This document shows, in pieces, positions 1 through 64,000 of a DNA stretch of 64,000 bases. Source of the DNA: Blastocatellia bacterium (GTDB lineage: Bacteria > Acidobacteriota > Blastocatellia > UBA7656); contig CAVXWP010000008.1 in NCBI GenBank assembly GCA_963765495.1, forward strand, positions 224,001-288,000, written 5' to 3'. How positions within the stretch are numbered: position 1 is the stretch's first letter; the number at the start of each line of letters is the position of its first letter. Made by a program: the position numbers and the translations under genes. The notes below the pieces were generated by a model. The model was not told the DNA's origin. It made no database searches and saw nothing but the letters and a program-made list of their open reading frames with translations.

Positions 1-233
1 GACCACTGATAAGCCAAACGAGACCGATGAGATGAGGAATAAGCATAGCCGAGAATCTGATGGTCGGATTCAAGCACTAGCCAGGGGAAAAGGTCCAGCG
101 TTTCTGTAATTCTCTGACGCATTTCCTCCAGAGAAGGAGGAAGAAGCTCGAAAGAGATGATCGAGTTGCAAACAAGGGGGGCATAGATATCGAGCAAAGC
201 CTGAGCGTCAGATTCATCGGCGATGCGAATCAT
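1..233 (-). CDS. GNAT N-acetyltransferase, phosphinothricin/ArsN1-like (3' end runs off the window)
   Basis: Manual translation MIRIADESDAQALLDIYAPLVCNSIISFELLPPSLEEMRQRI...FPWLVLESDHQILGYAYSSSHRSRLAYQW; GGAGG RBS upstream; absent from the ORF track. Confidence 0.85.
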   Translation of the reverse strand, partial: MIRIADESDAQALLDIYAPLVCNSIISFELLPPSLEEMRQRITETLDLFPWLVLESDHQILGYAYSSSHRSRLAYQW

Positions 234-462
234 ACAATCCCTCCAGCGAGAACCAAATAACGAAATAGTGTTCCTGTCAAACTGCCAGGAATACGTACAA
301 ACAAGCAGAGATACTACGCACCGTATATCAGAATTTCAATCCTCTTTAGATAAACCAGATCAACATTTCTCATAGCCATTTCTTGAGTGGTTGTATCTTA
401 CAAATGTATAACCTGCTCAGGACGCTACTTCTTCCCAATCACTACCCATTCGACGGAGTCGG

Positions 463-1458
463 CTATTTACCAACCGCAGCATAATACCCTAGCTGGTTCC
501 GTACTTTGATATGCTTTAATCCAGGTACTTTATCTGGCTTTATGTTCAGCTTTACTTCTATACGATGCCACTCACCATCTTTTGCCCCATCTGAAGGGGT
601 AAACCCCAGTCTGTATCGGTTTCGGAGGTCTTGAGCAATCATTGATAAGCTCTCAGATAAGTTCCCTGGTTTCTTTATTCTGAATGTCAGCCCTGTTGAT
701 GCCTTCGCCCATTCGCCTACGGCAATCGGAGGTATTGGTGATAAGAGATATTCATACGACGGGGCGGTATTTATGGCGTAGAACATGATGCCATTTTCTC
801 TGATTAAACGCTCGATCTTTCTCTCATCTATACTCGATGACGTATCGGCCCCATCGCCCATCATTATTATTGCTCGCCTGGTGTGTGAACTGCTCATCGC
901 TTTCTCGATTGCAAGAGAGCAGGAATCAAGAAGGGCCGTGCTTCCTTTAATTTGTAATGATTCGAGTTTTTCAAGACCTGCCAAAGCCTCGGTACGCGAT
1001 GCATTATCGACGAGGATTTGAGGTTTATCACTGAAAGTAAATACGAAGTATGAATTATCATCATTGCTCGCTTGAATGAGGCGGGCAATGGCATCCTTGA
1101 GATCCCTGAGGTTTTCAGGTAAAGCCCGCCTGTGAGAAGCGTCGACAGATCCGGAGGTGTCAATAAGAATGCAGACCGTAACAGGATCATCAACACTGCT
1201 AAAGTCTGTGATAGTCCGTGGCTGACCGTTGTCGAAGAGGCTGAAATATTCCTTTGACAGCCCACGAAGGTAACCGCCTTTTTCGTCATTGACAACAACT
1301 TCAATCGACACGGGAGAAGCCCCCAATTGTAGCAGATCAGAATGCTCGTGTTGTGTTGTTTGACCAAATGCCGATGCAAGCCCGGAAGGTGAAATAAGAG
1401 CGACAAACAACAAAAGAATATATCGAACGGGTTTTAGTACGCTTTTGTTGTGGAGCAT
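463..1458 (-). CDS. Secreted VWA-domain protein (acidobacterial VWFA-related type)
   Basis: Signal peptide; MIDAS motif DTSGS; TALLDS; GDGAD; C-terminal DGEWHRIEVKL...GYYA. Confidence 0.85.
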   Translation of the reverse strand: MLHNKSVLKPVRYILLLFVALISPSGLASAFGQTTQHEHSDLLQLGASPVSIEVVVNDEKGGYLRGLSKEYFSLFDNGQPRTITDFSSVDDPVTVCILIDTSGSVDASHRRALPENLRDLKDAIARLIQASNDDNSYFVFTFSDKPQILVDNASRTEALAGLEKLESLQIKGSTALLDSCSLAIEKAMSSSHTRRAIIMMGDGADTSSSIDERKIERLIRENGIMFYAINTAPSYEYLLSPIPPIAVGEWAKASTGLTFRIKKPGNLSESLSMIAQDLRNRYRLGFTPSDGAKDGEWHRIEVKLNIKPDKVPGLKHIKVRNQLGYYAAVGK

Positions 1459-1759
1459 ATGGATTCCTTTCTTGACTGTAACTTAACTATCAAATGGACA
1501 TGATAAGCAGACTTGATTTTATATAAATTAACCCTGATGTTCAAATGAACAGACTTCACCTGTTGAAAGAAACATTACTTTCATGACTTTCATGCTATTC
1601 AAACCTGGAATATACAATTCAGAACATTAATGAGCCGAGCAATCTATTATCTCCTGCTCAACCTGAAAATCTATATTTTTTCTGAGCGACTTTTTTACCT
1701 CTTTCTCACTCTTCACGCATAAAGTTCCATAGCTCCTCAAGCCATATTGCTCAACCTGG

Positions 1760-4700
1760 TTACTGGTTGTGAGGCACGCTCACAGTCACAGTCTTGATTG
1801 ATGAATTTCCGCCTCCGTCTATGCAGGTGATCGTAATGGTGTAAATGCGCCCGGAGCCTGAGCCCGCTCGCTCGGCGCGCAACCGGACGTGATGTGAATC
1901 TACAATCTCCCAATCCGACCCCCCGCTCGTGATCGGTTCGTTACTCGTTACCATCAAGCTACAGGTTACGGACCCGCAGTTGTCCGTTGCCAGGTAATTC
2001 ACTGTCACATCTACCATCTTGTGATTTGGAGGCCACAATACGGGCTTATCAACAGAGACATTTGTAACTACGGGTGCTGTTACGTCACTCACTGTGACCG
2101 TCGTAGTACAGGTATTGCTGTTACCTGCAAGATCAGTCGCCGTCACCGTGACGATGTGGCTTCCCAAACCTACAGGAGTCCCTGCTGCCGGACTTTGCGT
2201 GATGGCGAGTGAACCGGTCGGCGTCAGATTGTCGGATGCTGTGACGTTTGCAGTGACGTTGGGCAGATTAGCCTCACAACTTGCGCCCGCTGAAACGGTT
2301 GATGCCGAAGGACACATCACTGTGGGCGCAGTGAGATCTATCTTTACAACCTGGCTCGTTAAGGCACTGATGTTGCCTGCGTTGTCGAGCGCCCGCACAT
2401 TGATGGTAGTGATGCCCTCCGTGCTGATCGTCACGCTAGTGTTTGCACCCGCGACGACTATCACGCTGCCATCATTTATCCAGTACCGGAGTTCCTTGAT
2501 GCCGCTTCCTGCATCGCTGCCGTTCAGGGCCACCGTCACAGGAGTAGAGTTGAACCACCCATTTGCATTTGGCGAAGTGGTAGTCATCGCGGTCGCAACA
2601 GGCGGAGTCAAATCTGCTACCGCAGGGGAAGGGAACAACACCACTCCGTTGCGCGCCGCAAGCGTTACATTGATCATACCTCCGCTCACGGTGTAAGTTG
2701 CGCCGCCAAGCGCATCCTGAAGCACAGTGCCATCCGAGAAGTAATCTGAAACTACAACGGTCGATGTGTTGCTTAATGATCCGTTGTTCAACACGACGAT
2801 GCCCGTCTCGCCTCCGCCTGCGCGGGCGTATGCGTATGTGTTATTGTCGGTCGCCGAGGGGGTAGTGTCGCCTGTCAACAACATATTGAACGAACCCGTG
2901 CGCAGGGCCGGATGCTGCGTTCTGAGGTGTGCAAGCGTAGTATAAAAAGCGAGTACCCCGTTATCAATCGGCCCATAAACATTCACGTTGCCGCTTTCAT
3001 CTGCCCACGGGTAAGGTGCGCGGTTGTAAGGGTCATCCTCCGGCCCGTTTGCGCCGTTTGCCAGCGACGGCGCATTGATGGCTCCTTCGTCTCCATAATA
3101 GATCATGGGCGCGCCAATGTATGTGAATTGGAAAAGCGCGGCTAGCTTTAGCCTCTCTTTGGCCTCGGTCAGCCCATTGTCGCCCAGTTCGGTCAGCACA
3201 TAAAGCGCGCGGTTCGTGTCGTGAGAATCAAGCAGATTGAGCATCGTAGCCGTAGCTTGCGGCGGGTAGTCTTCGAGCACCGCCTTGAGCGCGTGATCAA
3301 ACTGGCTGGGGTTAAGGTTTACCACGCTGTTTGTGCCGTTATTATCATTGTCATTCCAGGAGGCCGAGCCCCTTGCAAACCCAAGAACATTCTTGCGGAA
3401 GCGATAGTTCATTACCGAATCAAGCTGATCGCCCGCCAGGAACTGGCTTGCATCGGGGAAAATCTCGCCGATGAGCGGACCGTCCGCCTTATAGGATTTT
3501 GCGAAGGGTCTGTAGTCATGCCACCAGTTGTGCGTGATGTCCGGCGCTACGTCGAAACGCCATCCGCTTGCTCCCCTCTCATACCAGTGTTTTGTGATGT
3601 TGTCTGCCGGGTCGCGATAGAAAAAGTTCCGCACATCGGGGCTTGAATCGGTGAATGCGGGCAGGCTGTCGAAACCGAACCAGCCCTCATAGTCGCCCGT
3701 GCCACAGGGCACCGTGTTGTTGAAGAAGTTATACCAGCTTCGCTCGGTCGAGGTAAGCGATTCACACCCTCCGTCGCTCGAATAACGATGGTAACGGTCG
3801 AAGTAAAGACTGTCGGACGAAGAATGATTGAAGACCGCATCGAGGATTAGCCTGATGCCGCGCCGCTCGGTCTCTTTGACGAGCGAGGCAAGCGCCGCAT
3901 CGCCGCCAAGCGCCGGGTCTACTTCCAGATAATTGTCTGTATCGTAGCGATGGTTTGAGCGAGCCTTAAAGATTGGATTCAAATAGATCGCATTTACCCC
4001 GATGCTCTGAAGATAGTCGAGCTTGTCTTGAATCCCTTTGAGGTCGCCCCCATAGAACTGCGTGCCGTATTCGTTGAAATACGGGCCGGGCACTCGCGGG
4101 TCGAATATCTGCTCGTTCCAGATAGTCTTGGGTATCACAGACTGATTCCCGTAGAAGGTCGGGCAATCGGCATTCGCCCCCACGCAATAATCATTCGACC
4201 TGTCGCCGTTGCGGAAGCGGTCGGGAAATATCTGATATACGTTCGAGTTTTTCAGCCAGTCGGGCGTCGCGAAACCTGAGTCATAGATTGTGATCTGAAA
4301 AGCCGGAAACGGTTCGTTGTCGCTCGGTTCGCCCTCGCCCCCCATGCCCAGATTGTCGTTGTCGTCAGCAACATTGTCGCTGTAAAAGTCGGTGTCCACT
4401 CCATCCGTTATGCGGAACTTGTAATAGAAGATCGCCGGGACTCCGGGCGTAGCAATCGTCGCTTCCCATATATCATAGAGGAGACTGTTTTCGGTTCGGT
4501 TCTCAAAAAAGTGCATGGGATAATCAACCGGCCCTGTCGTTGTGTCTGTCGCCGGGTCATAGTGATAGACGCGAACGCTGACGCCGTCTACATCGAAATG
4601 GGCTGTGCGGAAGCGCAGCCTTACGCTCGTTCCTGCGGAGACCGCGCCGAACGGAGTGCGATAATAAGAGTCGAATGTGTCATGCCTGAGACCCGCAAAC

Positions 4701-5419
4701 TGAATGTCATTGGTATCGCTCGTGCTGTTGATGGAGAAAGGTTTTGTGCTCGTTCCATCGGCAGTGCTCGTCACCGTGTAGTAGCGAGAGTATGAGGCTG
4801 ACGTGCCTATGAAGGCTCCCGAGTTTTCTTGAGGCACCTGACCGTAGACGAATCCGCCACTCGATGTAAGATAACCGAAAAAGAGGAAAGACGAAGGCCG
4901 GCCTCCACCCGTTATGTTTGACCAGGGTATTGAGAGCTCTCTCACGTTCCCTGCGCCCGACCCATAACTGCCCGAAAAGGCCGTCTGTGATGACCAGCCG
5001 CCCGACCCGTTGGCCGTGCGGAACTCTCTGTAACCGTCCTTAAAGTACGTGACGTAATCAGCCCTGAAGGGGAGCGCCACAAAGTTTGTATTGTCGTAAT
5101 TGAATCCGGCCAGGCTGCCGTCACTGTTGCTGCCGCCGTTGACGGGAGAGACGGGATTCTTGTCAATGTAAATAACCGCGCCTTCGGCGAGATTGGCATT
5201 CGTGATGCCGACATAGAGGTTGTTGTCATCCCATGTCATGTACCAGTCTTGAAGGGTACCCGTACCCTTTTTGTTCTGGCCTTCTGAATGATCTCCGTAT
5301 TCGTTCGCGTTTATCACACCGTCCACATTCGGAGTGGCAAACTGTGCGTGAGTCGATTCGACCGAGATAAACGGCACGGCGAGAAGCGCGGCTGTTAACA
5401 CCAATAGTGAACGATGCAT
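1760..5419 (-). CDS. Secreted GH13 alpha-amylase/neopullulanase-amylopullulanase family protein with accessory N-terminal and Ig/HYR-like C-terminal domains
   Basis: YQIFPDRF, GGDLKG, catalytic WRFDVA, GEIF and LDSHD motifs; start placed at MHRSLL (signal peptide, GAGGAG RBS). Confidence 0.9.
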   Translation of the reverse strand: MHRSLLVLTAALLAVPFISVESTHAQFATPNVDGVINANEYGDHSEGQNKKGTGTLQDWYMTWDDNNLYVGITNANLAEGAVIYIDKNPVSPVNGGSNSDGSLAGFNYDNTNFVALPFRADYVTYFKDGYREFRTANGSGGWSSQTAFSGSYGSGAGNVRELSIPWSNITGGGRPSSFLFFGYLTSSGGFVYGQVPQENSGAFIGTSASYSRYYTVTSTADGTSTKPFSINSTSDTNDIQFAGLRHDTFDSYYRTPFGAVSAGTSVRLRFRTAHFDVDGVSVRVYHYDPATDTTTGPVDYPMHFFENRTENSLLYDIWEATIATPGVPAIFYYKFRITDGVDTDFYSDNVADDNDNLGMGGEGEPSDNEPFPAFQITIYDSGFATPDWLKNSNVYQIFPDRFRNGDRSNDYCVGANADCPTFYGNQSVIPKTIWNEQIFDPRVPGPYFNEYGTQFYGGDLKGIQDKLDYLQSIGVNAIYLNPIFKARSNHRYDTDNYLEVDPALGGDAALASLVKETERRGIRLILDAVFNHSSSDSLYFDRYHRYSSDGGCESLTSTERSWYNFFNNTVPCGTGDYEGWFGFDSLPAFTDSSPDVRNFFYRDPADNITKHWYERGASGWRFDVAPDITHNWWHDYRPFAKSYKADGPLIGEIFPDASQFLAGDQLDSVMNYRFRKNVLGFARGSASWNDNDNNGTNSVVNLNPSQFDHALKAVLEDYPPQATATMLNLLDSHDTNRALYVLTELGDNGLTEAKERLKLAALFQFTYIGAPMIYYGDEGAINAPSLANGANGPEDDPYNRAPYPWADESGNVNVYGPIDNGVLAFYTTLAHLRTQHPALRTGSFNMLLTGDTTPSATDNNTYAYARAGGGETGIVVLNNGSLSNTSTVVVSDYFSDGTVLQDALGGATYTVSGGMINVTLAARNGVVLFPSPAVADLTPPVATAMTTTSPNANGWFNSTPVTVALNGSDAGSGIKELRYWINDGSVIVVAGANTSVTISTEGITTINVRALDNAGNISALTSQVVKIDLTAPTVMCPSASTVSAGASCEANLPNVTANVTASDNLTPTGSLAITQSPAAGTPVGLGSHIVTVTATDLAGNSNTCTTTVTVSDVTAPVVTNVSVDKPVLWPPNHKMVDVTVNYLATDNCGSVTCSLMVTSNEPITSGGSDWEIVDSHHVRLRAERAGSGSGRIYTITITCIDGGGNSSIKTVTVSVPHNQ

Positions 5420-6101
5420 ATGTATGGCTCCTCTAATTGGCGATGCGCTTTTTCTACCGCGCACCGGAAAGATGGTCTTGATCTCGAAACGGTCAATTGT
5501 TCGAAGTTGTGTCCAGATCAAGGGCGGCCTGGACACTCAACAGCGCAAAAACGATCAAGGCGGAGGATTGATATTAGCCGAACCCCCGGCCCCTTGAAAC
5601 CGACCTTGATCACCGAATGAAAATGTTATTCAGAAAGCGAAAGCTTACACCTGAGCGGTGGCTTCCTGCAACCGTGCTTACACTCGTGGAAAGAGTAAAA
5701 ATAAACACTGGCAGCGCCATCTAATTCTCAGATAAACCTGCCGAGGTCTTAGAAAACCACGTGAAGATTGTCCTGAGAATTAAGCTGATGGCTGTCCTTC
5801 GTTTACTCCTGATTGGGGCCGCCAGCCTGTATAAACAGCATCGAGCGCCTGCGCGTTTCGGCCCAAAATAATTTCGCTTGCTCACAAAGCAACCTTGTAT
5901 GTGCGCGTACATCTAAGCCGCACGATGATCATAACCGGCGCAGCTTTTCCGCTGGCAGGTATATGCACTCAGGCTGCGTGAGTGCACAAAGCTATCCGCT
6001 TGGGCCGACATTTTCAAAGGCTCAGTCTGTATGAATAAAGAGACTCGGGTCTCTGCAACTTTCCTGGCAACTCAGTTGCCTGTGGAGATAGAGGTGTATC
6101 T

Positions 6102-8093
6102 ATGCAACTCAAGGTATGGAATGTCTGTTTTGTTCTGATCGCAATCGTAGTGCTTTCCTTTTCCGGTTCTGCACAGACTCAGCAGGATAAAACTCTCTCG
6201 CCGTATTTCTTTGTGCAGGGAGATCCAGATGTAGATCGGTTACCTCTCAAAGATACCCGTGTCGAGATAAATGTTTCAGGCATCATCTCTGATGTGACGG
6301 TGTTTCAGACTTATCGGAATGAAGGCTCGCGGCCGATCAATGCACGTTATGTCTTTCCAGCATCCACGCGCGCCGCCGTTTATGCGATGCGTATGCAAAT
6401 TGGCGCTCAAGTCATAGTTGCCAGAATAAAAGAGCGAGAAAAGGCTAAACAGGAATTCGATCAGGCTAAGCAGGAAGGCAAAAGCGCATCTCTGCTTGAG
6501 GAAAACAGACCCAATGTGTTTTCTATGAGTCTTGCCAATATCATGCCCGGTGATCAGATAGAGATACAACTTCGCTATACCGAGCTTCTGGTGCCAACGG
6601 ATGGCATCTATGAGGTGGTCTTCCCCACAGTTGTCGGGCCGCGCTATTCCTCCCAGTCAGATGCCGATGTGCCATCCGTGGAAAGCTGGATAAAAAGCCC
6701 GTATCTCCATCAGGGAGAAAAACCCACCAGCACGTTTCACATCTCGGCAAGGATTTCAGCCGGTGTGCCAATCAGTGATCTGAGTTGTGTTTCGCACCCG
6801 ATTCTACCGCAGTGGCTGAGCCCTAGTATCGCAAAGGTTGCGTCGGACGATACGGCCCCGTTTCAGGGGAATCGTGACTTTATACTGCGTTATCGTCTGG
6901 CGGGAGATCAAATTGCCTCGGGTCTCATCCTTTACGCGGGTGAAGATGAAAACTTCTTTCTTTACATGGCTCAACCACCTGCCCGGATAACGAGCGAGGA
7001 CATTCCCGTTCGGGAGTACATCTTTGTTATAGATGTTTCGGGCTCAATGGAAGGCTTCCCTCTCGATACCGCCAAGCATCTTCTGCGGGATTTGATCGGG
7101 CAGTTGCGGCCCTCTGACCTGTTCAATGTCGTCTTGTTCGCAGGTGACTCCACTGTGCTTTCTGAAAGGTCGCTTCCTGCTGATCAACAACACATCTCTG
7201 ATGCGATTCGTCTGATCGAACAACAACGGGGAAGCGGAGGAACCGAGCTTCTTGCGGCGATCCAGAAGGCCATGAGCCTTCCCGGCCAGGCAGGCATTTC
7301 CCGTAGCATAGTTCTCGTAACGGATGGTTATGTATCAGAGGAGAAGGGAACCTTCGACTATATACGTGATCATCTGGATCAAAGCAACGTATTCTCTTTC
7401 GGCATCGGCTCATCAGTAAACCGCTATCTGATTGAAGGCGTGGCAAAAGCCGGAATGGGCGAGGCCTTCGTTGTGACCCGAATGGAAGAGGCTCCTGCGA
7501 TTGCAGCCAGATTCCGGGAATACATCCAAAACCCTGTATTGACCGACATTCAGTTCCGCTCCGAGGGGTTTGATATATATGATGCGCACGCTTCCCACAT
7601 TCCAGATTTGTTCGCCCAGCGCCCTGTGATTCTTTTTGGCAAATGGCGCGGCCCGGTAAATGGAACCTTTGAACTCAAGGGAAAGACAGGACGGGGTGAG
7701 TACGTGACCCGTTTGGATGTTGGCGGGGTAAGACCCGATGATACCAATCGAGCGCTGCGTTATCTGTGGGCTCGGTCGCGAATCACTGAACTTTCCGATT
7801 ACGGCTCGGAAGAACTGGATCGAGATCGTATCAGCAACATCACATCTCTGGGATTGAAGTACAACCTGTTGACTCAGTACACGTCCTTCATCGCGGTTCG
7901 TGAAGTCGTGAGAAATACTCAGGGGCCTGCAAAGGATGTCGATCAGCCGTTGCCGCTCCCGCTGGGGGTTAGCGATCTGGCTGTAGGCGTAGCCACGGAG
8001 AGCGGAAGCGAGCCGGAGCTTATATGGTTGATTATTGCATCCATCGCAATCACGTTGATCATGATCTTTCGAAAACGGCGGGTCCTTGTATGA
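6102..8093 (+). CDS. VIT plus vWA domain protein with C-terminal SEPE-TM-basic sorting signal
   Basis: Signal peptide; VIT domain (YVFP...KSASLLEE); DVSGSM and GGTE vWA motifs; ends GSEPELIWLIIASIAITLIMIFRKRRVLV. Confidence 0.88.
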   Translation: MQLKVWNVCFVLIAIVVLSFSGSAQTQQDKTLSPYFFVQGDPDVDRLPLKDTRVEINVSGIISDVTVFQTYRNEGSRPINARYVFPASTRAAVYAMRMQIGAQVIVARIKEREKAKQEFDQAKQEGKSASLLEENRPNVFSMSLANIMPGDQIEIQLRYTELLVPTDGIYEVVFPTVVGPRYSSQSDADVPSVESWIKSPYLHQGEKPTSTFHISARISAGVPISDLSCVSHPILPQWLSPSIAKVASDDTAPFQGNRDFILRYRLAGDQIASGLILYAGEDENFFLYMAQPPARITSEDIPVREYIFVIDVSGSMEGFPLDTAKHLLRDLIGQLRPSDLFNVVLFAGDSTVLSERSLPADQQHISDAIRLIEQQRGSGGTELLAAIQKAMSLPGQAGISRSIVLVTDGYVSEEKGTFDYIRDHLDQSNVFSFGIGSSVNRYLIEGVAKAGMGEAFVVTRMEEAPAIAARFREYIQNPVLTDIQFRSEGFDIYDAHASHIPDLFAQRPVILFGKWRGPVNGTFELKGKTGRGEYVTRLDVGGVRPDDTNRALRYLWARSRITELSDYGSEELDRDRISNITSLGLKYNLLTQYTSFIAVREVVRNTQGPAKDVDQPLPLPLGVSDLAVGVATESGSEPELIWLIIASIAITLIMIFRKRRVLV

Positions 8094-8884
8094 AACAGAA
8101 ATTTAGCCGAGTCTGGATAGCACAATGGTTTGTCGTGTTTATTTGCGCTCTTACGCTAAAGCTGTATTACTCGACGGCAAGCGCAAACCATCTACGCTGG
8201 ATACTCGCTCCCACGACTGCTTTTGTGGAACTCGTTAGCGGTACATCTTTCGAGTTTGAATCCAATGCAGGTTATCTCAGCAGTGATCGCAGTTTCCTGA
8301 TAGCCCCTTCCTGCGCGGGGATAAATTTCTTGATCACCGCCTTCTTGATGCTCTCGGTAAGAAAGCTTTTGAGGGATCGAGCGCAAAAGATTGCCTCGAG
8401 ATTCATCCCTGCTGCCGCGCTGATTGCCTGTATGGTGACGCTCGTTGCGAACACCTTGCGTATCGTCATTGCGTTGCATCTCAGGGGGGCGGTGGATATT
8501 TTCGGGCTGAACCCCTATCAATTCCATCGCGTCGAAGGTATCTTTGTGTACTTCGGTTTTCTGCTGTTGTTGTTTGCGGTCAGCGAAAGAATGAATGCGG
8601 TAAAAGCCTCAAGTAGGTGGCGGCAATCACTCTTCCCGCTCCTTATGTATTACGCAATATTGTTAGGAGTTCCGTTGGCAAATGGCGGGTATCGCCAGGG
8701 ATCTGATTTCTGGGAGCACTCGGCCTTTGTCTTAGTGATTCCTCTACTCCTGATTCTGCCATTCGCTCTGATTTGCCGTGTGTGGAGGCGTGCCGATGCC
8801 TGTCCCTACGGTGAAACCCGAGTCTCGGAAGCTGCCTTGATTATTGCGGACCGACCTCGACTGCCACCTGCGCTTCCGCATTGA
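8090..8884 (+). CDS. Exosortase K-like (exosortase/archaeosortase family)
   Basis: Multi-TM protein; IAPSCAGINF (Cys), NTLRI (Arg), HRVEG (His); ATGA overlap with the upstream stop. Confidence 0.8.
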   Translation: MKQKFSRVWIAQWFVVFICALTLKLYYSTASANHLRWILAPTTAFVELVSGTSFEFESNAGYLSSDRSFLIAPSCAGINFLITAFLMLSVRKLLRDRAQKIASRFIPAAALIACMVTLVANTLRIVIALHLRGAVDIFGLNPYQFHRVEGIFVYFGFLLLLFAVSERMNAVKASSRWRQSLFPLLMYYAILLGVPLANGGYRQGSDFWEHSAFVLVIPLLLILPFALICRVWRRADACPYGETRVSEAALIIADRPRLPPALPH

Positions 8885-8929
8885 TCTGTGGAGAGAGCCA
8901 TTTATAGCGGTTTTCAAATCAATGTAGCC

Positions 8930-8989
8930 TGTAGGGGCAGAGACAAGCCCGCGCCGTGCGAAGCACATTATGCGCCAATCGCCCCTACA
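8930..8989. repeat. REP-like palindrome
   Basis: Inverted arms TGTAGGGGC...GCCCCTACA in the gap between convergent genes. Confidence 0.55.
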
Positions 8990-9121
8990 GCTACACGCAA
9001 TTGCAAACAGCTGTAATTGTTCGTGTTCAATAGTGAAAATTCGTGGCTTGTCGCTCTACGGAGAAACCCGGATAAATTACAACGGCTCCAATGCTCACCT
9101 GATCTTTGCAGGTATTACATT

Positions 9122-9658
9122 TCAAGAATATTTATCTGCTATCTTTTTCAACGTTGTCATATTCCGCGTTGTCGCTTCCGGCCCCAGAATTTTTCCAACC
9201 TGTACGCCGAATATTTCCGCTTCCTTACACCGGACACGCCGCAACCAATAAACTTCTCGATTTCTGACGCTCACCTCGTCGTTTTGTGTGTTGAGCTTTT
9301 TTAAGGCTTCTTTAACACTTGCTTTTGGCTTGTCTCGAAGCAGGATCGCATATATAACCGCATCCGCCGGATGGTCAACAGGCCCGAAAGGTTGATGTCG
9401 CGCGATTAAGGCAAGCTCCTGAGCGGTCCGCAAGAATGTGGCCACCTGATAACCGAGTGCCTTTTCCAGATGCTGCTCGATTGTATGTTCCAGAGCAGGG
9501 ATATCTGAATCGGGTGATTGAAAAATAATATTCCCGCTTTGAATCACGCTCTCAACGTCAGTAAAACCCAGTGACTCGAAGAGCCGTTGCAATTCAGGCA
9601 TTTTGATTCTATGACCGCCGACATTGATTCCACGAAGAAACGCAAAATAGAGTGGCAT
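9122..9658 (-). CDS. DUF1697 family protein
   Basis: AFLRGINVGG...IQSGNIIF...TTRN motifs. Confidence 0.9.
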   Translation of the reverse strand: MPLYFAFLRGINVGGHRIKMPELQRLFESLGFTDVESVIQSGNIIFQSPDSDIPALEHTIEQHLEKALGYQVATFLRTAQELALIARHQPFGPVDHPADAVIYAILLRDKPKASVKEALKKLNTQNDEVSVRNREVYWLRRVRCKEAEIFGVQVGKILGPEATTRNMTTLKKIADKYS

Positions 9659-9803
9659 ACAGGGAGGTTATCCCAAAGGATCGAGAGATTGTCAACCGCT
9701 CAACCCCGAGTCGCAAGGTCGTTGCGAAGTAACCTGATAAAGAGAAAGACCTGTGCCACCGCTAATTTGCAAAAGCCCCGGGTACTTGTTTATAAGGCGG
9801 ATA

Positions 9804-10175
9804 TCATTTGAAGTGTCTTCTTATTTGATCTATTTTATCTTCGATCCTCTTTAACATTTCTATTGCTTCCGCTTTGTTTAGCCCTGCTTCTTCTACTCCT
9901 TCTCGCAGTACCGCATCACCATCGCTTGCCCTGTTATTGTTGATTATGAAATCAACCGCCTTATCAAGCCCCTCCATGAATAAATCCAGGCTCTCTTCGA
10001 ATACCATCACACGATGGCGTTCCAGTTCACTGCCTACCTGTGTCAGTTCGCCTATGACCAGATATTTTACCCCATCCTTTGTCTGCTTTACGTCAAAGTA
10101 ATAGGTCCTTCTGCTTGTCATAACCTTCTCTGAGAAGATTTCGTTCATCTCAACCTCCGATTTATCTGTAGTCAA
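9804..10175 (-). CDS. PUR-alpha-like/DUF3276 nucleic-acid binding protein
   Basis: FSEKV...RRTYYFDVKQTKDGVKYLVIGE...ERHRVMVFEE; start codon uncertain. Confidence 0.8.
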   Translation of the reverse strand: MTTDKSEVEMNEIFSEKVMTSRRTYYFDVKQTKDGVKYLVIGELTQVGSELERHRVMVFEESLDLFMEGLDKAVDFIINNNRASDGDAVLREGVEEAGLNKAEAIEMLKRIEDKIDQIRRHFK

Positions 10176-10321
10176 GCGCCAAAGCGAAACATAGTTTACG
10201 ATGTTTGGGTGGAAAGGGTCGAGTCGCTAAATCACCTTCAGTTAACTTGAAAATGACTCCTTCTAAATCACAAAACTCAACTCCGCTTTCGGTGAAAGAA
10301 GTGCGCCTGATAAACGCCTAT

Positions 10322-10508
10322 ATGAATATTCTAATACTCAACTGCGGCAGTTCTTCGGTAAAGTTTCAGGTCATCAACACGGATCTCGATCGGATCGAGC
10401 AAGATGAAGACGAATGGCTCTTCCGTTTTCGTTATTCCAACAAATGAAGAATTACTAATTGCCCGCGATACGGTACGTGTTGTGGCCGGAGTACAAAGAC
10501 ACCTCTAA
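10322..10508 (+). pseudogene. ackA: Acetate kinase remnant with most of the gene deleted
   Basis: N-terminal MNILILNCGSSSVKFQVI joined out of frame to C-terminal VFVIPTNEELLIARDT...stop. Confidence 0.85.
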
Positions 10509-10977
10509 CCATCATAGAGGAAGTCAGTGGGTAGTCACCAAATCCTGTTGAGAGGTTAAATTGTTAGCAGGTATGAAAAGGATATCCACTACAACTTTTC
10601 AAACCAAGATTTAAGGCGTCTTCTTCTCTTGATTATTTGCCTCCTATAGTTTTGAAGAGCTGCTTTCGGGAGTCGAACGGTACACTGGATTCCAGGTAGA
10701 AGCCCGCCCAGGCAATCCTTCATTTTCTCTTTCTCAGACCAGCAACAATAGGAGTTACTAGGGAGACTCGATATACGCGAAGAATATTCCCCTTCCCATC
10801 ATAAGGGGTAGGAAATATTTACCGACGCAACCTCTGCTCTACTTTCAGAAGATTTAATACGAGGTGATCTGGGAGAATATTGAGGATGTGGGGACCGAGC
10901 AAAATAAGTGAGGCCCCGGCACAATTGCCAGGGCCAAGTGGTTGAAATGGTGGTATTTGCCTTGACAGGAGGCAAAT

Positions 10978-11937
10978 ATGACTACCACCGACAATCACAT
11001 CTTTAAAATACTTGAAAAAGTGGGCGAAATCTATGCTCCGCCTACTAAAGCAAAGAGAGGCCGTCCTTATGATTACTCTGAATCGGTGATGCTCAGAGTC
11101 TTTCTTCTTATGGTTCTTAAACGCATAAAGGAATTTCGCTGCCCTTTATCGCTACCTCCAGGCTCATGCTGCTTTGCAGGTTGCTTGCGGCCTTGAGAAA
11201 ATGCCTGACGAATCTACCTTGCGTAAACGGCTCAAAAAGTTGAAACCTGCCGTCAAACGTCAGATTCGTGCCTGGGCTGCTGAGTTGATTGAGCAAGGGG
11301 TTAGTTTTGCTCAAGTAGCGGCTGTTGATAAGAAAATGATTGAGGCTCAAGGTCCTCTCTGGCATCAGAGTGATCGACAGCACAATCGCATTCCAGAAGG
11401 TCTGCGCGGAGTAGATCGAGATAGCTGCTGGTGCTGCTCTAAGTATAGAGGATGGGTTCAAGGCTACGGCTCTCATATCGCGGTTGTGGCTACTCCCGGC
11501 CAGCCAATCGTCCCGCTTTGGGCCGATTTCACCAAGAATAATGAGCAAGAAGCGAAAGTGGCCTCTCAGTTGGGCAGAGAGTTGCCTGATGAAGTCAAGA
11601 AGATACTGGGAGATATTGGTTAGGATGACCCTGAGTTGAGAAAGGGGCTTGAGCGATATGAGAATCATTTGTTGGAAATATGTTTGATAGTGCCTATAGA
11701 AGTAAAAGAGAATACGCCAGGAAAGCGACGACGCTATGGAAGCATCTATGAGAATAATCGAGAGTTGTATAGAAGAAGAAAAGTAACCATAGAGCCATTC
11801 TTTGATCGGCTGGACCAATGTTTTGACATAGAGCCAGCGTGGATGAAAGGGCTTGCAAATAACGAAAGCCTGGGAGTGTTGTGGGTAGCAGCCTATCAAT
11901 TGATGATGTTGTATCTTCATGAGCAAGGAGAAAATCC
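10978..11937 (+). pseudogene. Inactivated DDE transposase (IS4/IS5-superfamily-like)
   Basis: RGRP and PDESTL motifs; AVD, GDIG*D and YRRRKVTIEPFF; frameshift near 11135, in-frame TAG at 11621-11623, 3' end abuts the MITE. Confidence 0.85.
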
Positions 11938-12081
11938 CAGCAATTCTCGGTTTAGAGGAAATCGCACCGGGATATACCACGAAACAGACTAAATACACGA
12001 ATAATTCTTCTATTTCGTGTGCTTCGTGTATTTCGTGGTTCACTTTTTGTTAAGACAGAATTTCTAAACCGAGAATTGCTG
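11938..12081. mobile_element. 144-bp MITE-like element, copy 1
   Basis: 19-bp perfect terminal inverted repeats CAGCAATTCTCGGTTTAGA; internal hairpin; identical by eye to 62176-62319. Confidence 0.85.
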
Positions 12082-12300
12082 ACCCATTTCATATTTTCCC
12101 TCTAACTCATTGCACCCAAACCTGCTAGAACCCATCGCCTCATCAACCTCCACTGCGGCACGCGGATTCCATCATGGTCGTTTGGTAGCCGCTACTGGTT
12201 GAACAAGTCTCGTCACTAATAGCCGCTTCGCGCGGTTGAATTTGGCGATGCGCCAGGCAGCAGTTAAATCGAAACATTTCGCGGAGGAAGGAGCGACAAA

Positions 12301-12666
12301 ATGGCAAAGGTATTTCGGATGATAGAGCGATCAGCAACCCCCATCTTGAACTCACTTGGTACTAACGAGATAAAAAGCTTGATTCGAGATCACCTGGCCT
12401 CGATGCAGTTCGCAGAGCGTGCATGTTTCATCCAGTCTTTGACGCTTCATTTGAAGCGCGACAACTTGAGCATCGGCGTATACCTGGCGATGCTTGGCAT
12501 ACCCTGGCGCGACCCCGCAGAGTTCACGCCCACGGATGTCGGACATCTGATCCAATTTCTCATTCTACATGTTCCACAGTCACGGCCAGCGATTGAGCGA
12601 ACCACTGCTCAGTACGGTTTTATATTGAGCGACCCTGGCCCGTCCGGAGAACCACAGGCTGCATAA
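12301..12666 (+). CDS. Hypothetical protein
   Basis: GGAG RBS; co-oriented with and close to the next gene. Confidence 0.55.
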   Translation: MAKVFRMIERSATPILNSLGTNEIKSLIRDHLASMQFAERACFIQSLTLHLKRDNLSIGVYLAMLGIPWRDPAEFTPTDVGHLIQFLILHVPQSRPAIERTTAQYGFILSDPGPSGEPQAA

Positions 12667-12682
12667 GATCAGCCTCTTCAGG

Positions 12683-13327
12683 TTGAAGATTATGGAGGAC
12701 GCGATGATGTCAAATTCACTGCTCTTGATGCTTTCTCTGATCCTTAGCGCCTCTCAAGCACAGGGTTCATTCCCGACTCTGGCCGGCGCTCTCTCTGGCG
12801 GGGTGTCGACCTCGGGTATCGCTGAAGAGTCGGGTACGACATCTGACTGCGCAAGCCCGGCCCAGTTGACCAGCAGAGTGAGGAGCGGTCTTCGGTTTAT
12901 CGAGAGAATGGATGCCGGGTTGATCAAAACGTTTTCGGAGGCATGGCAGGAAGCCGGTGATGGGACTGCTGATACAGAAAGCGTTGTCTTGATATTCAGG
13001 ACGGGGGAGGGCGCCTATACAGGCAAGCTGACACATTTCTATCGTGCTTATAAACGAACAAGTTTTAACTGGAATCCGCGCGCGGTAGCCATCATCCATA
13101 CACATCCGAATGGCGTTGGGGCGCGACCTTCGAAACAGGACGAACTGGTTGCCCACAAATACACTGTGCCAATGTTCACGATCACTTCCAGAGGAATGTT
13201 TGTCTATGACCCAATAACACGAAAGGCAACAAAGCTTCTGAACGGCACCGAATGGCTCAGCCTATCGAAATGGACACCACAAATTTATAGCAAGCTCAGT
13301 CTGGAACCAGAGGCTCAAGGAAAATGA
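12683..13327 (+). CDS. Putative secreted JAB/MPN-like metalloprotein
   Basis: Signal peptide; E...HTHP...PSKQD resembles the JAMM motif; true start probably an ATG at about 12704. Confidence 0.6.
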   Translation: MKIMEDAMMSNSLLLMLSLILSASQAQGSFPTLAGALSGGVSTSGIAEESGTTSDCASPAQLTSRVRSGLRFIERMDAGLIKTFSEAWQEAGDGTADTESVVLIFRTGEGAYTGKLTHFYRAYKRTSFNWNPRAVAIIHTHPNGVGARPSKQDELVAHKYTVPMFTITSRGMFVYDPITRKATKLLNGTEWLSLSKWTPQIYSKLSLEPEAQGK

Positions 13328-13471
13328 GCATTGCCGGGTTTATCCCAATTGCACTGGCAATCCTCAGCCCTTGTTAAGCGGAATTGCATTACCGCAGCAA
13401 TGAAGGTAGCACGGGTTGATTACATCAAAGACCACCACTCAGTCAGGAGTATGAATATCAGGAGGTAGCTC

Positions 13472-15224
13472 ATGAAGCTCATGTTAAAAAGCAGCGGGCT
13501 GGTCAGGACGGCCCTCTTACTCGTCACAATTATCTATTGGCAGCCAACCGTCATGCCGATGGCTTTGGCGCAATCCAGCAAAGGCGCGGTCGCAGGAACC
13601 ATCACCGACCCCGCAGGCGCAGTTATTGGCGGTGCTGCTGTCAAGATAACAAACGCCTCAACAAACGTCGTGCGTGAAACGCTTACAACGGCCGACGGAG
13701 CATTTCGAATCGACGCGGTTGATCCGGGCGATTACAAAATAGAAGTCATCGCAACAGGGTTCAAGAGTATTGAGCGTAACGGCATTATCGTCGCGGCAGC
13801 ACAAGCCACCGACGCCTCGGTTACACTCGAAGTTGGCACCAGCAGCGAAGTAATTGATGTAACTTTCGACAACAACGTCGTACTGCAAAAGCAGGATGGG
13901 GCTCGCACCAGCACGCTTGCCCCGCGCCAGTTAGTCGATTTACCGGTTGCCGGACTGAACCCTGTGAATCTGGTCTTCACGCTGCCCGGAGTGACTAACC
14001 CAGGCGTGCTCGCTGGCGGGTTCGTGCAAGGGACGGAGTTCAATATCAATGGGCTGCGCGCGCGCGGGAACAATCAGCTGATTGACGGAACGGATAACAA
14101 CGACAACTCGATCACCGGACAATTCTTTCCGTCAGTTTTGCGCGATGGGTTCCGCGAAGTATCCGTTCTCGGTGGGAACAACTCGGCTGAGTATGGACAC
14201 GCTGGCGGCGCCATCGTCAGCATCGCCGCCAATCTTCACAACCCGTTGATACACACATGGAGTTTTGGCGTGCAGCGCCAGACCCCGGGTAAGGTCATCG
14301 TTGATGCCGCCTATGTCGGGACGCGCGGCATGGGACTGTTCATAAATGAGCAGATAAATTCCGGCGTCAACGGGGTCCGCCTCTTCTCGACGCACGGCCC
14401 TGTAACGCTGCGCACCAACGGTGGTGACTCAATTTATCATTCATTACAAACTCGTATTGAGCGAGATCTCCGGCGTGGTTTTCTCGCGCGCTTTGCTTAC
14501 ACCTATTCCAAAGCGATTGACGACGTCAATAGCGAAATCTTTGTCACGACGGGGGGCAGCAGCATCGCGTCCGACCCGTTCAATCGCAGAGTAGACCGCA
14601 GCGTCGCTTCATTTGACACTCCACACCGCGCAGTCTGGACATTGCTCTGGGATGTGCCCGGCCCGGCCCGCGGCCTATCAGGAGAGGTCGCCGGAGGATG
14701 GACACTGTCAGGGATATATCGCATTCAATCGGGATCTGTGGAAAGCCCGTTTGTTGGCGGCCTCGATCTGAATGGCGACCTGAACTCGTTCAACGACCGC
14801 CCATCCGTCTCGAACCCCAACGCGCCGCCGACATCGGTAGGATTCGCCAATACATTGCTTGGGATCTCGGGGAATGGCTTTTCTGATATCAATGGCGCCC
14901 CGATCAACCCGGGCAATGTTCGATTCGTGGTTGATCCGGCGAATCGCGCAAACATCGCTGGCCGCAATACTCTGCGCGGCGACGTGATCAACTCTATGGA
15001 TATAGCTTTAAATAAGGCCTTCCCATTACCGTTCGAGCAACACCGACTGGAAGTGCGCATTGAATTCTTCAACGTCTTGAACCACCCCAACTTTAACGTT
15101 TGCCAATCCTGCTATTTCAAGCGACCTGAGCAATGGCGACGTGACAAACCCTTTCTTTAACAACGTGCGCCTAAACGACGGTGGCAACCGTACCGGGCGC
15201 ATACAGGTTCGCTACTCATTCTAA
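13472..15224 (+). pseudogene. Oar-like TonB-dependent receptor, internally deleted and frameshifted
   Basis: Carboxypeptidase-regulatory-like and plug domains jump at about 14220 to the late barrel (WSFGVQRQ); removing one base at about 15095 restores the C-terminus GRIQVRYSF*. Confidence 0.8.
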
Positions 15225-15316
15225 AGAAGCGGAAGGATGAATCGAGATCGCCTGTCTTGATTCGTCCTTCTAAGGATTTACTCTTACCCGTGTATAGGAG
15301 AATGAAATTCATGAAG

Positions 15317-15498
15317 TGGAATGCGGGAGCGTCACACATGAACGAAGCCTATCCAAAGAGCTACTTTGATCGACTGGGACTCGTAACACTGCTAGATAGA
15401 CTGCGGGCCTTGCAGCGCACTTAACGAACCGCCGGATACGGAACCGTATGTCCGGTGGTGTGGGAGGACGGGAGCCGCGAGGCTCCCTCCTACCCGAT
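15317..15498 (+). mobile_element. 3' remnant of a group II (class C-like) intron: maturase C-terminus plus domains V and VI
   Basis: WNAGASHMNEAYPKSYFDRLGLVTLL...*, then GAACCGCCGGATACGGAACCGTATGTCCGGTGGTGT (DV), a DVI hairpin and the end CCCGAT. Confidence 0.9.
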
Positions 15499-15533
15499 AA
15501 TTCGAGGCCCACGACAATCTGTCGTGAAGACGG

Positions 15534-15944
15534 TCATTTCTTCACATCACTGGTTGGTACTTTGTGCCCTTTCGTGCTTCCCTTAAACTGAATTTCATCC
15601 AGCCTGAAAACATCAGGGTCAGAGGTCATCATAACGCCCAGAACAACCTCTTTTGCTAAATCCCTCTCTTCGGGTATGCAGTGAAATTTTGCTACAAGCT
15701 CGCCTTGCTTGCCATCCTTGTAAGAGTATATGTACATGCAAGGTTCGCCACGCGCCATCCGAGAATCATCGTGCTCGAATAGGTACTGACCTTGAAGGAT
15801 CACGTCGAGAACCTTGAGCTTGTCTGTTATCACTACAATAGCGGATTCCTTCTCCGGCGTCTGTGGTTTCTGTTGAGCCTGGACTGCAATGCCAATCAAG
15901 ATTATTGAACAGAGTATGAAGCCTGCGTAAAAGAGTCGTCTCAT
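15534..15944 (-). CDS. Secreted hypothetical protein
   Basis: Signal peptide; GGAGGT RBS; His/Cys/Met residues. Confidence 0.75.
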   Translation of the reverse strand: MRRLFYAGFILCSIILIGIAVQAQQKPQTPEKESAIVVITDKLKVLDVILQGQYLFEHDDSRMARGEPCMYIYSYKDGKQGELVAKFHCIPEERDLAKEVVLGVMMTSDPDVFRLDEIQFKGSTKGHKVPTSDVKK

Positions 15945-16049
15945 GATTTCACCTCCCGGGCCGCCTTCTGCGACGGCTTGTAATTCTCGTCGGGGAACTT
16001 CCCCTCAAGATTTTTGCATTCATACTAAAATCACCCGACTCAGAGGGCC

Positions 16050-16085
16050 TTGACATCAATCACCTGTCAGGGTGACTGCCGTCAC
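16050..16085. promoter_or_regulatory. Tandem CRP/FNR-type boxes
   Basis: TTGACATCAATCAC (16050) and GTGACTGCCGTCAC (16072), 22 bp apart. Confidence 0.65.
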
Positions 16086-16107
16086 GCGGGCGCTCCTGTC
16101 TTTGGGG

Positions 16108-16674
16108 TTAAGTTCCAAAGTGAGCGTCACCCCTCCAGGGGCGCTCGACTACGAGCTCAGGATACTTTGCTCGGAAAGACTCCGCGACGTGGCAGTCCCA
16201 GCAAATCGGCCTGAATGTCTCAAGCACTGTTGGAAGAGTCTCCGGGCGAACCTCATCCCATCCAATGGGGTTCCCTTCGGGAGCCAGAAATGCAGGCTTG
16301 TGATCCAGCACGTGAATCTCGCCGAATGGCTCGCCGCAAAGGACACAAAACTTGTCTTTGTACCACTTTGTAAGCATCCCTCGCACGAGACAGTCCTCAG
16401 GGGCGATCTGAATCTGAGCGAGGCACTCCTGTCCGCAGCCCTCTCGCTCGGGCCAGCGACTGCACGTCTTCAACCTCAGATGAGGATCATCAAAAACGGC
16501 AGACATAGCGGCGTGCCTGACATCTACATCGACGGCGGCGGGCTGTTTCGTCTCAGGGCAGATCACGAGTCTCTTCCCCCGATACTTCATATAAGTGCCA
16601 AGCGCATAAGGAACCACAAAATAGAGCACCGTGAATGCGATGATCGTTATTACGAGATAAATTTCGATCTTCAT
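16108..16674 (-). CDS. Membrane-anchored Cys-rich protein (metal or heme binding)
   Basis: N-terminal TM; CPET, CSRWP...C...C, CVLC and CWDCH motifs; AGGAGG RBS. Confidence 0.8.
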   Translation of the reverse strand: MKIEIYLVITIIAFTVLYFVVPYALGTYMKYRGKRLVICPETKQPAAVDVDVRHAAMSAVFDDPHLRLKTCSRWPEREGCGQECLAQIQIAPEDCLVRGMLTKWYKDKFCVLCGEPFGEIHVLDHKPAFLAPEGNPIGWDEVRPETLPTVLETFRPICWDCHVAESFRAKYPELVVERPWRGDAHFGT

Positions 16675-16702
16675 TGGCGCACCTCCTTTCTGTCAGGCTC
16701 AA

Positions 16703-17065
16703 CTAGGTCTGTCTGGCGCGCTCCTCTTCGATTTCGCTGATCCTGACGCGTAGCCAGTCTTTGTATGCTTTTTCCAGATTCTCCCTGTTGCCCTGTTGCT
16801 CAAGAGATTCGAGTGTGTCGCCAGCCTCGTTGAGAGGAATCCTGTGACACGGCACACCAGCCGCTCGTTGATCGGTCGGTACGAATCTCATCAAGACGCA
16901 TGCATCGGCATGAGAATGATCTGGGTAACAGAGGCAGGATGGAGAATCCTGAAACACTGAGGTCGGCAGCCAGGGGGTTCGCACCGAACGACCGTAGCCA
17001 CCTTTTTCGAGGAAATCCAGCTCAAGCTTCATTAAATCCAGAATGTCTCTATCATCTCTCTCCAT
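16703..17065 (-). CDS. Small Cys/His-containing hypothetical protein
   Basis: AGGAGG RBS before MERDD; DSPSCLC...C...PCH. Confidence 0.75.
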   Translation of the reverse strand: MERDDRDILDLMKLELDFLEKGGYGRSVRTPWLPTSVFQDSPSCLCYPDHSHADACVLMRFVPTDQRAAGVPCHRIPLNEAGDTLESLEQQGNRENLEKAYKDWLRVRISEIEEERARQT

Positions 17066-17155
17066 AGCGTTAGCCTCCTGTTCTATTGCCTTTTTCAATT
17101 TGAAAATATCTTTTCCACCTGTATAGCAAGTATAAAAACTTCCATAAGTAAATGC

Positions 17156-17192
17156 TGTGACGGCCGTCACAGGAACGGATGACGCCCGTCAC
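17156..17192. promoter_or_regulatory. Tandem CRP/FNR-type boxes
   Basis: TGTGACGGCCGTCACA (perfect TGTGA-N6-TCACA) and ATGACGCCCGTCAC 22 bp away. Confidence 0.75.
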
Positions 17193-17198
17193 GAGAAA

Positions 17199-17355
17199 GG
17201 ATGAAGGATGAAGGATGAAGGATGAAAAGAGTTTAAGGAGACTTCCGATTAAGTGGGTTGACTGATTAAGTAGGTTGACTGATTAAGTGGGTTGACTGAT
17301 TACCGGAGTCTCCTCAGACATTCCATTTCATCCCTCATCCCTCATCCCTCATCCC
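17199..17355. repeat. Composite repeat: (GGATGAA)4 ... three 17-bp units ... (TCATCCC)4
   Basis: Read directly; inner unit GATTAAGTRGGTTGACT at 17247, 17264 and 17281, bracketed by GGAGACT/AGTCTCC. Confidence 0.85.
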
Positions 17356-17813
17356 TCAGAAGCTCCTGCTTTCCTGAGTAATCTCTTTATCTTTGTCTGT
17401 CGTTTGGATGTCACACCGAGTGGTGTCGCGCCTGGATCGCTTACGCTATTGACGCGGGCTCCGGCAGTAAGAAGTATCTTCACCACATCGGTGTGTACCT
17501 TTGAAGCCGCCTCCATCAAAGCCGTCCATCCCGATCCATCTTTTATGTTTACCTGTGCTCCCCTGCTCAAAAGGAACTTCACGGTATTGCTGTGGCCGCC
17601 GAATGAGGCTTCTATAAGGGGCGTTCTTCCGCTTGCATCGCGGGCATTCACACTAACGCCCCGGGCGAGAATCGCTTCAACGGCATCGGTGTCGCCAATC
17701 ATAGCCGCCCTATTCAAGGCCGTTGTGAGGCGGCCCGGTTCAGCATCCAAATCAGGTTCGGAAAGGGCAGCCTGGACTACCTCAAGATGTATTTTCCCGG
17801 GCATAAATGCCAT
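17349..17813 (-). CDS. Ankyrin repeat protein
   Basis: GRTPLIEA, GWTALMEAA and GATPL repeats; GAGGAGG RBS. Confidence 0.9.
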   Translation of the reverse strand: MAFMPGKIHLEVVQAALSEPDLDAEPGRLTTALNRAAMIGDTDAVEAILARGVSVNARDASGRTPLIEASFGGHSNTVKFLLSRGAQVNIKDGSGWTALMEAASKVHTDVVKILLTAGARVNSVSDPGATPLGVTSKRQTKIKRLLRKAGASEG

Positions 17814-17924
17814 TGCTCCTCCTCAATCGATCAGGTCGATTTTTTCTCAATGCGAAAACGATATTTTCCCGGACACTCTGAACGTGCCTGATATCTATTT
17901 GACCCAATTTATTGGAAAGGGGCT

Positions 17925-17961
17925 ATGCCTTTTATCACGCATTGATGTGATAGCTATCACA
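17925..17961. promoter_or_regulatory. CRP/FNR-type box plus a degenerate partner
   Basis: TGTGATAGCTATCACA (17946-17961) and ATGCCTTTTATCAC offset by 22 bp. Confidence 0.65.
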
Positions 17962-18014
17962 GGGGAGGGAAGAGCATATGTACTTTGTGAGTTGTCGCGG
18001 TTTCGCAGATCAAT

Positions 18015-18731
18015 TTACATGATCATAGATTGCAGAGTGGTCTTATCGGGGATGAGGAGGTTCGACCCCTTTACGATGACTATGTTCCTGGCCTTGAACT
18101 CGCTCAGGAGACGAGTTACCGTTTCGCGCGAGGCACCAATCAGTTGCGCGATCTCTTCGTGCGTAAGCGTAAGCTTGACCTGAATCCCGCGCTCGGTCAC
18201 TCTTCCATTTCTCTCGCACCAGTCAAGGATTAGCCTGGCGAGTTTCTCTGCCGTTGATTGTGAGAGTCCGAGCGATTGGACCTGCTCGTGAGAGTGACGG
18301 TAGCTATTGCTCAAGTGTTCGGCTACGCGAAGACAGGCCTCTCCGTGTTGTGCAAGGAAGCGCAGAAAATCTTCCCGTCTCACGAAATTAATCTGACAGG
18401 GCGAAATAGTTTCGGCTGTCACCTCGTAGGGCCTTCCTGAAACTACCGCGCTGAGACCGAGTAATTCGCCCGACTCTGCAACCTGCGTAATGATCGTTTT
18501 GCCTTCACTTGAACTGGTTGACAGCTTTACGCGCCCTGTGCAGAGGAGGAAGATCCCTCTTGCCTCCTGATCCTCAACAAAAAGCACAGCTCCTCTTGGA
18601 TATGTGGATGTATACTTGAGCGATTCAAAAGCCTCCAGGGCTTCGCTGGATATGTCACAAAACAGACCCGCCACGCGCTGTTTGCAATTGACGCAACTTT
18701 CGATAATCTCCAGGCCGTAGGGTACTCGCAT
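18015..18731 (-). CDS. Crp/Fnr family regulator with N-terminal Cys cluster
   Basis: CVNC...LFC; cNMP-binding fold; HTH LTHEEIAQLIGASRETVTRLL. Confidence 0.93.
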   Translation of the reverse strand: MRVPYGLEIIESCVNCKQRVAGLFCDISSEALEAFESLKYTSTYPRGAVLFVEDQEARGIFLLCTGRVKLSTSSSEGKTIITQVAESGELLGLSAVVSGRPYEVTAETISPCQINFVRREDFLRFLAQHGEACLRVAEHLSNSYRHSHEQVQSLGLSQSTAEKLARLILDWCERNGRVTERGIQVKLTLTHEEIAQLIGASRETVTRLLSEFKARNIVIVKGSNLLIPDKTTLQSMIM

Positions 18732-18808
18732 AAAAAACTCCCCTTTATTCAAGGCTCATCCTACTTAAAGGTCGCTTGTTTGAGCAGGCGCTCTAACCGA
18801 TACCATAG

Positions 18809-18824
18809 TGCAATATATATGCCG
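18809..18824 (-). promoter_or_regulatory. Possible sigma-54 promoter of the Crp/Fnr gene
   Basis: CGGCATATATATTGCA has the GG-N10-GC spacing. Confidence 0.5.
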
Positions 18825-19012
18825 TCTCGTATCGGCCCGCTCTGATTCACATGTGGGAGCGCCAATTATGGCCTACAAACTGGAAATCTGGTTGTAACAG
18901 AACTGATTAAATTATTTGATGATCTTCTACATCCCTTTTATAAAGGGTCTTTTAATGCGCTTTTTTGCGCAACATTGAGGAAGATTCCACACCTCTCCTT
19001 GAGCCAGAACCA

Positions 19013-19726
19013 TTATGAGACTCTTTCGAGAACCACACCGGCCAGGTAAGCGAGTGTCGCAGCCACCGATCCTATCAGGAGTGTTTCCAGCCCCGATCTC
19101 CACCAGGGTATGGTTGACCATATACTCTTCACAGTACCGATCAAGAAAAAAACAGCCCCCGTGAGCGTCGTGGCCAGAGGGAAAGGATTTGGTAAATTCA
19201 GGATGAAGGGGAAAAGAGGAACCAGCCCGCAGACTATAAAGGCGCTGAATGTGCTTAAAGCGGCCAGGCCCGGAGATCGCACCTCCATTGGCAGGCCATA
19301 CTCTTCCTTGAGCATAGTCTTTACCCATCTATCCCGATCAGAGGTAATTAGCTCGACCGCTCGCTCAAGGTCGTTATCCTGGAATCCTTTTTCCTGAAAT
19401 ATCTGACGGACTTCTTCACGCTCGCCGTCGGGAACCATTTCAATATGCCTGTACTCAATCGTCTCTAGCTGCTTGATCTCGTCGTGCTCGGCCTTTGTCC
19501 CCAGATAGTTGCTTGCTGCCATCGAAAATCCGTCGGCAATAATGTTGGCCGCCCCGATGACGAGTATCACCCTCAGTGACATTTCAGCCCCTATAACTCC
19601 CGCCACGACAGCAAAGGTCGTAACTGACCCGTCTATTCCTCCATAAACCCAATCCCGCAGATAGCTGTGCCGTGGTCCGGCCGAGAGTCTTTCCTTGATA
19701 GCCTCCGACGAGTGTTCGTGTTCCAT
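19013..19726 (-). CDS. VIT1/CCC1 family Fe/Mn transporter
   Basis: YLRDWVYGGIDGSVTTFAVVAG and ADGFSMAASNYLG motifs. Confidence 0.92.
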   Translation of the reverse strand: MEHEHSSEAIKERLSAGPRHSYLRDWVYGGIDGSVTTFAVVAGVIGAEMSLRVILVIGAANIIADGFSMAASNYLGTKAEHDEIKQLETIEYRHIEMVPDGEREEVRQIFQEKGFQDNDLERAVELITSDRDRWVKTMLKEEYGLPMEVRSPGLAALSTFSAFIVCGLVPLFPFILNLPNPFPLATTLTGAVFFLIGTVKSIWSTIPWWRSGLETLLIGSVAATLAYLAGVVLERVS

Positions 19727-19824
19727 CACACTATCCCATGATTTCTGAGCCTTGCGGTGGCAAGCACCACTTTCCTTCCCTCGAAAGATCACTTTAATTG
19801 CAATCAGGACCGGTGGACAGGTGC

Positions 19825-20250
19825 TTACTTACCTGCAACCTGCAATGATTCGATGTATCTCACAAGTGAATAAATATCAGCGTGCTTTTGCAGATCGCCG
19901 CTCGTCTTTCGCAGTATTGTCCCCCAAACCGGCATCTGCCGGGTACCATGCGCTGTTACAGCCTTTTCACCATCAATGACTATGGCAACATGATTTTCAG
20001 GAAACCTTTCACCCGGTTTCTGAATAATCGTCAAATCAGGCGCGGGAACCTTTAGTGAATCCGATGCCGGGCCTCCGCCTTTTGCATCAGTTCCATGACA
20101 GACCGCGCAATATTTCAAGAACAATACTTCACCTTTTTTTATATATCCATTGCGCTGGCCAGCGTTCTCTGTGCGTGCATTCGTAATAGTAGAAAAGCTC
20201 AGGGCAAACACCAGCCCCAAGACCAGTGTCTTTATCTCTTTCATCCTCAT
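19825..20250 (-). CDS. Periplasmic monoheme cytochrome c
   Basis: Signal peptide; CAVCH; PDLT; HG...MPVWG. Confidence 0.9.
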   Translation of the reverse strand: MRMKEIKTLVLGLVFALSFSTITNARTENAGQRNGYIKKGEVLFLKYCAVCHGTDAKGGGPASDSLKVPAPDLTIIQKPGERFPENHVAIVIDGEKAVTAHGTRQMPVWGTILRKTSGDLQKHADIYSLVRYIESLQVAGK

Positions 20251-20319
20251 GGCAGTGCTCCTTTGTAAATTGGTGTAAGACATATATAGAAACTATATGT
20301 TGATAGACCCTTCGCGGAT

Positions 20320-20355
20320 ATGACCGCCGTCACCGTAAATTGTGACGACCGTCAT
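20320..20355. promoter_or_regulatory. Tandem CRP/FNR-type boxes
   Basis: ATGACCGCCGTCAC (20320) and GTGACGACCGTCAT (20342), 22 bp apart. Confidence 0.7.
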
Positions 20356-20454
20356 AAGAGAGAGGCCGGTTCTATATGTCACGATGAAGCTCCGAATTTG
20401 ACCTCCCGGTTTAGGTTTGACAAAGGGGCGCGGTTTCGGATAGTCTGAAAGCCC

Positions 20455-22928
<2,474 letters not shown>

Positions 22929-22995
22929 TCTGAAGTTTGTTGAAGGACAAATTCAGAACCATTAATTCTCAGGAAACGCAACTCGAGCGCAACCG

Positions 22996-23754
22996 ATGTT
23001 TAAGCTCATAATCAATTGCGGACCCTGCCAGGACTATATCCAAAAGTGTCTGGATTCAGTGATGTCTCAGACTATCAAAGACTGGGAGGCCTTTGTCACC
23101 ATTGACCCGTGTGGCGATATGACGTATGAGCGCGCACTCGATGCGGCAGGTTCCGAGGACCGTATCTTCATCACTCAAAACGCCGGGCGGCTATATTCGA
23201 TGGCAAATCTTGTTTACGGGATCGAGAGAAGCCATGCGCTCCCTGAGGATGTCATTGTCGTCCTCGATGGAGATGATTGGTTTCATGTAGACAATGCGCT
23301 TGAGATAATTGCCAATACTTACAAAACACATGATTGCTGGATTACTTATGGAAGCTGGATATCTAACAAACCTGATTCCATAAGTCATCGGCAATGGCCC
23401 GCCTACGAAACAGGCGAGAATGATTTTCGCAATAAGAGGTGGCTTGCGACAGCCGTGAGGACATGGAAGAAATGGCTCTGGGAGCTTGTTGACGACAGTG
23501 ACCTGAGAGATGAACAGGGGGATTACTTCCGCGTCGCCGAAGACCTGGCAGCCGTCTTTCCCATGCTTGAGATGAGCGGAACCGCGCGCGCGAGGCACAT
23601 TCCCGATGTATTGATGGTCTACAACAGGGCAAACCCACACTGCGTTGGGGACACGATGTGGATGGAATTGCGAAAAAACGACGCCTACATCCGGTCAAAG
23701 CCACCATACCTCAGGCTGAAAGAAAAACCTTCCGGCAAGACTCCACGTAGGTGA
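22996..23754 (+). CDS. GT2 family glycosyltransferase
   Basis: YIQKCLDSVMSQ, LDGDD and AEDLA motifs. Confidence 0.85.
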   Translation: MFKLIINCGPCQDYIQKCLDSVMSQTIKDWEAFVTIDPCGDMTYERALDAAGSEDRIFITQNAGRLYSMANLVYGIERSHALPEDVIVVLDGDDWFHVDNALEIIANTYKTHDCWITYGSWISNKPDSISHRQWPAYETGENDFRNKRWLATAVRTWKKWLWELVDDSDLRDEQGDYFRVAEDLAAVFPMLEMSGTARARHIPDVLMVYNRANPHCVGDTMWMELRKNDAYIRSKPPYLRLKEKPSGKTPRR

Positions 23755-24079
23755 GGTTTGCGAAGCCGAGGAAAAAAGTAATTCGTGACCGAGCTTTTCT
23801 ACAAAGTCATTTTATCTCATATTGACCTGCTGAGATCGAAGAAAACCACCGATTGCTTCACGAAATAGCTTTGCCTACTTTGTGCCTTTGCGAGAAATAG
23901 TTACTTGCGCAGACGCAAAGGCAGAGCGTGGGCAAAGATTTTCCTGAGAAAAAAATGGCCCTAAGTTAATGGTTGCATTATTACATCGAGTTGTAATAGA
24001 TATTGCGTCCAAAGATTTTCTGTGATACTCTCTGCCCGTCACATAGTTAGGCTAAATTCAGAGCTTCAGATCTTATCAT

Positions 24080-24280
24080 CTATTTTCTGAGCCAACTCGG
24101 CGCCGAATGTGATTTCCTCAGGCGTATGAGCCGGGCTGAAGAACTCACCGGGAAGGTGAGCGACAGTTCTAGCATCACTTTTCGAGCAAGCAAACTCAGG
24201 AGCAATACATTTTCAATCGGCTTTAACTCTTCTTCAACTTGTGATTTCCGGCTTATTAGCGGAAGTGATGAATAATACAT
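24080..24280 (-). CDS. Possible small hypothetical protein
   Basis: ATG with a GAGG RBS, divergent from the sigma factor; no recognisable motif. Confidence 0.3.
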   Translation of the reverse strand: MYYSSLPLISRKSQVEEELKPIENVLLLSLLARKVMLELSLTFPVSSSARLIRLRKSHSAPSWLRK

Positions 24281-24377
24281 GACCTCTCTGGGTAGTCGTC
24301 AAGATAGCAATTGATACGGCGTTTATGCATCTTGAAGATGCAGACTGCCATCACGTTTTATTTGATCGAGCAATGCA

Positions 24378-25271
24378 ATGTGGAGGACATCTATGAGTTT
24401 CCCCGGGGGCTGGTCGAAAGGCGAGTCAAATCATAATCAAGAGAGGAATGGTGACCAGACTAATTCGATTGGGTCCTGCGACCTGGATCGTTCGCGGGCC
24501 AATCGAGATGATCTGCTAAAGAAGGGTAGTAAAAGTCGGGGTTTCAACTGGGCGCGTTTCTCCTCGATTGAGGAAGGTGAGAAGTGGGGAGAGAGTGAGA
24601 TGTCCGGGTTGTTGCATTGTCTGGGTCTCGGAGAATCCGCCGCCTTTTGGATTCTGTGGCAAGGACATCAAAAATATCTCTATAGCGTTTGTTTGAGGCA
24701 GATGGGTGGCAAGCACGAGGATGCCGAAGATGCCTTGAGCATTTCGATGCTCAAGGCGCTGGATAAATTTCCTGCTTACGCGAGGAAAATTACAAATCCT
24801 CGTGGATGGCTCACTCGTCTCACCTATAACGTATGTATCGACATCCATCGAGAGCGGAGAAGGCGGACAAAGAGCAACGAAAACATTGAGGACCTGTTGC
24901 GGTGCGAGGGCGTGCCGCCGTATTGGGTTCATCGATCTCCTGAGGAAGGAATACTTCACTCCGAGTTATACGCCCAACTTTGCAGGGCTGTCGCAGACTT
25001 GCCCGCACAGCTGCGTGAGCCGTTCGTGCTGCGATTCTTTCAAGAGACATCTTATCCTGAAATCGCGGATTGCCTGAGCCTTTCAATCGAAAATGTCCGC
25101 AAGCGTATTCAAAAGGCGCGGGCAATAATCAGAGAGAAACTCGAAGCCTACCACACGAGCAAACGAGATGCTTCTGCCATATCAAATGTCAGAGGTGAAT
25201 TTGTATTTGGAGGGGCAGGGCAATTCGTATGCGACTCAACGACGAAATTTACGGCCATACGAATAGCCTGA
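24378..25271 (+). CDS. ECF-type RNA polymerase sigma factor
   Basis: DAEDAL and WLTRLTYNVCIDIHR (region 2); LP...REPFVLRFF...YPEIA...VRKRIQKAR (region 4); start uncertain. Confidence 0.88.
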   Translation: MWRTSMSFPGGWSKGESNHNQERNGDQTNSIGSCDLDRSRANRDDLLKKGSKSRGFNWARFSSIEEGEKWGESEMSGLLHCLGLGESAAFWILWQGHQKYLYSVCLRQMGGKHEDAEDALSISMLKALDKFPAYARKITNPRGWLTRLTYNVCIDIHRERRRRTKSNENIEDLLRCEGVPPYWVHRSPEEGILHSELYAQLCRAVADLPAQLREPFVLRFFQETSYPEIADCLSLSIENVRKRIQKARAIIREKLEAYHTSKRDASAISNVRGEFVFGGAGQFVCDSTTKFTAIRIA

Positions 25272-25323
25272 CGAGAATCTACTCTCTTTTCGTCAAGGGA
25301 CTGAATTTACAACAGAGAGGCAA

Positions 25324-25366
25324 TTACCAGCCCGGCATGAACAGTGCGATCCTGCCGGGCTGGTAA
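25324..25366. terminator. Hairpin between convergent genes
   Basis: 14-bp stem TTACCAGCCCGGCA/TGCCGGGCTGGTAA. Confidence 0.6.
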
Positions 25367-25459
25367 CTTGAGAACGGATTGAGTGTAAATTCTCTGTGTC
25401 AGTCTCTGTAGTCAGATTGCAAGCCACGCGCCATGTATAAACCGCTTCACAACCTGTGC

Positions 25460-25759
25460 TTAGTAGAGTTTGGGTTTGCCCTTTGTTCCCTTTTTGCCTT
25501 TAGCTCCGAGTTTGGCTTTTACTGCCAATATGGCTTTCTTGCCGCCTTTACCTTTACCGCCTTTCTTGCCGCCTTTGCCTTTACCGCCCTTACCTTTGCC
25601 CTTGCCTTTACCCTTGCCTTTACCTTTTTTCTTGCCCCCGTTTATACCGAGTGCCAGAGCAAGCGCATAAAAGAGATCCTGAGCCGTCTTCCGCTCAAGC
25701 GTCACCGTCACTACATTGCCAGACGGGACGCTCAGTTTCGGTTTGCCTTTTCCACCCAT
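25460..25759 (-). CDS. 99-aa Gly/Lys-repeat, highly basic protein
   Basis: GGAGG RBS; MGGKGKPKLSV...FYALALALGINGGKKKGKGKGKGKGKGKGGKGKGGKKGGKGKGGKK...KPKLY; synonymous codon variation within the repeats. Confidence 0.8.
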   Translation of the reverse strand: MGGKGKPKLSVPSGNVVTVTLERKTAQDLFYALALALGINGGKKKGKGKGKGKGKGKGGKGKGGKKGGKGKGGKKAILAVKAKLGAKGKKGTKGKPKLY

Positions 25760-25809
25760 TCTACACCTCCAAACGGAGTCGGATTTTGCTATATCTGTCG
25801 TACAAGAAT

Positions 25810-25837
25810 AAGACGCTTTCAAAGGTTCATCTGTGAA
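25810..25837 (-). promoter_or_regulatory. Putative ECF promoter upstream of the GK protein
   Basis: TTCACAGAT-N13-CGTCTT; motif shared with 38400 and 49381. Confidence 0.6.
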
Positions 25838-25923
25838 TCTTTCGTAAACAAAGGGGCAAAGTGGCAATGGTTTTCGATTCTCTCATGCCCATTTCTCCAT
25901 TCGAATCTATCTGATTCACCCAT

Positions 25924-28050
25924 ATGGTTGAGTTGATCTTGGAGGCAGTGATGAAACAGGCCCGTGGCAAGCGCTACAATAATATTCCCGATCATTTGCT
26001 TGGCATAATTCGTGACGAATTTGGGGATGACAAAGAGGTGTTTATTCTATTCGATGAATTTTTTTGTTATCAGGATTATAACCGTGATTTCGCGCGGAGA
26101 CTGGTGGATACCGCAAGATCAGGTTCGAAGGGATCGTGGGCAATCAGATCGCTCGCTATATTGATGCTCGAGCATCAGATTCTGAAGCGGACAGTCGGTG
26201 ATTCGACCGAGTACGCTTTTCTCTTTGACCTTCTGGGTATAAGGCTGGAAGATCAGGCATTTGAGAAGGTTCTGAGGGAAGGCTACACGACAACCGATAT
26301 GCCAGGGTTTACGGAAGAGTTCAGACGCAGGCTTGCGCGTCTCAGTCGTATTCACCTTCTAATAAAGGGAGAATCAACATCTGAATCTGGTTTACGCGAC
26401 TTTATATACGCTGCCAGACGAACCTGTAAACTTACTCTTGCTCGTTACCTGTGGCTGCCGGATGAGGTGGTCGAGAAAATATTCGACCAGACAAGACGGT
26501 CCAAGGGCGTAAAGGATATGACCCCTCTCGATCATCCCTACATGAAGGATGAATCCGAGCAAGCGCTAGCCGGACTGCCCGATTTCGAAGCCGAGATCAT
26601 ATGCAGGATTCGAGACGAATCGCAGGTTTACTGGGTCGGGGATTCGACCAGCGCGGAAATAAATTCGCTTGTGGAATACCCGCTTCATACTGTTGTTCTA
26701 GTGATAAAGCCACCGGGCAGCAATATTGAATTCGAGATAAAGCGAGCGGGCAATAGAGGCGGACACCTGCTGGATATCATCTTTGAAAAGGGTGGCATAA
26801 TGGTCCCGCCTCCGCACAGGCTTCACGGCGGGAGCATGGGGCATATGTTGAGATGGGAGGCAGGTGCCGGCTCGATTCTGTCGAGAATATTTCGCCTTGT
26901 TCATGGAGACGAGGCCCCGGTCTGCCGGACCATCTCAATCTCATCCGTCTACTCGGTGCCTACATCGGGTGATGAACAACACGTGCTCCAATATTTCACC
27001 GAGCGCGATAGTTTTGGAGCAGGCTTCGACCGTATGCGATCGGCGATGCGGGATTCTTTAGAGGCTTTCAACGAGGACTGGGGAGCCGGGTCGCCTATGC
27101 TGCCCGGAGAGCTTGGATTGACGGCTCAGTTTCTGACTCAGGTCGCACCTTGCCAGTCCATAATTGTGGGAACAAGCTCCTTCAGATTGCACAGGTTAAT
27201 TGAATATCTTTCCCCGAGAGGCGCTGACATCTATTTTCATGACGGGCTTGATGTCCGTTACACAGATCAGCAGGCCAGGCAGTTTGTAGATGAGATTCTG
27301 GATGAGGTCCTGGGTATTTACACCCCGCCCGACACCGAGTACCAGAATCACGAACAATATGTGAGGGCGGCTTTTCGTGTGGCTGAGAACCGCGACCGGG
27401 CTGACCGGAATTACATCTCATTGATGCGGCAGATGGGAGAGTTCTGGGGCACATTGCTGGGTGTCAGGGGATTTTCGGATGGAGAATCTTTCGTGGTCCG
27501 AAATGTTGGTCTCAGATCTGTTTGGGTCAAAGGCAACTGGGAAGTAAGACTTATCTTCATGGATAATGATCTGTTGAATATTATCGGGAAACGATATAAG
27601 AATTTTCATCCGATGGAGGCCCTGTTTGGGATGAGAAAAGATTTCACGCATATATTCGGCGGAAAGATCGGCGACAATACGCTCAGGGGCAGCACGGGCG
27701 CTCTTGAAAAGATTTATCAGCCTGACAAGAAGCTCATCAAGAAGGGGAATAGGGCGATTCGAAAGGCGATGGTAAAGGCATATCGGATAACTCGCGCCGC
27801 ACTTCATGAAAAAGAAGAATTGCGGGGCCTGTTCTATCGCCCCTTCCTCGACAGGATTGACGACTGGGATGATTGCGTAGCGGGTTTCCTCAGAGCCGCA
27901 GGGGATGAGGCCAGAGTCGGAATCTGGAGAGAGAATTTAGAAAGGATTCTGGAAAATAAAGGTTATGAAAAAGCTCTGATACGAGAGCATGTGAAGGGAA
28001 TTGAGAAGTTTTCAAGCCTGCTCGAATCGCTATCGTTTCTATATCTATAG
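25924..28050 (+). CDS. Large hypothetical protein, possibly with an atypical kinase-like fold
   Basis: 708-aa open frame; FEIKRAG, DGESFVVRNVGL and LIFMDND spaced like kinase Lys, catalytic-loop and DFG elements (inference). Confidence 0.7.
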   Translation: MVELILEAVMKQARGKRYNNIPDHLLGIIRDEFGDDKEVFILFDEFFCYQDYNRDFARRLVDTARSGSKGSWAIRSLAILMLEHQILKRTVGDSTEYAFLFDLLGIRLEDQAFEKVLREGYTTTDMPGFTEEFRRRLARLSRIHLLIKGESTSESGLRDFIYAARRTCKLTLARYLWLPDEVVEKIFDQTRRSKGVKDMTPLDHPYMKDESEQALAGLPDFEAEIICRIRDESQVYWVGDSTSAEINSLVEYPLHTVVLVIKPPGSNIEFEIKRAGNRGGHLLDIIFEKGGIMVPPPHRLHGGSMGHMLRWEAGAGSILSRIFRLVHGDEAPVCRTISISSVYSVPTSGDEQHVLQYFTERDSFGAGFDRMRSAMRDSLEAFNEDWGAGSPMLPGELGLTAQFLTQVAPCQSIIVGTSSFRLHRLIEYLSPRGADIYFHDGLDVRYTDQQARQFVDEILDEVLGIYTPPDTEYQNHEQYVRAAFRVAENRDRADRNYISLMRQMGEFWGTLLGVRGFSDGESFVVRNVGLRSVWVKGNWEVRLIFMDNDLLNIIGKRYKNFHPMEALFGMRKDFTHIFGGKIGDNTLRGSTGALEKIYQPDKKLIKKGNRAIRKAMVKAYRITRAALHEKEELRGLFYRPFLDRIDDWDDCVAGFLRAAGDEARVGIWRENLERILENKGYEKALIREHVKGIEKFSSLLESLSFLYL

Positions 28051-28134
28051 CTGCTTGCAATCGGGTATAAATGTAGGAGCCCTTCCGCTCTCTTGCGGAA
28101 TGATTTAGAAATTTGTTTTATCCATCGGCACCAA

Positions 28135-28848
28135 TCAAAGATACCGTTTCTTCAACTGTTCATAGATACAGTCAGGGTGATAAGTCGAGTCTTTGTCCTG
28201 TCCGTTGCGCCTCCACATCTCATTCCATAGATGCAGCGCATAAGTCGTCTCGCCAAATAAACAGACAGCTTTCGGGTCCAGGACTTTTTGCCACTCGGCG
28301 TATCCAACCGGGCAAAAGACTTCCGGCGGCTTTATGAAATGCTCAAGCGAATATTTCTTGACAGCCTCGGCCACAAGCTTCGGGCCAACCTCTCCCCAGA
28401 CCAGTTCATCGGGGTTCTTTTCAACACACCTCTGCCAGGCGTAGTCCATCACTCCACTCCTACGGGGAGCTTTGATATAGCCCGAGGATGTGAAGACTTT
28501 TCCCTGAGCAGGCTCGGATGAAAAAACGTGCTCTTCTTTGAAATCAAAATGTTTCAGGCAAACGGCATCCATGTCTACCCACCAGCCGCCGCGCTCAAAC
28601 AAAAGCTTATACCTGAAAAAGTTTGAAAAGGCCGAATAACTCTTCTGGTCCCTGTATTGAAAGATCATCGAAGCAGGCAGGATTTCGTTTCCGTCTTTGA
28701 CAAGCGCGCCCGTCGGTACAGACTCCACTTCGTCATAAGCGTAGAGATGAAACTCGTGATTATTTTTCAGGTAAGACGAGATCGTAAGCCGCTCCATCGT
28801 TGTGAGATTCGAGCCAATCCAGAGTCCCTGAATAATCTTATTTGTCAT
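28135..28848 (-). CDS. GT32-like DXD glycosyltransferase
   Basis: IQGLWIG, FSNFFRYKLL...GGWWVDMD, GP and HLWN motifs. Confidence 0.85.
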   Translation of the reverse strand: MTNKIIQGLWIGSNLTTMERLTISSYLKNNHEFHLYAYDEVESVPTGALVKDGNEILPASMIFQYRDQKSYSAFSNFFRYKLLFERGGWWVDMDAVCLKHFDFKEEHVFSSEPAQGKVFTSSGYIKAPRRSGVMDYAWQRCVEKNPDELVWGEVGPKLVAEAVKKYSLEHFIKPPEVFCPVGYAEWQKVLDPKAVCLFGETTYALHLWNEMWRRNGQDKDSTYHPDCIYEQLKKRYL

Positions 28849-28868
28849 TGAACGCTTTGAGCAGCCGG

Positions 28869-30824
28869 TTATTTTACCTCGCCAGGTTTGGCCTCTATGA
28901 CCGTTACAGCCTGCACCTGTGTGTAATTCATTTCTCTGGAAAAGCATGCAAGGTGTACGTAATAGATTCCCGGCATCGGGGGAGTAAATTCGATTGCGTA
29001 GACGCCTCCGCCGACGTGTTCGGCCGATTGGCGGGTCTGCCAGACACCGGGGGCGAATATCAAGGCGTTCAGGTCTTTCAACTCGTCTACGGGTTTGCTC
29101 GTACGAGGGTCGGTCAGCTTGAATGTCAGCCGCACCTTTTCTAGAGACTTCCCGATTGCAGACAGGTTTAGCGGCTCGATATTCGGCGGCGGATTCTCGT
29201 TGCGGGATAATTCCGGGTTTGGCGCTACGGTGAAGTCGAAGCAGTTGATGATTCGGGGACTGCTCATGAAGAAAGCTACCTGATAATTGCCTGCTCGTCT
29301 CAGACGTATCTCGGTTTGATAAAGACCCGGAGCGCGCTCCCGGAGGCTCCGATCAACTATGAGCACGGCGCGAGGTTGACGACCATAGTTGCTGAAATTC
29401 CCCATCGGCGCGGCCATGCCTTCACGGTAATAATAGATCATCTTATCGGCAGGATTAGCCACGAGGACTGCATTCTCGCCTGCCGCCTGAACTATGGCAT
29501 CGGCAGGAGATGGCCTAACGGTCTTGCCCAGAGGTGCCTGCCCGCCGGGGAAATCGACTACGGGAACAGCCGCTCCTTCCTTTCCAATCTGAGAGAGCGG
29601 AATCATAAGTATCGATTCACTTGAGCGAAGACGCAGGTAAGCAAGCTCGGTCGAGAAGGCGACCTGATCGGGGCCATCTGCTATGTCAGCGGTCTGAATC
29701 ACTCGGTTGAGCGAAGCATCAAGGATATGTATCAGGTTTTTCTCGGGATTGACGACGAATCCCAGCCTTCCGCCCGGCGCAAATCTGATCTGCCCGAGCC
29801 CTGGTTCGGCCTTCATTCGAGTGATTTCCCTGTGAAGCTTTTCATCTATTACGACAATCGTCCCTTCGGTATCGTCTGTCACATAGACTGCGCGGGCGAG
29901 ATTTGAATAGGAGATGGACTGGGGGCTTGTGCCCGTCTTTATGTCCGCTATTTTCTTAAGGGTTCGGATGTCGATAACGGATACGGTTCCCGCCTTGCGG
30001 TTGGTGACAAAGGCGAAGCGACTGTCCTCGCTGAATGCTATTTGATGGCTACCGCCCCCCGTTGAAATGCGCGCGGCTATGGTGAGTTTTTGACTGTCAA
30101 TTACGGTGACGCCCGAATCCTTTGCGTTGCTATCGGATTGATAACCAGCCCAGAGGTAAGCCTCATCGGGCTGGAAGGCCAATCGACCGGGCCTCGGCCC
30201 CGCTTCGATTGTGGATGTCACCTGCCATGTGACCGTATCAATTATGGCAACCTGATTCGAATCGGGAGTCGAAACAAAGAGGCGGTTCTGGTCCGAGGTC
30301 AAGGCCCAATCCTCGGCGGGGCTCTTGAGCGGAACAAGCGCAAGCAACTTGGTCCCGCCAAACCCGAAGAGCGGGTCTACGACCGTAATCGTTGAGTCCT
30401 CGTTCATGGCCAGAACGTAATATACATTCAGGTCATGTTCGGCCTGTCCCATCAAGCCTCCCCCAACAAATAACTCAACCTTTCCTTTACATTCGCCCGG
30501 ATCGGTCTTTGCGCCATCGGGCGTCCTGTCCATCCACGCGGCCGGGTTGGCCTTGTTGACAGGCGCTCCCGTCTGCTCATCAGTAATTTTGAAACTGACA
30601 AGCGTGTCATCGTCTTCTCGGAATTCGGCTCTCTTATCTTTGGTCGGGCTGTGATGTTCTATGGTCAGTTCGATGTTCAACCCTTCGCGGACAATATTTC
30701 GCTTGTAGGGATAAGATTGAGCGGTTGATGTCTCTTTTGCTTCGCCGGATTGTTGGCCGTAGCAGGGAAGAACGCCGATTGAGATCAGGATGGCGCAAAG
30801 CGCAAATTTGATGAAGATTTTCAT
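28869..30824 (-). CDS. Secreted YncE/cytochrome d1-like beta-propeller protein with Ig-like ends
   Basis: Signal peptide; repeated FVTN...GTVSVID blades; directly downstream of the MCO. Confidence 0.8.
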   Translation of the reverse strand: MKIFIKFALCAILISIGVLPCYGQQSGEAKETSTAQSYPYKRNIVREGLNIELTIEHHSPTKDKRAEFREDDDTLVSFKITDEQTGAPVNKANPAAWMDRTPDGAKTDPGECKGKVELFVGGGLMGQAEHDLNVYYVLAMNEDSTITVVDPLFGFGGTKLLALVPLKSPAEDWALTSDQNRLFVSTPDSNQVAIIDTVTWQVTSTIEAGPRPGRLAFQPDEAYLWAGYQSDSNAKDSGVTVIDSQKLTIAARISTGGGSHQIAFSEDSRFAFVTNRKAGTVSVIDIRTLKKIADIKTGTSPQSISYSNLARAVYVTDDTEGTIVVIDEKLHREITRMKAEPGLGQIRFAPGGRLGFVVNPEKNLIHILDASLNRVIQTADIADGPDQVAFSTELAYLRLRSSESILMIPLSQIGKEGAAVPVVDFPGGQAPLGKTVRPSPADAIVQAAGENAVLVANPADKMIYYYREGMAAPMGNFSNYGRQPRAVLIVDRSLRERAPGLYQTEIRLRRAGNYQVAFFMSSPRIINCFDFTVAPNPELSRNENPPPNIEPLNLSAIGKSLEKVRLTFKLTDPRTSKPVDELKDLNALIFAPGVWQTRQSAEHVGGGVYAIEFTPPMPGIYYVHLACFSREMNYTQVQAVTVIEAKPGEVK

Positions 30825-30858
30825 ATTGAAACTCGATGCCTCGCCAGTTCGTCAAAAC

Positions 30859-30890
30859 GGGCCGGAGAGAAATCACAGTCTCTCCGGCCC
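30859..30890. terminator. Intergenic hairpin after the MCO
   Basis: 12-bp stem GGGCCGGAGAGA/TCTCTCCGGCCC. Confidence 0.55.
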
Positions 30891-30921
30891 AAGATTAAGC
30901 CAGGGTAAAACCGTTTGCAAG

Positions 30922-33900
30922 TTACTGCTCTCTGATCACCCTCGGTTTTGGCTTAAATCTGAAGATCTCATCTGACGGGAGGACCGGAACCACAGCCGGA
31001 GCCGGGTTGAGATCGAATATCCTCTGAATAAAGGCGGTAGCCACAACCGAGCCGCCTTGTGAAGAGACCGCTGTGATCGGCGCGGCGATGTTTGTCCCCG
31101 TAAACGACCACATCCCGGTCATCCTGTCAACTTTGGCTGTTCCAAGCACCGGGCCATCAGGTCCAGTGCCGCTATGAATGGTGACCTCTTCGGCCATCTG
31201 CCCGTTGTCGGGATTGACTGTGTTGACTCCTGTGATGACGACCTTTCCGGCAAGAGGTCCGAAACTCGTCATCGTGACTATATCCTTACCCGGCTCGCCT
31301 ACTCTGAGCACTCCCCAGAGGCCGAACATGAAATCGGTTCCGATAAATGTGCGATAGAGATAATCGCCCGGAACGCCCTTTTCACCCCCGGCCTTTTTCG
31401 CTACGAGATCCCATGAGACGTTCGGTCCGAAACTGTCGCGCGCTCCGAAGTTTTGCGATTTCGGGTTGTCGCCTATCACGGTAGAGTTGTTCTTGTAGGG
31501 TTCCTCCTGCCACACGTGGCCGTGTAGGGTATAGACCTGTTCGTTCAGTCCTGCCGGATGCAGGAGTCTCATCCGAATCGGCATCCCGGCAGAGGCTGCA
31601 AAAACAGGCGTCTGCGGGTCGGCCAATACCAGCGTGTTCGAAAGCGCCCTTGAGATTCCAAGCGGCGCGTTGCTGTTGCTGCTCGCCAGCCAGTCGTTCT
31701 TGGCAAAACGGTAACCAAGCGGCTCGGTTCTGTAATTGAGCGCCTGGGTCCAGTTGGAGGGAACCGGAGTCGTTGTGCCCGGATTTACCGGCCCTGAACC
31801 GCTTATTTGAAATACCCCGGCCATGTTTTGCTTATGAACCGTGCATTCGAAGTTTAGCGAGATCAGAGAGGGCGGAATATCGCCTCGAACCTTCAGCGTC
31901 GCAAGCGTAGTCCCGGGACCTGCTCCATCCGTCCCCCATGCATTCGGACCGATTGAGGGTTGAGGCTTGAAATTGCTTGCCGAACTGCCAAAATTGAATA
32001 CGGCTTCCGACTGGGCCTTATCGAGGAAGGTTATGCCGTGAGTCCCCGATTTGACACCGAATACAATCGTGTCGCCGGGCTTTATCGGAATTGTACTGTT
32101 GTTATCGAGAGGCGTTCCGTTCAACTCCCACTTGACCTGCCCGCTCACTACGGCTCCGTCTATCTGTAGTGTTGCGCCCCCGTCATCAAGCTGGAATACA
32201 CCGGCCATGTTCTGCTTGTGAACCGTGCACTCGAAGTTAACGGATGTCAGTCCGGCAGGAAGATTCGATTTCACAAACAGCGTGGCCAGTGTTGTGCCCG
32301 CAGGGTTGCCGTCCGTACCCCACGCATTCGGACCTATAGATGGCTGATCCTTGAAGGGCTGGCCCGGTGTTGAAAAATCAAAGACCTTCATCGCGTCGGC
32401 TTTGTTGAGGAATGTGATGCCGTGAGTCCCCGACTGCACCGCGAAGGTTATCTTATCCCCCGGCTTGATCGTGATCTTGCTGTTGTTTGGAAGAGCCGTC
32501 CCGTTCAATACCCAGTTGAGTTGACCGTTGGCGGCTGCGCCGTCAATCTGGAGCGCCTGTTCCGCTTCGCCTATTTGGAATACCCCGGCCATGTTCTGCT
32601 TGTGGACGGTGCATTCGAAATTGAGCGATGTCAGACTGGCAGGGATGTCGCTCCGAACCTTCAGTGTCGCAAGCGTAGTGCCCGCCGGATTTCCTGCTGT
32701 TCCCCAGGCGTTCGGACCTATCGTGGGTTGCGCCACAAAGGGCTGGCCCGGTGTTGAGAAATCAAAGACCTTCTCGGCATCTGCTTTGTTGAGGAATGTG
32801 ATGCCGTGAGTCCCCGATTGCACCGCAAAGGTTATCGTATCGCCCGGTTGAATCTTGATCGTGCTGTTGTTTGATAAGGTAGTCCCATTCAGCACCCAGT
32901 TGACCGAACCGTTTGCCGCCGCCCCGTCAATCTGTAAAGTATTCCCGGTCGGAGTCGTGCCCCCGCCCGTCTGAACTGGCGGCTTGGCCGGGGAATAGAA
33001 GGCAAGCGATGCCACGTCGTCCTGTACTATTGTGACAAATTCGCGGAACTTGCTTCCGTCCGGAAGCTTTACCGTGGCCGATGCCCGCGAGTTCTCATCC
33101 GTCTGCCAGGTTGAACCGACCGGCTCGACTATCAACGATCCGATCAGCCCGAACGGGTGCTGCATCAACGGGTCCGAAGGCGTCAGGTTTACCGAGCCAA
33201 ACTCGACCGGCACATAACGGGTTCCGCCTGTCTCGCCGTCTGTCTCTACTTTTCCGGCAAACCACGTGTAGGTTTTTTGCTGACCCGGGCTTTGCCGTGT
33301 TGGATGGATTCAGCCCTGCGTTTACTCCATTGCTTTCGGTAATGTCGAATCCAACGAGAGTTGGATGCAGTCCGACTTCGTGTGATGTGTTAAGCGTGAT
33401 TCCACAAGAGACGCCCAAGGTGGTCGAGTTTGTCTGATAGATCGTGTACTGCTGCCCCGTGCTGTTGACCGTTATAGTCCAGCCCTGATTGTTTGGGCTC
33501 TTGGCGACCTGGGTGAGTCCGGGGTTATCGGGCAGCTTGAACCCGTAGGGATTCTGGTTAAACAATTCCTGGAACCCGGCATAGTATGTGTTCTGGTTGA
33601 AGAAGAAGACCATCTCTTGAATATTCGAGGCCCTATCGGTAACCGTGACCGGAACGGTGAAGGGAACCGTGAGGTTTGAGCCGCCGTTGAGTGATGTTTG
33701 GTCACTTGGCAATTCATTTCTCAACGTGACAACCATACAATCGCCTGCGTTGGCTCGAAGTATAAGCGGCTCAACCGGAACATCGGCCTTTAGCTTGCCC
33801 TGTCCGTCAAGGTCGGAGCTTTGAACGTAGAGCAATGCGTTTGTGTCTACAATTTGATTCTGCCCCGGTGTGCCGGGTCGCCCTCGCCTGTTGTAAAAGA

Positions 33901-36900
33901 GAGGCCCGCCAAGCGCCTGCTGCGCGGTAGTAGCCGTGACATCAAATGACCGTACGGGCGCGCCGTTCGGACAGCCTGCGTTGGGCGTTGTGTGCGAAGC
34001 GAAATTCTTATTATTCGGCAACGGCAGGAGGTCGGCCTGCGATGTCTTGTAACTTCGCATCAGCCCCCAGTTGCCGTTTTGCAATCCTGTAGCATCCGAG
34101 CTTGGAATATAAAGGTAATCCGCCTGCTCGGTCGTCGCGCTCGTACGAGGCAGCGTGAAGTGCATCTCATAGTGTTCGGAGATGCCCATGCCCTGCGTGC
34201 TACGATATCCGGAGTCCCCGTAGGCAGGCTCGAACAGCCAGTTTACTCCGTGTATGGTGAAGAAGTGCGCTGACATGTGAGCGCCTACCAGGACGCGTAT
34301 CTGCACCCTGTCCCCTTCATAGGCTCTGAGCAACGGAGTGTAAGGGTCAGTTGCGAGCATCCCCCCGCCAATCGGGGACTTCGGATACGTGAAACAGGCG
34401 GTCACCGCCGGGTTGCATGCCGGATTGATGACTCCACCTGTGTCAGGTTGGCGGTTTAAATCGGGATCGGTTCGCGTAATCGAGTTGAACACATAGGAAA
34501 GGTCGGTCTGCGCAGGAACCGAGTACTCGCCGCTCTTTGGAGGCGAGAGCCTGTAAGGTAACGGTTCGTTTCTATAGCTGACCGAAAACGACCCGGTGCT
34601 AAACTGATTTGTGATCAGATGTGGATAAGGAGGGCCGCCCGGATCGCTTGAGCCGCCGTTTATCGGAGGATTGATGGCATTGTTCGGATCGCTCCAGCCA
34701 AAGGGACCGCCGGGGCTCTTCTTGGGAAGATTCGGACCGTAAGGTACGTAAGGCACCAGCGTGGTTATGCTCGTGTTCAGATAGGCAAGTTGCCTGTCCT
34801 GAAACTCTAGCATGAATTCGCGATATGTCTTTGACGGCTCATCCTTGTTGATGATGATGGCCTGCCAGCTTGTAGGGCCGCCATCGAATCGAGTGCCAAA
34901 GAAAGCGCCCGTTTCAGGGTCTTGCCATTGCGATCCTTTCGGCTCAACCAGAAGCCCCGCATACAGACCTATCTGCTGGTGAGTGGAAGGGCTGAAATGA
35001 TCGTGGGTGAAGACAGTGGTTATCGTGCGGTCATGTCCTTCGTTATCGAGAAGGGGATCGGAGTACCATCGCTGTACTGTAGCCTGTGCACCAACCCAGG
35101 CGTTGTTTGGGCCGTTGCCGAAGAATGGAATATTCTTGGGATGAAGTTGTCTTTGAGTTCCAGACTTGAGCATCGAGTCGGCATAGATGCCGCCCGCTTT
35201 GTTTATCGCTTCGATCTGTTCACGAACTTCATCCGGGCTGAAGGTTCCGTCTTCGTAATTAAAGCCGTTTGCGGCACCGTCCGAACTCGTGACATCGAAC
35301 TTCACAAGATGGATGTGTTGACCCAGCACGTCGGTCGGGGTTCGAACCTGGAAATCATCCAACTCATAATAATTCGGCACGAGGTTGGCCAGCCAGTATT
35401 CGATGACCTGCCCGCTGTTGGAACGGAAAAAGAGCGGCTCCGGCGCGCGCTTCCCGCTCAAGGTGTCGTTGACATCGCCCCAGAGCGAAATGATTCGAGC
35501 CTGAGGATAATGCCATCCCTTCTTGTTTAGCACGAGATCGAGTTGAATATCGGCCGCTTTATATTGAATCGGTTTCTCAAGGACCGGAGAGCCGTCGAGT
35601 TTGATGCCCGGGTCTGCATAGGGCGCGCCGGGTTGTCGGGGGCGACCGTTTAGGATGAAATCCTTTGGAGCGCCGCCGGGTGTGAAACTGGGATGGTTTC
35701 GAATCGAATGCGTGGTCATCGCTACATCTTCAACAGGCGTCCCGTCCTCGGGCAACTCAAATGCCGTCAGCGTGTCGTTCAGCTTGGTGAAGTCCCAGCG
35801 GTTGTGCTGCTCGTATATCTTCGGATCATACAAACCGACGTATCTCGGCAAGCCACCATCGAGCAATTGCGGCTTTCCGTCAGGCCCGAGTCGGGGTTGC
35901 CCGTTGTCATCCAGATCGGGAGCGTAATCCAGAGGAGGATGAGGAACGCGCTGCCCGGCTATGCCGGGGATAAAGAAGGGGTAGCCCGGATTTCTGCCTG
36001 CGGCAAGGTCCTGCGGGTTTACTTCGGACTTATAGCCCACAACCGTATTAACAGATTGACCGCTTGCATTCTTGACGGTCGCGTTGACCGGGACTACCTC
36101 AACTCTGGCGGGCATCGGAGCCATCGCGTAAATCGGCATCGGAACCAGCCCCGGAATCGGGACGCCGGTCGTTATCTCTCCGTCGGGCAGCGCGCGGTTC
36201 CATCCGGGCTTTGGCTTGCCGGTATTGTCAAGCTCGGTCCCTATCTCAAATGTGTCGTGCACGCGCCACAGGGCCCACATCCCCTGCGCAAAGTGCGGGT
36301 AGAAGTGACAGTGGAATATGGAATCGCCGACCGTCTGATTGAGGTTCCCGCTCCCGCGATAGACGTGCTCCATCGTATAGGCGATGCCGGGCGAGATCAT
36401 CTGGCTGTCGCGATAATGACTTTGATCGCTGTTTGGAGTGTGCAGCCACTGGTGCGCGTGAAGGTGATGGACGTGTGTGATATTTTGTCCGGCGTGGAGG
36501 ACTCGGAATTTCACATGGTCGCCCATATAGCTGTGATAAACATTTGAGGGATCATCGGGATAAAAAGCCTTTGTCGCCTTTGGTCCCGGTTTGATCTGAT
36601 TTGTTGACGGATCAACCGCGTTTGCGGGAATGTCTACGATCATCGAAGGGTCGCCGTTTGGCCACGAACTCAGGAAGAACTCTTCAAATCTACAAGTCGC
36701 GCACTGATACTCCGGGCCTACTTTGGTCCTGTTTGCCCAGATCGGCGGGCCGATTGCCGCCATGCCGTAGTTGATCGCGAAGAAATCACGCCCGGCCTGT
36801 AAGGTGTAGGCCATGTCGCCCGATGTGAACTGAGGAAATGCCTGCGTGGCGACGAAGTCGTCGTGATAATGGATGGCGAATTCTCTGTACGGATGTCTGC

Positions 36901-38227
36901 GGTCAGGGTAGGGCGGGTTCTGATCGAAGGTCGGCGCATCGCCTATAAAAAGCCCCGCATCCGTGCCCGTGATAATCGCCGTCAGATCCGAGTGATAAGT
37001 TATGTCGGCTGCCGGGTCTATAACCTTCTCACAGCCCGTTTGCGTGGTTTTGTATGCGGAGTCAACCATCTTCAAAATCGGGACGCACCGGCGATTCTGG
37101 TTTGTGTCGTTGCTGGGGTAAACCGCGCCGTAGTTTACTAATGGCTGTCCGCCGGGCGATTTCAAATATCCTCTTTGAGTAGGGGGAACGGGATTGCCGC
37201 CTTCGTCTGCAATGATGACCTGCCCGTCCTGAAGATTATGCTGGTTCCCGACAGGGTTTGTGATCTTTATTTCCCAGACGGGGAAGGTCTTTCCCTCAAG
37301 CGTGACGGTTTTTTGAGTGCCGTTCTCCATAAAGGGCGCAAGGCTCATGTTTGGAGGCAGGCTGGTGGAAATGTATGTGGCCTGCATCAGATCATCGTGT
37401 GTTACCTGACTCCGGTAAAACTCCGCGTCCTGCGGCTGAACCGTCACATTCCCGAAGAGGCCCTGCGAAAGCTGACCACCAAAATCGAGCCGCAGACCTA
37501 CATCGGCGGCCGTGCTGTAAAGGAGGAATGAGCCTTCGGCGGCGGCGTAAAGCGTATAGGTGATGGTATCGCCGGGAGCCACGAGGCCGCTCTTTCTCGA
37601 CGCCGTTCCGAATACGTCGTTTCTGCCTACCCAGGAGCCATCGGCGCTGATGCCTTCAATAGGAGTTCCGTCTGCGGCGGCGGCCTTGACGAGATTCATG
37701 CCTTCGACGTGGACCCCCGCATAACGTGTTGCGGGCTGCTCCGTGTCGGTTCCAAATGTCTGTTGGTTTGGAGGGTTCCCGTCGTTTGCGTTTACCATCG
37801 CGTTTTCGTTTGGTCTGTAGGCATTCGCAAGAGTGCTTTTAACCGGGAATCGCTTTGGGTCGAAGACACGCGGAACACTGCCGAGAAGGTTCTGAAATTT
37901 GATTTCCAGACAGTCATTCACCCTCACGCGCAATACAATCGGTCGAGGTCGCTTATCGGGTCTGAGCATCACTTTGCCTGGAGTCAGATTCCGGGTCGAA
38001 GGGTCATTTGAGACTACGTCGCGCCGAAGGGCAAACATCATTCCTCCGGCCTGAATTGCGCCCAGGCGGTTGATATAAAAAGCCTGATCTATGGCTACTA
38101 CGTCTGCCCTGGTCGTATGCTTGCATTCAGGCTGTTGCGCCCTTGCCGGACCGGAAACCCCGATCAATACCAGCGTAGCGAATACTCCAGGCAAGATGCG
38201 TGAAAACCTTCGTTTTCGCTCCATCAT
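30922..38227 (-). CDS. Giant MnxG-like multicopper oxidase (about 2430 aa if fused), split by one extra base at about 33273-33289
   Basis: Signal peptide; HVHHLHAH, HCHFYPHFAQGM, QHIH, THDH and LHGHVW copper motifs; the +1 frame continues KTYTWFAG...VPVEFG into ORF 30922-33213. Confidence 0.85.
31800..32940 (-). repeat. Three tandem cupredoxin (type-1 copper) domains within the MCO C-terminal part
   Basis: Three near-identical units of about 125 aa: LQIDGA...THGITF...NFECTVHKQNMAGVFQ. Confidence 0.88.
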
Positions 38228-38399
38228 CAGATCCTCCTTGCAGTCTATCGGGCGGGTAAACATTTGACCCTCTCACTCTGCAATTCTGCATTTATTCCCG
38301 GTAAATTTTTTGCCGTCCCGGCTCAAGGGGTTGCCTTACCCTCAATCGAGCCTTCGGTCATCGGTCACACTAATGGCCTGAGAGAATGTCCTCACTTAC

Positions 38400-38426
38400 A
38401 TGACGATTCAGGATGCGATTTGTGAA
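38400..38426 (-). promoter_or_regulatory. Putative ECF promoter upstream of the MCO
   Basis: TTCACAAAT-N12-CGTCAT. Confidence 0.6.
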
Positions 38427-38461
38427 AATTCTGTCAGCAGGAAAAGCCAAAGCGGGGCGGG

Positions 38462-39217
38462 CTATTGCCATTTGCCTTTAATCAGGCTTTCAAACAGGCA
38501 ACAATGTTGCATCTCGCCGTTTATCGGGGGGAGGATTCGCGCCTCCGGGAAAAGGGATTTTATGTGGTCCGCTGTGTAAAAGACATCAAGGTAGTATTGA
38601 TCACGCGGCTGATAATGCCTGATTTCCTCCCCTTCGAGATACAGGTCCCGATGATTGACAAGAGAGCAAAAACTTGCGCCCCTGGCCCGTTCAAGCAATG
38701 ACTCTACATCGAGACCTGGATATTCCTCTTTTGATCTGTCCAGGCGCCATTTCAAATTGTTTCCGTCGTAGCGACCCGGCCATGTTTCGTAATGCGGGTC
38801 AATGAATGTAAAGGCGAGCAAGCCACCTCTTTCAAGCATCCCTCTTAAATGCTCGACCAATTCGATCATTTCAGTCTCTCCGGTGTGCGTAAAGACCGAA
38901 TAGGAAAGGATGAAATCAAACTTTTGCCCCGTTTCAGGTATGGGTAACCCCTCGATGCCGGTGGGGTTGAACGCGAAATTGTATCGGTTGTAAAAGGACC
39001 AGTGAGCTTCGGGAAAGGCTCTTTCCCCCATCTCAATCGCATCTCTTGAAACATCGAGACACCAGTAAAGATGTTGATCGATAGTCGAGTCAGGGTCCTT
39101 CAATATGTTTCCGACGTTGCCCCCGAAATCCAAAACCTTTTTGCCTCCCCAGACGGGCCGTCCGAGTTGCAGATTAAAATAAGTGAATTGATTATACTTC
39201 CTCGAGATGAATGACAC
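38462..39217 (-). CDS. Class I SAM-dependent methyltransferase
   Basis: VLDFGGNVG and FDFILSYSVFTH motifs. Confidence 0.88.
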   Translation of the reverse strand: MSFISRKYNQFTYFNLQLGRPVWGGKKVLDFGGNVGNILKDPDSTIDQHLYWCLDVSRDAIEMGERAFPEAHWSFYNRYNFAFNPTGIEGLPIPETGQKFDFILSYSVFTHTGETEMIELVEHLRGMLERGGLLAFTFIDPHYETWPGRYDGNNLKWRLDRSKEEYPGLDVESLLERARGASFCSLVNHRDLYLEGEEIRHYQPRDQYYLDVFYTADHIKSLFPEARILPPINGEMQHCCLFESLIKGKWQ

Positions 39218-40217
39218 TTGAATTTCCTCTATAGACCTTTCCGGTTAATGGGCTCGCCAGTTCCCGCTCGTATTCTCGAATATAATCGGCAGCCATCCTC
39301 AGGTAATGGTAGTCACGCATTGCCTTTTCGCGGCACGCTTTCGGGGATATGCTCGAAATACTTTCAAGGGCCTTCAGGTAATCGGCACGGTCGCTGCAAA
39401 CGAACCCCACGTCGGGAGAGATAATTTCGGGGCACGCGCCCCGGTCGCTACAGATGACCGGAGTTCCCGAAATCAACGCCTCGACCATAACAAGCCCGAA
39501 TGCTTCGGCCAGCTTGCTCGGGAAAAGAAAAGCAGCTGCGCCCGCAAGCAACTCTGCCTTTTGCCTGCCCTGAACATCTCCAACATATCTTGCCCCGCTC
39601 TGCTCGCACATCTCGGCTATTTTATGGATGACCTCATAGCTTCCTGCGGTCCCGGCTACGACAAGCGGCAGTCCCGACTCTTTAGAAAGAGAGAGAGCCG
39701 TGTCCAACCCTTTATCGAGAGCCCAGTCCATGCTCGACATGAAGAGAAGGTAATCATCTTTCGTTTCGGAGTAGATGTACTGCTCGGGGTCGATTCCATT
39801 CAGGACATACCTCTCGCGTCCGAGAGACTCGGCCATGGTCTTTGAGACGAAAATCCAGTTTTCAGTAGTCTCGGCAGGCGCCCGCCCGCGAACCCTGAGA
39901 TCCATGTGACAGGTCGTTACCCAGGGTTTCCCGATAGATTCCATATATTCGACAATGTATTCGTCCCTGTAGGCTATGTTGTGAAAAATGTCTATCTCAG
40001 CCAGCGGGGCTGAAACAAGCCGAGCCCCTTTCGGAAGCGGCTTTGTCGCGCCTTCGGGCAAGAGGTAAAACACATCGTGCCCGAGTTCGGCCAGCCCCTT
40101 TACGATCAGGTCCTGAATGCGATGGCCTGACCCGGAAGGGAAGAGCTTTGGATGAGGGCCGCTTCCAACCTCTCCTGAGGCCGGAAACTGATGATTCGAT
40201 GACAGCAAGACTCGCAT
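39192..40217 (-). CDS. GT4 family glycosyltransferase
   Basis: NGID, KGLD and EAFGLVMVEALISGTPVI motifs. Confidence 0.9.
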   Translation of the reverse strand: MRVLLSSNHQFPASGEVGSGPHPKLFPSGSGHRIQDLIVKGLAELGHDVFYLLPEGATKPLPKGARLVSAPLAEIDIFHNIAYRDEYIVEYMESIGKPWVTTCHMDLRVRGRAPAETTENWIFVSKTMAESLGRERYVLNGIDPEQYIYSETKDDYLLFMSSMDWALDKGLDTALSLSKESGLPLVVAGTAGSYEVIHKIAEMCEQSGARYVGDVQGRQKAELLAGAAAFLFPSKLAEAFGLVMVEALISGTPVICSDRGACPEIISPDVGFVCSDRADYLKALESISSISPKACREKAMRDYHYLRMAADYIREYERELASPLTGKVYRGNSSVIHLEEV

Positions 40218-40243
40218 GAGTTATTTCCTTCTGACCAATCTCT

Positions 40244-41032
40244 CTATCCGACCTTACCCCCGGTCAACCATCCGTCCTTAGAAAGCGAGGCGAGCCCCTC
40301 TTCTATATCCTCGGACGGAAGGTTTTCAAGGAGGTCGAGATGAGCGCACTCGGCGCTCCCTCGTGCTCTTACGACCGGAAAAGGCGGCTTACTCATAGTC
40401 GGTGTGACAAATCTGATGATGAATCCCGTGCGCCTGCTCCCCGAACGATTCGGATTCGACCCGTGTATTATGTTGAAATGGTGGAGCGACATCTCGCCTG
40501 CTTTCAGGCTTACGTCAACTGCTTCCGTTTCATTGATCTTCACTTTTACGTGCTGGCCCTGGCGCAACAAATTGTCCTCCGAGAGAATCTGCTCGTGCGG
40601 CAACATACGGTTGTGAGAACCCGGCACCACTCTTAAACAGCCGCTTTCCGGGGTGCTGTCGCTCAGGGCCACCCAGACTGATGTCGCATTTGATGCGCCG
40701 AGTCCCGCGTACGCGCTATCCTGATGCCAGGATGTGTAGGCCGTGCTATTTGGCGGTTTACTCAAGATAAGTGTTCCCCAGATTATCACCTCCGGCCCTA
40801 GAATCGAGGCTACCTTATCAATTATCCCGGGCTGCGTTGCCAGATCATAAGCCCATCGAAAGTAGAGATGAGACATCCTCAATGCCTGTTGGTTGGCCCC
40901 AGTTCGCGCCTCCACCTCCTCAAGAGCCGAGAGGTATCTTGAAACCTCGCTGCTTGAAAGCGCCGTCATCGGAAAGAGGACACCATCGCGATTGTATCGT
41001 TCCACCTGCTCACTTGACAGCCCATCTGACAT
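40244..41032 (-). CDS. Phytanoyl-CoA dioxygenase (PhyH) family Fe(II)/2OG oxygenase
   Basis: WHQD, GCLRVVPGSH and HGS...N...R motifs. Confidence 0.9.
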   Translation of the reverse strand: MSDGLSSEQVERYNRDGVLFPMTALSSSEVSRYLSALEEVEARTGANQQALRMSHLYFRWAYDLATQPGIIDKVASILGPEVIIWGTLILSKPPNSTAYTSWHQDSAYAGLGASNATSVWVALSDSTPESGCLRVVPGSHNRMLPHEQILSEDNLLRQGQHVKVKINETEAVDVSLKAGEMSLHHFNIIHGSNPNRSGSRRTGFIIRFVTPTMSKPPFPVVRARGSAECAHLDLLENLPSEDIEEGLASLSKDGWLTGGKVG

Positions 41033-41104
41033 AGCCTACCCCCTCCCTATCTGGATTCGTCTCCTCGATACAATCACGTCTCTATATTTAACACGTTTCT
41101 ATAT

Positions 41105-42307
41105 TTAAGCCGACGGCACCTGCACAGCGGGTTGATTCAGACCGATTGTCGCTGAACCGGGCAACAACTCTTCCCACATGCTCATTACTTTTTCAATCTG
41201 AAACCGCTCTACGACTTCCACAGCGCGTTTTGATAACTCTTTTCGCCGAACGTCATCAGCCATCAGTTTCTCAAGGGTCCGCGCGAGCGCAGCTACATCG
41301 CCCGGCGGCACGAGCAGGCCGTCTACCCCGTTTCTTATTATCCGGCGGACGCCGCTCGAGCAATTAAAAGCCACCGGAGCAAGGCCGCAGGCCATCGCCT
41401 CACAAAGCGAGTTGGGAAACCCTTCGGTCTTCGAAGGCAACACAAAAATGTCGCCCCTTTGCAAGGCTTCGTAAGGGTGTGAAGTATGACCGCAGAACCG
41501 GACTCTTTTTTGAAGACCTACTCTGTCGCAAAGCGACTCAAGCTCATGCCGAAGGTGGCCGTCTCCCCAGATTTCGAGAGACCATTCAGGGTTTCGCTCC
41601 TGTATTTTAGCGAATGCCTTGATGAGCAAATCCAGCCCTTTCTCTTCCGAGAGCCGTCCCATGCCGATAATGATTCCCGCTCTTTTTTTTGCCTGACCAT
41701 TCAATGATTTCGCCGGTTTCAAGACGGGATTAGGTATTATCCGCAGGCGGTGACCGACGAAGGGAGAGAAGAAGCCGTGCGCCTCTTCTGTCAATGTGAC
41801 TACGAAGGCAGCCTCAGAATAAAGCCTGCGGCGCAACATCGCTCTTCCTTCGAACCCCATTGAATTCGCGCGGGGGTCGCTGTGTTCAGAGACTATCACG
41901 GGGATGTTTAGCCCCCTTGTTGCCATAAGCACTCTGACATTTGTGATGTCCATAAACGAGATGATCGCGCAAGGCTGAGTCTCAATGATTGCTTTACGAA
42001 GCAGCACGGCCAGATAAAAATCTCTCACAAAAACGGCGTGTTCGATAGGCGATAGATCACCGGCAAGTTCCCAGACTCTTTCAACCGATTCAGGCGAGGG
42101 GTTGAATCGAAGCGGCTGTTTCTGGATATTCAAATTTATATGCCGGATTTGCGGGGCTAGATCGTAGCAGGCGGAAGTGCGACGGTGAAACAGGGTCAGG
42201 ATAGTAATGCTCCAACCCCTGCCAGCCCAGTAATTGGCCATGTTGGTCGCCACCCGCTCCGCGCCTCCGCAACTAAGCGAAGAAATGACGAGCGTGATTC
42301 TCCTCAT
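41105..42307 (-). CDS. GT4 family glycosyltransferase
   Basis: GGAERV, GRL...KG and EGFPNSLCEAMACG motifs. Confidence 0.9.
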   Translation of the reverse strand: MRRITLVISSLSCGGAERVATNMANYWAGRGWSITILTLFHRRTSACYDLAPQIRHINLNIQKQPLRFNPSPESVERVWELAGDLSPIEHAVFVRDFYLAVLLRKAIIETQPCAIISFMDITNVRVLMATRGLNIPVIVSEHSDPRANSMGFEGRAMLRRRLYSEAAFVVTLTEEAHGFFSPFVGHRLRIIPNPVLKPAKSLNGQAKKRAGIIIGMGRLSEEKGLDLLIKAFAKIQERNPEWSLEIWGDGHLRHELESLCDRVGLQKRVRFCGHTSHPYEALQRGDIFVLPSKTEGFPNSLCEAMACGLAPVAFNCSSGVRRIIRNGVDGLLVPPGDVAALARTLEKLMADDVRRKELSKRAVEVVERFQIEKVMSMWEELLPGSATIGLNQPAVQVPSA

Positions 42308-42352
42308 CTACCTTGCCTCGTTTCATGCTCGCCGAAAAACCGCAAACCGGGA

Positions 42353-43483
42353 TCAGACAGTGCGAGCAATGCCTTCTCTTACCCGGTTCGATCTTTCAAT
42401 CGCCTTCTCTGCGGAGTGTTGATTCTCTTTCGCCCTTATGATCGGCAGAATCTCTTTTCCAAAAAACTCCATCTCTTCCAGTTTTGGCCAGCCCGAGAAG
42501 ATGAATTGTGTAATACCTATGTGCCCATAATTGAGTATCGCGTCGGCAACCTCTTTGGCCGACCCCACAAGCGCGATTGCGGGAGCGCCATGCGAGCGAA
42601 CCGCGCCTGTCCAGAGCGTGCGGTTCAACCACTCGGTATTTGCAAGCTCGTGAGTTCTGGCGAATCCTACAGAGTCACTGTTGCTAATGAAACTCCTCTC
42701 CATATCTTTTTCCCTGAGCTTCGCGTCAAGACGCTCGACAAGCTGGGTTGCCGCCCGTATCGCCTCTCGTCGAGTAGGTCTGGAAATGATCGAGCATCGA
42801 AGCCCCACCTCTTTTCCGCTCGCAAGTATAGGCTGAATGTCGGGGAGCAATCTTTCGGGAGTGTCGGCGAGCCGCATCCAGCAGGTACCCTGATGGATTG
42901 CCAGGTGTTGGGCGGGCCGGGAATTTCCCGCGATATACAATTCGGGGAATGACCTGTCATTCGAGATGAAGGGGGTATTCAGCCTGCCGTTCTCTATCTG
43001 ATAATACTTGCCGTCAAAATTGACCGGGCCGTAATTCTTCCAGAAGCCGTGACAGACGGCCAGAAACTCTTCGGTTCGCTCGTACCTCTCGTCGTGAGAG
43101 AGAAAATCGCCATAGTAGCGTTGCTCTTCCGGTGAGTGGCCGGCCACGATGTTTAGCGAGAATCGCCCGTTTATCAGCGCCGATAGCGTGTTCAATTGCT
43201 GGACGAATGTTGTAGGAGAGAGCAAACCCGAGCGATAGGCGATGATAAATTTGACCTTTTCGGTTGCAAGCCCGAGTGCGGTGGCAAGCAGAATGGGGTC
43301 AGGCTTTGAGTACCCGAAATCTGTCAGCAGCGAATCTATGCCACTGCTTTCGGCGACCCGGCAGAAATGGGTCTGGGTCTCAAGGTCGGGAAGCGATGTG
43401 TCAATTTTTGTGGCTGCCAGAGCCCTGGTCTTGCCTGACCCTTCGCCTCTTTGTAACAGCCTCCAATGAAATCTCAATGCCAT
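42353..43483 (-). CDS. LLM-class flavin-dependent monooxygenase (SsuD-like), paralog 2
   Basis: GRFSLNIVAG, ERYERTEEFL and ALVGS motifs. Confidence 0.9.
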   Translation of the reverse strand: MALRFHWRLLQRGEGSGKTRALAATKIDTSLPDLETQTHFCRVAESSGIDSLLTDFGYSKPDPILLATALGLATEKVKFIIAYRSGLLSPTTFVQQLNTLSALINGRFSLNIVAGHSPEEQRYYGDFLSHDERYERTEEFLAVCHGFWKNYGPVNFDGKYYQIENGRLNTPFISNDRSFPELYIAGNSRPAQHLAIHQGTCWMRLADTPERLLPDIQPILASGKEVGLRCSIISRPTRREAIRAATQLVERLDAKLREKDMERSFISNSDSVGFARTHELANTEWLNRTLWTGAVRSHGAPAIALVGSAKEVADAILNYGHIGITQFIFSGWPKLEEMEFFGKEILPIIRAKENQHSAEKAIERSNRVREGIARTV

Positions 43484-43523
43484 CCGGCTTCTCTCCCTTC
43501 TATTATTTGCCCGGCCCGGTATC

Positions 43524-43558
43524 CAAATCTCAAATCTCAAATCTCAAATCTCAAATCT
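43524..43558. repeat. (CAAATCT)5 heptamer tandem repeat
   Basis: Read directly in the gap between the two LLM genes. Confidence 0.85.
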
Positions 43559-43568
43559 CAAATTCATT

Positions 43569-44687
43569 TCAGCCTGTCAGACCCAAAATAATCTTGCGCT
43601 GTCTTTCGATCTCTCTATTCTTCTCGGCTTCCTGCTCTTTTGCCCTGATCAGGGGTAGTATCGCCTGACTGAAGAACTTCATCTCTTCAATATCGGGCCA
43701 CCCCATGAATAGAAATTGACTGACACCTGCTTCCTTATACTCCATAATCGCCGTAGCTATGTCTTCGGGCGAACCCACAAGGGCGATCGCTACGGCTCCA
43801 AGGTAGGGAACCGCGCCCGTCCAGAGATACTGACTCAGCCAGTCGGATTCGTTTTTTTCGGCCAGCGCGAATGTTGAGCGGAAAGCAACAGAATCAGATT
43901 TCTTCTCGAATTCCTTATGAGTCTTCTTCGGTTGTGTGCCGAGCTTGCGAATCATCGAGTTAGCATCATCTATCGCCTGCTTGCGGGTGGGTCTTGCAAG
44001 AATCGAAACAAGCAGCCCGACTTCTTTTCCCTGTGGTCGGAAAAGCTGAGTTCGAGACCTGATCTTTTCCGGCGTGTCAGGCAACCGCCAAAGGCAGTCG
44101 GCGTGCTTTAATGCCAGCGCTTCGGCAAGCGGCGAATTGCCGCCAAGAAAAATTTCGGGGCGCGGTCTTTCATCAGAAACGAAAGGCGTATTTAATTTGC
44201 CGTTCTCTATTCGATAATGCTTGCCCTCAAAGTTTACTTCACCGCTCTGTTCCCAGAATGCGCGACAGACGGTCAGGAACTCATCGGCCCGCTCATACCT
44301 TTCATCGTGGGTGAGAAAGTCGCCATATGCGCGTTGCTCGCCGGGCGTATGGCCTGCGACTACATTGAGGCAAATTCGCCCGTTTGTCAGTGCAGAGACG
44401 GTATTGACCTGTTGCACGAATACGGTTGGAGAGAAGATGCCTGACCGGACCGCTACCATAAACTTTATGCGCTCGGTCATCATTCCAAGCCCGCTTGCAA
44501 GTGCTATGGGGTCTGGACGGTGAAAGCCAAAGGCTGTCAGCAGGGAATCCATCTCGCAGGCTTCGGCTGTGCGGCAAAATCGCAGATGAGCCTCAAGGTC
44601 GGGGATACCCGACTGTTCGGCTCTTGCCTTTGCGCCCTTCAATCTCTCTCCGGCCGCCGACATGCTCCAATGAAATCTCAGGCCCAT
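43569..44687 (-). CDS. LLM-class flavin-dependent monooxygenase (SsuD-like), paralog 1
   Basis: GRICLNVVAG, ERYERADEFL and ALVGSPE motifs; colinear with paralog 2. Confidence 0.9.
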   Translation of the reverse strand: MGLRFHWSMSAAGERLKGAKARAEQSGIPDLEAHLRFCRTAEACEMDSLLTAFGFHRPDPIALASGLGMMTERIKFMVAVRSGIFSPTVFVQQVNTVSALTNGRICLNVVAGHTPGEQRAYGDFLTHDERYERADEFLTVCRAFWEQSGEVNFEGKHYRIENGKLNTPFVSDERPRPEIFLGGNSPLAEALALKHADCLWRLPDTPEKIRSRTQLFRPQGKEVGLLVSILARPTRKQAIDDANSMIRKLGTQPKKTHKEFEKKSDSVAFRSTFALAEKNESDWLSQYLWTGAVPYLGAVAIALVGSPEDIATAIMEYKEAGVSQFLFMGWPDIEEMKFFSQAILPLIRAKEQEAEKNREIERQRKIILGLTG

Positions 44688-44761
44688 TTCTTTATTCTCC
44701 TCTTGAGTGCGCAAGTCGAAGACCCTCTACGGTCTCCGGGCCCTCAAATCGAGGTGATGAC

Positions 44762-45955
44762 CTAAGGCTTGTAAAAGGACGGGTCAAATGTCTCTCCGAG
44801 CAGAGACTTGCCGATTGTCGCCAGTATATGATCGTCATTATCGTGGCGAACATAAAAGGAGAGGTCCCTGTAAATGCGTTCAATCGGGCTTGGGCGATTC
44901 AACGATCTGGCTCCGCACGCCTTTATAGAGTGCCTCACGGTCTCTTCCGCAAGATGTTCGATCACATAGCGAGCGCGGCTTCCGGCGAGCTTTGCCTCTT
45001 CATACTTACCCGTTTCCCAGAGTCCGGCCACGTGCAGAAGCCATAGATGCGCCGTCTCGATGTTGATAGACATACGGGCTATGTGTTGCTGCACGTAAGG
45101 GTCGCCTCCCTTTTTCTGGTTCTTCAGATAGGTCATCGCATAGTCGTGTGCAGCTTCGGCCGCGCCCAGAAAGCTTGCCGCGTAATGCGGGATGAAACAG
45201 GTTTGCCACCCATCGGTGATGTATTGCCCGGGGCGTCCGATCATATTTTCGTCGGGGATAAATGTTTGCTCGAACCGGGCCATGTAGCTGACTGTCCCCC
45301 TCATTCCAATCGGGTCCCACCACGAAGGATCGTAGGAGACGCTTTTATCCGAGAGATCGCAGGCCAGCATCAACAGCCCTTCGGTCGAGCCGCTTGAGTG
45401 GCGTGCTCCGCCCGGACCGGCCGTGTTTACGAGCAGAATCGCCCAGTTTGCCGCCCCCGCGCTTGTTGAAAAGACTTTTGTTCCGTCTACGATATAGCCG
45501 CCGCTTGTTTTTTCAACATAGGTTCCGAATCTAATCTTCTCTCCGGGGGCCTGCGCCTGTGGCTCGCCGCTCCACGCTACCCATTTTTCCCCGCGCTCGA
45601 CAACGCCTTCAAACCACCTGGATTTTTGCGATTCGGTTGCGAGCCCGGTAAGAAGTACGAGCGAATTCGCGTGGCCTTCCCAGCATCTGGCAAGCGAAAG
45701 GTCGGCCCTGGCCATCTCTTTTGTCATCATCCAGAGTGTAAAGACATCGCCGAGGTATGGGCCGAGGCCAAGCCCGCCGTATTCTTTCGGGGCTGCTGCG
45801 GCAAGCAATCCTTCACGAAAAAGGTCTTCGAAATCTTCGGTCGGGAACTCCGCCGCCCGGTCATAGTGGGAGGCGCGAGGCGCGAATTTTTCCTGAGCGA
45901 GCGCCGCTACGCGACCGAGCAAATCCTTCTTCTCCTGTGAGAGGGCAAATTCCAT
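44762..45955 (-). CDS. Acyl-CoA dehydrogenase-like flavoprotein
   Basis: PKEYGGLG, GTKVFST, GMRGT and IERIYRD motifs. Confidence 0.9.
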   Translation of the reverse strand: MEFALSQEKKDLLGRVAALAQEKFAPRASHYDRAAEFPTEDFEDLFREGLLAAAAPKEYGGLGLGPYLGDVFTLWMMTKEMARADLSLARCWEGHANSLVLLTGLATESQKSRWFEGVVERGEKWVAWSGEPQAQAPGEKIRFGTYVEKTSGGYIVDGTKVFSTSAGAANWAILLVNTAGPGGARHSSGSTEGLLMLACDLSDKSVSYDPSWWDPIGMRGTVSYMARFEQTFIPDENMIGRPGQYITDGWQTCFIPHYAASFLGAAEAAHDYAMTYLKNQKKGGDPYVQQHIARMSINIETAHLWLLHVAGLWETGKYEEAKLAGSRARYVIEHLAEETVRHSIKACGARSLNRPSPIERIYRDLSFYVRHDNDDHILATIGKSLLGETFDPSFYKP

Positions 45956-45972
45956 AGCCGGAAACTCTCCTG

Positions 45973-46392
45973 TCAGGCGTCTTCGCCCGCAAGGTAGAAG
46001 AACTCTCTATAGAAATAATTCGACCTCCCGCTGTCGTCCTTGAATCTGGTGAAGTTGGCTATGACAAGCACCCCCTTCTTGACCATTCCTTGCAGATAGC
46101 TCTCCATGAAAGAGAAATCATAAAAAGCGCTAAAGGCCATCGCTTCCTTCGAGGCTACGTTGTCTGAAAAGGCATCGGCCCTGACTTCGCCCCAGTCACA
46201 GGGCGAGGGCTCACACGCTCCAAAGGCGCGGACAAACGGAGTGCCCTCCCGGTTTGTTACTTCGACCCTGACCAGCCCCTTAGTTTCGGCGTTTGAGTTT
46301 AGCCATGTGCCTGCAAGCGGAGTCGGGTCAACAGCGCCGCTTTCGGTTGATTCAATCTGTTCTTCGCTTCTTACGTATTGCATCGATTCCAT
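45973..46392 (-). CDS. Small beta-rich hypothetical protein, paralog B
   Basis: GTWLN...AFGACEPSPCDWGEV...FKDDSGRSNYFYREFF. Confidence 0.8.
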   Translation of the reverse strand: MESMQYVRSEEQIESTESGAVDPTPLAGTWLNSNAETKGLVRVEVTNREGTPFVRAFGACEPSPCDWGEVRADAFSDNVASKEAMAFSAFYDFSFMESYLQGMVKKGVLVIANFTRFKDDSGRSNYFYREFFYLAGEDA

Positions 46393-46445
46393 AGTTCCTC
46401 TTATCAGGTGGCTCACGCCTTGTGACCTCAAAAAGAGCGCGACCC

Positions 46446-46859
46446 TTAACGATGAAAGTACTCTCTTGAGAAATAATCCGCGCGCCCGCTTCCGTCCTTG
46501 AACCGATTGAAGCTGGCAAGTATCAAGAGCCCCTTATTTATGTTCCCCTGAAGATGAGCCTCCAGATACCCGAAATCGTATGTGGCAGTGAAAGCATTTG
46601 CCTTTCCTGAGCCGACTCCGTCGGCAAACACAATATCGGCCTGCACCTCTCCCCAATCGCAGGGGGCAGGTTCACAGGCTCCGAATGCCCTTACGAAAAG
46701 GGCTCCGTCGACTTCGCTCAAGCTTACCCTGACAATGCCGTGAGTCTTGTCATAGGTGTTTTCCCATGTCTTCAGTAGAGGCGATAAATCGAGCTCTCCC
46801 GCAGGAGCGCTTTCTGAACCCAGACTATCCTGTTGTCTCAAAGATTGCCGTTCTGACAT
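46446..46859 (-). CDS. Small beta-rich hypothetical protein, paralog A
   Basis: TWEN...AFGACEPAPCDWGEV...FKDGSGRADYFSREYF. Confidence 0.8.
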   Translation of the reverse strand: MSERQSLRQQDSLGSESAPAGELDLSPLLKTWENTYDKTHGIVRVSLSEVDGALFVRAFGACEPAPCDWGEVQADIVFADGVGSGKANAFTATYDFGYLEAHLQGNINKGLLILASFNRFKDGSGRADYFSREYFHR

Positions 46860-46897
46860 CCGTATTCTTCCTTTCCCCTATCCTCATTCACAAAATA

Positions 46898-48415
46898 TCA
46901 CTGGTCGAGAAGATGTGTATAGGCGGTTTCGGCTCCACGCCCAAGCAGTTCAGATGCTAAACCCTTGGGCATCTCCGATCCGGTCATCAACTGGAATTGT
47001 CGCCGAACCTGAGTCAGCAGCACATCTCTTCCATCAATGACACGTAGTCCGGCCTCGCGCGCCGAGGTCACAAGCGGCGTGGGGGTCGAACCGTAAACCA
47101 GATCCACTATAACGGTGTCTGTCCCCAGTCCTTCGAGAGAGAATGGAAACTGTCCATCGTCTCGCCCAACAGGCGTGGCATTTACGACTATTGCAAAGCC
47201 TTCGGGGCTAAATTGTGAGAGAGGCACAAAGGGTAGCCCCGATAACTTTACCGCAAGCTCACCTCGTTCCAACCCCCTATTGACAAGCAATACGCTCGCC
47301 CCCGCGTGGTCCATGGCTACAGCCATAGGCCGCCCCGATCCGCCGCAACCGACAACTGCGACGCGCTTACCTCTTACGGTCACGCCCAGTTCATCGAGCG
47401 CCAGCAGGACCCCGATTGAATCGGTGGTATCGGCGGTCCAGATGCCGTTTGTCCGAATAAAGAGGTTTGTCGAACCCGAGTGACGTACAAGCGATGTGCT
47501 TCCCCCGGCTTTTTCGAGCGCCGCCTCCTTGTGCGGCGAGGCTACGGTCAGCCCTCTCAATGAGATTCCCAATGATTCCAGTTCCTCGTTCTGTGTAAAG
47601 GCATTCCAGAACTCAGCGAAGGACTCTACGTGGAATGGGACATAAAGGGCCGGGCGATTTGTTAACTTGTATGCCGCGTTATGCAGTCGCGGAGAAAGCG
47701 AATGGAAAACCGGATTTCCGACTATGCCATAAATCTCGCTGATTGGATTCAAGGCAGGTAGCCCGTAATCCCCTATCAATTGCGAAATAGTAGGCTCGCC
47801 GTTTGAATTCTGAGTCTTTTGAGGCACCGCGAATACGAGCGGCGCGCCAAAGCGAGGAGCGACCAGTCGGCTCCAAAATCCGATATGACCGGATGCATAG
47901 GCCACGAGATCGCGCCTTCCCGAGAGCCTCAACAACGTGAGAGGGGCCATCTCCTCACCAACGCGTTCGGCTCGGGGGACGAGGCGGTAAATCGAAGCTC
48001 CGATTGAAGAGAAACGCTCCAGGCGCTCAAAGAGAGCCTGATGATTTGTCGCTTTCCCATGCCATGAAATGAATCGCCGGTCGGGCGGGATGGCTCTTAA
48101 CAGAGAAGGCTGAGTATCGCGCTCGCCTTCGATATCCACCGCATCATACTCTTTCGAGGCGAGCAGAAGACGGTGGCGACGCGCCTCTTCCGAGTCATCC
48201 GATTGTCCGCCTTCGGCGCGGCTCCGCAACGTGTATAAGAGTCGTCCACGGAAACGCGCCCGCAACCAGTCGGGCGAGATGTCGCCCGTCAGATCGGCCC
48301 TTACCTCAAGCCATTCGACCGAGCGGGGGAGGGTGGCCAGTTCATCCCCTCCCGCAGAAGGCGGTGTCATCAGAGTTGCGACAAGAGAAGCTTTTGTCAT
48401 TGACCGATTTTTCAA
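46898..48415 (-). CDS. Type I dehydroquinase / shikimate dehydrogenase-like fusion (divergent)
   Basis: LEVRAD, TLRSRAEGG and SWH; then HSLSPRLHN, GCGGSG, NATPVG and DLVY. Confidence 0.85.
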   Translation of the reverse strand: MKNRSMTKASLVATLMTPPSAGGDELATLPRSVEWLEVRADLTGDISPDWLRARFRGRLLYTLRSRAEGGQSDDSEEARRHRLLLASKEYDAVDIEGERDTQPSLLRAIPPDRRFISWHGKATNHQALFERLERFSSIGASIYRLVPRAERVGEEMAPLTLLRLSGRRDLVAYASGHIGFWSRLVAPRFGAPLVFAVPQKTQNSNGEPTISQLIGDYGLPALNPISEIYGIVGNPVFHSLSPRLHNAAYKLTNRPALYVPFHVESFAEFWNAFTQNEELESLGISLRGLTVASPHKEAALEKAGGSTSLVRHSGSTNLFIRTNGIWTADTTDSIGVLLALDELGVTVRGKRVAVVGCGGSGRPMAVAMDHAGASVLLVNRGLERGELAVKLSGLPFVPLSQFSPEGFAIVVNATPVGRDDGQFPFSLEGLGTDTVIVDLVYGSTPTPLVTSAREAGLRVIDGRDVLLTQVRRQFQLMTGSEMPKGLASELLGRGAETAYTHLLDQ

Positions 48416-48545
48416 GCCGTTACCTTTGCGCGATGCCGATCAATTCCGAGTTCCAGAGTCGTTTCGTCTCTTTTCCCGGGCCTTTCATGCGGTCTTGACC
48501 AAGACGAAAAAATGCGGGTAATAGAACCGGCGTTTTAAGATTCGT

Positions 48546-49247
48546 TTAAGACGAAGGCTGAAACGGAGACAGCTTCCAGACATAATCACCATATGCCCTG
48601 CCGACCGACCGTTTTGCGTTTTGATGGCATTGAACACAAAGCCAGGGCTTGCCCGCCTGAACCTCTCCCTTGAAGACTTCAAATGTGTAGTTTCTGCCCG
48701 GGACCATCTGAGTTATCCAGGGCTGGGTCAGCACGGTCGAAATATTCCCGTTGCAGTCGCCGGACGTGCACCCATACATCGCCCAAAACCATTCTTCTTC
48801 CCCGACCAGTGTTTGAAACCCTTTCACCTTGTACATCACTGTGAGCGAAACAAGCTGCGCGGAGGTTGGAGGCGAGTTCTTATTCTGCGGGTTCAGCTCA
48901 TAATTCTCCTTCACCATTATAGAGCCGTATTGCATCTGGAAAGGACTGGAGGGCTTCGAAATCGAATTAAAGGCCCGATCATTGACAAACACATTCACCC
49001 AGTCGCCGTGAGGGTTCTCGTCTACGCGAGTCGGGCCGGTGGTGCCCGGAAAATGCTGCCACCTGGTGTAAGGGCTTTCCTTTGTGATGTAATGCCAGAG
49101 CAGTCGCGGATTCGGGGGCGGCAGACCCGGAGCGGATGTCGCTGCAAGGGGCGCTGCTCTCTCAAGATTTCCGCTTGTAAGCATGATTCCGGCCATCACG
49201 ATCAGGGAAAGGATTAGGCCGATTCCTCGCCTCATTCGACTAGCCAT
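48546..49247 (-). CDS. Cytochrome P460 / c'-beta family protein
   Basis: Signal peptide; GSIMVKENY, TVMYK, WFWAMY and C-terminal CVQCH. Confidence 0.8.
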   Translation of the reverse strand: MASRMRRGIGLILSLIVMAGIMLTSGNLERAAPLAATSAPGLPPPNPRLLWHYITKESPYTRWQHFPGTTGPTRVDENPHGDWVNVFVNDRAFNSISKPSSPFQMQYGSIMVKENYELNPQNKNSPPTSAQLVSLTVMYKVKGFQTLVGEEEWFWAMYGCTSGDCNGNISTVLTQPWITQMVPGRNYTFEVFKGEVQAGKPWLCVQCHQNAKRSVGRAYGDYVWKLSPFQPSS

Positions 49248-49380
49248 TGCGAGTTCCTCCTAAAATGCTGGGTGTCGGCTTGCTGCCGTTTTCATCAACT
49301 GCCTACAGGAGCCTTGAAGAAGAGGCAGGCGTAATGTTTTTCCCGGAGCCTGGCCACAATGATCCGCCCCTCCATAATTA

Positions 49381-49407
49381 AAGACGGTTTAGAATGTGAT
49401 TTGTGAA
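49381..49407 (-). promoter_or_regulatory. Putative ECF promoter upstream of the cytochrome P460 gene
   Basis: TTCACAAAT-N12-CGTCTT. Confidence 0.6.
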
Positions 49408-49572
49408 TTCCGTAGAGGGTGTAAAGCGCACGACCGCATCACACCTCACATGCGATTAATTGTGGATTCATCTTCGATCACTAGAATAGTCATATCCGGG
49501 CGTGCAAGCCTTTCAGATGAGGCAGCGCATCAAAAAGGGAATAAATCTTGTCGAAAGGACTACAAAACCATC

Positions 49573-50106
49573 ATGTCACGAATGAAATTTGCAAATACGT
49601 TTCTCATCATTTTGAGCCTCTTATTCTGTCTTACCGCATCTGCTCAGGATTCCGAGAAGCCTGTGAAGATGAAGGACCTGCCAAAGGCTGTTCGGGAAAC
49701 GGTCCAGGCCCAGAGTAAAGGCGCGACCATTCGCGGACTTTCGAAGGAGGTTGAGGGTGGTAAAACCCTTTATGAAGCCGAGTTGAAAATCAATGGTCAC
49801 AACAAGGACGTTATCATCGATCCGACCGGAGCCGTAGTCACCATCGAAGAAGAGGTGCCCGTTGATTCGCTGCCCTCGTCCGTAAAGGCGGAGTTCGAAA
49901 AGCACGCGGCGGGAGGCAAAATTCAAATGGTCGAATCCATCTCAGAAAATGGCGCGATAATCGCCTATGAAGCGCACATAAAGACCGGGAAGAAGCGTCT
50001 GGAAGTAGAGGTTGGGGCTGATGGAAAGTTGATTAAAACTGAAAACGATGGCGAAGCCGAAGATAAAGAGCCGGCAGCAGGCAAGAAGGGTTCAAAGAAG
50101 CCATAG
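49573..50106 (+). CDS. Secreted PepSY-like repeat protein
   Basis: Signal peptide; two LP.AV...YEA...D..G repeats. Confidence 0.8.
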   Translation: MSRMKFANTFLIILSLLFCLTASAQDSEKPVKMKDLPKAVRETVQAQSKGATIRGLSKEVEGGKTLYEAELKINGHNKDVIIDPTGAVVTIEEEVPVDSLPSSVKAEFEKHAAGGKIQMVESISENGAIIAYEAHIKTGKKRLEVEVGADGKLIKTENDGEAEDKEPAAGKKGSKKP

Positions 50107-50112
50107 CCCGCC

Positions 50113-50156
50113 AAAATCTGAGACGCGAAAAATCTGAGACGCGAAAAATCTGAGAC
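50113..50156. repeat. 16-bp tandem repeat (AAAATCTGAGACGCGA), about 2.7 copies
   Basis: Read directly. Confidence 0.8.
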
Positions 50157-50165
50157 CCTAAAGCG

Positions 50166-50202
50166 AGCAAGCGCCCGTACTTTGCGAGTCCGGGCGCTTG
50201 CT
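50166..50202. terminator. Hairpin between the PepSY gene and the tRNA
   Basis: 12-bp stem AGCAAGCGCCCG/CGGGCGCTTGCT. Confidence 0.65.
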
Positions 50203-50217
50203 GAGTGATAAATAAAG

Positions 50218-50307
50218 CGGAGAAGGAGGGATTCGAACCCTCGATAGGCCTTTACAGCCTATAGCGGTTTAGCAAACCGCCGCCCTCAGCCACTAGGCGA
50301 CTTCTCC
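50218..50307 (-). tRNA. tRNA-Ser(GCT), CCA not encoded
   Basis: GGAGAAG acceptor stem; GCGGT-TTGCTAA-ACCGC anticodon arm; long variable arm; GGTTCGAATCC T-loop. Confidence 0.96.
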
Positions 50308-50382
50308 AAACGCGAAGCACAGAGTATACCCGAATGCCCGCGGGACTTTCAAGGTCGGGTTTCAGGCGATCATGCCTTTTTC

Positions 50383-52833
50383 TCATTCATATCTGAGCGC
50401 AACCATCGGGTCTACCTTTGTCGCCCGTCGCGCAGGGACGTAACAGGCCAGAAAAGCAACAAAAGCCAGCAAAACAGGTATCGAAATAAAGATCATCAGA
50501 TCTCTTGCGCTCACCCCAAAGAGGAGACTCTCCATAAGCCGGGTCAATACGACCGCCGCCCCAACCCCCAAGCCGAGGCCAATCAGGGCCAGTATCATCC
50601 CCTGACCTACGATGAGTTTTAAGATATTCCCCCGCGTAGCGCCTAGCGCCATCCTGATTCCTATTTCGTGCTTTCGCTGATTGACCGAATAACTCATGAC
50701 TCCGTAAATCCCAATGGCCGCAAGCAGCAGCGCGACGGCGGAAAATGTCCCTAGCAATACGGTGTAGAGTCGGGGCTGGGAGATTGAATCCGACACCATC
50801 TCTTGCATGGTCTTTATCTCGTAGACCGGCTGGTTGCTGTCTACGGCATATACCTGATCACGCACGCTGCGGGCGAGGCTCGTGGGGGGAGACGATGTCC
50901 GAACTACAAGAGACATAAACGGCCATGGTGTTTGCAGATAAGGCACGTACATTTCGGTCCCGGATTCCGTATCAAGCCCGGAATGTTTGACATCGCCTAC
51001 GATGCCGACAATCTCGCGGGAGTTATTGCCGCTTGATGGAATGGTCAGGTGTTTTCCCAGGGCATCCCCTTCGGGCCAGTAGGTTTTGGCCATAGTCTCG
51101 TTTAATATCACCACGCCCGGCGATCGTTCGTTGTCCTGATCGGTAAAGACCCTGCCGCTCTTGAGGGAGATGCCGATTGCCCGGAAATAATCCGGGCTGA
51201 TGCTGCGATAATTTGCCAGCAGTCTTTCATTGGGCGTAGCGGGCGGACGCCCATCAATGGTAAATCGGAGTGTGGCTTTGTCTTCGCTGAGTGGAAGCAT
51301 TATTGCCGCTCCGGCAGATTGAACACCGGGCAAAGCCTTTACCCGGTCGAGCACCTGCCCAAAGAAATCTCTGACCTGCTGGTCTTCCGAGTACTTGGAT
51401 TGCGGCAAGGTGATGCGCATTGTCAGCACGTCGTTTGGATTGAATCCGGGGTCTACATTCTGAAGCGATAAAAAGCTCTTTATCATAAGGCCTGCGCCGA
51501 TCAGAAGTACGGTTGCAAGCGAGACTTCGATTATGACAAAGATGCTCCGCAATCTGTTGCGACGAATGCCCCCGGTCGAACCCCGAGCCCCTTCTTTCAA
51601 TGTTTCATTCAAGTCGGGGCTGGATGCCTGGATTGCCGGGATGAGGCCAAAGATAATTCCGGTCAAAATCGAGATCAGGATTGTAAATCCGAGCACTTTT
51701 ATATCAATGCCGATCTCATCGAGACGGGGAATGTTGGCGGGGTTTATGGCCTTTAACAATCTGATGCCTGAGAATGCGATCAGCAATCCGAGTATGCCGC
51801 CGATGAGGCCGAGAATCAGGCTTTCGGTCATCAACTGTCTTATGAGTCGGAATCTCGTTGCGCCAAGCGCAGTTCGAATCGAAAACTCTTTTTGTCGGGC
51901 AGTGGCGCGGGCCAGCAGCAGGTTGGCTACATTTGCGCAGGCGATTAGAAGAACAAAGCCTACCGCAGCGAGCAGGATCAGCAGGGCGGGTCTTATATCG
52001 CCGATCAGGTGCTGCTCAATGGGTACGACCTGAAGGCTCACGCTTGTGTTCGTATCCTTGTACTGTTCCTCAAGACGACCTGCGATGGTCTCCATCTCTT
52101 TTTGCGCCTGCTCGCGACTGAACCCCGGTTTGAGCCGACCGATGCCGAGAAGGAATCGCGATGATCGTTTATTAATCGTATCCGGGGCCACCACAGACGG
52201 CACACGGATGGCGTCGCCTCCATCCATGGAGAGTGGAACCCATATCTCATCCTTTTTTTCGGGGGCTCGAAAATTTGCGGGAGTGATGCCTACGATGACG
52301 AAGGGCGCATCATTAAGAAGAATAGACTTGCCGACAATATCGGGGTCGGAAGCAAACCGGCGCTGCCATAAACCGTGGCTGAGGATTACTACTCGATTTG
52401 CTCCCGGCTGGTCTTCCTCCGGCAGGAATACGCGGCCATGGATGGGTGTCACTCCTAGTGTCGAGAAGAAATTGGCCGTAACGATTGACCCTGTCAGATG
52501 TTCCGGCTCTCCTTCTCCGATCAGGTTGAAATCCTGGTATGAAAAAGCGGCCAGTTGATCGAAAGCCTGGCTTTGCTTGCGATAATCCTCAAAATCAGGG
52601 ACCGAAATCGGCTGTTGATTCTTGCCGGTCTTGAGATTGTTAACCCAGACCATCATCACTTTGTCCGGCTCACCGTAAGGTAGAGGGTGGAGCAGGACCC
52701 CGTTCACTATGGAGAAGATAGCTGTATTTGCCCCGGTTCCCAATGCTAGCGCAAGCACTGCCACTATAGTAAACCCTATATTTTTGGCCAGCATTCGAAA
52801 TGAATACTTAATGTCTTGCAGTATGGTCTCCAT
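50383..52833 (-). CDS. ABC transporter permease, duplicated MacB/FtsX (ADOP-type)
   Basis: LALGTGANTAIFS, LLIACANVANLLLAR and EIGIRMALGA...VDPMVALRYE motifs. Confidence 0.93.
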   Translation of the reverse strand: METILQDIKYSFRMLAKNIGFTIVAVLALALGTGANTAIFSIVNGVLLHPLPYGEPDKVMMVWVNNLKTGKNQQPISVPDFEDYRKQSQAFDQLAAFSYQDFNLIGEGEPEHLTGSIVTANFFSTLGVTPIHGRVFLPEEDQPGANRVVILSHGLWQRRFASDPDIVGKSILLNDAPFVIVGITPANFRAPEKKDEIWVPLSMDGGDAIRVPSVVAPDTINKRSSRFLLGIGRLKPGFSREQAQKEMETIAGRLEEQYKDTNTSVSLQVVPIEQHLIGDIRPALLILLAAVGFVLLIACANVANLLLARATARQKEFSIRTALGATRFRLIRQLMTESLILGLIGGILGLLIAFSGIRLLKAINPANIPRLDEIGIDIKVLGFTILISILTGIIFGLIPAIQASSPDLNETLKEGARGSTGGIRRNRLRSIFVIIEVSLATVLLIGAGLMIKSFLSLQNVDPGFNPNDVLTMRITLPQSKYSEDQQVRDFFGQVLDRVKALPGVQSAGAAIMLPLSEDKATLRFTIDGRPPATPNERLLANYRSISPDYFRAIGISLKSGRVFTDQDNERSPGVVILNETMAKTYWPEGDALGKHLTIPSSGNNSREIVGIVGDVKHSGLDTESGTEMYVPYLQTPWPFMSLVVRTSSPPTSLARSVRDQVYAVDSNQPVYEIKTMQEMVSDSISQPRLYTVLLGTFSAVALLLAAIGIYGVMSYSVNQRKHEIGIRMALGATRGNILKLIVGQGMILALIGLGLGVGAAVVLTRLMESLLFGVSARDLMIFISIPVLLAFVAFLACYVPARRATKVDPMVALRYE

Positions 52834-53048
52834 TCAGCCTCCAATCAGGACATTGAAAAGGGTTCATTCGGGGGAATTCTATATCTAAATTTCATCCGAC
52901 AGTCAATGTAATCAGTTTGACCGTAGGAAAGCAAACCTGGGAAAGGACGGACATTTTAGAAAACCGAAGGCCCCGGGGAGGGGGCGCTGATCTGTCTCTT
53001 TTCTACGCTACAAGACTAAGAGGGACACGTGGATTCAAACCCTATTTG

Positions 53049-54410
53049 TCAATCAGTAGCCCACATAAGCTGGCTCATTACGGATACGGCGGTCACAATC
53101 AGAATAATTATGCCTCCGGCAACAAACATAGCTGTAATATTTAGGTCAACCATGACGCCAGCCAGTGCCAGAGACGCCGGTTCGAGCAACGAGACGGCAA
53201 ACATCATTACACCGACTACTCTGCCAAGCATTCCCGATTTCGATCTGGTTTGGAGCCACGCCATAATATTGACATTCGCAAGGCCGGACCCGATGCCCAT
53301 CGCAGCCATCACAAAGACAGCTACTAAAACATTCGAGGCAAATCCCATTGCGATCATGCCAATCGAGAAGAGAATGCCGAGTCCTATCAACAATCTTCCC
53401 CGGCGACGCGGCTCTTTCATCGTTCCTGCGAGGAAGGTCCCAATTATCGTACCTCCGCCAAGGGCGGAAAATATCGTCCCGAGCGCCATTGCTCCACCCT
53501 TGTATCGCTGGTCAGATAGTGCGGTTATGCCTACCGATAGCGGGCCTGTGAATGAGAATTCCATCACAGCAATGAAAAACATTAGGGCGCGAAGCACAGG
53601 GTCTTTCCAGGCATAGCGCGCCCCTTCAATTACGGAGGACATCAATTCCCTGAATGGATTCCGATTCTGTATTACGGGCTCTTCTTCAAAAGGAGGAGCA
53701 TCATTTTCGGGCGGAGCCACGGTATTGGGAATCCCTCTCATCATCCAGAGGCAAAGGGCTGAAATGATAAATGTAAGGGCGTCGGTCGCGAATGCTACAC
53801 CGTTATTTGTGGCTTCGATCACGAACCCGGCAAGCGCCGGTCCAACAAAACTCATGATTCGTCTTGACCCCTGGAGGAGGGAGTTGGCAGGGGTTAACCG
53901 CTCTCTTGGAATCAGCAGGGGTACGGCCGCCATGTAGGCGGGGAAGAAGAACGCGTCTACGCAACCAAACACGATGGCGAGGAGATATAGATGCCAGAGC
54001 TTGAGGCTTTCCATCAGAATTAAGACCATTACTGCTGCCATAAGTAAGGCGCGGACCACATCAGAGACCAGCATTAGCGTTCTTGGTGAGACCCGATCGC
54101 TAATAGCTCCAGCCAGAAGCTGGAAAACCGCCCGTGTGATCCCGGTTGCCATAAGCACTGTGCCCACCGCAATCCCGGACCCGGTCAATTGCAGTGTCAG
54201 CCATGGCAATGCGATAAGATAAAACTTGTCGCCAAAGACCGAAATAACCTGCCCGACCCACAGCAAACGAAAATTCGGAATTGTGAGCGGCTGCCAAAGC
54301 GGCAAACCTCGCAATCGTCCGATGTATGAACTCCTGGGCGGCGGTTCATCTTCACCTGAGTACCTTTGGGAACCCGTCATGGATTTGGGGCAACTCCTGT
54401 TGGCAGTCAA
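53049..54410 (-). CDS. MFS transporter (DHA3/macrolide-efflux-like)
   Basis: NFRLLWVGQVISVFGD; about 12 TM segments; MLGRV. Confidence 0.9.
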   Translation of the reverse strand: MTANRSCPKSMTGSQRYSGEDEPPPRSSYIGRLRGLPLWQPLTIPNFRLLWVGQVISVFGDKFYLIALPWLTLQLTGSGIAVGTVLMATGITRAVFQLLAGAISDRVSPRTLMLVSDVVRALLMAAVMVLILMESLKLWHLYLLAIVFGCVDAFFFPAYMAAVPLLIPRERLTPANSLLQGSRRIMSFVGPALAGFVIEATNNGVAFATDALTFIISALCLWMMRGIPNTVAPPENDAPPFEEEPVIQNRNPFRELMSSVIEGARYAWKDPVLRALMFFIAVMEFSFTGPLSVGITALSDQRYKGGAMALGTIFSALGGGTIIGTFLAGTMKEPRRRGRLLIGLGILFSIGMIAMGFASNVLVAVFVMAAMGIGSGLANVNIMAWLQTRSKSGMLGRVVGVMMFAVSLLEPASLALAGVMVDLNITAMFVAGGIIILIVTAVSVMSQLMWATD

Positions 54411-54499
54411 AAGATAAGCCTCCTCCCGAGGCTCTCCCTAAGCGGGAAGGGTCACTAGAAATCTTTGAAACAACGAATTAAATTAGTATCGTCTTGCTA

Positions 54500-57046
54500 C
54501 TAGAACAACCACAATTCGGGCCTTAGCGCCTGCCATACCTTGTTGGCCAGAATCAACCCTATTGATTTTCGGCCAAAGCTGATGCGAGCATAGCCGGTCA
54601 TCCCCGGGCGGAGGATCCCTTCAGAATTATCAACAACCACTTCGACGGGATAGAAGTTTTGCCCCAACTGGTTTGGAGCGGGTTCAGCATTTATTTTTGA
54701 GACGCGCCCTGTAAATGTGCGTCCCGGGACAGTCTTCAGCTTGAATCGAACCGGGGAGTCCATCCGCACATCTGCGATCTCGCGCTCGCTCACTTCTATT
54801 CTGAGCAGGAAGTCCGCAAGTTCGCCTATGCGGCAAACCTCTTCGCCCCGGCTGTAGTGCTTTCCAACCTGGCGTCGCAAATCATCGCCAAGGACTACGC
54901 CTGCGCGCTCGGCGACAAGGTTCATCCCCTGATACTGCCGGTCAAGCAGATCGCGTCGCTGCTTGAGCGATTCGAGCTCTCCGCGATTGGCGTGGAGATC
55001 GGCTATGAGCGCCTCAAAGCTTGACTGCGCCGCCCGCGCTTCGGTTTCAGCGACAAGCGAGGTCGTTTCGGCACCGCTCGCCTGGCGGCGATGCTCGACT
55101 AAAGCGGCCTCAAGCCGGGCGCGTGCTGCCTGTTCTTCTTTTTCAGAAATCTTCATTGCCGCGACCGCTCTATCTAGTTGTTGCTCGCCCACAAGTCCCT
55201 CGGAGAGCAGTCTCTTGTATCGCTCAACCTCTCGCCTGTTGAATTCCATTTCGGTCTGTTTCAACTCGATCTCAGACTGCATGACTTTTAGCGAGGCGGG
55301 AAGGGAAGATGCCCGACGGGTTTGCCATTCATTGATCTGGCTTGTCTCTTCTTTCAACTCCCCGGCCATTCGCTTTCGCTCAACCTCTTTGAAATTGGCC
55401 GAAAGCATCAGCTCGCTGCGCACTCTCAACTCGTCTTCGAGCCGGGTTGCATTTGTGCTCAGTCTTTCGATTTCCGCATTGAGTTGCGTGAGGCGATCCT
55501 CGATTTCAGGATTTGAAAGATGGGCTAATTTTGTTCCGATCGCGATTATGTCCCCTGGCGCAACGAAGACCTCGGAAAGCACGCCGTCGGTGTTGGCACG
55601 GGCAACTTCTTCGCGTCCCGGCGGTAATAGCAAGGCGCAATCACTTCCCGTAGACGCTTCCCACGGCGCAATAAGGGCCGTTATTATCAGCAGCGCGGCG
55701 AAAATCTTGATTGCCTGTCGGCGGGTAGGAAACCGACTCTTCCCGTCCCCTTCGGTTTTGTCCTTCGTCTCCTGATCTCCTCTCTCTCTCTCCGTTTGAG
55801 CAGACATCTTTGATTCTCCTTCCTGCCGACCTTGCCCTAGCGTCCTGAAGGCTGCCTTCGCTGCGGGCTTCCACCATTTTTCTGTAAGCAAAATAGCAAG
55901 AATCACGGTAAAGAGCACGCCGATCGGCCCCAGACCGCTCATCAATTTCTCTCCGGCCCAGCGTAAAATAAACCATATTAAAATTATTGAGTAGAGGATT
56001 GAGCAAACCCAATAAATCGAATAAAGAAGGGGTCGGTCGGGCTCTATCCTCTGCGCCGGTCGCTGGCCTGCGATCCGTCCGTAAAGCGATTTCATATATT
56101 CGGAGGATCGGGTCTGAAGGTTTTGCACGCCCAGGGCTTGTGAGAGCGCATAGTATCCGTCAAGTTTGATGAGCGGGTTGCAGTTTATAATGATGTTAAA
56201 AGTCCCGCCTAAAAATACTAAAAAGCAAAAATCCGCAAGAAGCGAATAGGGCGTTGCCACAAGCCAGATCAAGGCGCCCAGGGCGCTGATCGAGAGTTGC
56301 CAGTAGATGCCCGCAAATATTACCCACAACCTCTCGGTTCTTCTGCCGAAGCGATAAATATCGGTTACATTGCAATAGAAGGCAGGCAGCACATAGTAAA
56401 TCATCAGGACTCCGACTTCGCGGACGTCTCCCCCGAAGTGTTTGCAGGCGAGCCCGTGCGCAAGTTCATGGAGCGCAGTGATGGTCAGCGTGATCGCGAG
56501 TATCGTCGCCAGACCATATTCGGAATAGGTATAGGATGTATATGAAGAGACTTCACCCGAATTGCTCAACATCAGGAAGGTCGCAAGTATCATCAAAACA
56601 AATGAGGCTGTTATAAAGGGCCTAGTCATTGCCCATCCCAACCTTTTATCCATCCATCCAAGTAATCGGTCAGGGTTGAAGAGGTGGAATTTTATGTATA
56701 ACCCTCGCCCCTGTTTGCCGGAGGAATCGGGCTGTAAGTCGCCGCCTCGTTCAAGCAGTCCAAGGTCATCGAGTTTTGTGAGGAATTTTGAAAGCGCGAT
56801 TGAGGATACGCGTGGGCCGGTTCCTGTTCGTCCTCCGCGAGCGACCTCGGATGGCGTCTGTGTGCCGTCGAACTGGCAGAATACTCTGTACTCAGGAGTC
56901 TTGAGGAGGAAGTAACGAGAAGTGACTGAATTCCTGATTACATAGCGGATCATACCCTCTTCCACCTGTTCGGTAACGTCTACCGAATCCGACACACGCG
57001 GGGGGAAACAGCAGTAGAGTCCAGTTTTTTCATCGGGTCCATGCAT
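54500..57046 (-). CDS. PqqD/RRE-like plus M50-type zinc peptidase plus HlyD membrane-fusion protein
   Basis: N-terminal YVIRN...YFLL...FDG...L...GLL winged-helix-like region; HELAH and NPLIKLDGYY; coiled coil; C-terminal LRPGMTG. Confidence 0.85.
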   Translation of the reverse strand: MHGPDEKTGLYCCFPPRVSDSVDVTEQVEEGMIRYVIRNSVTSRYFLLKTPEYRVFCQFDGTQTPSEVARGGRTGTGPRVSSIALSKFLTKLDDLGLLERGGDLQPDSSGKQGRGLYIKFHLFNPDRLLGWMDKRLGWAMTRPFITASFVLMILATFLMLSNSGEVSSYTSYTYSEYGLATILAITLTITALHELAHGLACKHFGGDVREVGVLMIYYVLPAFYCNVTDIYRFGRRTERLWVIFAGIYWQLSISALGALIWLVATPYSLLADFCFLVFLGGTFNIIINCNPLIKLDGYYALSQALGVQNLQTRSSEYMKSLYGRIAGQRPAQRIEPDRPLLYSIYWVCSILYSIILIWFILRWAGEKLMSGLGPIGVLFTVILAILLTEKWWKPAAKAAFRTLGQGRQEGESKMSAQTERERGDQETKDKTEGDGKSRFPTRRQAIKIFAALLIITALIAPWEASTGSDCALLLPPGREEVARANTDGVLSEVFVAPGDIIAIGTKLAHLSNPEIEDRLTQLNAEIERLSTNATRLEDELRVRSELMLSANFKEVERKRMAGELKEETSQINEWQTRRASSLPASLKVMQSEIELKQTEMEFNRREVERYKRLLSEGLVGEQQLDRAVAAMKISEKEEQAARARLEAALVEHRRQASGAETTSLVAETEARAAQSSFEALIADLHANRGELESLKQRRDLLDRQYQGMNLVAERAGVVLGDDLRRQVGKHYSRGEEVCRIGELADFLLRIEVSEREIADVRMDSPVRFKLKTVPGRTFTGRVSKINAEPAPNQLGQNFYPVEVVVDNSEGILRPGMTGYARISFGRKSIGLILANKVWQALRPELWLF

Positions 57047-57213
57047 GTACAGGCAGCCTTATAACACAAAGTAAAAGAGCGCGGAAGCCGGGGATTTCAA
57101 ATTGGTTTCTGTCAGAATTTCTTTGCGCCTGACGAAACCAAATCCAATCCTCGTTCCGCGCCCCTCGCCAGTACCGATCAATCAGTAAAGGCTTGCTTTG
57201 ATCGAGAACTTGA

Positions 57214-57306
57214 TTAATCGCTGAGCAGAAAACCCGGCGCCACAACCTGTTCCATCTCTTCGATTTCCATCTCATCAATAATCAATTCGTTTCTTTCGTC
57301 GGTCAT
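57214..57306 (-). CDS. Precursor peptide 3: MTDERNELIIDEMEIEEMEQVVAPGFLLSD
   Basis: AAGGAG RBS, ATG...TAA; paralog of peptides 1 and 2. Confidence 0.9.
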   Translation of the reverse strand: MTDERNELIIDEMEIEEMEQVVAPGFLLSD

Positions 57307-57349
57307 GATCTTCTCCTTTTGATTTAAGCAGTCTATGTATTGATAATTG

Positions 57350-57378
57350 CTGCGCGTCGGTGTCGCGATGACGCGCAG
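57350..57378. repeat. Conserved intergenic hairpin after peptide 2
   Basis: CTGCGCGTC-ggtgtcgcgat-GACGCGCAG; near copy at 57521-57547. Confidence 0.7.
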
Positions 57379-57389
57379 GTATAAGCGAA

Positions 57390-57482
57390 TCAGTTGCTGA
57401 TCAACATACCCGGAGCTTCGATCTGCTCCATCTCTTCGATTACCATCTCTTCAAGGATCACTTCGTTTCTTTCGTCAGTCAT
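57390..57482 (-). CDS. Precursor peptide 2: MTDERNEVILEEMVIEEMEQIEAPGMLISN
   Basis: AAGGAGG RBS, ATG...TGA. Confidence 0.9.
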   Translation of the reverse strand: MTDERNEVILEEMVIEEMEQIEAPGMLISN

Positions 57483-57520
57483 GGCGTCCTCCTTTTTAAT
57501 GTTTTCGGTCGGGAAAAGTG

Positions 57521-57547
57521 CTGCGCGCCAGTGTCGCGATGACGCGC
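57521..57547. repeat. Conserved intergenic hairpin after peptide 1
   Basis: CTGCGCGCCAGTGTCGCGATGACGCGC. Confidence 0.65.
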
Positions 57548-57558
57548 TATAAAATAAA

Positions 57559-57657
57559 CTAGTCGCTGATCAACATGCCCGGAGCTTCGATCTGCTCCAT
57601 CTCTTCTATGTTAAGCTCGGTTACGAGTACGGCTTCGTTGTTTCTTTCGTCAGTCAT
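57559..57657 (-). CDS. Precursor peptide 1: MTDERNNEAVLVTELNIEEMEQIEAPGMLISD
   Basis: AAGGAG RBS, ATG...TAG. Confidence 0.9.
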   Translation of the reverse strand: MTDERNNEAVLVTELNIEEMEQIEAPGMLISD

Positions 57658-57716
57658 GATGTTCTCCTTCTGAATTTTAGGTTTTTCTTATTACTGCGTG
57701 TTACATCCTGTTGTAG

Positions 57717-57732
57717 TGCAACAGTCGTGCCA
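57717..57732 (-). promoter_or_regulatory. Sigma-54 -24/-12 promoter
   Basis: TGGCACGACTGTTGCA matches the consensus TGGCACG-N4-TTGCW exactly, 60 bp upstream of peptide 1. Confidence 0.85.
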
Positions 57733-57819
57733 CTCTTTTACATCTTCGAACTCTGATGTCTTTCTATGCAGTTTCAATGACTTAGCCCGATTGGCGAGAA
57801 CTACCTGATTTCACTCGGA

Positions 57820-57925
57820 GTGTGAACCAGATACACACATTAGAAGCGCATTCCCGTATTTGTTGCAAATAAAAGGTGATAGTGGCAGTGTGTAGCAGCT
57901 ACACACCTGTGAATCTGCTACACAT
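57820..57925. promoter_or_regulatory. Three 19-bp palindromic upstream activator-like sites
   Basis: GTGTGAACCAGATACACAC (57820), GTGTGTAGCAGCTACACAC (57888, perfect inverted repeat) and CTGTGAATCTGCTACACAT (57907). Confidence 0.75.
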
Positions 57926-58094
57926 TACCGAAGCCCCCGAAATTGATGTGATTTGAATGGCCAAACGGGTGACCAGGGGAGAAGAACTTAGAGCAGGTAA
58001 GAGCACATCACAGAGAAAATCCTTTGCCAGTCCCGTCGATCTTATATAGAATCAGATCAACCCCCTCAAAGTTTAGCCCCTTCGGAGATAGACT

Positions 58095-58400
58095 ATGAGC
58101 GTTTTGCCGTATAGGGATGGTCTGTTTGAAAGTTTTGAAAAGCTCGTCGAGATAAAGATTTGTAGTATGCCTGCCAGCGTTCCAGAAAATAATAAGCTGC
58201 TTCGCTGCTTTCAATATATAAAGATGGACACGGTTTCGCTTGGCGACTATTGCTGGAATGGCGACTGTACAAACTGCCAGATATGGTACAGGGCTGAGAA
58301 TGGCGAAGTTAAGTCTGCACTTGCCTGCAAAATGTATGTGCGGCCCGGGCTCGATATAACAGCCGTAAGCGCAAATTTGAGATTTGATTTGACTGAGTGA
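58095..58400 (+). CDS. Small 2Fe-2S ferredoxin-like protein
   Basis: YCWNGDCTNC...LAC cysteine pattern. Confidence 0.75.
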   Translation: MSVLPYRDGLFESFEKLVEIKICSMPASVPENNKLLRCFQYIKMDTVSLGDYCWNGDCTNCQIWYRAENGEVKSALACKMYVRPGLDITAVSANLRFDLTE

Positions 58401-58403
58401 TCT

Positions 58404-59042
58404 CTATTGTGCGGGTTTGAACAGGAAACGGTGAATCATGTCACTAAGAGCGTTTATAGCGCTTTCCTTGTCAAATTCTCCGATCCCCGTCACATAATAC
58501 TGGGAGAGATCAAAGACCGCGCGTTGTACGACAAAGGCTGCGGCATCGACATCGATCTGCTGTGTAAGACCGGCTTTTTGAGCCAGAGAAATCAACTCTC
58601 TGAGTCTGGAAATGGACCTCCCCATAATGGCTCTCTGTCTTTCGGCAAACTCCGCATCCTTCAGGACGAGTTCACAGATTACCCGATGAAGACCGGCATT
58701 CTTTTGTTTGTCCTCGATTGCGTGAAGGACAGCCTGTCTTATGCGCGGCCTCAGTTCGGGGTCAAAAAGGTCTTCGGGTCTCAGGGTGGCAAAGGTATTC
58801 TTAAACAACTCGTCGGCAAGCCGATCAAAGATGGTCAGAAGCAACTGCCGTTTGTCATTAAAGTAGACATAAAAGGAACCGACGCTTACCCCTGCTTCGG
58901 CTGCAATATCATTCGATGTGGTCTTTTCAAATCCGCGTTCCTCGAATAGTTCCGTAGCTGCAAGGATGATCTTTTCCTTTGTCTGTTTGCTCCTGGCCTG
59001 CTTTGGATCACTCGGAATGCTTACTATAATTGCCTCACCCAT
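58404..59042 (-). CDS. TetR/AcrR family regulator
   Basis: IILAATELFEERGFEKTTSNDIAAEAGVSVGSFYVYF. Confidence 0.93.
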   Translation of the reverse strand: MGEAIIVSIPSDPKQARSKQTKEKIILAATELFEERGFEKTTSNDIAAEAGVSVGSFYVYFNDKRQLLLTIFDRLADELFKNTFATLRPEDLFDPELRPRIRQAVLHAIEDKQKNAGLHRVICELVLKDAEFAERQRAIMGRSISRLRELISLAQKAGLTQQIDVDAAAFVVQRAVFDLSQYYVTGIGEFDKESAINALSDMIHRFLFKPAQ

Positions 59043-59205
59043 GTTTTCTCCTAAATGATGATTTATTTCCAAGATCGGGAGGCAATTATATAACACCTGA
59101 TGCGGAGTTCAAAATAGTTCCTAACAATTTGAAGATAAACTCGATAAACAGCCTGAGAATTTGAGTTCATATTCAATCAGAGGAAAGCGAGCAACAAGAC
59201 CCGCA

Positions 59206-60396
59206 TCAGGATCGAGCGGAATCAAGCCCCTCGGGCACCTGGTCGAGAACGGGCAGAGTTTGTCGAGCTTCAGGATTTGTCTTTAGGATCGCCGGATCTG
59301 GAAGGGGAATAGGATTGTAGAGCGTGTCGCGTTCTACGGGAACGCGTCCGGCATCACGGATCAAATTCTCTATTCCAGACTTGGTAAGATGGTTGGCATT
59401 CCCCTCGGCCAGATAAGATTCCATCAAAGAACCGCCGTCGTTTATCGTCCCGTCAAGATCATCGGCGCCGAATCGTTGAGCCACCTGAGCCAGATTTTTC
59501 CCAAGCATAACCCAATAGGCTTTTATGTGGTTGATATTATCGAGAAGCAGCCGCGAGATTGCTATAGTCTTGAGGCTGTCGATCCCCGAAGGGCCGGGCA
59601 GGTTGGAAATAGCGGTACCCTCCGGGTGAAATGCAAGGGGTATGAAACACATGAATCCGCCGGTTCGATCCTGTAGCTCTCTGAGCCGGATCAAATGATC
59701 CACACGATCTTCCGCGGTTTCGATATGACCGTAAAGCATCGTTGCATTTGTGTGAATACCGCGTTTATGGACTTTCTCGGTCAGTTCGAGCCATCTTTCT
59801 GCCGACGTTTTATGAGCGCAGATGCGACTGCGCGTAGGCTCGGCAAATATTTCTGCCCCGCCGCCAGGACAGCTACCCAGCCCGGCTGAAATCAGGCCAT
59901 CTATTACCTCTTCGTCGCTCATCCTGCAAATTCTTGTCAGGTGATCAAGCTCGACCATTGTAAATGCCTTAAGGTGTAAATCGGGGAAATTCCGCTTTAA
60001 TTCACTCAATAATGATGTGTAATAATCGAATTGCAAACGAGGATGTAACCCGCCTACTATATGAATCTCACGCGCTCCTTCGTTGTAGGCTTTCCCGGCT
60101 ATTTCAACGCACTCCTCGACAGACCACTCATAGCCTTCGGGGTCTCGAACGCGGCGATAGAAACTGCAAAACGCGCAATCCGATATACATATATTTGTAT
60201 AGTTCATGTGGCGATTGACATTGTAGTAGGTAACATTTCCGTTTATACGTTCCCGAACCCGATTGGCCATCGCCCCGATGGCGATCAGATCATCCGAGCG
60301 GAATAGTTCCAGCCCGTCTTCGAAAGATAATCGCTCGTTGCCTTCAACTTTTTCCGCGATCTCCGCGATCTTCGGGGATGAAAAGACTAGATTCAT
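59206..60396 (-). CDS. mqnE: Aminofutalosine synthase (radical SAM, CofH/MqnE family)
   Basis: [34 protein letters not shown] and HIKAYWVM motifs. Confidence 0.88.
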
Positions 60397-60497
60397 AAAT
60401 CGCTCCTTCGATGCTGATCTGGCTGCCGCATTCTCAAATTCGCAAGCCGTGTCTTTAGAATTATACCGAGAACGCGAGGACATACCAAATGATTGCC

Positions 60498-61619
60498 TCA
60501 GTGGCCCCGCGTAAGAAAGACGATAATTCCAATGACGACGACGAGCAAAAGCACGAACAGGAAGATTTTCCAGAAACTGTAAGGGCGCTCGCCCGAAACC
60601 ACGCCTGAGCGCGCATTAACCATGACCTGATATGTCTTCTGATTAAACCGATAGGCTCCGATGTAAACCGGCAACAGCAGGTGTTTGAAGGTGATACCGG
60701 AATAAGAGGTAGAAATGTTGTTTATCATCTGTTCATCGCCGCCGATATCTCGTCGGACATCATTTTCGATAACCCGCGCCATAATCGGCTTTGCCATCTC
60801 GAAGCCTTCTCCCATATCTATCTCGTAGCGTTGTGCCTTGAAGCCCGATAGATAAGCCGGTTCATAGGGCTTTATTTCAGGCAAATCCCACGGCTCAAGA
60901 GATTGAAGCCTGGGTCGAGAGATAGATTTGGTTGCGGCGATCAATACATCATCAAACCACCTTGAAACCTGACCCGAAGCCGGATGCCACGCGGTTCTGC
61001 GAACCTGTCTGGTCTTTGCCACGGAGTTCCCCTGATTGTCGGTCTCTGTGTAGGTCTCAGTCTCGTAGTAATACTCGCCTCGCTGGCCTGTGTAGTAGCT
61101 GGACGTATGAGAATCATAAGTCCAATAAGGGATGTAGACTCCACCAATAGATTCCTGATAGGCGAACTTTTTGAGTGCGTTTGGGGCAAACCACCGCGAC
61201 GCCAGCCATTTCTTTATGGAATCATTTGCCTGATTTTGAGGGACGCGAAACGGCAGCACCCCTTCGGGCGCAACAAGAGGGTCAGCCTGTTTTGGTTGAG
61301 CTACCAGTGGACGCCCGCAAAAGGGGCACTCGCCCGCTACCTCGGGAGGCGTAAATGTGACAGTCGCGCCGCATCCACCGCATTTAACCTCCAGCGCGTC
61401 CGAAGCGATGCGGGTCAAATGATCGGAGCGAAGATTTAAGTACTCCTCGTATGATCTTTCCTGAACCTGCTCGGCGCTTTCCGGGATGATTTCCTTGCGG
61501 CCACAATATGGACACTCAAGAACCCCGCCTTTGGGTTCGAAGAGGAGGTCTGCTCCACATCCCGGACAGGGGAAACGGTGCGGTTTCTGTTGTGTTGACG
61601 GTCTCGGAGAATCTTGCAT
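60498..61619 (-). CDS. Double zinc-ribbon membrane-anchored protein
   Basis: Four CxxC pairs; FKHLLLPVY...VNARSG...GERPYS followed by a C-terminal TM. Confidence 0.85.
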
Positions 61620-61789
61620 AACAAAGAAGTTGCCACGAGCAGATGAGAGCTACTCATCGACTGCGGAATTATACAAAGATTCTCAAAGTTAACCAAGAGC
61701 GGATACAAACGATAGGGCGAGTAGGCCATCATTCTAAATCGGAATGCAAAAGATTGGTACAAACGAAACTCCAAAGTATGGTAATCAGA

Positions 61790-61891
61790 AATAGGCCGGG
61801 ACGGACGCGGATCAGACGGATTTTCGCGGATCTGACATTATATGATTTAATCCGCGTAGATCCGCCCGATCCGCGTCCGTCCCGGCCTATT
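61790..61891. repeat. Long REP-like palindrome
   Basis: 24-bp arms AATAGGCCGGGACGGACGCGGATC and its reverse complement. Confidence 0.8.
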
Positions 61892-62175
61892 CCGAGATGC
61901 ATTCCATTCACACTCATTTGTACCAATCTCTTGCGGAGTGATTTAGTTTTGAGGAGTGGCTCCTTATACTGAAAAAACGAACTCACCCCGTGGCTCAAGA
62001 AATGGTGTGCGCAACTTGTTTATAATGTGTGAGCCGGACCGCGCCTTCCTTAAATTCTTTCGAGTAGTTTTTCACTGTTTAATATTACCCCCGGTTATGT
62101 CATCGATTGCGTTGGAGGGATATGACTTAACTCCTCTTCTACTCTACGGAGGAAGGGGCAAGTAGGGCATAGCGC

Positions 62176-62319
62176 CAGCAATTCTCGGTTTAGAGGAAAT
62201 CGCACCGGGATATACCACGAAACAGACTAAATACACGAATAATTCTTCTATTTCGTGTGCTTCGTGTATTTCGTGGTTCACTTTTTGTTAAGACAGAATT
62301 TCTAAACCGAGAATTGCTG
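62176..62319. mobile_element. 144-bp MITE-like element, copy 2
   Basis: Same sequence and orientation as 11938-12081. Confidence 0.85.
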
Positions 62320-62402
62320 GTTGAAGATCAAGCAATGCGATTAAGCCAACGTCTTTCACCATCAATCAATTTTCGCAATGGAATCTTTTGTCGTCGCGCC
62401 AT
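62320..62402 (-). pseudogene. Possible IS630-like transposase N-terminal remnant
   Basis: GGAGG RBS; MARRQKIPLRKLIDGERRWLNRIA* resembles IS630 HTH starts (from memory); ends at the MITE. Confidence 0.4.
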
Positions 62403-62522
62403 AATAACCTCCATCTGAGACTCCATATTCTGGGCGCGTATTATGGCTATATAATTGTAAGGTGACCCAATAGCTGCAAGGCAGAGTAATTCATTTTTTC
62501 AGTATGCAAGAGAGAAGAATGC

Positions 62523-62592
62523 GAATAGGCCACGGATGACACGGATCAGATCGGTGAAAATCCGTCTGATCCGTGTCATCCGTGGCCTATTC
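62523..62592. repeat. REP-like palindrome related to 61790-61891
   Basis: GAATAGGCCACGGATGACACGGATCAGA...TCTGATCCGTGTCATCCGTGGCCTATTC. Confidence 0.8.
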
Positions 62593-62627
62593 TTGCCTGG
62601 CCTTTTTCACAAATTAACCTTTCAAAC

Positions 62628-63077
62628 TTACTGCGAAGTTTCCGAATGAACTATGCCCTTCAACTCATTTTGCAATCTCTCAATCTCTTCGGTTTTTTGC
62701 GCGATTCTTTCAAATAGCGCGCTCTGGGCTTTCATCCCTTCGGAAATTAGAAATGCTGCCGATTCCGACCTGCTCTTGAAGATACCCGTCTGCACAAGCG
62801 CATCAAGCGCTCGAAGTGATTCATCGTTAACGCGTACCATCACTACATGATCGCGCGCCGAGAGCGCAGACTCGATGGCCTTGCCTATGGATTCCGTAGC
62901 CCGGTTGATAACCTCTCCTGTCTTGTTTGCCACTCCCTTTACCGTATCGGCCAGATCGTCCAGCCCGCTCTTTGATCTCGATCCCTCGTTTTCGAGTCGC
63001 GTTACAACTACGTCATCACTGTCAGGTCCTTTTTCCTCAATAATTACATCCCCTGTGGAACCAAATTCGTCTCTCAT
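62628..63077 (-). CDS. Hypothetical protein with a ribbon-helix-helix-like C-terminal region
   Basis: VVMVRV...LDALVQTGIFKSRSESAAFLI; AGGAGG RBS region upstream. Confidence 0.75.
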   Translation of the reverse strand: MRDEFGSTGDVIIEEKGPDSDDVVVTRLENEGSRSKSGLDDLADTVKGVANKTGEVINRATESIGKAIESALSARDHVVMVRVNDESLRALDALVQTGIFKSRSESAAFLISEGMKAQSALFERIAQKTEEIERLQNELKGIVHSETSQ

Positions 63078-63288
63078 ATCTTTTCCCTTACCTCCTTACG
63101 TGAAATCTCGTAATTGCCTTACGGTTTATTATGTAATAAAGTTTTTGAATTTTCAACTTAAAAGAGAATCAAGTATAGAATAAATCTCTGGGAGTCAAAA
63201 ACATCTTGGCCGGGGGGATCATTTCGGGCATTATGAGACTTTTGCAGGCTGGCTCGCGTTAGAAACCATTCAAGGGGGTAAGAAAGAC

Positions 63289-64000
63289 ATGGAAACAGGA
63301 AACAAGACTCTAACACACACGCCCATACCGCCCCCGCTTGTGCGAAAGTTGCTCCACAGGGGAGCCAGGTCTCACCTTGCGCGGATTTTTACAAAAGCCT
63401 ATCCGGTCGAGGTGGCAAGGATGCTTTCGGCGCTGAGCGGGGCCGAGAGGCTTCGCGCTTTTAAGATTCTCTTTGAAGAGGGAGAAGTCTCTCATGTAGC
63501 TAGCGTGTTGAGCGAGATGGCCGAAGGCGACAGCCTCGCATTGCTCGAGCGGCTAGAACCCAGACAGATCGCGAGACTGCTGAGCGAAATGGCGGCAGAT
63601 GATGCCACCTTTCTGGCCTCGCGGCTACCTGATCCGCTTGCCGAAAGCGTCCTTGCGTTGATGGAAGCAAGGCCGGCGGCCGACGTAAGAGAACTTCTTG
63701 AACACGAGGAGCAGACCGCCGGTCGCATTATGACGCGTGATTATTTCGCGCTGGACGATGATGTGACGGTTTCAGAGGCGATTACCGCGCTGCAACGCAG
63801 GTCGGAAGAGTTCGAGATGGTCTTTTATGTCTACATCGTGGACAAGAGAAATCATCTGATCGGGGTAGCGAGTTTGAGACAGTTATTGACCACCCCTCCT
63901 TCGACTCAGTTAAAGCGCATAATGAAATCGAATGTAATCAGCGCCCGCACAAACGACGATCAGGAAGAGGTCGCGAGGCTCGTGGCTGAGTACGATTTGC
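63289..64000 (+). CDS. mgtE: Magnesium transporter MgtE (5' part, runs off the window)
   Basis: Manual translation: MAADDA...EQTAGRIMT...YVYIVD...LIGVASLRQLL...DDQEEVARLVAEYDL (MgtE-N plus CBS pair). Confidence 0.92.
   Translation, partial: METGNKTLTHTPIPPPLVRKLLHRGARSHLARIFTKAYPVEVARMLSALSGAERLRAFKILFEEGEVSHVASVLSEMAEGDSLALLERLEPRQIARLLSEMAADDATFLASRLPDPLAESVLALMEARPAADVRELLEHEEQTAGRIMTRDYFALDDDVTVSEAITALQRRSEEFEMVFYVYIVDKRNHLIGVASLRQLLTTPPSTQLKRIMKSNVISARTNDDQEEVARLVAEYDL

What the first reader, a model, noticed from the sequence alone, without database searches (positions are those of the whole stretch)
50383..57925. Candidate new peptide signalling or minimal RiPP system: three tiny precursors with a dedicated peptidase-exporter
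Seen: three tandem 30-32 aa ORFs missed by the ORF track, each with a strong RBS, an acidic leader MTDERN...(I)EEMEQxxAP and a six-residue tail (GMLISD, GMLISN, GFLLSD). They are followed co-directionally by an RRE-like/M50/HlyD fusion, an MFS and an ABC permease. Known: RRE domains bind RiPP leaders; as I recall, daptide precursors have a similar ExxEAP leader end and an RRE-fused membrane peptidase. Inference: cleavage near AP releases 5-6 residue hydrophobic peptides. There are no tailoring enzymes and no daptide C-terminal Thr, so unmodified pheromones (or modification in trans) seem more likely than an antibiotic.
Basis: partly seen in the sequence, partly recalled or inferred. Interest (0 to 1): 0.9.

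Follow-up and report, generated by a model that had tools for sequence, protein, structure and literature searches.

The report
Daptide-like hexapeptide precursors with protease-adaptor fusion
Three tiny genes in a soil acidobacterium encode peptides whose conserved acidic leader is probably bound and cut off by the neighbouring membrane protease, which would release fast-evolving six-residue hydrophobic peptides, possibly cell-to-cell signals, in an uncharacterised relative of the daptide pathway.

Summary
Three 30-32 aa ORFs lie on the minus strand (57559-57657, 57390-57482, 57214-57306). Each has an AAGGAG ribosome-binding site. They precede an 848-aa fusion: RRE fold, M50/site-2 protease with intact HExxH and NPxxxLDG motifs, and an EmrA/MacA-like adaptor.

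The protease half is a sub-threshold homologue of the daptide peptidase (199 bits, cut-off 300). The leader end EMEQIEAP fits the published daptide motif ELExMEAP. It is not a daptide: no C-terminal Thr, a 6-residue core, and no DapB or DapC homologue in the 97.9%-complete genome.

The peptide-plus-fusion module recurs in 28 of 29 close Blastocatellia loci with enough flank. Leaders are about 91% identical and cores about 29%. The core codons diverge faster than the flanking non-coding DNA.

More distant fusions (25-37% identity) carry the same E-hydrophobic-E-x-x-x-A-P leader on longer or multi-core precursors. I found no description of that wider family.

The MFS and ADOP genes are not conserved partners. 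In relatives the module usually sits beside a membrane HD-GYP/GAF/GGDEF protein, but not in this genome.

Best reading: leader-guided cleavage after Ala-Pro and export of unmodified hexapeptides, possibly signals. Nothing was tested experimentally. I class it as a new variant of a known kind.

The parts
57559..57657 (-). Precursor gene 1 (32 aa): leader MTDERNNEAVLVTELNIEEMEQIEAP, core GMLISD
   Evidence: ORF and RBS. Aligned with 29 relatives; E(-8), E(-6), A(-2), P(-1) invariant in 30 of 30.
57390..57482 (-). Precursor gene 2 (30 aa): core GMLISN
57214..57306 (-). Precursor gene 3 (30 aa): core GFLLSD
57523..57547 (-). Short GC hairpin in the spacer after precursor 1. The sequence is repeated in the next spacer (57350-57378).
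   Evidence: stems of 8-9 pairs. Folding energy is not better than shuffles (z -0.4 and -1.3). The two spacers share the hairpin sequence. Role unknown.
57074..57166 (-). Long conserved stem-loop between the last precursor gene and the fusion gene, ending in CUCUUUU. Likely an attenuator or partial terminator, or an mRNA-stabilising hairpin.
   Evidence: -56.1 kcal/mol, z -4.4, 0 of 200 shuffles as stable. In the same position in 7 other loci z is -1.9 to -6.0. The base stem GGCGCGG/CCGCGCC is kept in 16-17 of 19 aligned rows (one row was a mis-cut 30-nt fragment), and 4 of 9 pairs show compensatory changes. No Rfam match.
56747..56998 (-). RRE (leader-recognition) domain of the fusion protein, residues about 17-100
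   Evidence: AF2 models show three strands then three helices, pLDDT 83-93. Foldseek PDB ranks 1-6 are lasso B1 RREs in complex with leaders (5v1u, 5v1v, 6jx3): prob 1.00, TM(target) 0.64-0.71, E 2e-3 to 2e-2. Profile positions 1-366 of 379 of daptide_HExxH align to residues 16-389.
55838..56689 (-). M50/site-2 intramembrane metalloprotease domain, residues about 120-403. HExxH at residues 193-197 (56456-56470); NPLIKLDG at residues 290-297.
   Evidence: H193, E194, H197, N290/P291 and D296/G297 are invariant or nearly so in 31 close and 31 distant homologues. TM helices in the model. NCBIfam daptide_HExxH 199 bits and YydH/LiaK 58 bits, both below cut-off.
54503..55723 (-). Periplasmic adaptor (HlyD/membrane-fusion) domain, residues about 442-848, after one TM helix
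   Evidence: Pfam HlyD_D23 and HlyD_3 above cut-off. Foldseek: EmrA 4tko E 1.6e-19, MacA 3fpp 1.1e-16, EmrAB-TolC and MacAB-TolC adaptor chains.
53049..54410 (-). MFS transporter (EntS/MFS_3-like). Adjacent, a possible inner-membrane pump in this genome only; not a conserved part.
   Evidence: Pfam and NCBIfam. A terminator-like hairpin at 54416-54434 lies between the fusion and the MFS, and the likelier start is the ATG at 54380 after AGGAG. Absent from all other loci. No match at E<=1e-30 in G221, G050, G251.
50383..52833 (-). ADOP duplicated MacB-like permease. A neighbour, probably not part of the system.
   Evidence: TIGR03434 1074 bits. One of 53 above-cut-off copies in the genome. A terminator-like GC hairpin at 52970-52985 follows the MFS. 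Not syntenic elsewhere.

Best explanation
The three small genes encode precursor peptides of a daptide-related system that lacks tailoring enzymes. SHOWN BY SEQUENCE OR STRUCTURE COMPARISON: each precursor has a conserved acidic leader ending E-M-E-Q-I/V-E/V-A-P and a six-residue hydrophobic tail. The next gene fuses a cytoplasmic RRE domain, an M50 site-2 metalloprotease with intact catalytic motifs, one TM helix and an EmrA/MacA-like periplasmic adaptor. INFERRED BY HOMOLOGY with daptide MpaA/MpaP: the RRE binds the leader through the hydrophobic residues at -7 and -4. The protease cuts after Pro(-1) and frees GMLISD, GMLISN and GFLLSD (about 634-650 Da). INFERRED FROM ARCHITECTURE: cleavage happens at the inner membrane. 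The peptide then leaves through a channel built by the fused adaptor with a TolC-type outer-membrane protein, driven by an inner-membrane pump that is not identified. In this genome the adjacent MFS is the candidate. INFERRED FROM EVOLUTION AND CONTEXT: the hexapeptide is the selected product, because the core codons diverge faster than the neighbouring non-coding DNA. It most likely acts outside the cell as an unmodified, strain-specific signal. My odds: real translated precursors processed by the fusion, about 0.85; released and exported as a roughly six-residue peptide, about 0.6; the role is signalling, about 0.35. The long hairpin before the fusion gene probably sets a high precursor-to-enzyme ratio.
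For: All 21 precursor ORFs examined first have GGAG within 20 nt upstream. The module recurs in 28 of 29 close loci with at least 300 nt of upstream flank. E(-8), E(-6), A(-2), P(-1) are invariant in 30 of 30 peptides, and 25 of 30 cores are exactly 6 residues. In 11 loci (55 pairs), mean identity is 0.80 for the fusion, 0.91 aa / 0.87 nt for the leader, 0.29 aa / 0.49 nt for the core, and 0.74-0.75 nt for the flanking intergenic DNA. The protease half aligns end to end with NCBIfam daptide_HExxH (E 1e-58). The daptide paper gives the leader motif ELExMEAP, residue numbering that ends at P(-1), L(-7) and M(-4) as essential for RRE binding, and an RRE fused N-terminally to a site-2 protease (passages). 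RRE fold. Catalytic motifs are invariant. Adaptor fold. A TolC-family gene sits beside 4 distant loci. The same leader end accompanies fusions of only 25-37% identity, so leader and protease travel together. Complex prediction of residues 1-400 with the precursor gave weak support: score 0.55, best of 3 controls 0.00. That mark was reached by 58 of 80 solved complexes and 2 of 110 mismatched pairs. At 0.60 or under, only 7 of those 80 reached it, as did both mismatches that passed. The runs agree in at least 84% of contacts and partner pLDDT is at least 56. My own alignments were used, so the counts hold only roughly, and solved RRE-leader complexes may be remembered by the model. No tailoring genes. 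For signalling: a membrane HD-GYP/GAF/GGDEF gene lies next to the module in 19 of 22 close loci with at least 990 nt upstream, in three different arrangements.
Against: There is no evidence of transcription, translation, cleavage or export. No inner-membrane transporter is conserved with the module, so the energy source and route across the inner membrane are unknown. The MFS is unique to this genome. The Pfam M50 match is below threshold (19.3 vs 27.2), and the daptide_HExxH match is below its equivalog cut-off. The Foldseek E-values for the RRE are above 1e-3, and the complex score is only 'weak support'. Site-2 proteases usually cut membrane-embedded segments, and this substrate has none. 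This genome has no HD-GYP partner at the locus; its best homologue (57% identity) is on another contig. Of the 19 linked cases, two are only 34-36% identical paralogue-level matches and all come from related genomes, so shared descent inflates the count. Several precursor copies per locus is more typical of RiPP or bacteriocin families than of one-signal systems. 14 of 49 distant fusion loci show no leader motif within 2.5 kb. Modification by enzymes encoded elsewhere cannot be excluded.
Confidence: 0.55

Rival explanations
1. Cryptic RiPP. The same leader/RRE/protease logic applies, but the short core is chemically modified before or after cleavage by enzymes encoded elsewhere in the genome. 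Possibilities include C-terminal Asp/Asn chemistry, acylation of the new N-terminal Gly, or epimerisation. The product would be a bioactive small molecule rather than a plain peptide.
For: M50 proteases release very small modified products from scaffold peptides in pearlins (TglG, TmoG) and process epipeptides (review PMC10885120, passages). Distant relatives of the module sit beside candidate tailoring genes: a 2OG-Fe(II) oxygenase in 4 loci, a metallo-beta-lactamase-fold protein in 6, and an unknown 325-aa protein in 10. Several precursor copies with varied cores resemble RiPP libraries.
Against: No candidate tailoring gene is conserved with the close (hexapeptide) group. The only recurrent neighbours are signalling proteins and regulators. 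In the window the flanking genes are TetR, MqnE (496 bits, above its 434 cut-off), the MFS and ADOP. The daptide_RRE and daptide_DH families have no match in the genome. The core has no invariant residue that could serve as a fixed modification site.
Confidence: 0.2
2. Antagonism. The released hydrophobic hexapeptides are unmodified narrow-spectrum inhibitors (bacteriocin-like), and the fast core divergence reflects an arms race.
For: Core codons evolve faster than flanking non-coding DNA, which fits an arms race as well as pherotype divergence. Daptides, the nearest characterised relatives, are membrane-active and hominicin is antimicrobial (abstracts and passages). The module combines a leader, a protease and an export adaptor, as many bacteriocin loci do.
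Against: No conserved immunity gene accompanies the module. Six unmodified residues is very short for a membrane-active toxin. The frequent neighbours are signalling and regulatory genes.
Confidence: 0.1
3. Cis-regulatory upstream ORFs. The small ORFs and the hairpins form a translation-coupled attenuator that controls the fusion gene, and the peptides have no function of their own.
For: Each small ORF is followed by a hairpin. The last one is long, conserved and ends in a short U run.
Against: The leaders are conserved at the amino-acid level, with a motif shared with experimentally characterised daptide leaders. The motif persists while the fusions fall to 25% identity, and the cores range from 6 to about 75 residues or are multi-core repeats. 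The protease carries a leader-binding RRE fold. The hypervariability is confined to six codons. None of this is expected for attenuator peptides.
Confidence: 0.03

Closest known systems
Daptides (MpaA/DapA precursors with the RRE-fused site-2 protease MpaP/DapP; Ren et al. 2023, bioRxiv 10.1101/2023.03.08.531785, passages read)
   Same: The protease is homologous over its whole length, including the N-terminal RRE (NCBIfam daptide_HExxH E 1e-58). The leader ends in E-hydrophobic-E/D-x-hydrophobic-E-A-P with cleavage after Pro(-1). Several precursor genes sit directly upstream.
   Different: The score is below the equivalog cut-off (199-202 vs 300 bits). The core is 6 residues rather than about 20 or more aliphatic residues. 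There is no C-terminal Thr in 3 of 3 window peptides (Thr in 2 of 30 relatives). DapB and DapC are not found in the genome, and the only aminotransferase hits are generic, as in all 14 control genomes. The protease is fused to a HlyD-type adaptor. The host is a diderm acidobacterium, whereas the paper built its models from Actinomycetota and Bacillota.
Epipeptide system EpeX/YydF with the M50 protease EpeP/YydH (review PMC10885120, passages)
   Same: An intramembrane M50 protease processes a small ribosomal peptide and is thought to perform both cleavage and export.
   Different: The match to the YydH/LiaK family is only 58 bits (cut-off 225). There is no radical-SAM epimerase; the adjacent radical-SAM gene is the housekeeping MqnE. 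Here there is also an RRE and an adaptor fusion.
Pearlin M50 proteases TglG/TmoG (review PMC10885120, passages)
   Same: A membrane M50 enzyme releases a very small C-terminal product from a longer scaffold peptide.
   Different: Pearlin products are single amino acids added by tRNA-dependent ligases and heavily modified. No such enzymes are found here, and the tail is genome-encoded.
Eep-processed peptide pheromones of Firmicutes: streptococcal SHPs and enterococcal sex pheromones
   Same: This is what the system would work like. Short (7-8 residue) hydrophobic peptides are cut from small precursors by an M50 site-2 protease, exported and sensed as strain-specific signals. Relatives' cores such as AVVVTA, GIILAG and SVIILG look similar in composition.
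   Different: There is no homology beyond the M50 fold. Those precursors use basic or signal-peptide-like N-termini rather than an acidic RRE-bound leader. Their receptors are cytoplasmic RRNPP/TPR proteins reached after Opp import. No receptor is identified here.
Tripartite efflux and type 1 secretion adaptors EmrA (EmrAB-TolC) and MacA (MacAB-TolC); double-glycine-leader peptidase-ABC exporters with HlyD partners (the latter recalled)
   Same: The C-terminal half has the adaptor fold (4tko E 1.6e-19; 3fpp 1.1e-16). The general logic, with leader removal coupled to export through an adaptor and TolC, resembles colicin V-type systems.
   Different: The adaptor is fused to a protease rather than paired with a pump gene. 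There is no C39 peptidase, no ABC ATPase and no GG cleavage motif. No pump is conserved in the neighbourhood.
TMcin leader peptidase TmcP (S2P clan, DUF3267; mBio 2026, PMC13712780, abstract and section 7 read)
   Same: A site-2-clan intramembrane protease removes a RiPP leader at the membrane.
   Different: It belongs to a different family (PF11667), has no RRE, has no adaptor, and its substrate is a transmembrane helix in Gram-positive bacteria.

Membership tests
Daptide RiPP class | DapP/MpaP-type RRE-fused intramembrane metalloprotease (NCBIfam NF041824 equivalog, cut-off 300 bits) | tested here: not met
   199.2 bits (protein scan) and 202.4 bits (genome scan), covering profile positions 1-366/367 of 379. 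A clear homologue, but below the equivalog cut-off.
Daptide RiPP class | Leader ending in the ELExMEAP motif | tested here: met
   Window leaders end EMEQIEAP (two) or EMEQVVAP (one). The motif is quoted from the daptide paper.
Daptide RiPP class | Invariant C-terminal Thr, which is converted to the amine terminus | tested here: not met
   The window peptides end in D, N and D. Among the 30 aligned relatives 2 end in T. The paper reports strict Thr selectivity of MpaC.
Daptide RiPP class | DapB (DUF-RRE), DapC (Fe-ADH-type decarboxylase), DapD (aminotransferase) and DapM (methyltransferase) genes | tested here: not met
   NF041823: 0 matches, although that control rang in none of the 14 control genomes. 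NF041822: 0 matches. NF041821: 4 generic matches of at most 206 bits against a cut-off of 450, as in all 14 controls. None lies in the window. The methyltransferase was not searched.
RiPP recognition element (PqqD-like RRE) domain | Winged-helix fold of three strands followed by three helices, resembling solved leader-binding RREs | tested here: met
   AF2 domain model: pLDDT 78.5 overall and 83-93 in the core. Foldseek PDB ranks 1-6 are TbiB1 and another lasso B1 protein bound to leaders, prob 1.00, TM(target) 0.64-0.71. The E-values are only 2e-3 to 2e-2.
RiPP recognition element (PqqD-like RRE) domain | Binds the cognate leader peptide | tested here: inconclusive
   Complex prediction gave weak support: 0.55 vs a best control of 0.00. 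See Best explanation for the calibration counts.
Peptidase M50 / site-2 protease | HExxH and NxxPxxxxDG motifs in transmembrane helices | tested here: met
   H193, E194, H197, N288/N290, P291, D296 and G297 are invariant or nearly so in alignments A1 and A2. They lie in helices of the model. The Pfam PF02163 score of 19.3 is below its 27.2 cut-off.
HlyD / membrane-fusion (periplasmic adaptor) family | Barrel-sandwich, lipoyl and long alpha-hairpin domains after an N-terminal membrane anchor | tested here: met
   PF16576 51.4 bits (cut-off 30) and PF13437 48.2 bits (cut-off 22.2). Helices 513-707 are flanked by beta domains. Foldseek hits EmrA and MacA.
Peptide quorum-sensing system | A cognate receptor and a density-dependent response | not testable with these tools
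   There is only indirect context. An HD-GYP/GAF/GGDEF membrane protein neighbours 19 of 22 close loci but not the window. Its membrane domain is more variable (0.66) than its HD-GYP domain (0.95), which does not discriminate between readings.
Double-glycine leader / PCAT bacteriocin export | GG or GA cleavage motif and a C39 peptidase-ABC transporter | tested here: not met
   There is no GG at the leader end. No C39 or ABC ATPase domain occurs in the fusion or its neighbours.

The most novel reading that the evidence does not exclude
The hexapeptides are diffusible, strain-specific ('pherotype') signals of Blastocatellia. They would be made without any modification by a protease-adaptor fusion. 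In most relatives they would be sensed by the adjacent multi-pass membrane HD-GYP/GAF/GGDEF protein, which would link a ribosomal peptide signal directly to c-di-GMP turnover. More broadly, the RRE-site-2-protease-HlyD fusion with its E-hydrophobic-E-x-x-x-A-P leader would define a previously unrecognised, widespread leader-dependent peptide export route in diderm bacteria. The N-terminal 400 residues match 532 representative clusters at E<=1e-30. The route would carry cargoes from 6-residue signals to multi-core and Gly/Asn/Pro-rich peptides of up to about 75 residues.
Probability: 0.25. Interest if true: 0.9.

Novelty: new variant of a known kind. Interest (0 to 1): 0.72.

Why it matters
Peptide signalling is textbook for Firmicutes but, as I recall, almost unknown in diderm bacteria. 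I found no paper on it for Acidobacteriota, a dominant and poorly understood soil phylum.

This locus gives a concrete and cheap test. There are three predicted masses, one protease active site to mutate and one RRE-leader pair to assay.

It also shows that the daptide leader/peptidase pair is only one branch of a much larger family. In that family the protease is fused to an export adaptor and serves very different cargoes. That is of direct use for RiPP genome mining: the leader motif plus the fusion can serve as a search handle. It is also useful for engineering leader-guided peptide secretion in Gram-negative hosts.

Finally, six codons evolving faster than the neighbouring non-coding DNA is a clear natural example of diversifying selection on a minimal peptide.

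Tried and rejected
A sigma-54 promoter upstream of the precursor genes. I looked because sigma-54 activators neighbour some relatives. No convincing -24/-12 match was found in the window or in 20 loci; the best was 7 of 11 consensus positions in a single locus. The sigma-70 and terminator scans around the precursors were at shuffle level.

Rfam. No family matched 56800-58500 at E<=1.

NCBIfam. No family matched the three window precursors at E<=0.1. For 10 relatives' precursors searched at E<=1, only four chance-level matches appeared, all far below cut-off. Pfam was scanned for one window precursor only, with no hit.

The adjacent radical-SAM gene as a RiPP maturase. Rejected: it is aminofutalosine synthase MqnE, 496 bits against a 434 cut-off.

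ADOP and MFS as conserved exporters. Rejected as conserved parts. The MFS remains a possible add-on specific to this genome.

Genomic-island idea. A tRNA-Ser lies next to ADOP, but GC content shows no clear break. Not pursued further.

Expression. No RNA holder was listed for 54500-57700.

HD-GYP protein as a co-diversifying receptor. Its membrane domain is more variable than its catalytic domain, but that is common for sensor proteins, so it does not discriminate.

Literature. I searched for 'daptide', 'putative peptide zinc metalloprotease'+HlyD (0 papers), the leader motifs EERIAP/LEERIAP/EEVVAP/ELExMEAP (only the daptide paper was relevant), RiPP+M50+HlyD (6 papers, none on this architecture judging by title and abstract), Acidobacteria/RiPP/precursor peptide/site-2 protease, RiPP recognition element+intramembrane+metalloprotease (1 review) and Blastocatellia+peptide+quorum sensing (2 irrelevant papers). 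My statement that the family is undescribed rests on these searches only.

A peptide-family search in the 5.8-billion-protein set was not possible because the query is too short.

Full report
WHAT IS THERE. The minus strand carries three small ORFs: 57559-57657 (32 aa), 57390-57482 (30 aa) and 57214-57306 (30 aa). Each starts with ATG a few bases after an AAGGAG-type ribosome-binding site. The products are MTDERN...IEEMEQ(I/V)(E/V)AP followed by GMLISD, GMLISN or GFLLSD. Leader net charge is -7 to -8. tblastn finds these peptides nowhere else in the 7.30-Mb, 17-contig, 97.9%-complete genome, and finds only one copy of the downstream fusion gene.

Downstream on the same strand lie an 848-aa protein (54500-57046), an MFS transporter (53049-54410) and an 816-aa ADOP-type duplicated MacB-like permease (50383-52833). 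Upstream lie a Cys-rich 101-aa ORF on the other strand, a TetR regulator and the housekeeping radical-SAM enzyme MqnE.

THE FUSION PROTEIN. NCBIfam aligns residues 16-389 to positions 1-366 of the 379-position daptide peptidase model (daptide_HExxH, E 1e-58, 199 bits). That is below the 300-bit equivalog cut-off (202 bits in the genome scan). Pfam places HlyD_D23 and HlyD_3 in the C-terminal third, both above cut-off.

An AlphaFold2 model of the full protein has mean pLDDT 76.7. It shows a small domain of three strands and three helices (residues 22-94), a helical membrane domain (125-403), a disordered linker, one TM helix, and a long-hairpin adaptor (442-847).

I modelled the N-terminal 120 residues separately (pLDDT 83-93 in the core). 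The six best PDB matches are lasso-peptide B1 proteins, the classic RiPP recognition elements, crystallised with their leaders (prob 1.00, TM 0.64-0.71, E 2e-3 to 2e-2). The next hits are unrelated and weak.

The whole model's best matches are EmrA (E 1.6e-19) and MacA, the adaptors of the EmrAB-TolC and MacAB-TolC pumps.

HExxH (H193, E194, H197) and the NPxxxLDG motif (N290, P291, D296, G297) are invariant or nearly so. This holds in 31 close homologues and in 31 homologues of 24-36% identity. The protease therefore looks active.

ARE THE SMALL ORFS GENES? A scan of one genome per prokaryotic species found 18 loci encoding the fusion. Seventeen have 58-66% identity, mostly labelled Blastocatellia, and one has 36%. 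Fifteen of these loci have usable upstream flank. Each carries one or two small ORFs directly upstream, 18 ORFs in all. Together with the window's three, all 21 have GGAG within 20 nt of the start.

A metagenome scan added 80 loci. I sorted them into tiers by identity to the window protein, and I counted a relaxed leader motif on the same strand within 2.5 kb upstream.
- Tier 1 (55-68% identity): 28 of 29 loci with at least 300 nt of flank.
- Tier 2 (34-37%): 10 of 13. The three misses have less than 1 kb of flank.
- Tier 3 (25-29%): 35 of 49.
- Background: 17 motif hits in all six frames of the remaining 778 kb.

In an alignment of 30 distinct tier-1 peptides, E(-8), E(-6), A(-2) and P(-1) are invariant. 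Positions -10, -7, -4 and -3 are almost always aliphatic (two of 30 have Glu at -3). 25 of 30 tails have exactly six residues.

Public gene callers have called these ORFs, but always as unnamed or 'hypothetical protein'. No NCBIfam family matches the three window peptides at E<=0.1. For ten relatives' precursors searched at E<=1, only four chance-level matches appeared. Pfam was scanned for one window peptide only, with no hit.

THE CORE IS THE SELECTED PART. I compared 11 tier-1 loci that share the same leader type, giving 55 pairs.
- Fusion proteins: mean 80% identical.
- Leaders: 91% (amino acids) and 87% (nucleotides).
- The 60 nt of non-coding DNA on either side: 74-75%.
- The six core codons: 29% (amino acids) and 49% (nucleotides).

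The core changes faster than the neighbouring non-coding DNA, yet it keeps a pattern. Position 1 is usually a small residue, positions 2-4 are mostly hydrophobic, position 5 is mostly small or polar (with some aliphatic residues), and position 6 is usually G, D, A, N, T or E. This is the signature of diversifying selection on a functional product. It argues strongly against the small ORFs being mere attenuator peptides.

RELATION TO DAPTIDES. I read passages of the daptide paper. Daptide clusters were found through RRE domains fused N-terminally to an intramembrane site-2 protease. [quoted passage not shown] Residues are numbered back from P(-1). L(-7) and M(-4) are essential for RRE-dependent processing. 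MpaC accepts only Thr.

The window leaders read E(-8) M(-7) E(-6) Q(-5) I/V(-4) E/V(-3) A(-2) P(-1), so the match to the motif is position by position. By homology the cut should fall after Pro and release the hexapeptides.

A complex prediction of fusion residues 1-400 with the precursor gave weak support. The score was 0.55 and the best of three controls 0.00. The calibration counts are in Best explanation. The result may partly reflect solved RRE-leader complexes remembered by the model.

Membership of the daptide class nevertheless fails. None of the three window peptides ends in Thr, and only 2 of 30 relatives do. The core has 6 residues. The genome has no match to daptide_RRE (DapB) or daptide_DH (DapC). 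It has only generic sub-threshold aminotransferase matches, as do all 14 control genomes. For the daptide_RRE search the control rang nowhere, so that negative is weaker than the others. No tailoring enzyme lies within about 10 kb on either side in the window.

A WIDER FAMILY. The N-terminal 400 residues match 10,545 representative clusters at E<=1e-3 and 532 at E<=1e-30. Most of the best 150 are 680-870 residues long, which means they are fused forms. Named members are called only 'putative peptide zinc metalloprotease protein', 'efflux RND transporter periplasmic adaptor subunit' or generic multidrug efflux pump/AcrA-type names.

Within the phylum sample, 52 of 401 genomes have a match at E<=1e-25. 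That count includes one genome flagged unpublished (G024) and the window's own genome. Close matches occur only in the window's own family, and 27 genomes of another family in the same class have none.

Tier-2 precursors are multi-core repeats, for example three units of ...EELEEVIAP followed by a conserved x-L-A-x-NHNET-x-V-x-D segment. In 13 of 13 loci a TPR protein is encoded between the precursor and the fusion.

Tier-3 precursors carry ...(I/V)EELEERIAP followed by 25-75 residues rich in Gly, Asn, Pro and Ser, often as repeats. Their neighbours vary: an unknown 325-aa soluble protein (10 loci), a metallo-beta-lactamase-fold protein (6), a 2OG-Fe(II) oxygenase (4) and a TolC-family outer-membrane protein (4).

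So the leader end E-hydrophobic-E-x-x-x-A-P and the RRE-protease-adaptor fusion travel together across deep divergence, while the cargo changes completely. I found no description of this family in the paper searches. Supplementary files could not be read.

WHAT BELONGS TO THE SYSTEM IN THE WINDOW. The MFS and ADOP genes are not found next to the module in any other locus. That includes two genomes of the same family. The MFS has no match at E<=1e-30 in three related genomes that carry the fusion. ADOP has 53 above-cut-off copies in this genome. Terminator-like hairpins follow the fusion gene (54416-54434) and the MFS (52970-52985).

The conserved unit is therefore precursor gene(s), a long hairpin and the fusion gene. 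The hairpin in the window spans 57074-57166 (-56 kcal/mol, z -4.4). It recurs in the same place in other loci (z -1.9 to -6.0 in seven tested), with a conserved GGCGCGG/CCGCGCC base and some compensatory changes. It has no Rfam match. It probably lowers read-through into the enzyme gene, as is common in bacteriocin and RiPP operons (my own knowledge).

The MFS is still worth testing. Its predicted substrate size class (EntS-like) fits a peptide of about 634 Da, and the fused adaptor most resembles EmrA, the partner of an MFS pump. This is inference only.

CONTEXT IN RELATIVES. Of 22 tier-1 loci with at least 990 nt upstream, 19 have a homologue of an 825-850-aa protein. It has a multi-pass membrane N-terminus, an HD-GYP domain, a GAF domain and a GGDEF domain.
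- 15 are close orthologues directly upstream on the same strand.
- 2 lie downstream on the opposite strand (47% identity).
- 2 are only 34-36% identical, on the opposite strand.

TPR-containing sigma-54 activators or OmpR-type TPR regulators often lie one gene further out.

The window lacks all of these. Its best HD-GYP homologue (57% identity) is on contig C5, and the best regulator homologues are far away.

The linkage survives rearrangement, which suggests a functional tie to c-di-GMP signalling. However, the genomes are related and the protein family has several paralogues per genome. The membrane domain of this protein is more variable (0.66) than its HD-GYP domain (0.95). That is compatible with a co-diversifying sensor but is not diagnostic.

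MECHANISM AND ODDS. I consider it very likely (about 0.85) that these are translated precursors recognised and cut by the fusion protein. It is likely (about 0.6) that the product is a free, exported hexapeptide. It is possible (about 0.35) that the peptide is an intercellular signal.

The main open point in the mechanism is how the peptide crosses the inner membrane and what powers that step. The review literature already proposes that the M50 protease EpeP both cleaves and exports its peptide, so a protease-centred route has precedent as a hypothesis.

The rivals are modification in trans (0.2), unmodified antagonistic peptides (0.1) and pure cis-regulation (0.03).

VERDICT. It is wrong to include the MFS and ABC permease as dedicated parts. 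The pheromone role is unproven.

This is a new variant of a known kind. It uses RiPP-style leader/RRE/protease logic, but with a protease-adaptor fusion, no tailoring enzymes and a minimal hypervariable core. It is also the tip of a large undescribed family.

Noticed in passing
L018:826-1086; L088:142-432; L035:419-634; L031:2224-2409: In fusion homologues of 34-37% identity the precursor is a multi-core repeat. Two or three leader-like units ...EE(L/M/I)E(E/D)(V/T)IAP are each followed by a conserved segment such as KLATNHNETLVND. A roughly 290-aa TPR_10/TPR_12 protein is encoded between the precursor and the fusion in 13 of 13 loci.
   Followed up: partly
L041-L098 (e.g. L062:21-173, L043:636-1968, L087:4401-4613, L090:1594-1896): Distant fusions (25-29% identity) are preceded by one to five ORFs. 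These have a ...(I/V)EELEERIAP leader and long low-complexity cores: GYEGQPGNQG repeats, NNPPLNNTNNPGNEG, HATQAT repeats or SHKSH repeats. Some loci also have a 2OG-Fe(II) oxygenase, a TolC-family protein, a metallo-beta-lactamase-fold protein or an unknown 325-aa protein beside them. One peptide cluster has a member labelled Actinomycetota.
   Followed up: partly
L048, L055, L067, L072, L075, L076: A sub-branch of distant fusion homologues has no leader-type ORF within 2.5 kb. Instead a cold-shock-protein gene lies directly upstream, usually after a queuosine-synthesis gene (QueA-like). These fusions may serve another substrate or a precursor encoded elsewhere.
   Followed up: no
L038:2907-4127: A tier-1-like homologue (55% identity) matches only residues 1-405, i.e. 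RRE plus protease without the adaptor. It has no leader-type ORF within 2.9 kb upstream. It may be a split or truncated form.
   Followed up: no
window 50217-50307 (-) and 50118-50155: A tRNA-Ser(GCU) lies immediately downstream of the ADOP gene. Just beyond it is a short tandem repeat of the unit GAGACGCGAAAAATCT. There is no GC-content break to suggest an island.
   Followed up: partly
whole genome G000: The genome holds 53 above-cut-off copies of the ADOP duplicated-permease family, several in long tandem arrays, for example on C9 around 342-387 kb and on C7 around 148-173 kb.
   Followed up: no
window 58095-58400 (+): A 101-aa ORF with a CxxxxCxxC cluster lies between the TetR gene and the precursors on the opposite strand. 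It has no Pfam or NCBIfam match. Whether it is a real gene is unknown.
   Followed up: no
P0133, P0137, P0145, P0159 (representative proteins): Some homologues of 1037-1076 aa carry an extra N-terminal extension of about 215 residues before the RRE-protease part.
   Followed up: no
window 42353-45955 (-): Two adjacent luciferase-like monooxygenase genes and an acyl-CoA-dehydrogenase-like gene lie about 11 kb from the precursors, beyond a P460-like gene, a PepSY-like gene and the tRNA. They are not syntenic with the module elsewhere, so I did not count them as tailoring candidates.
   Followed up: no
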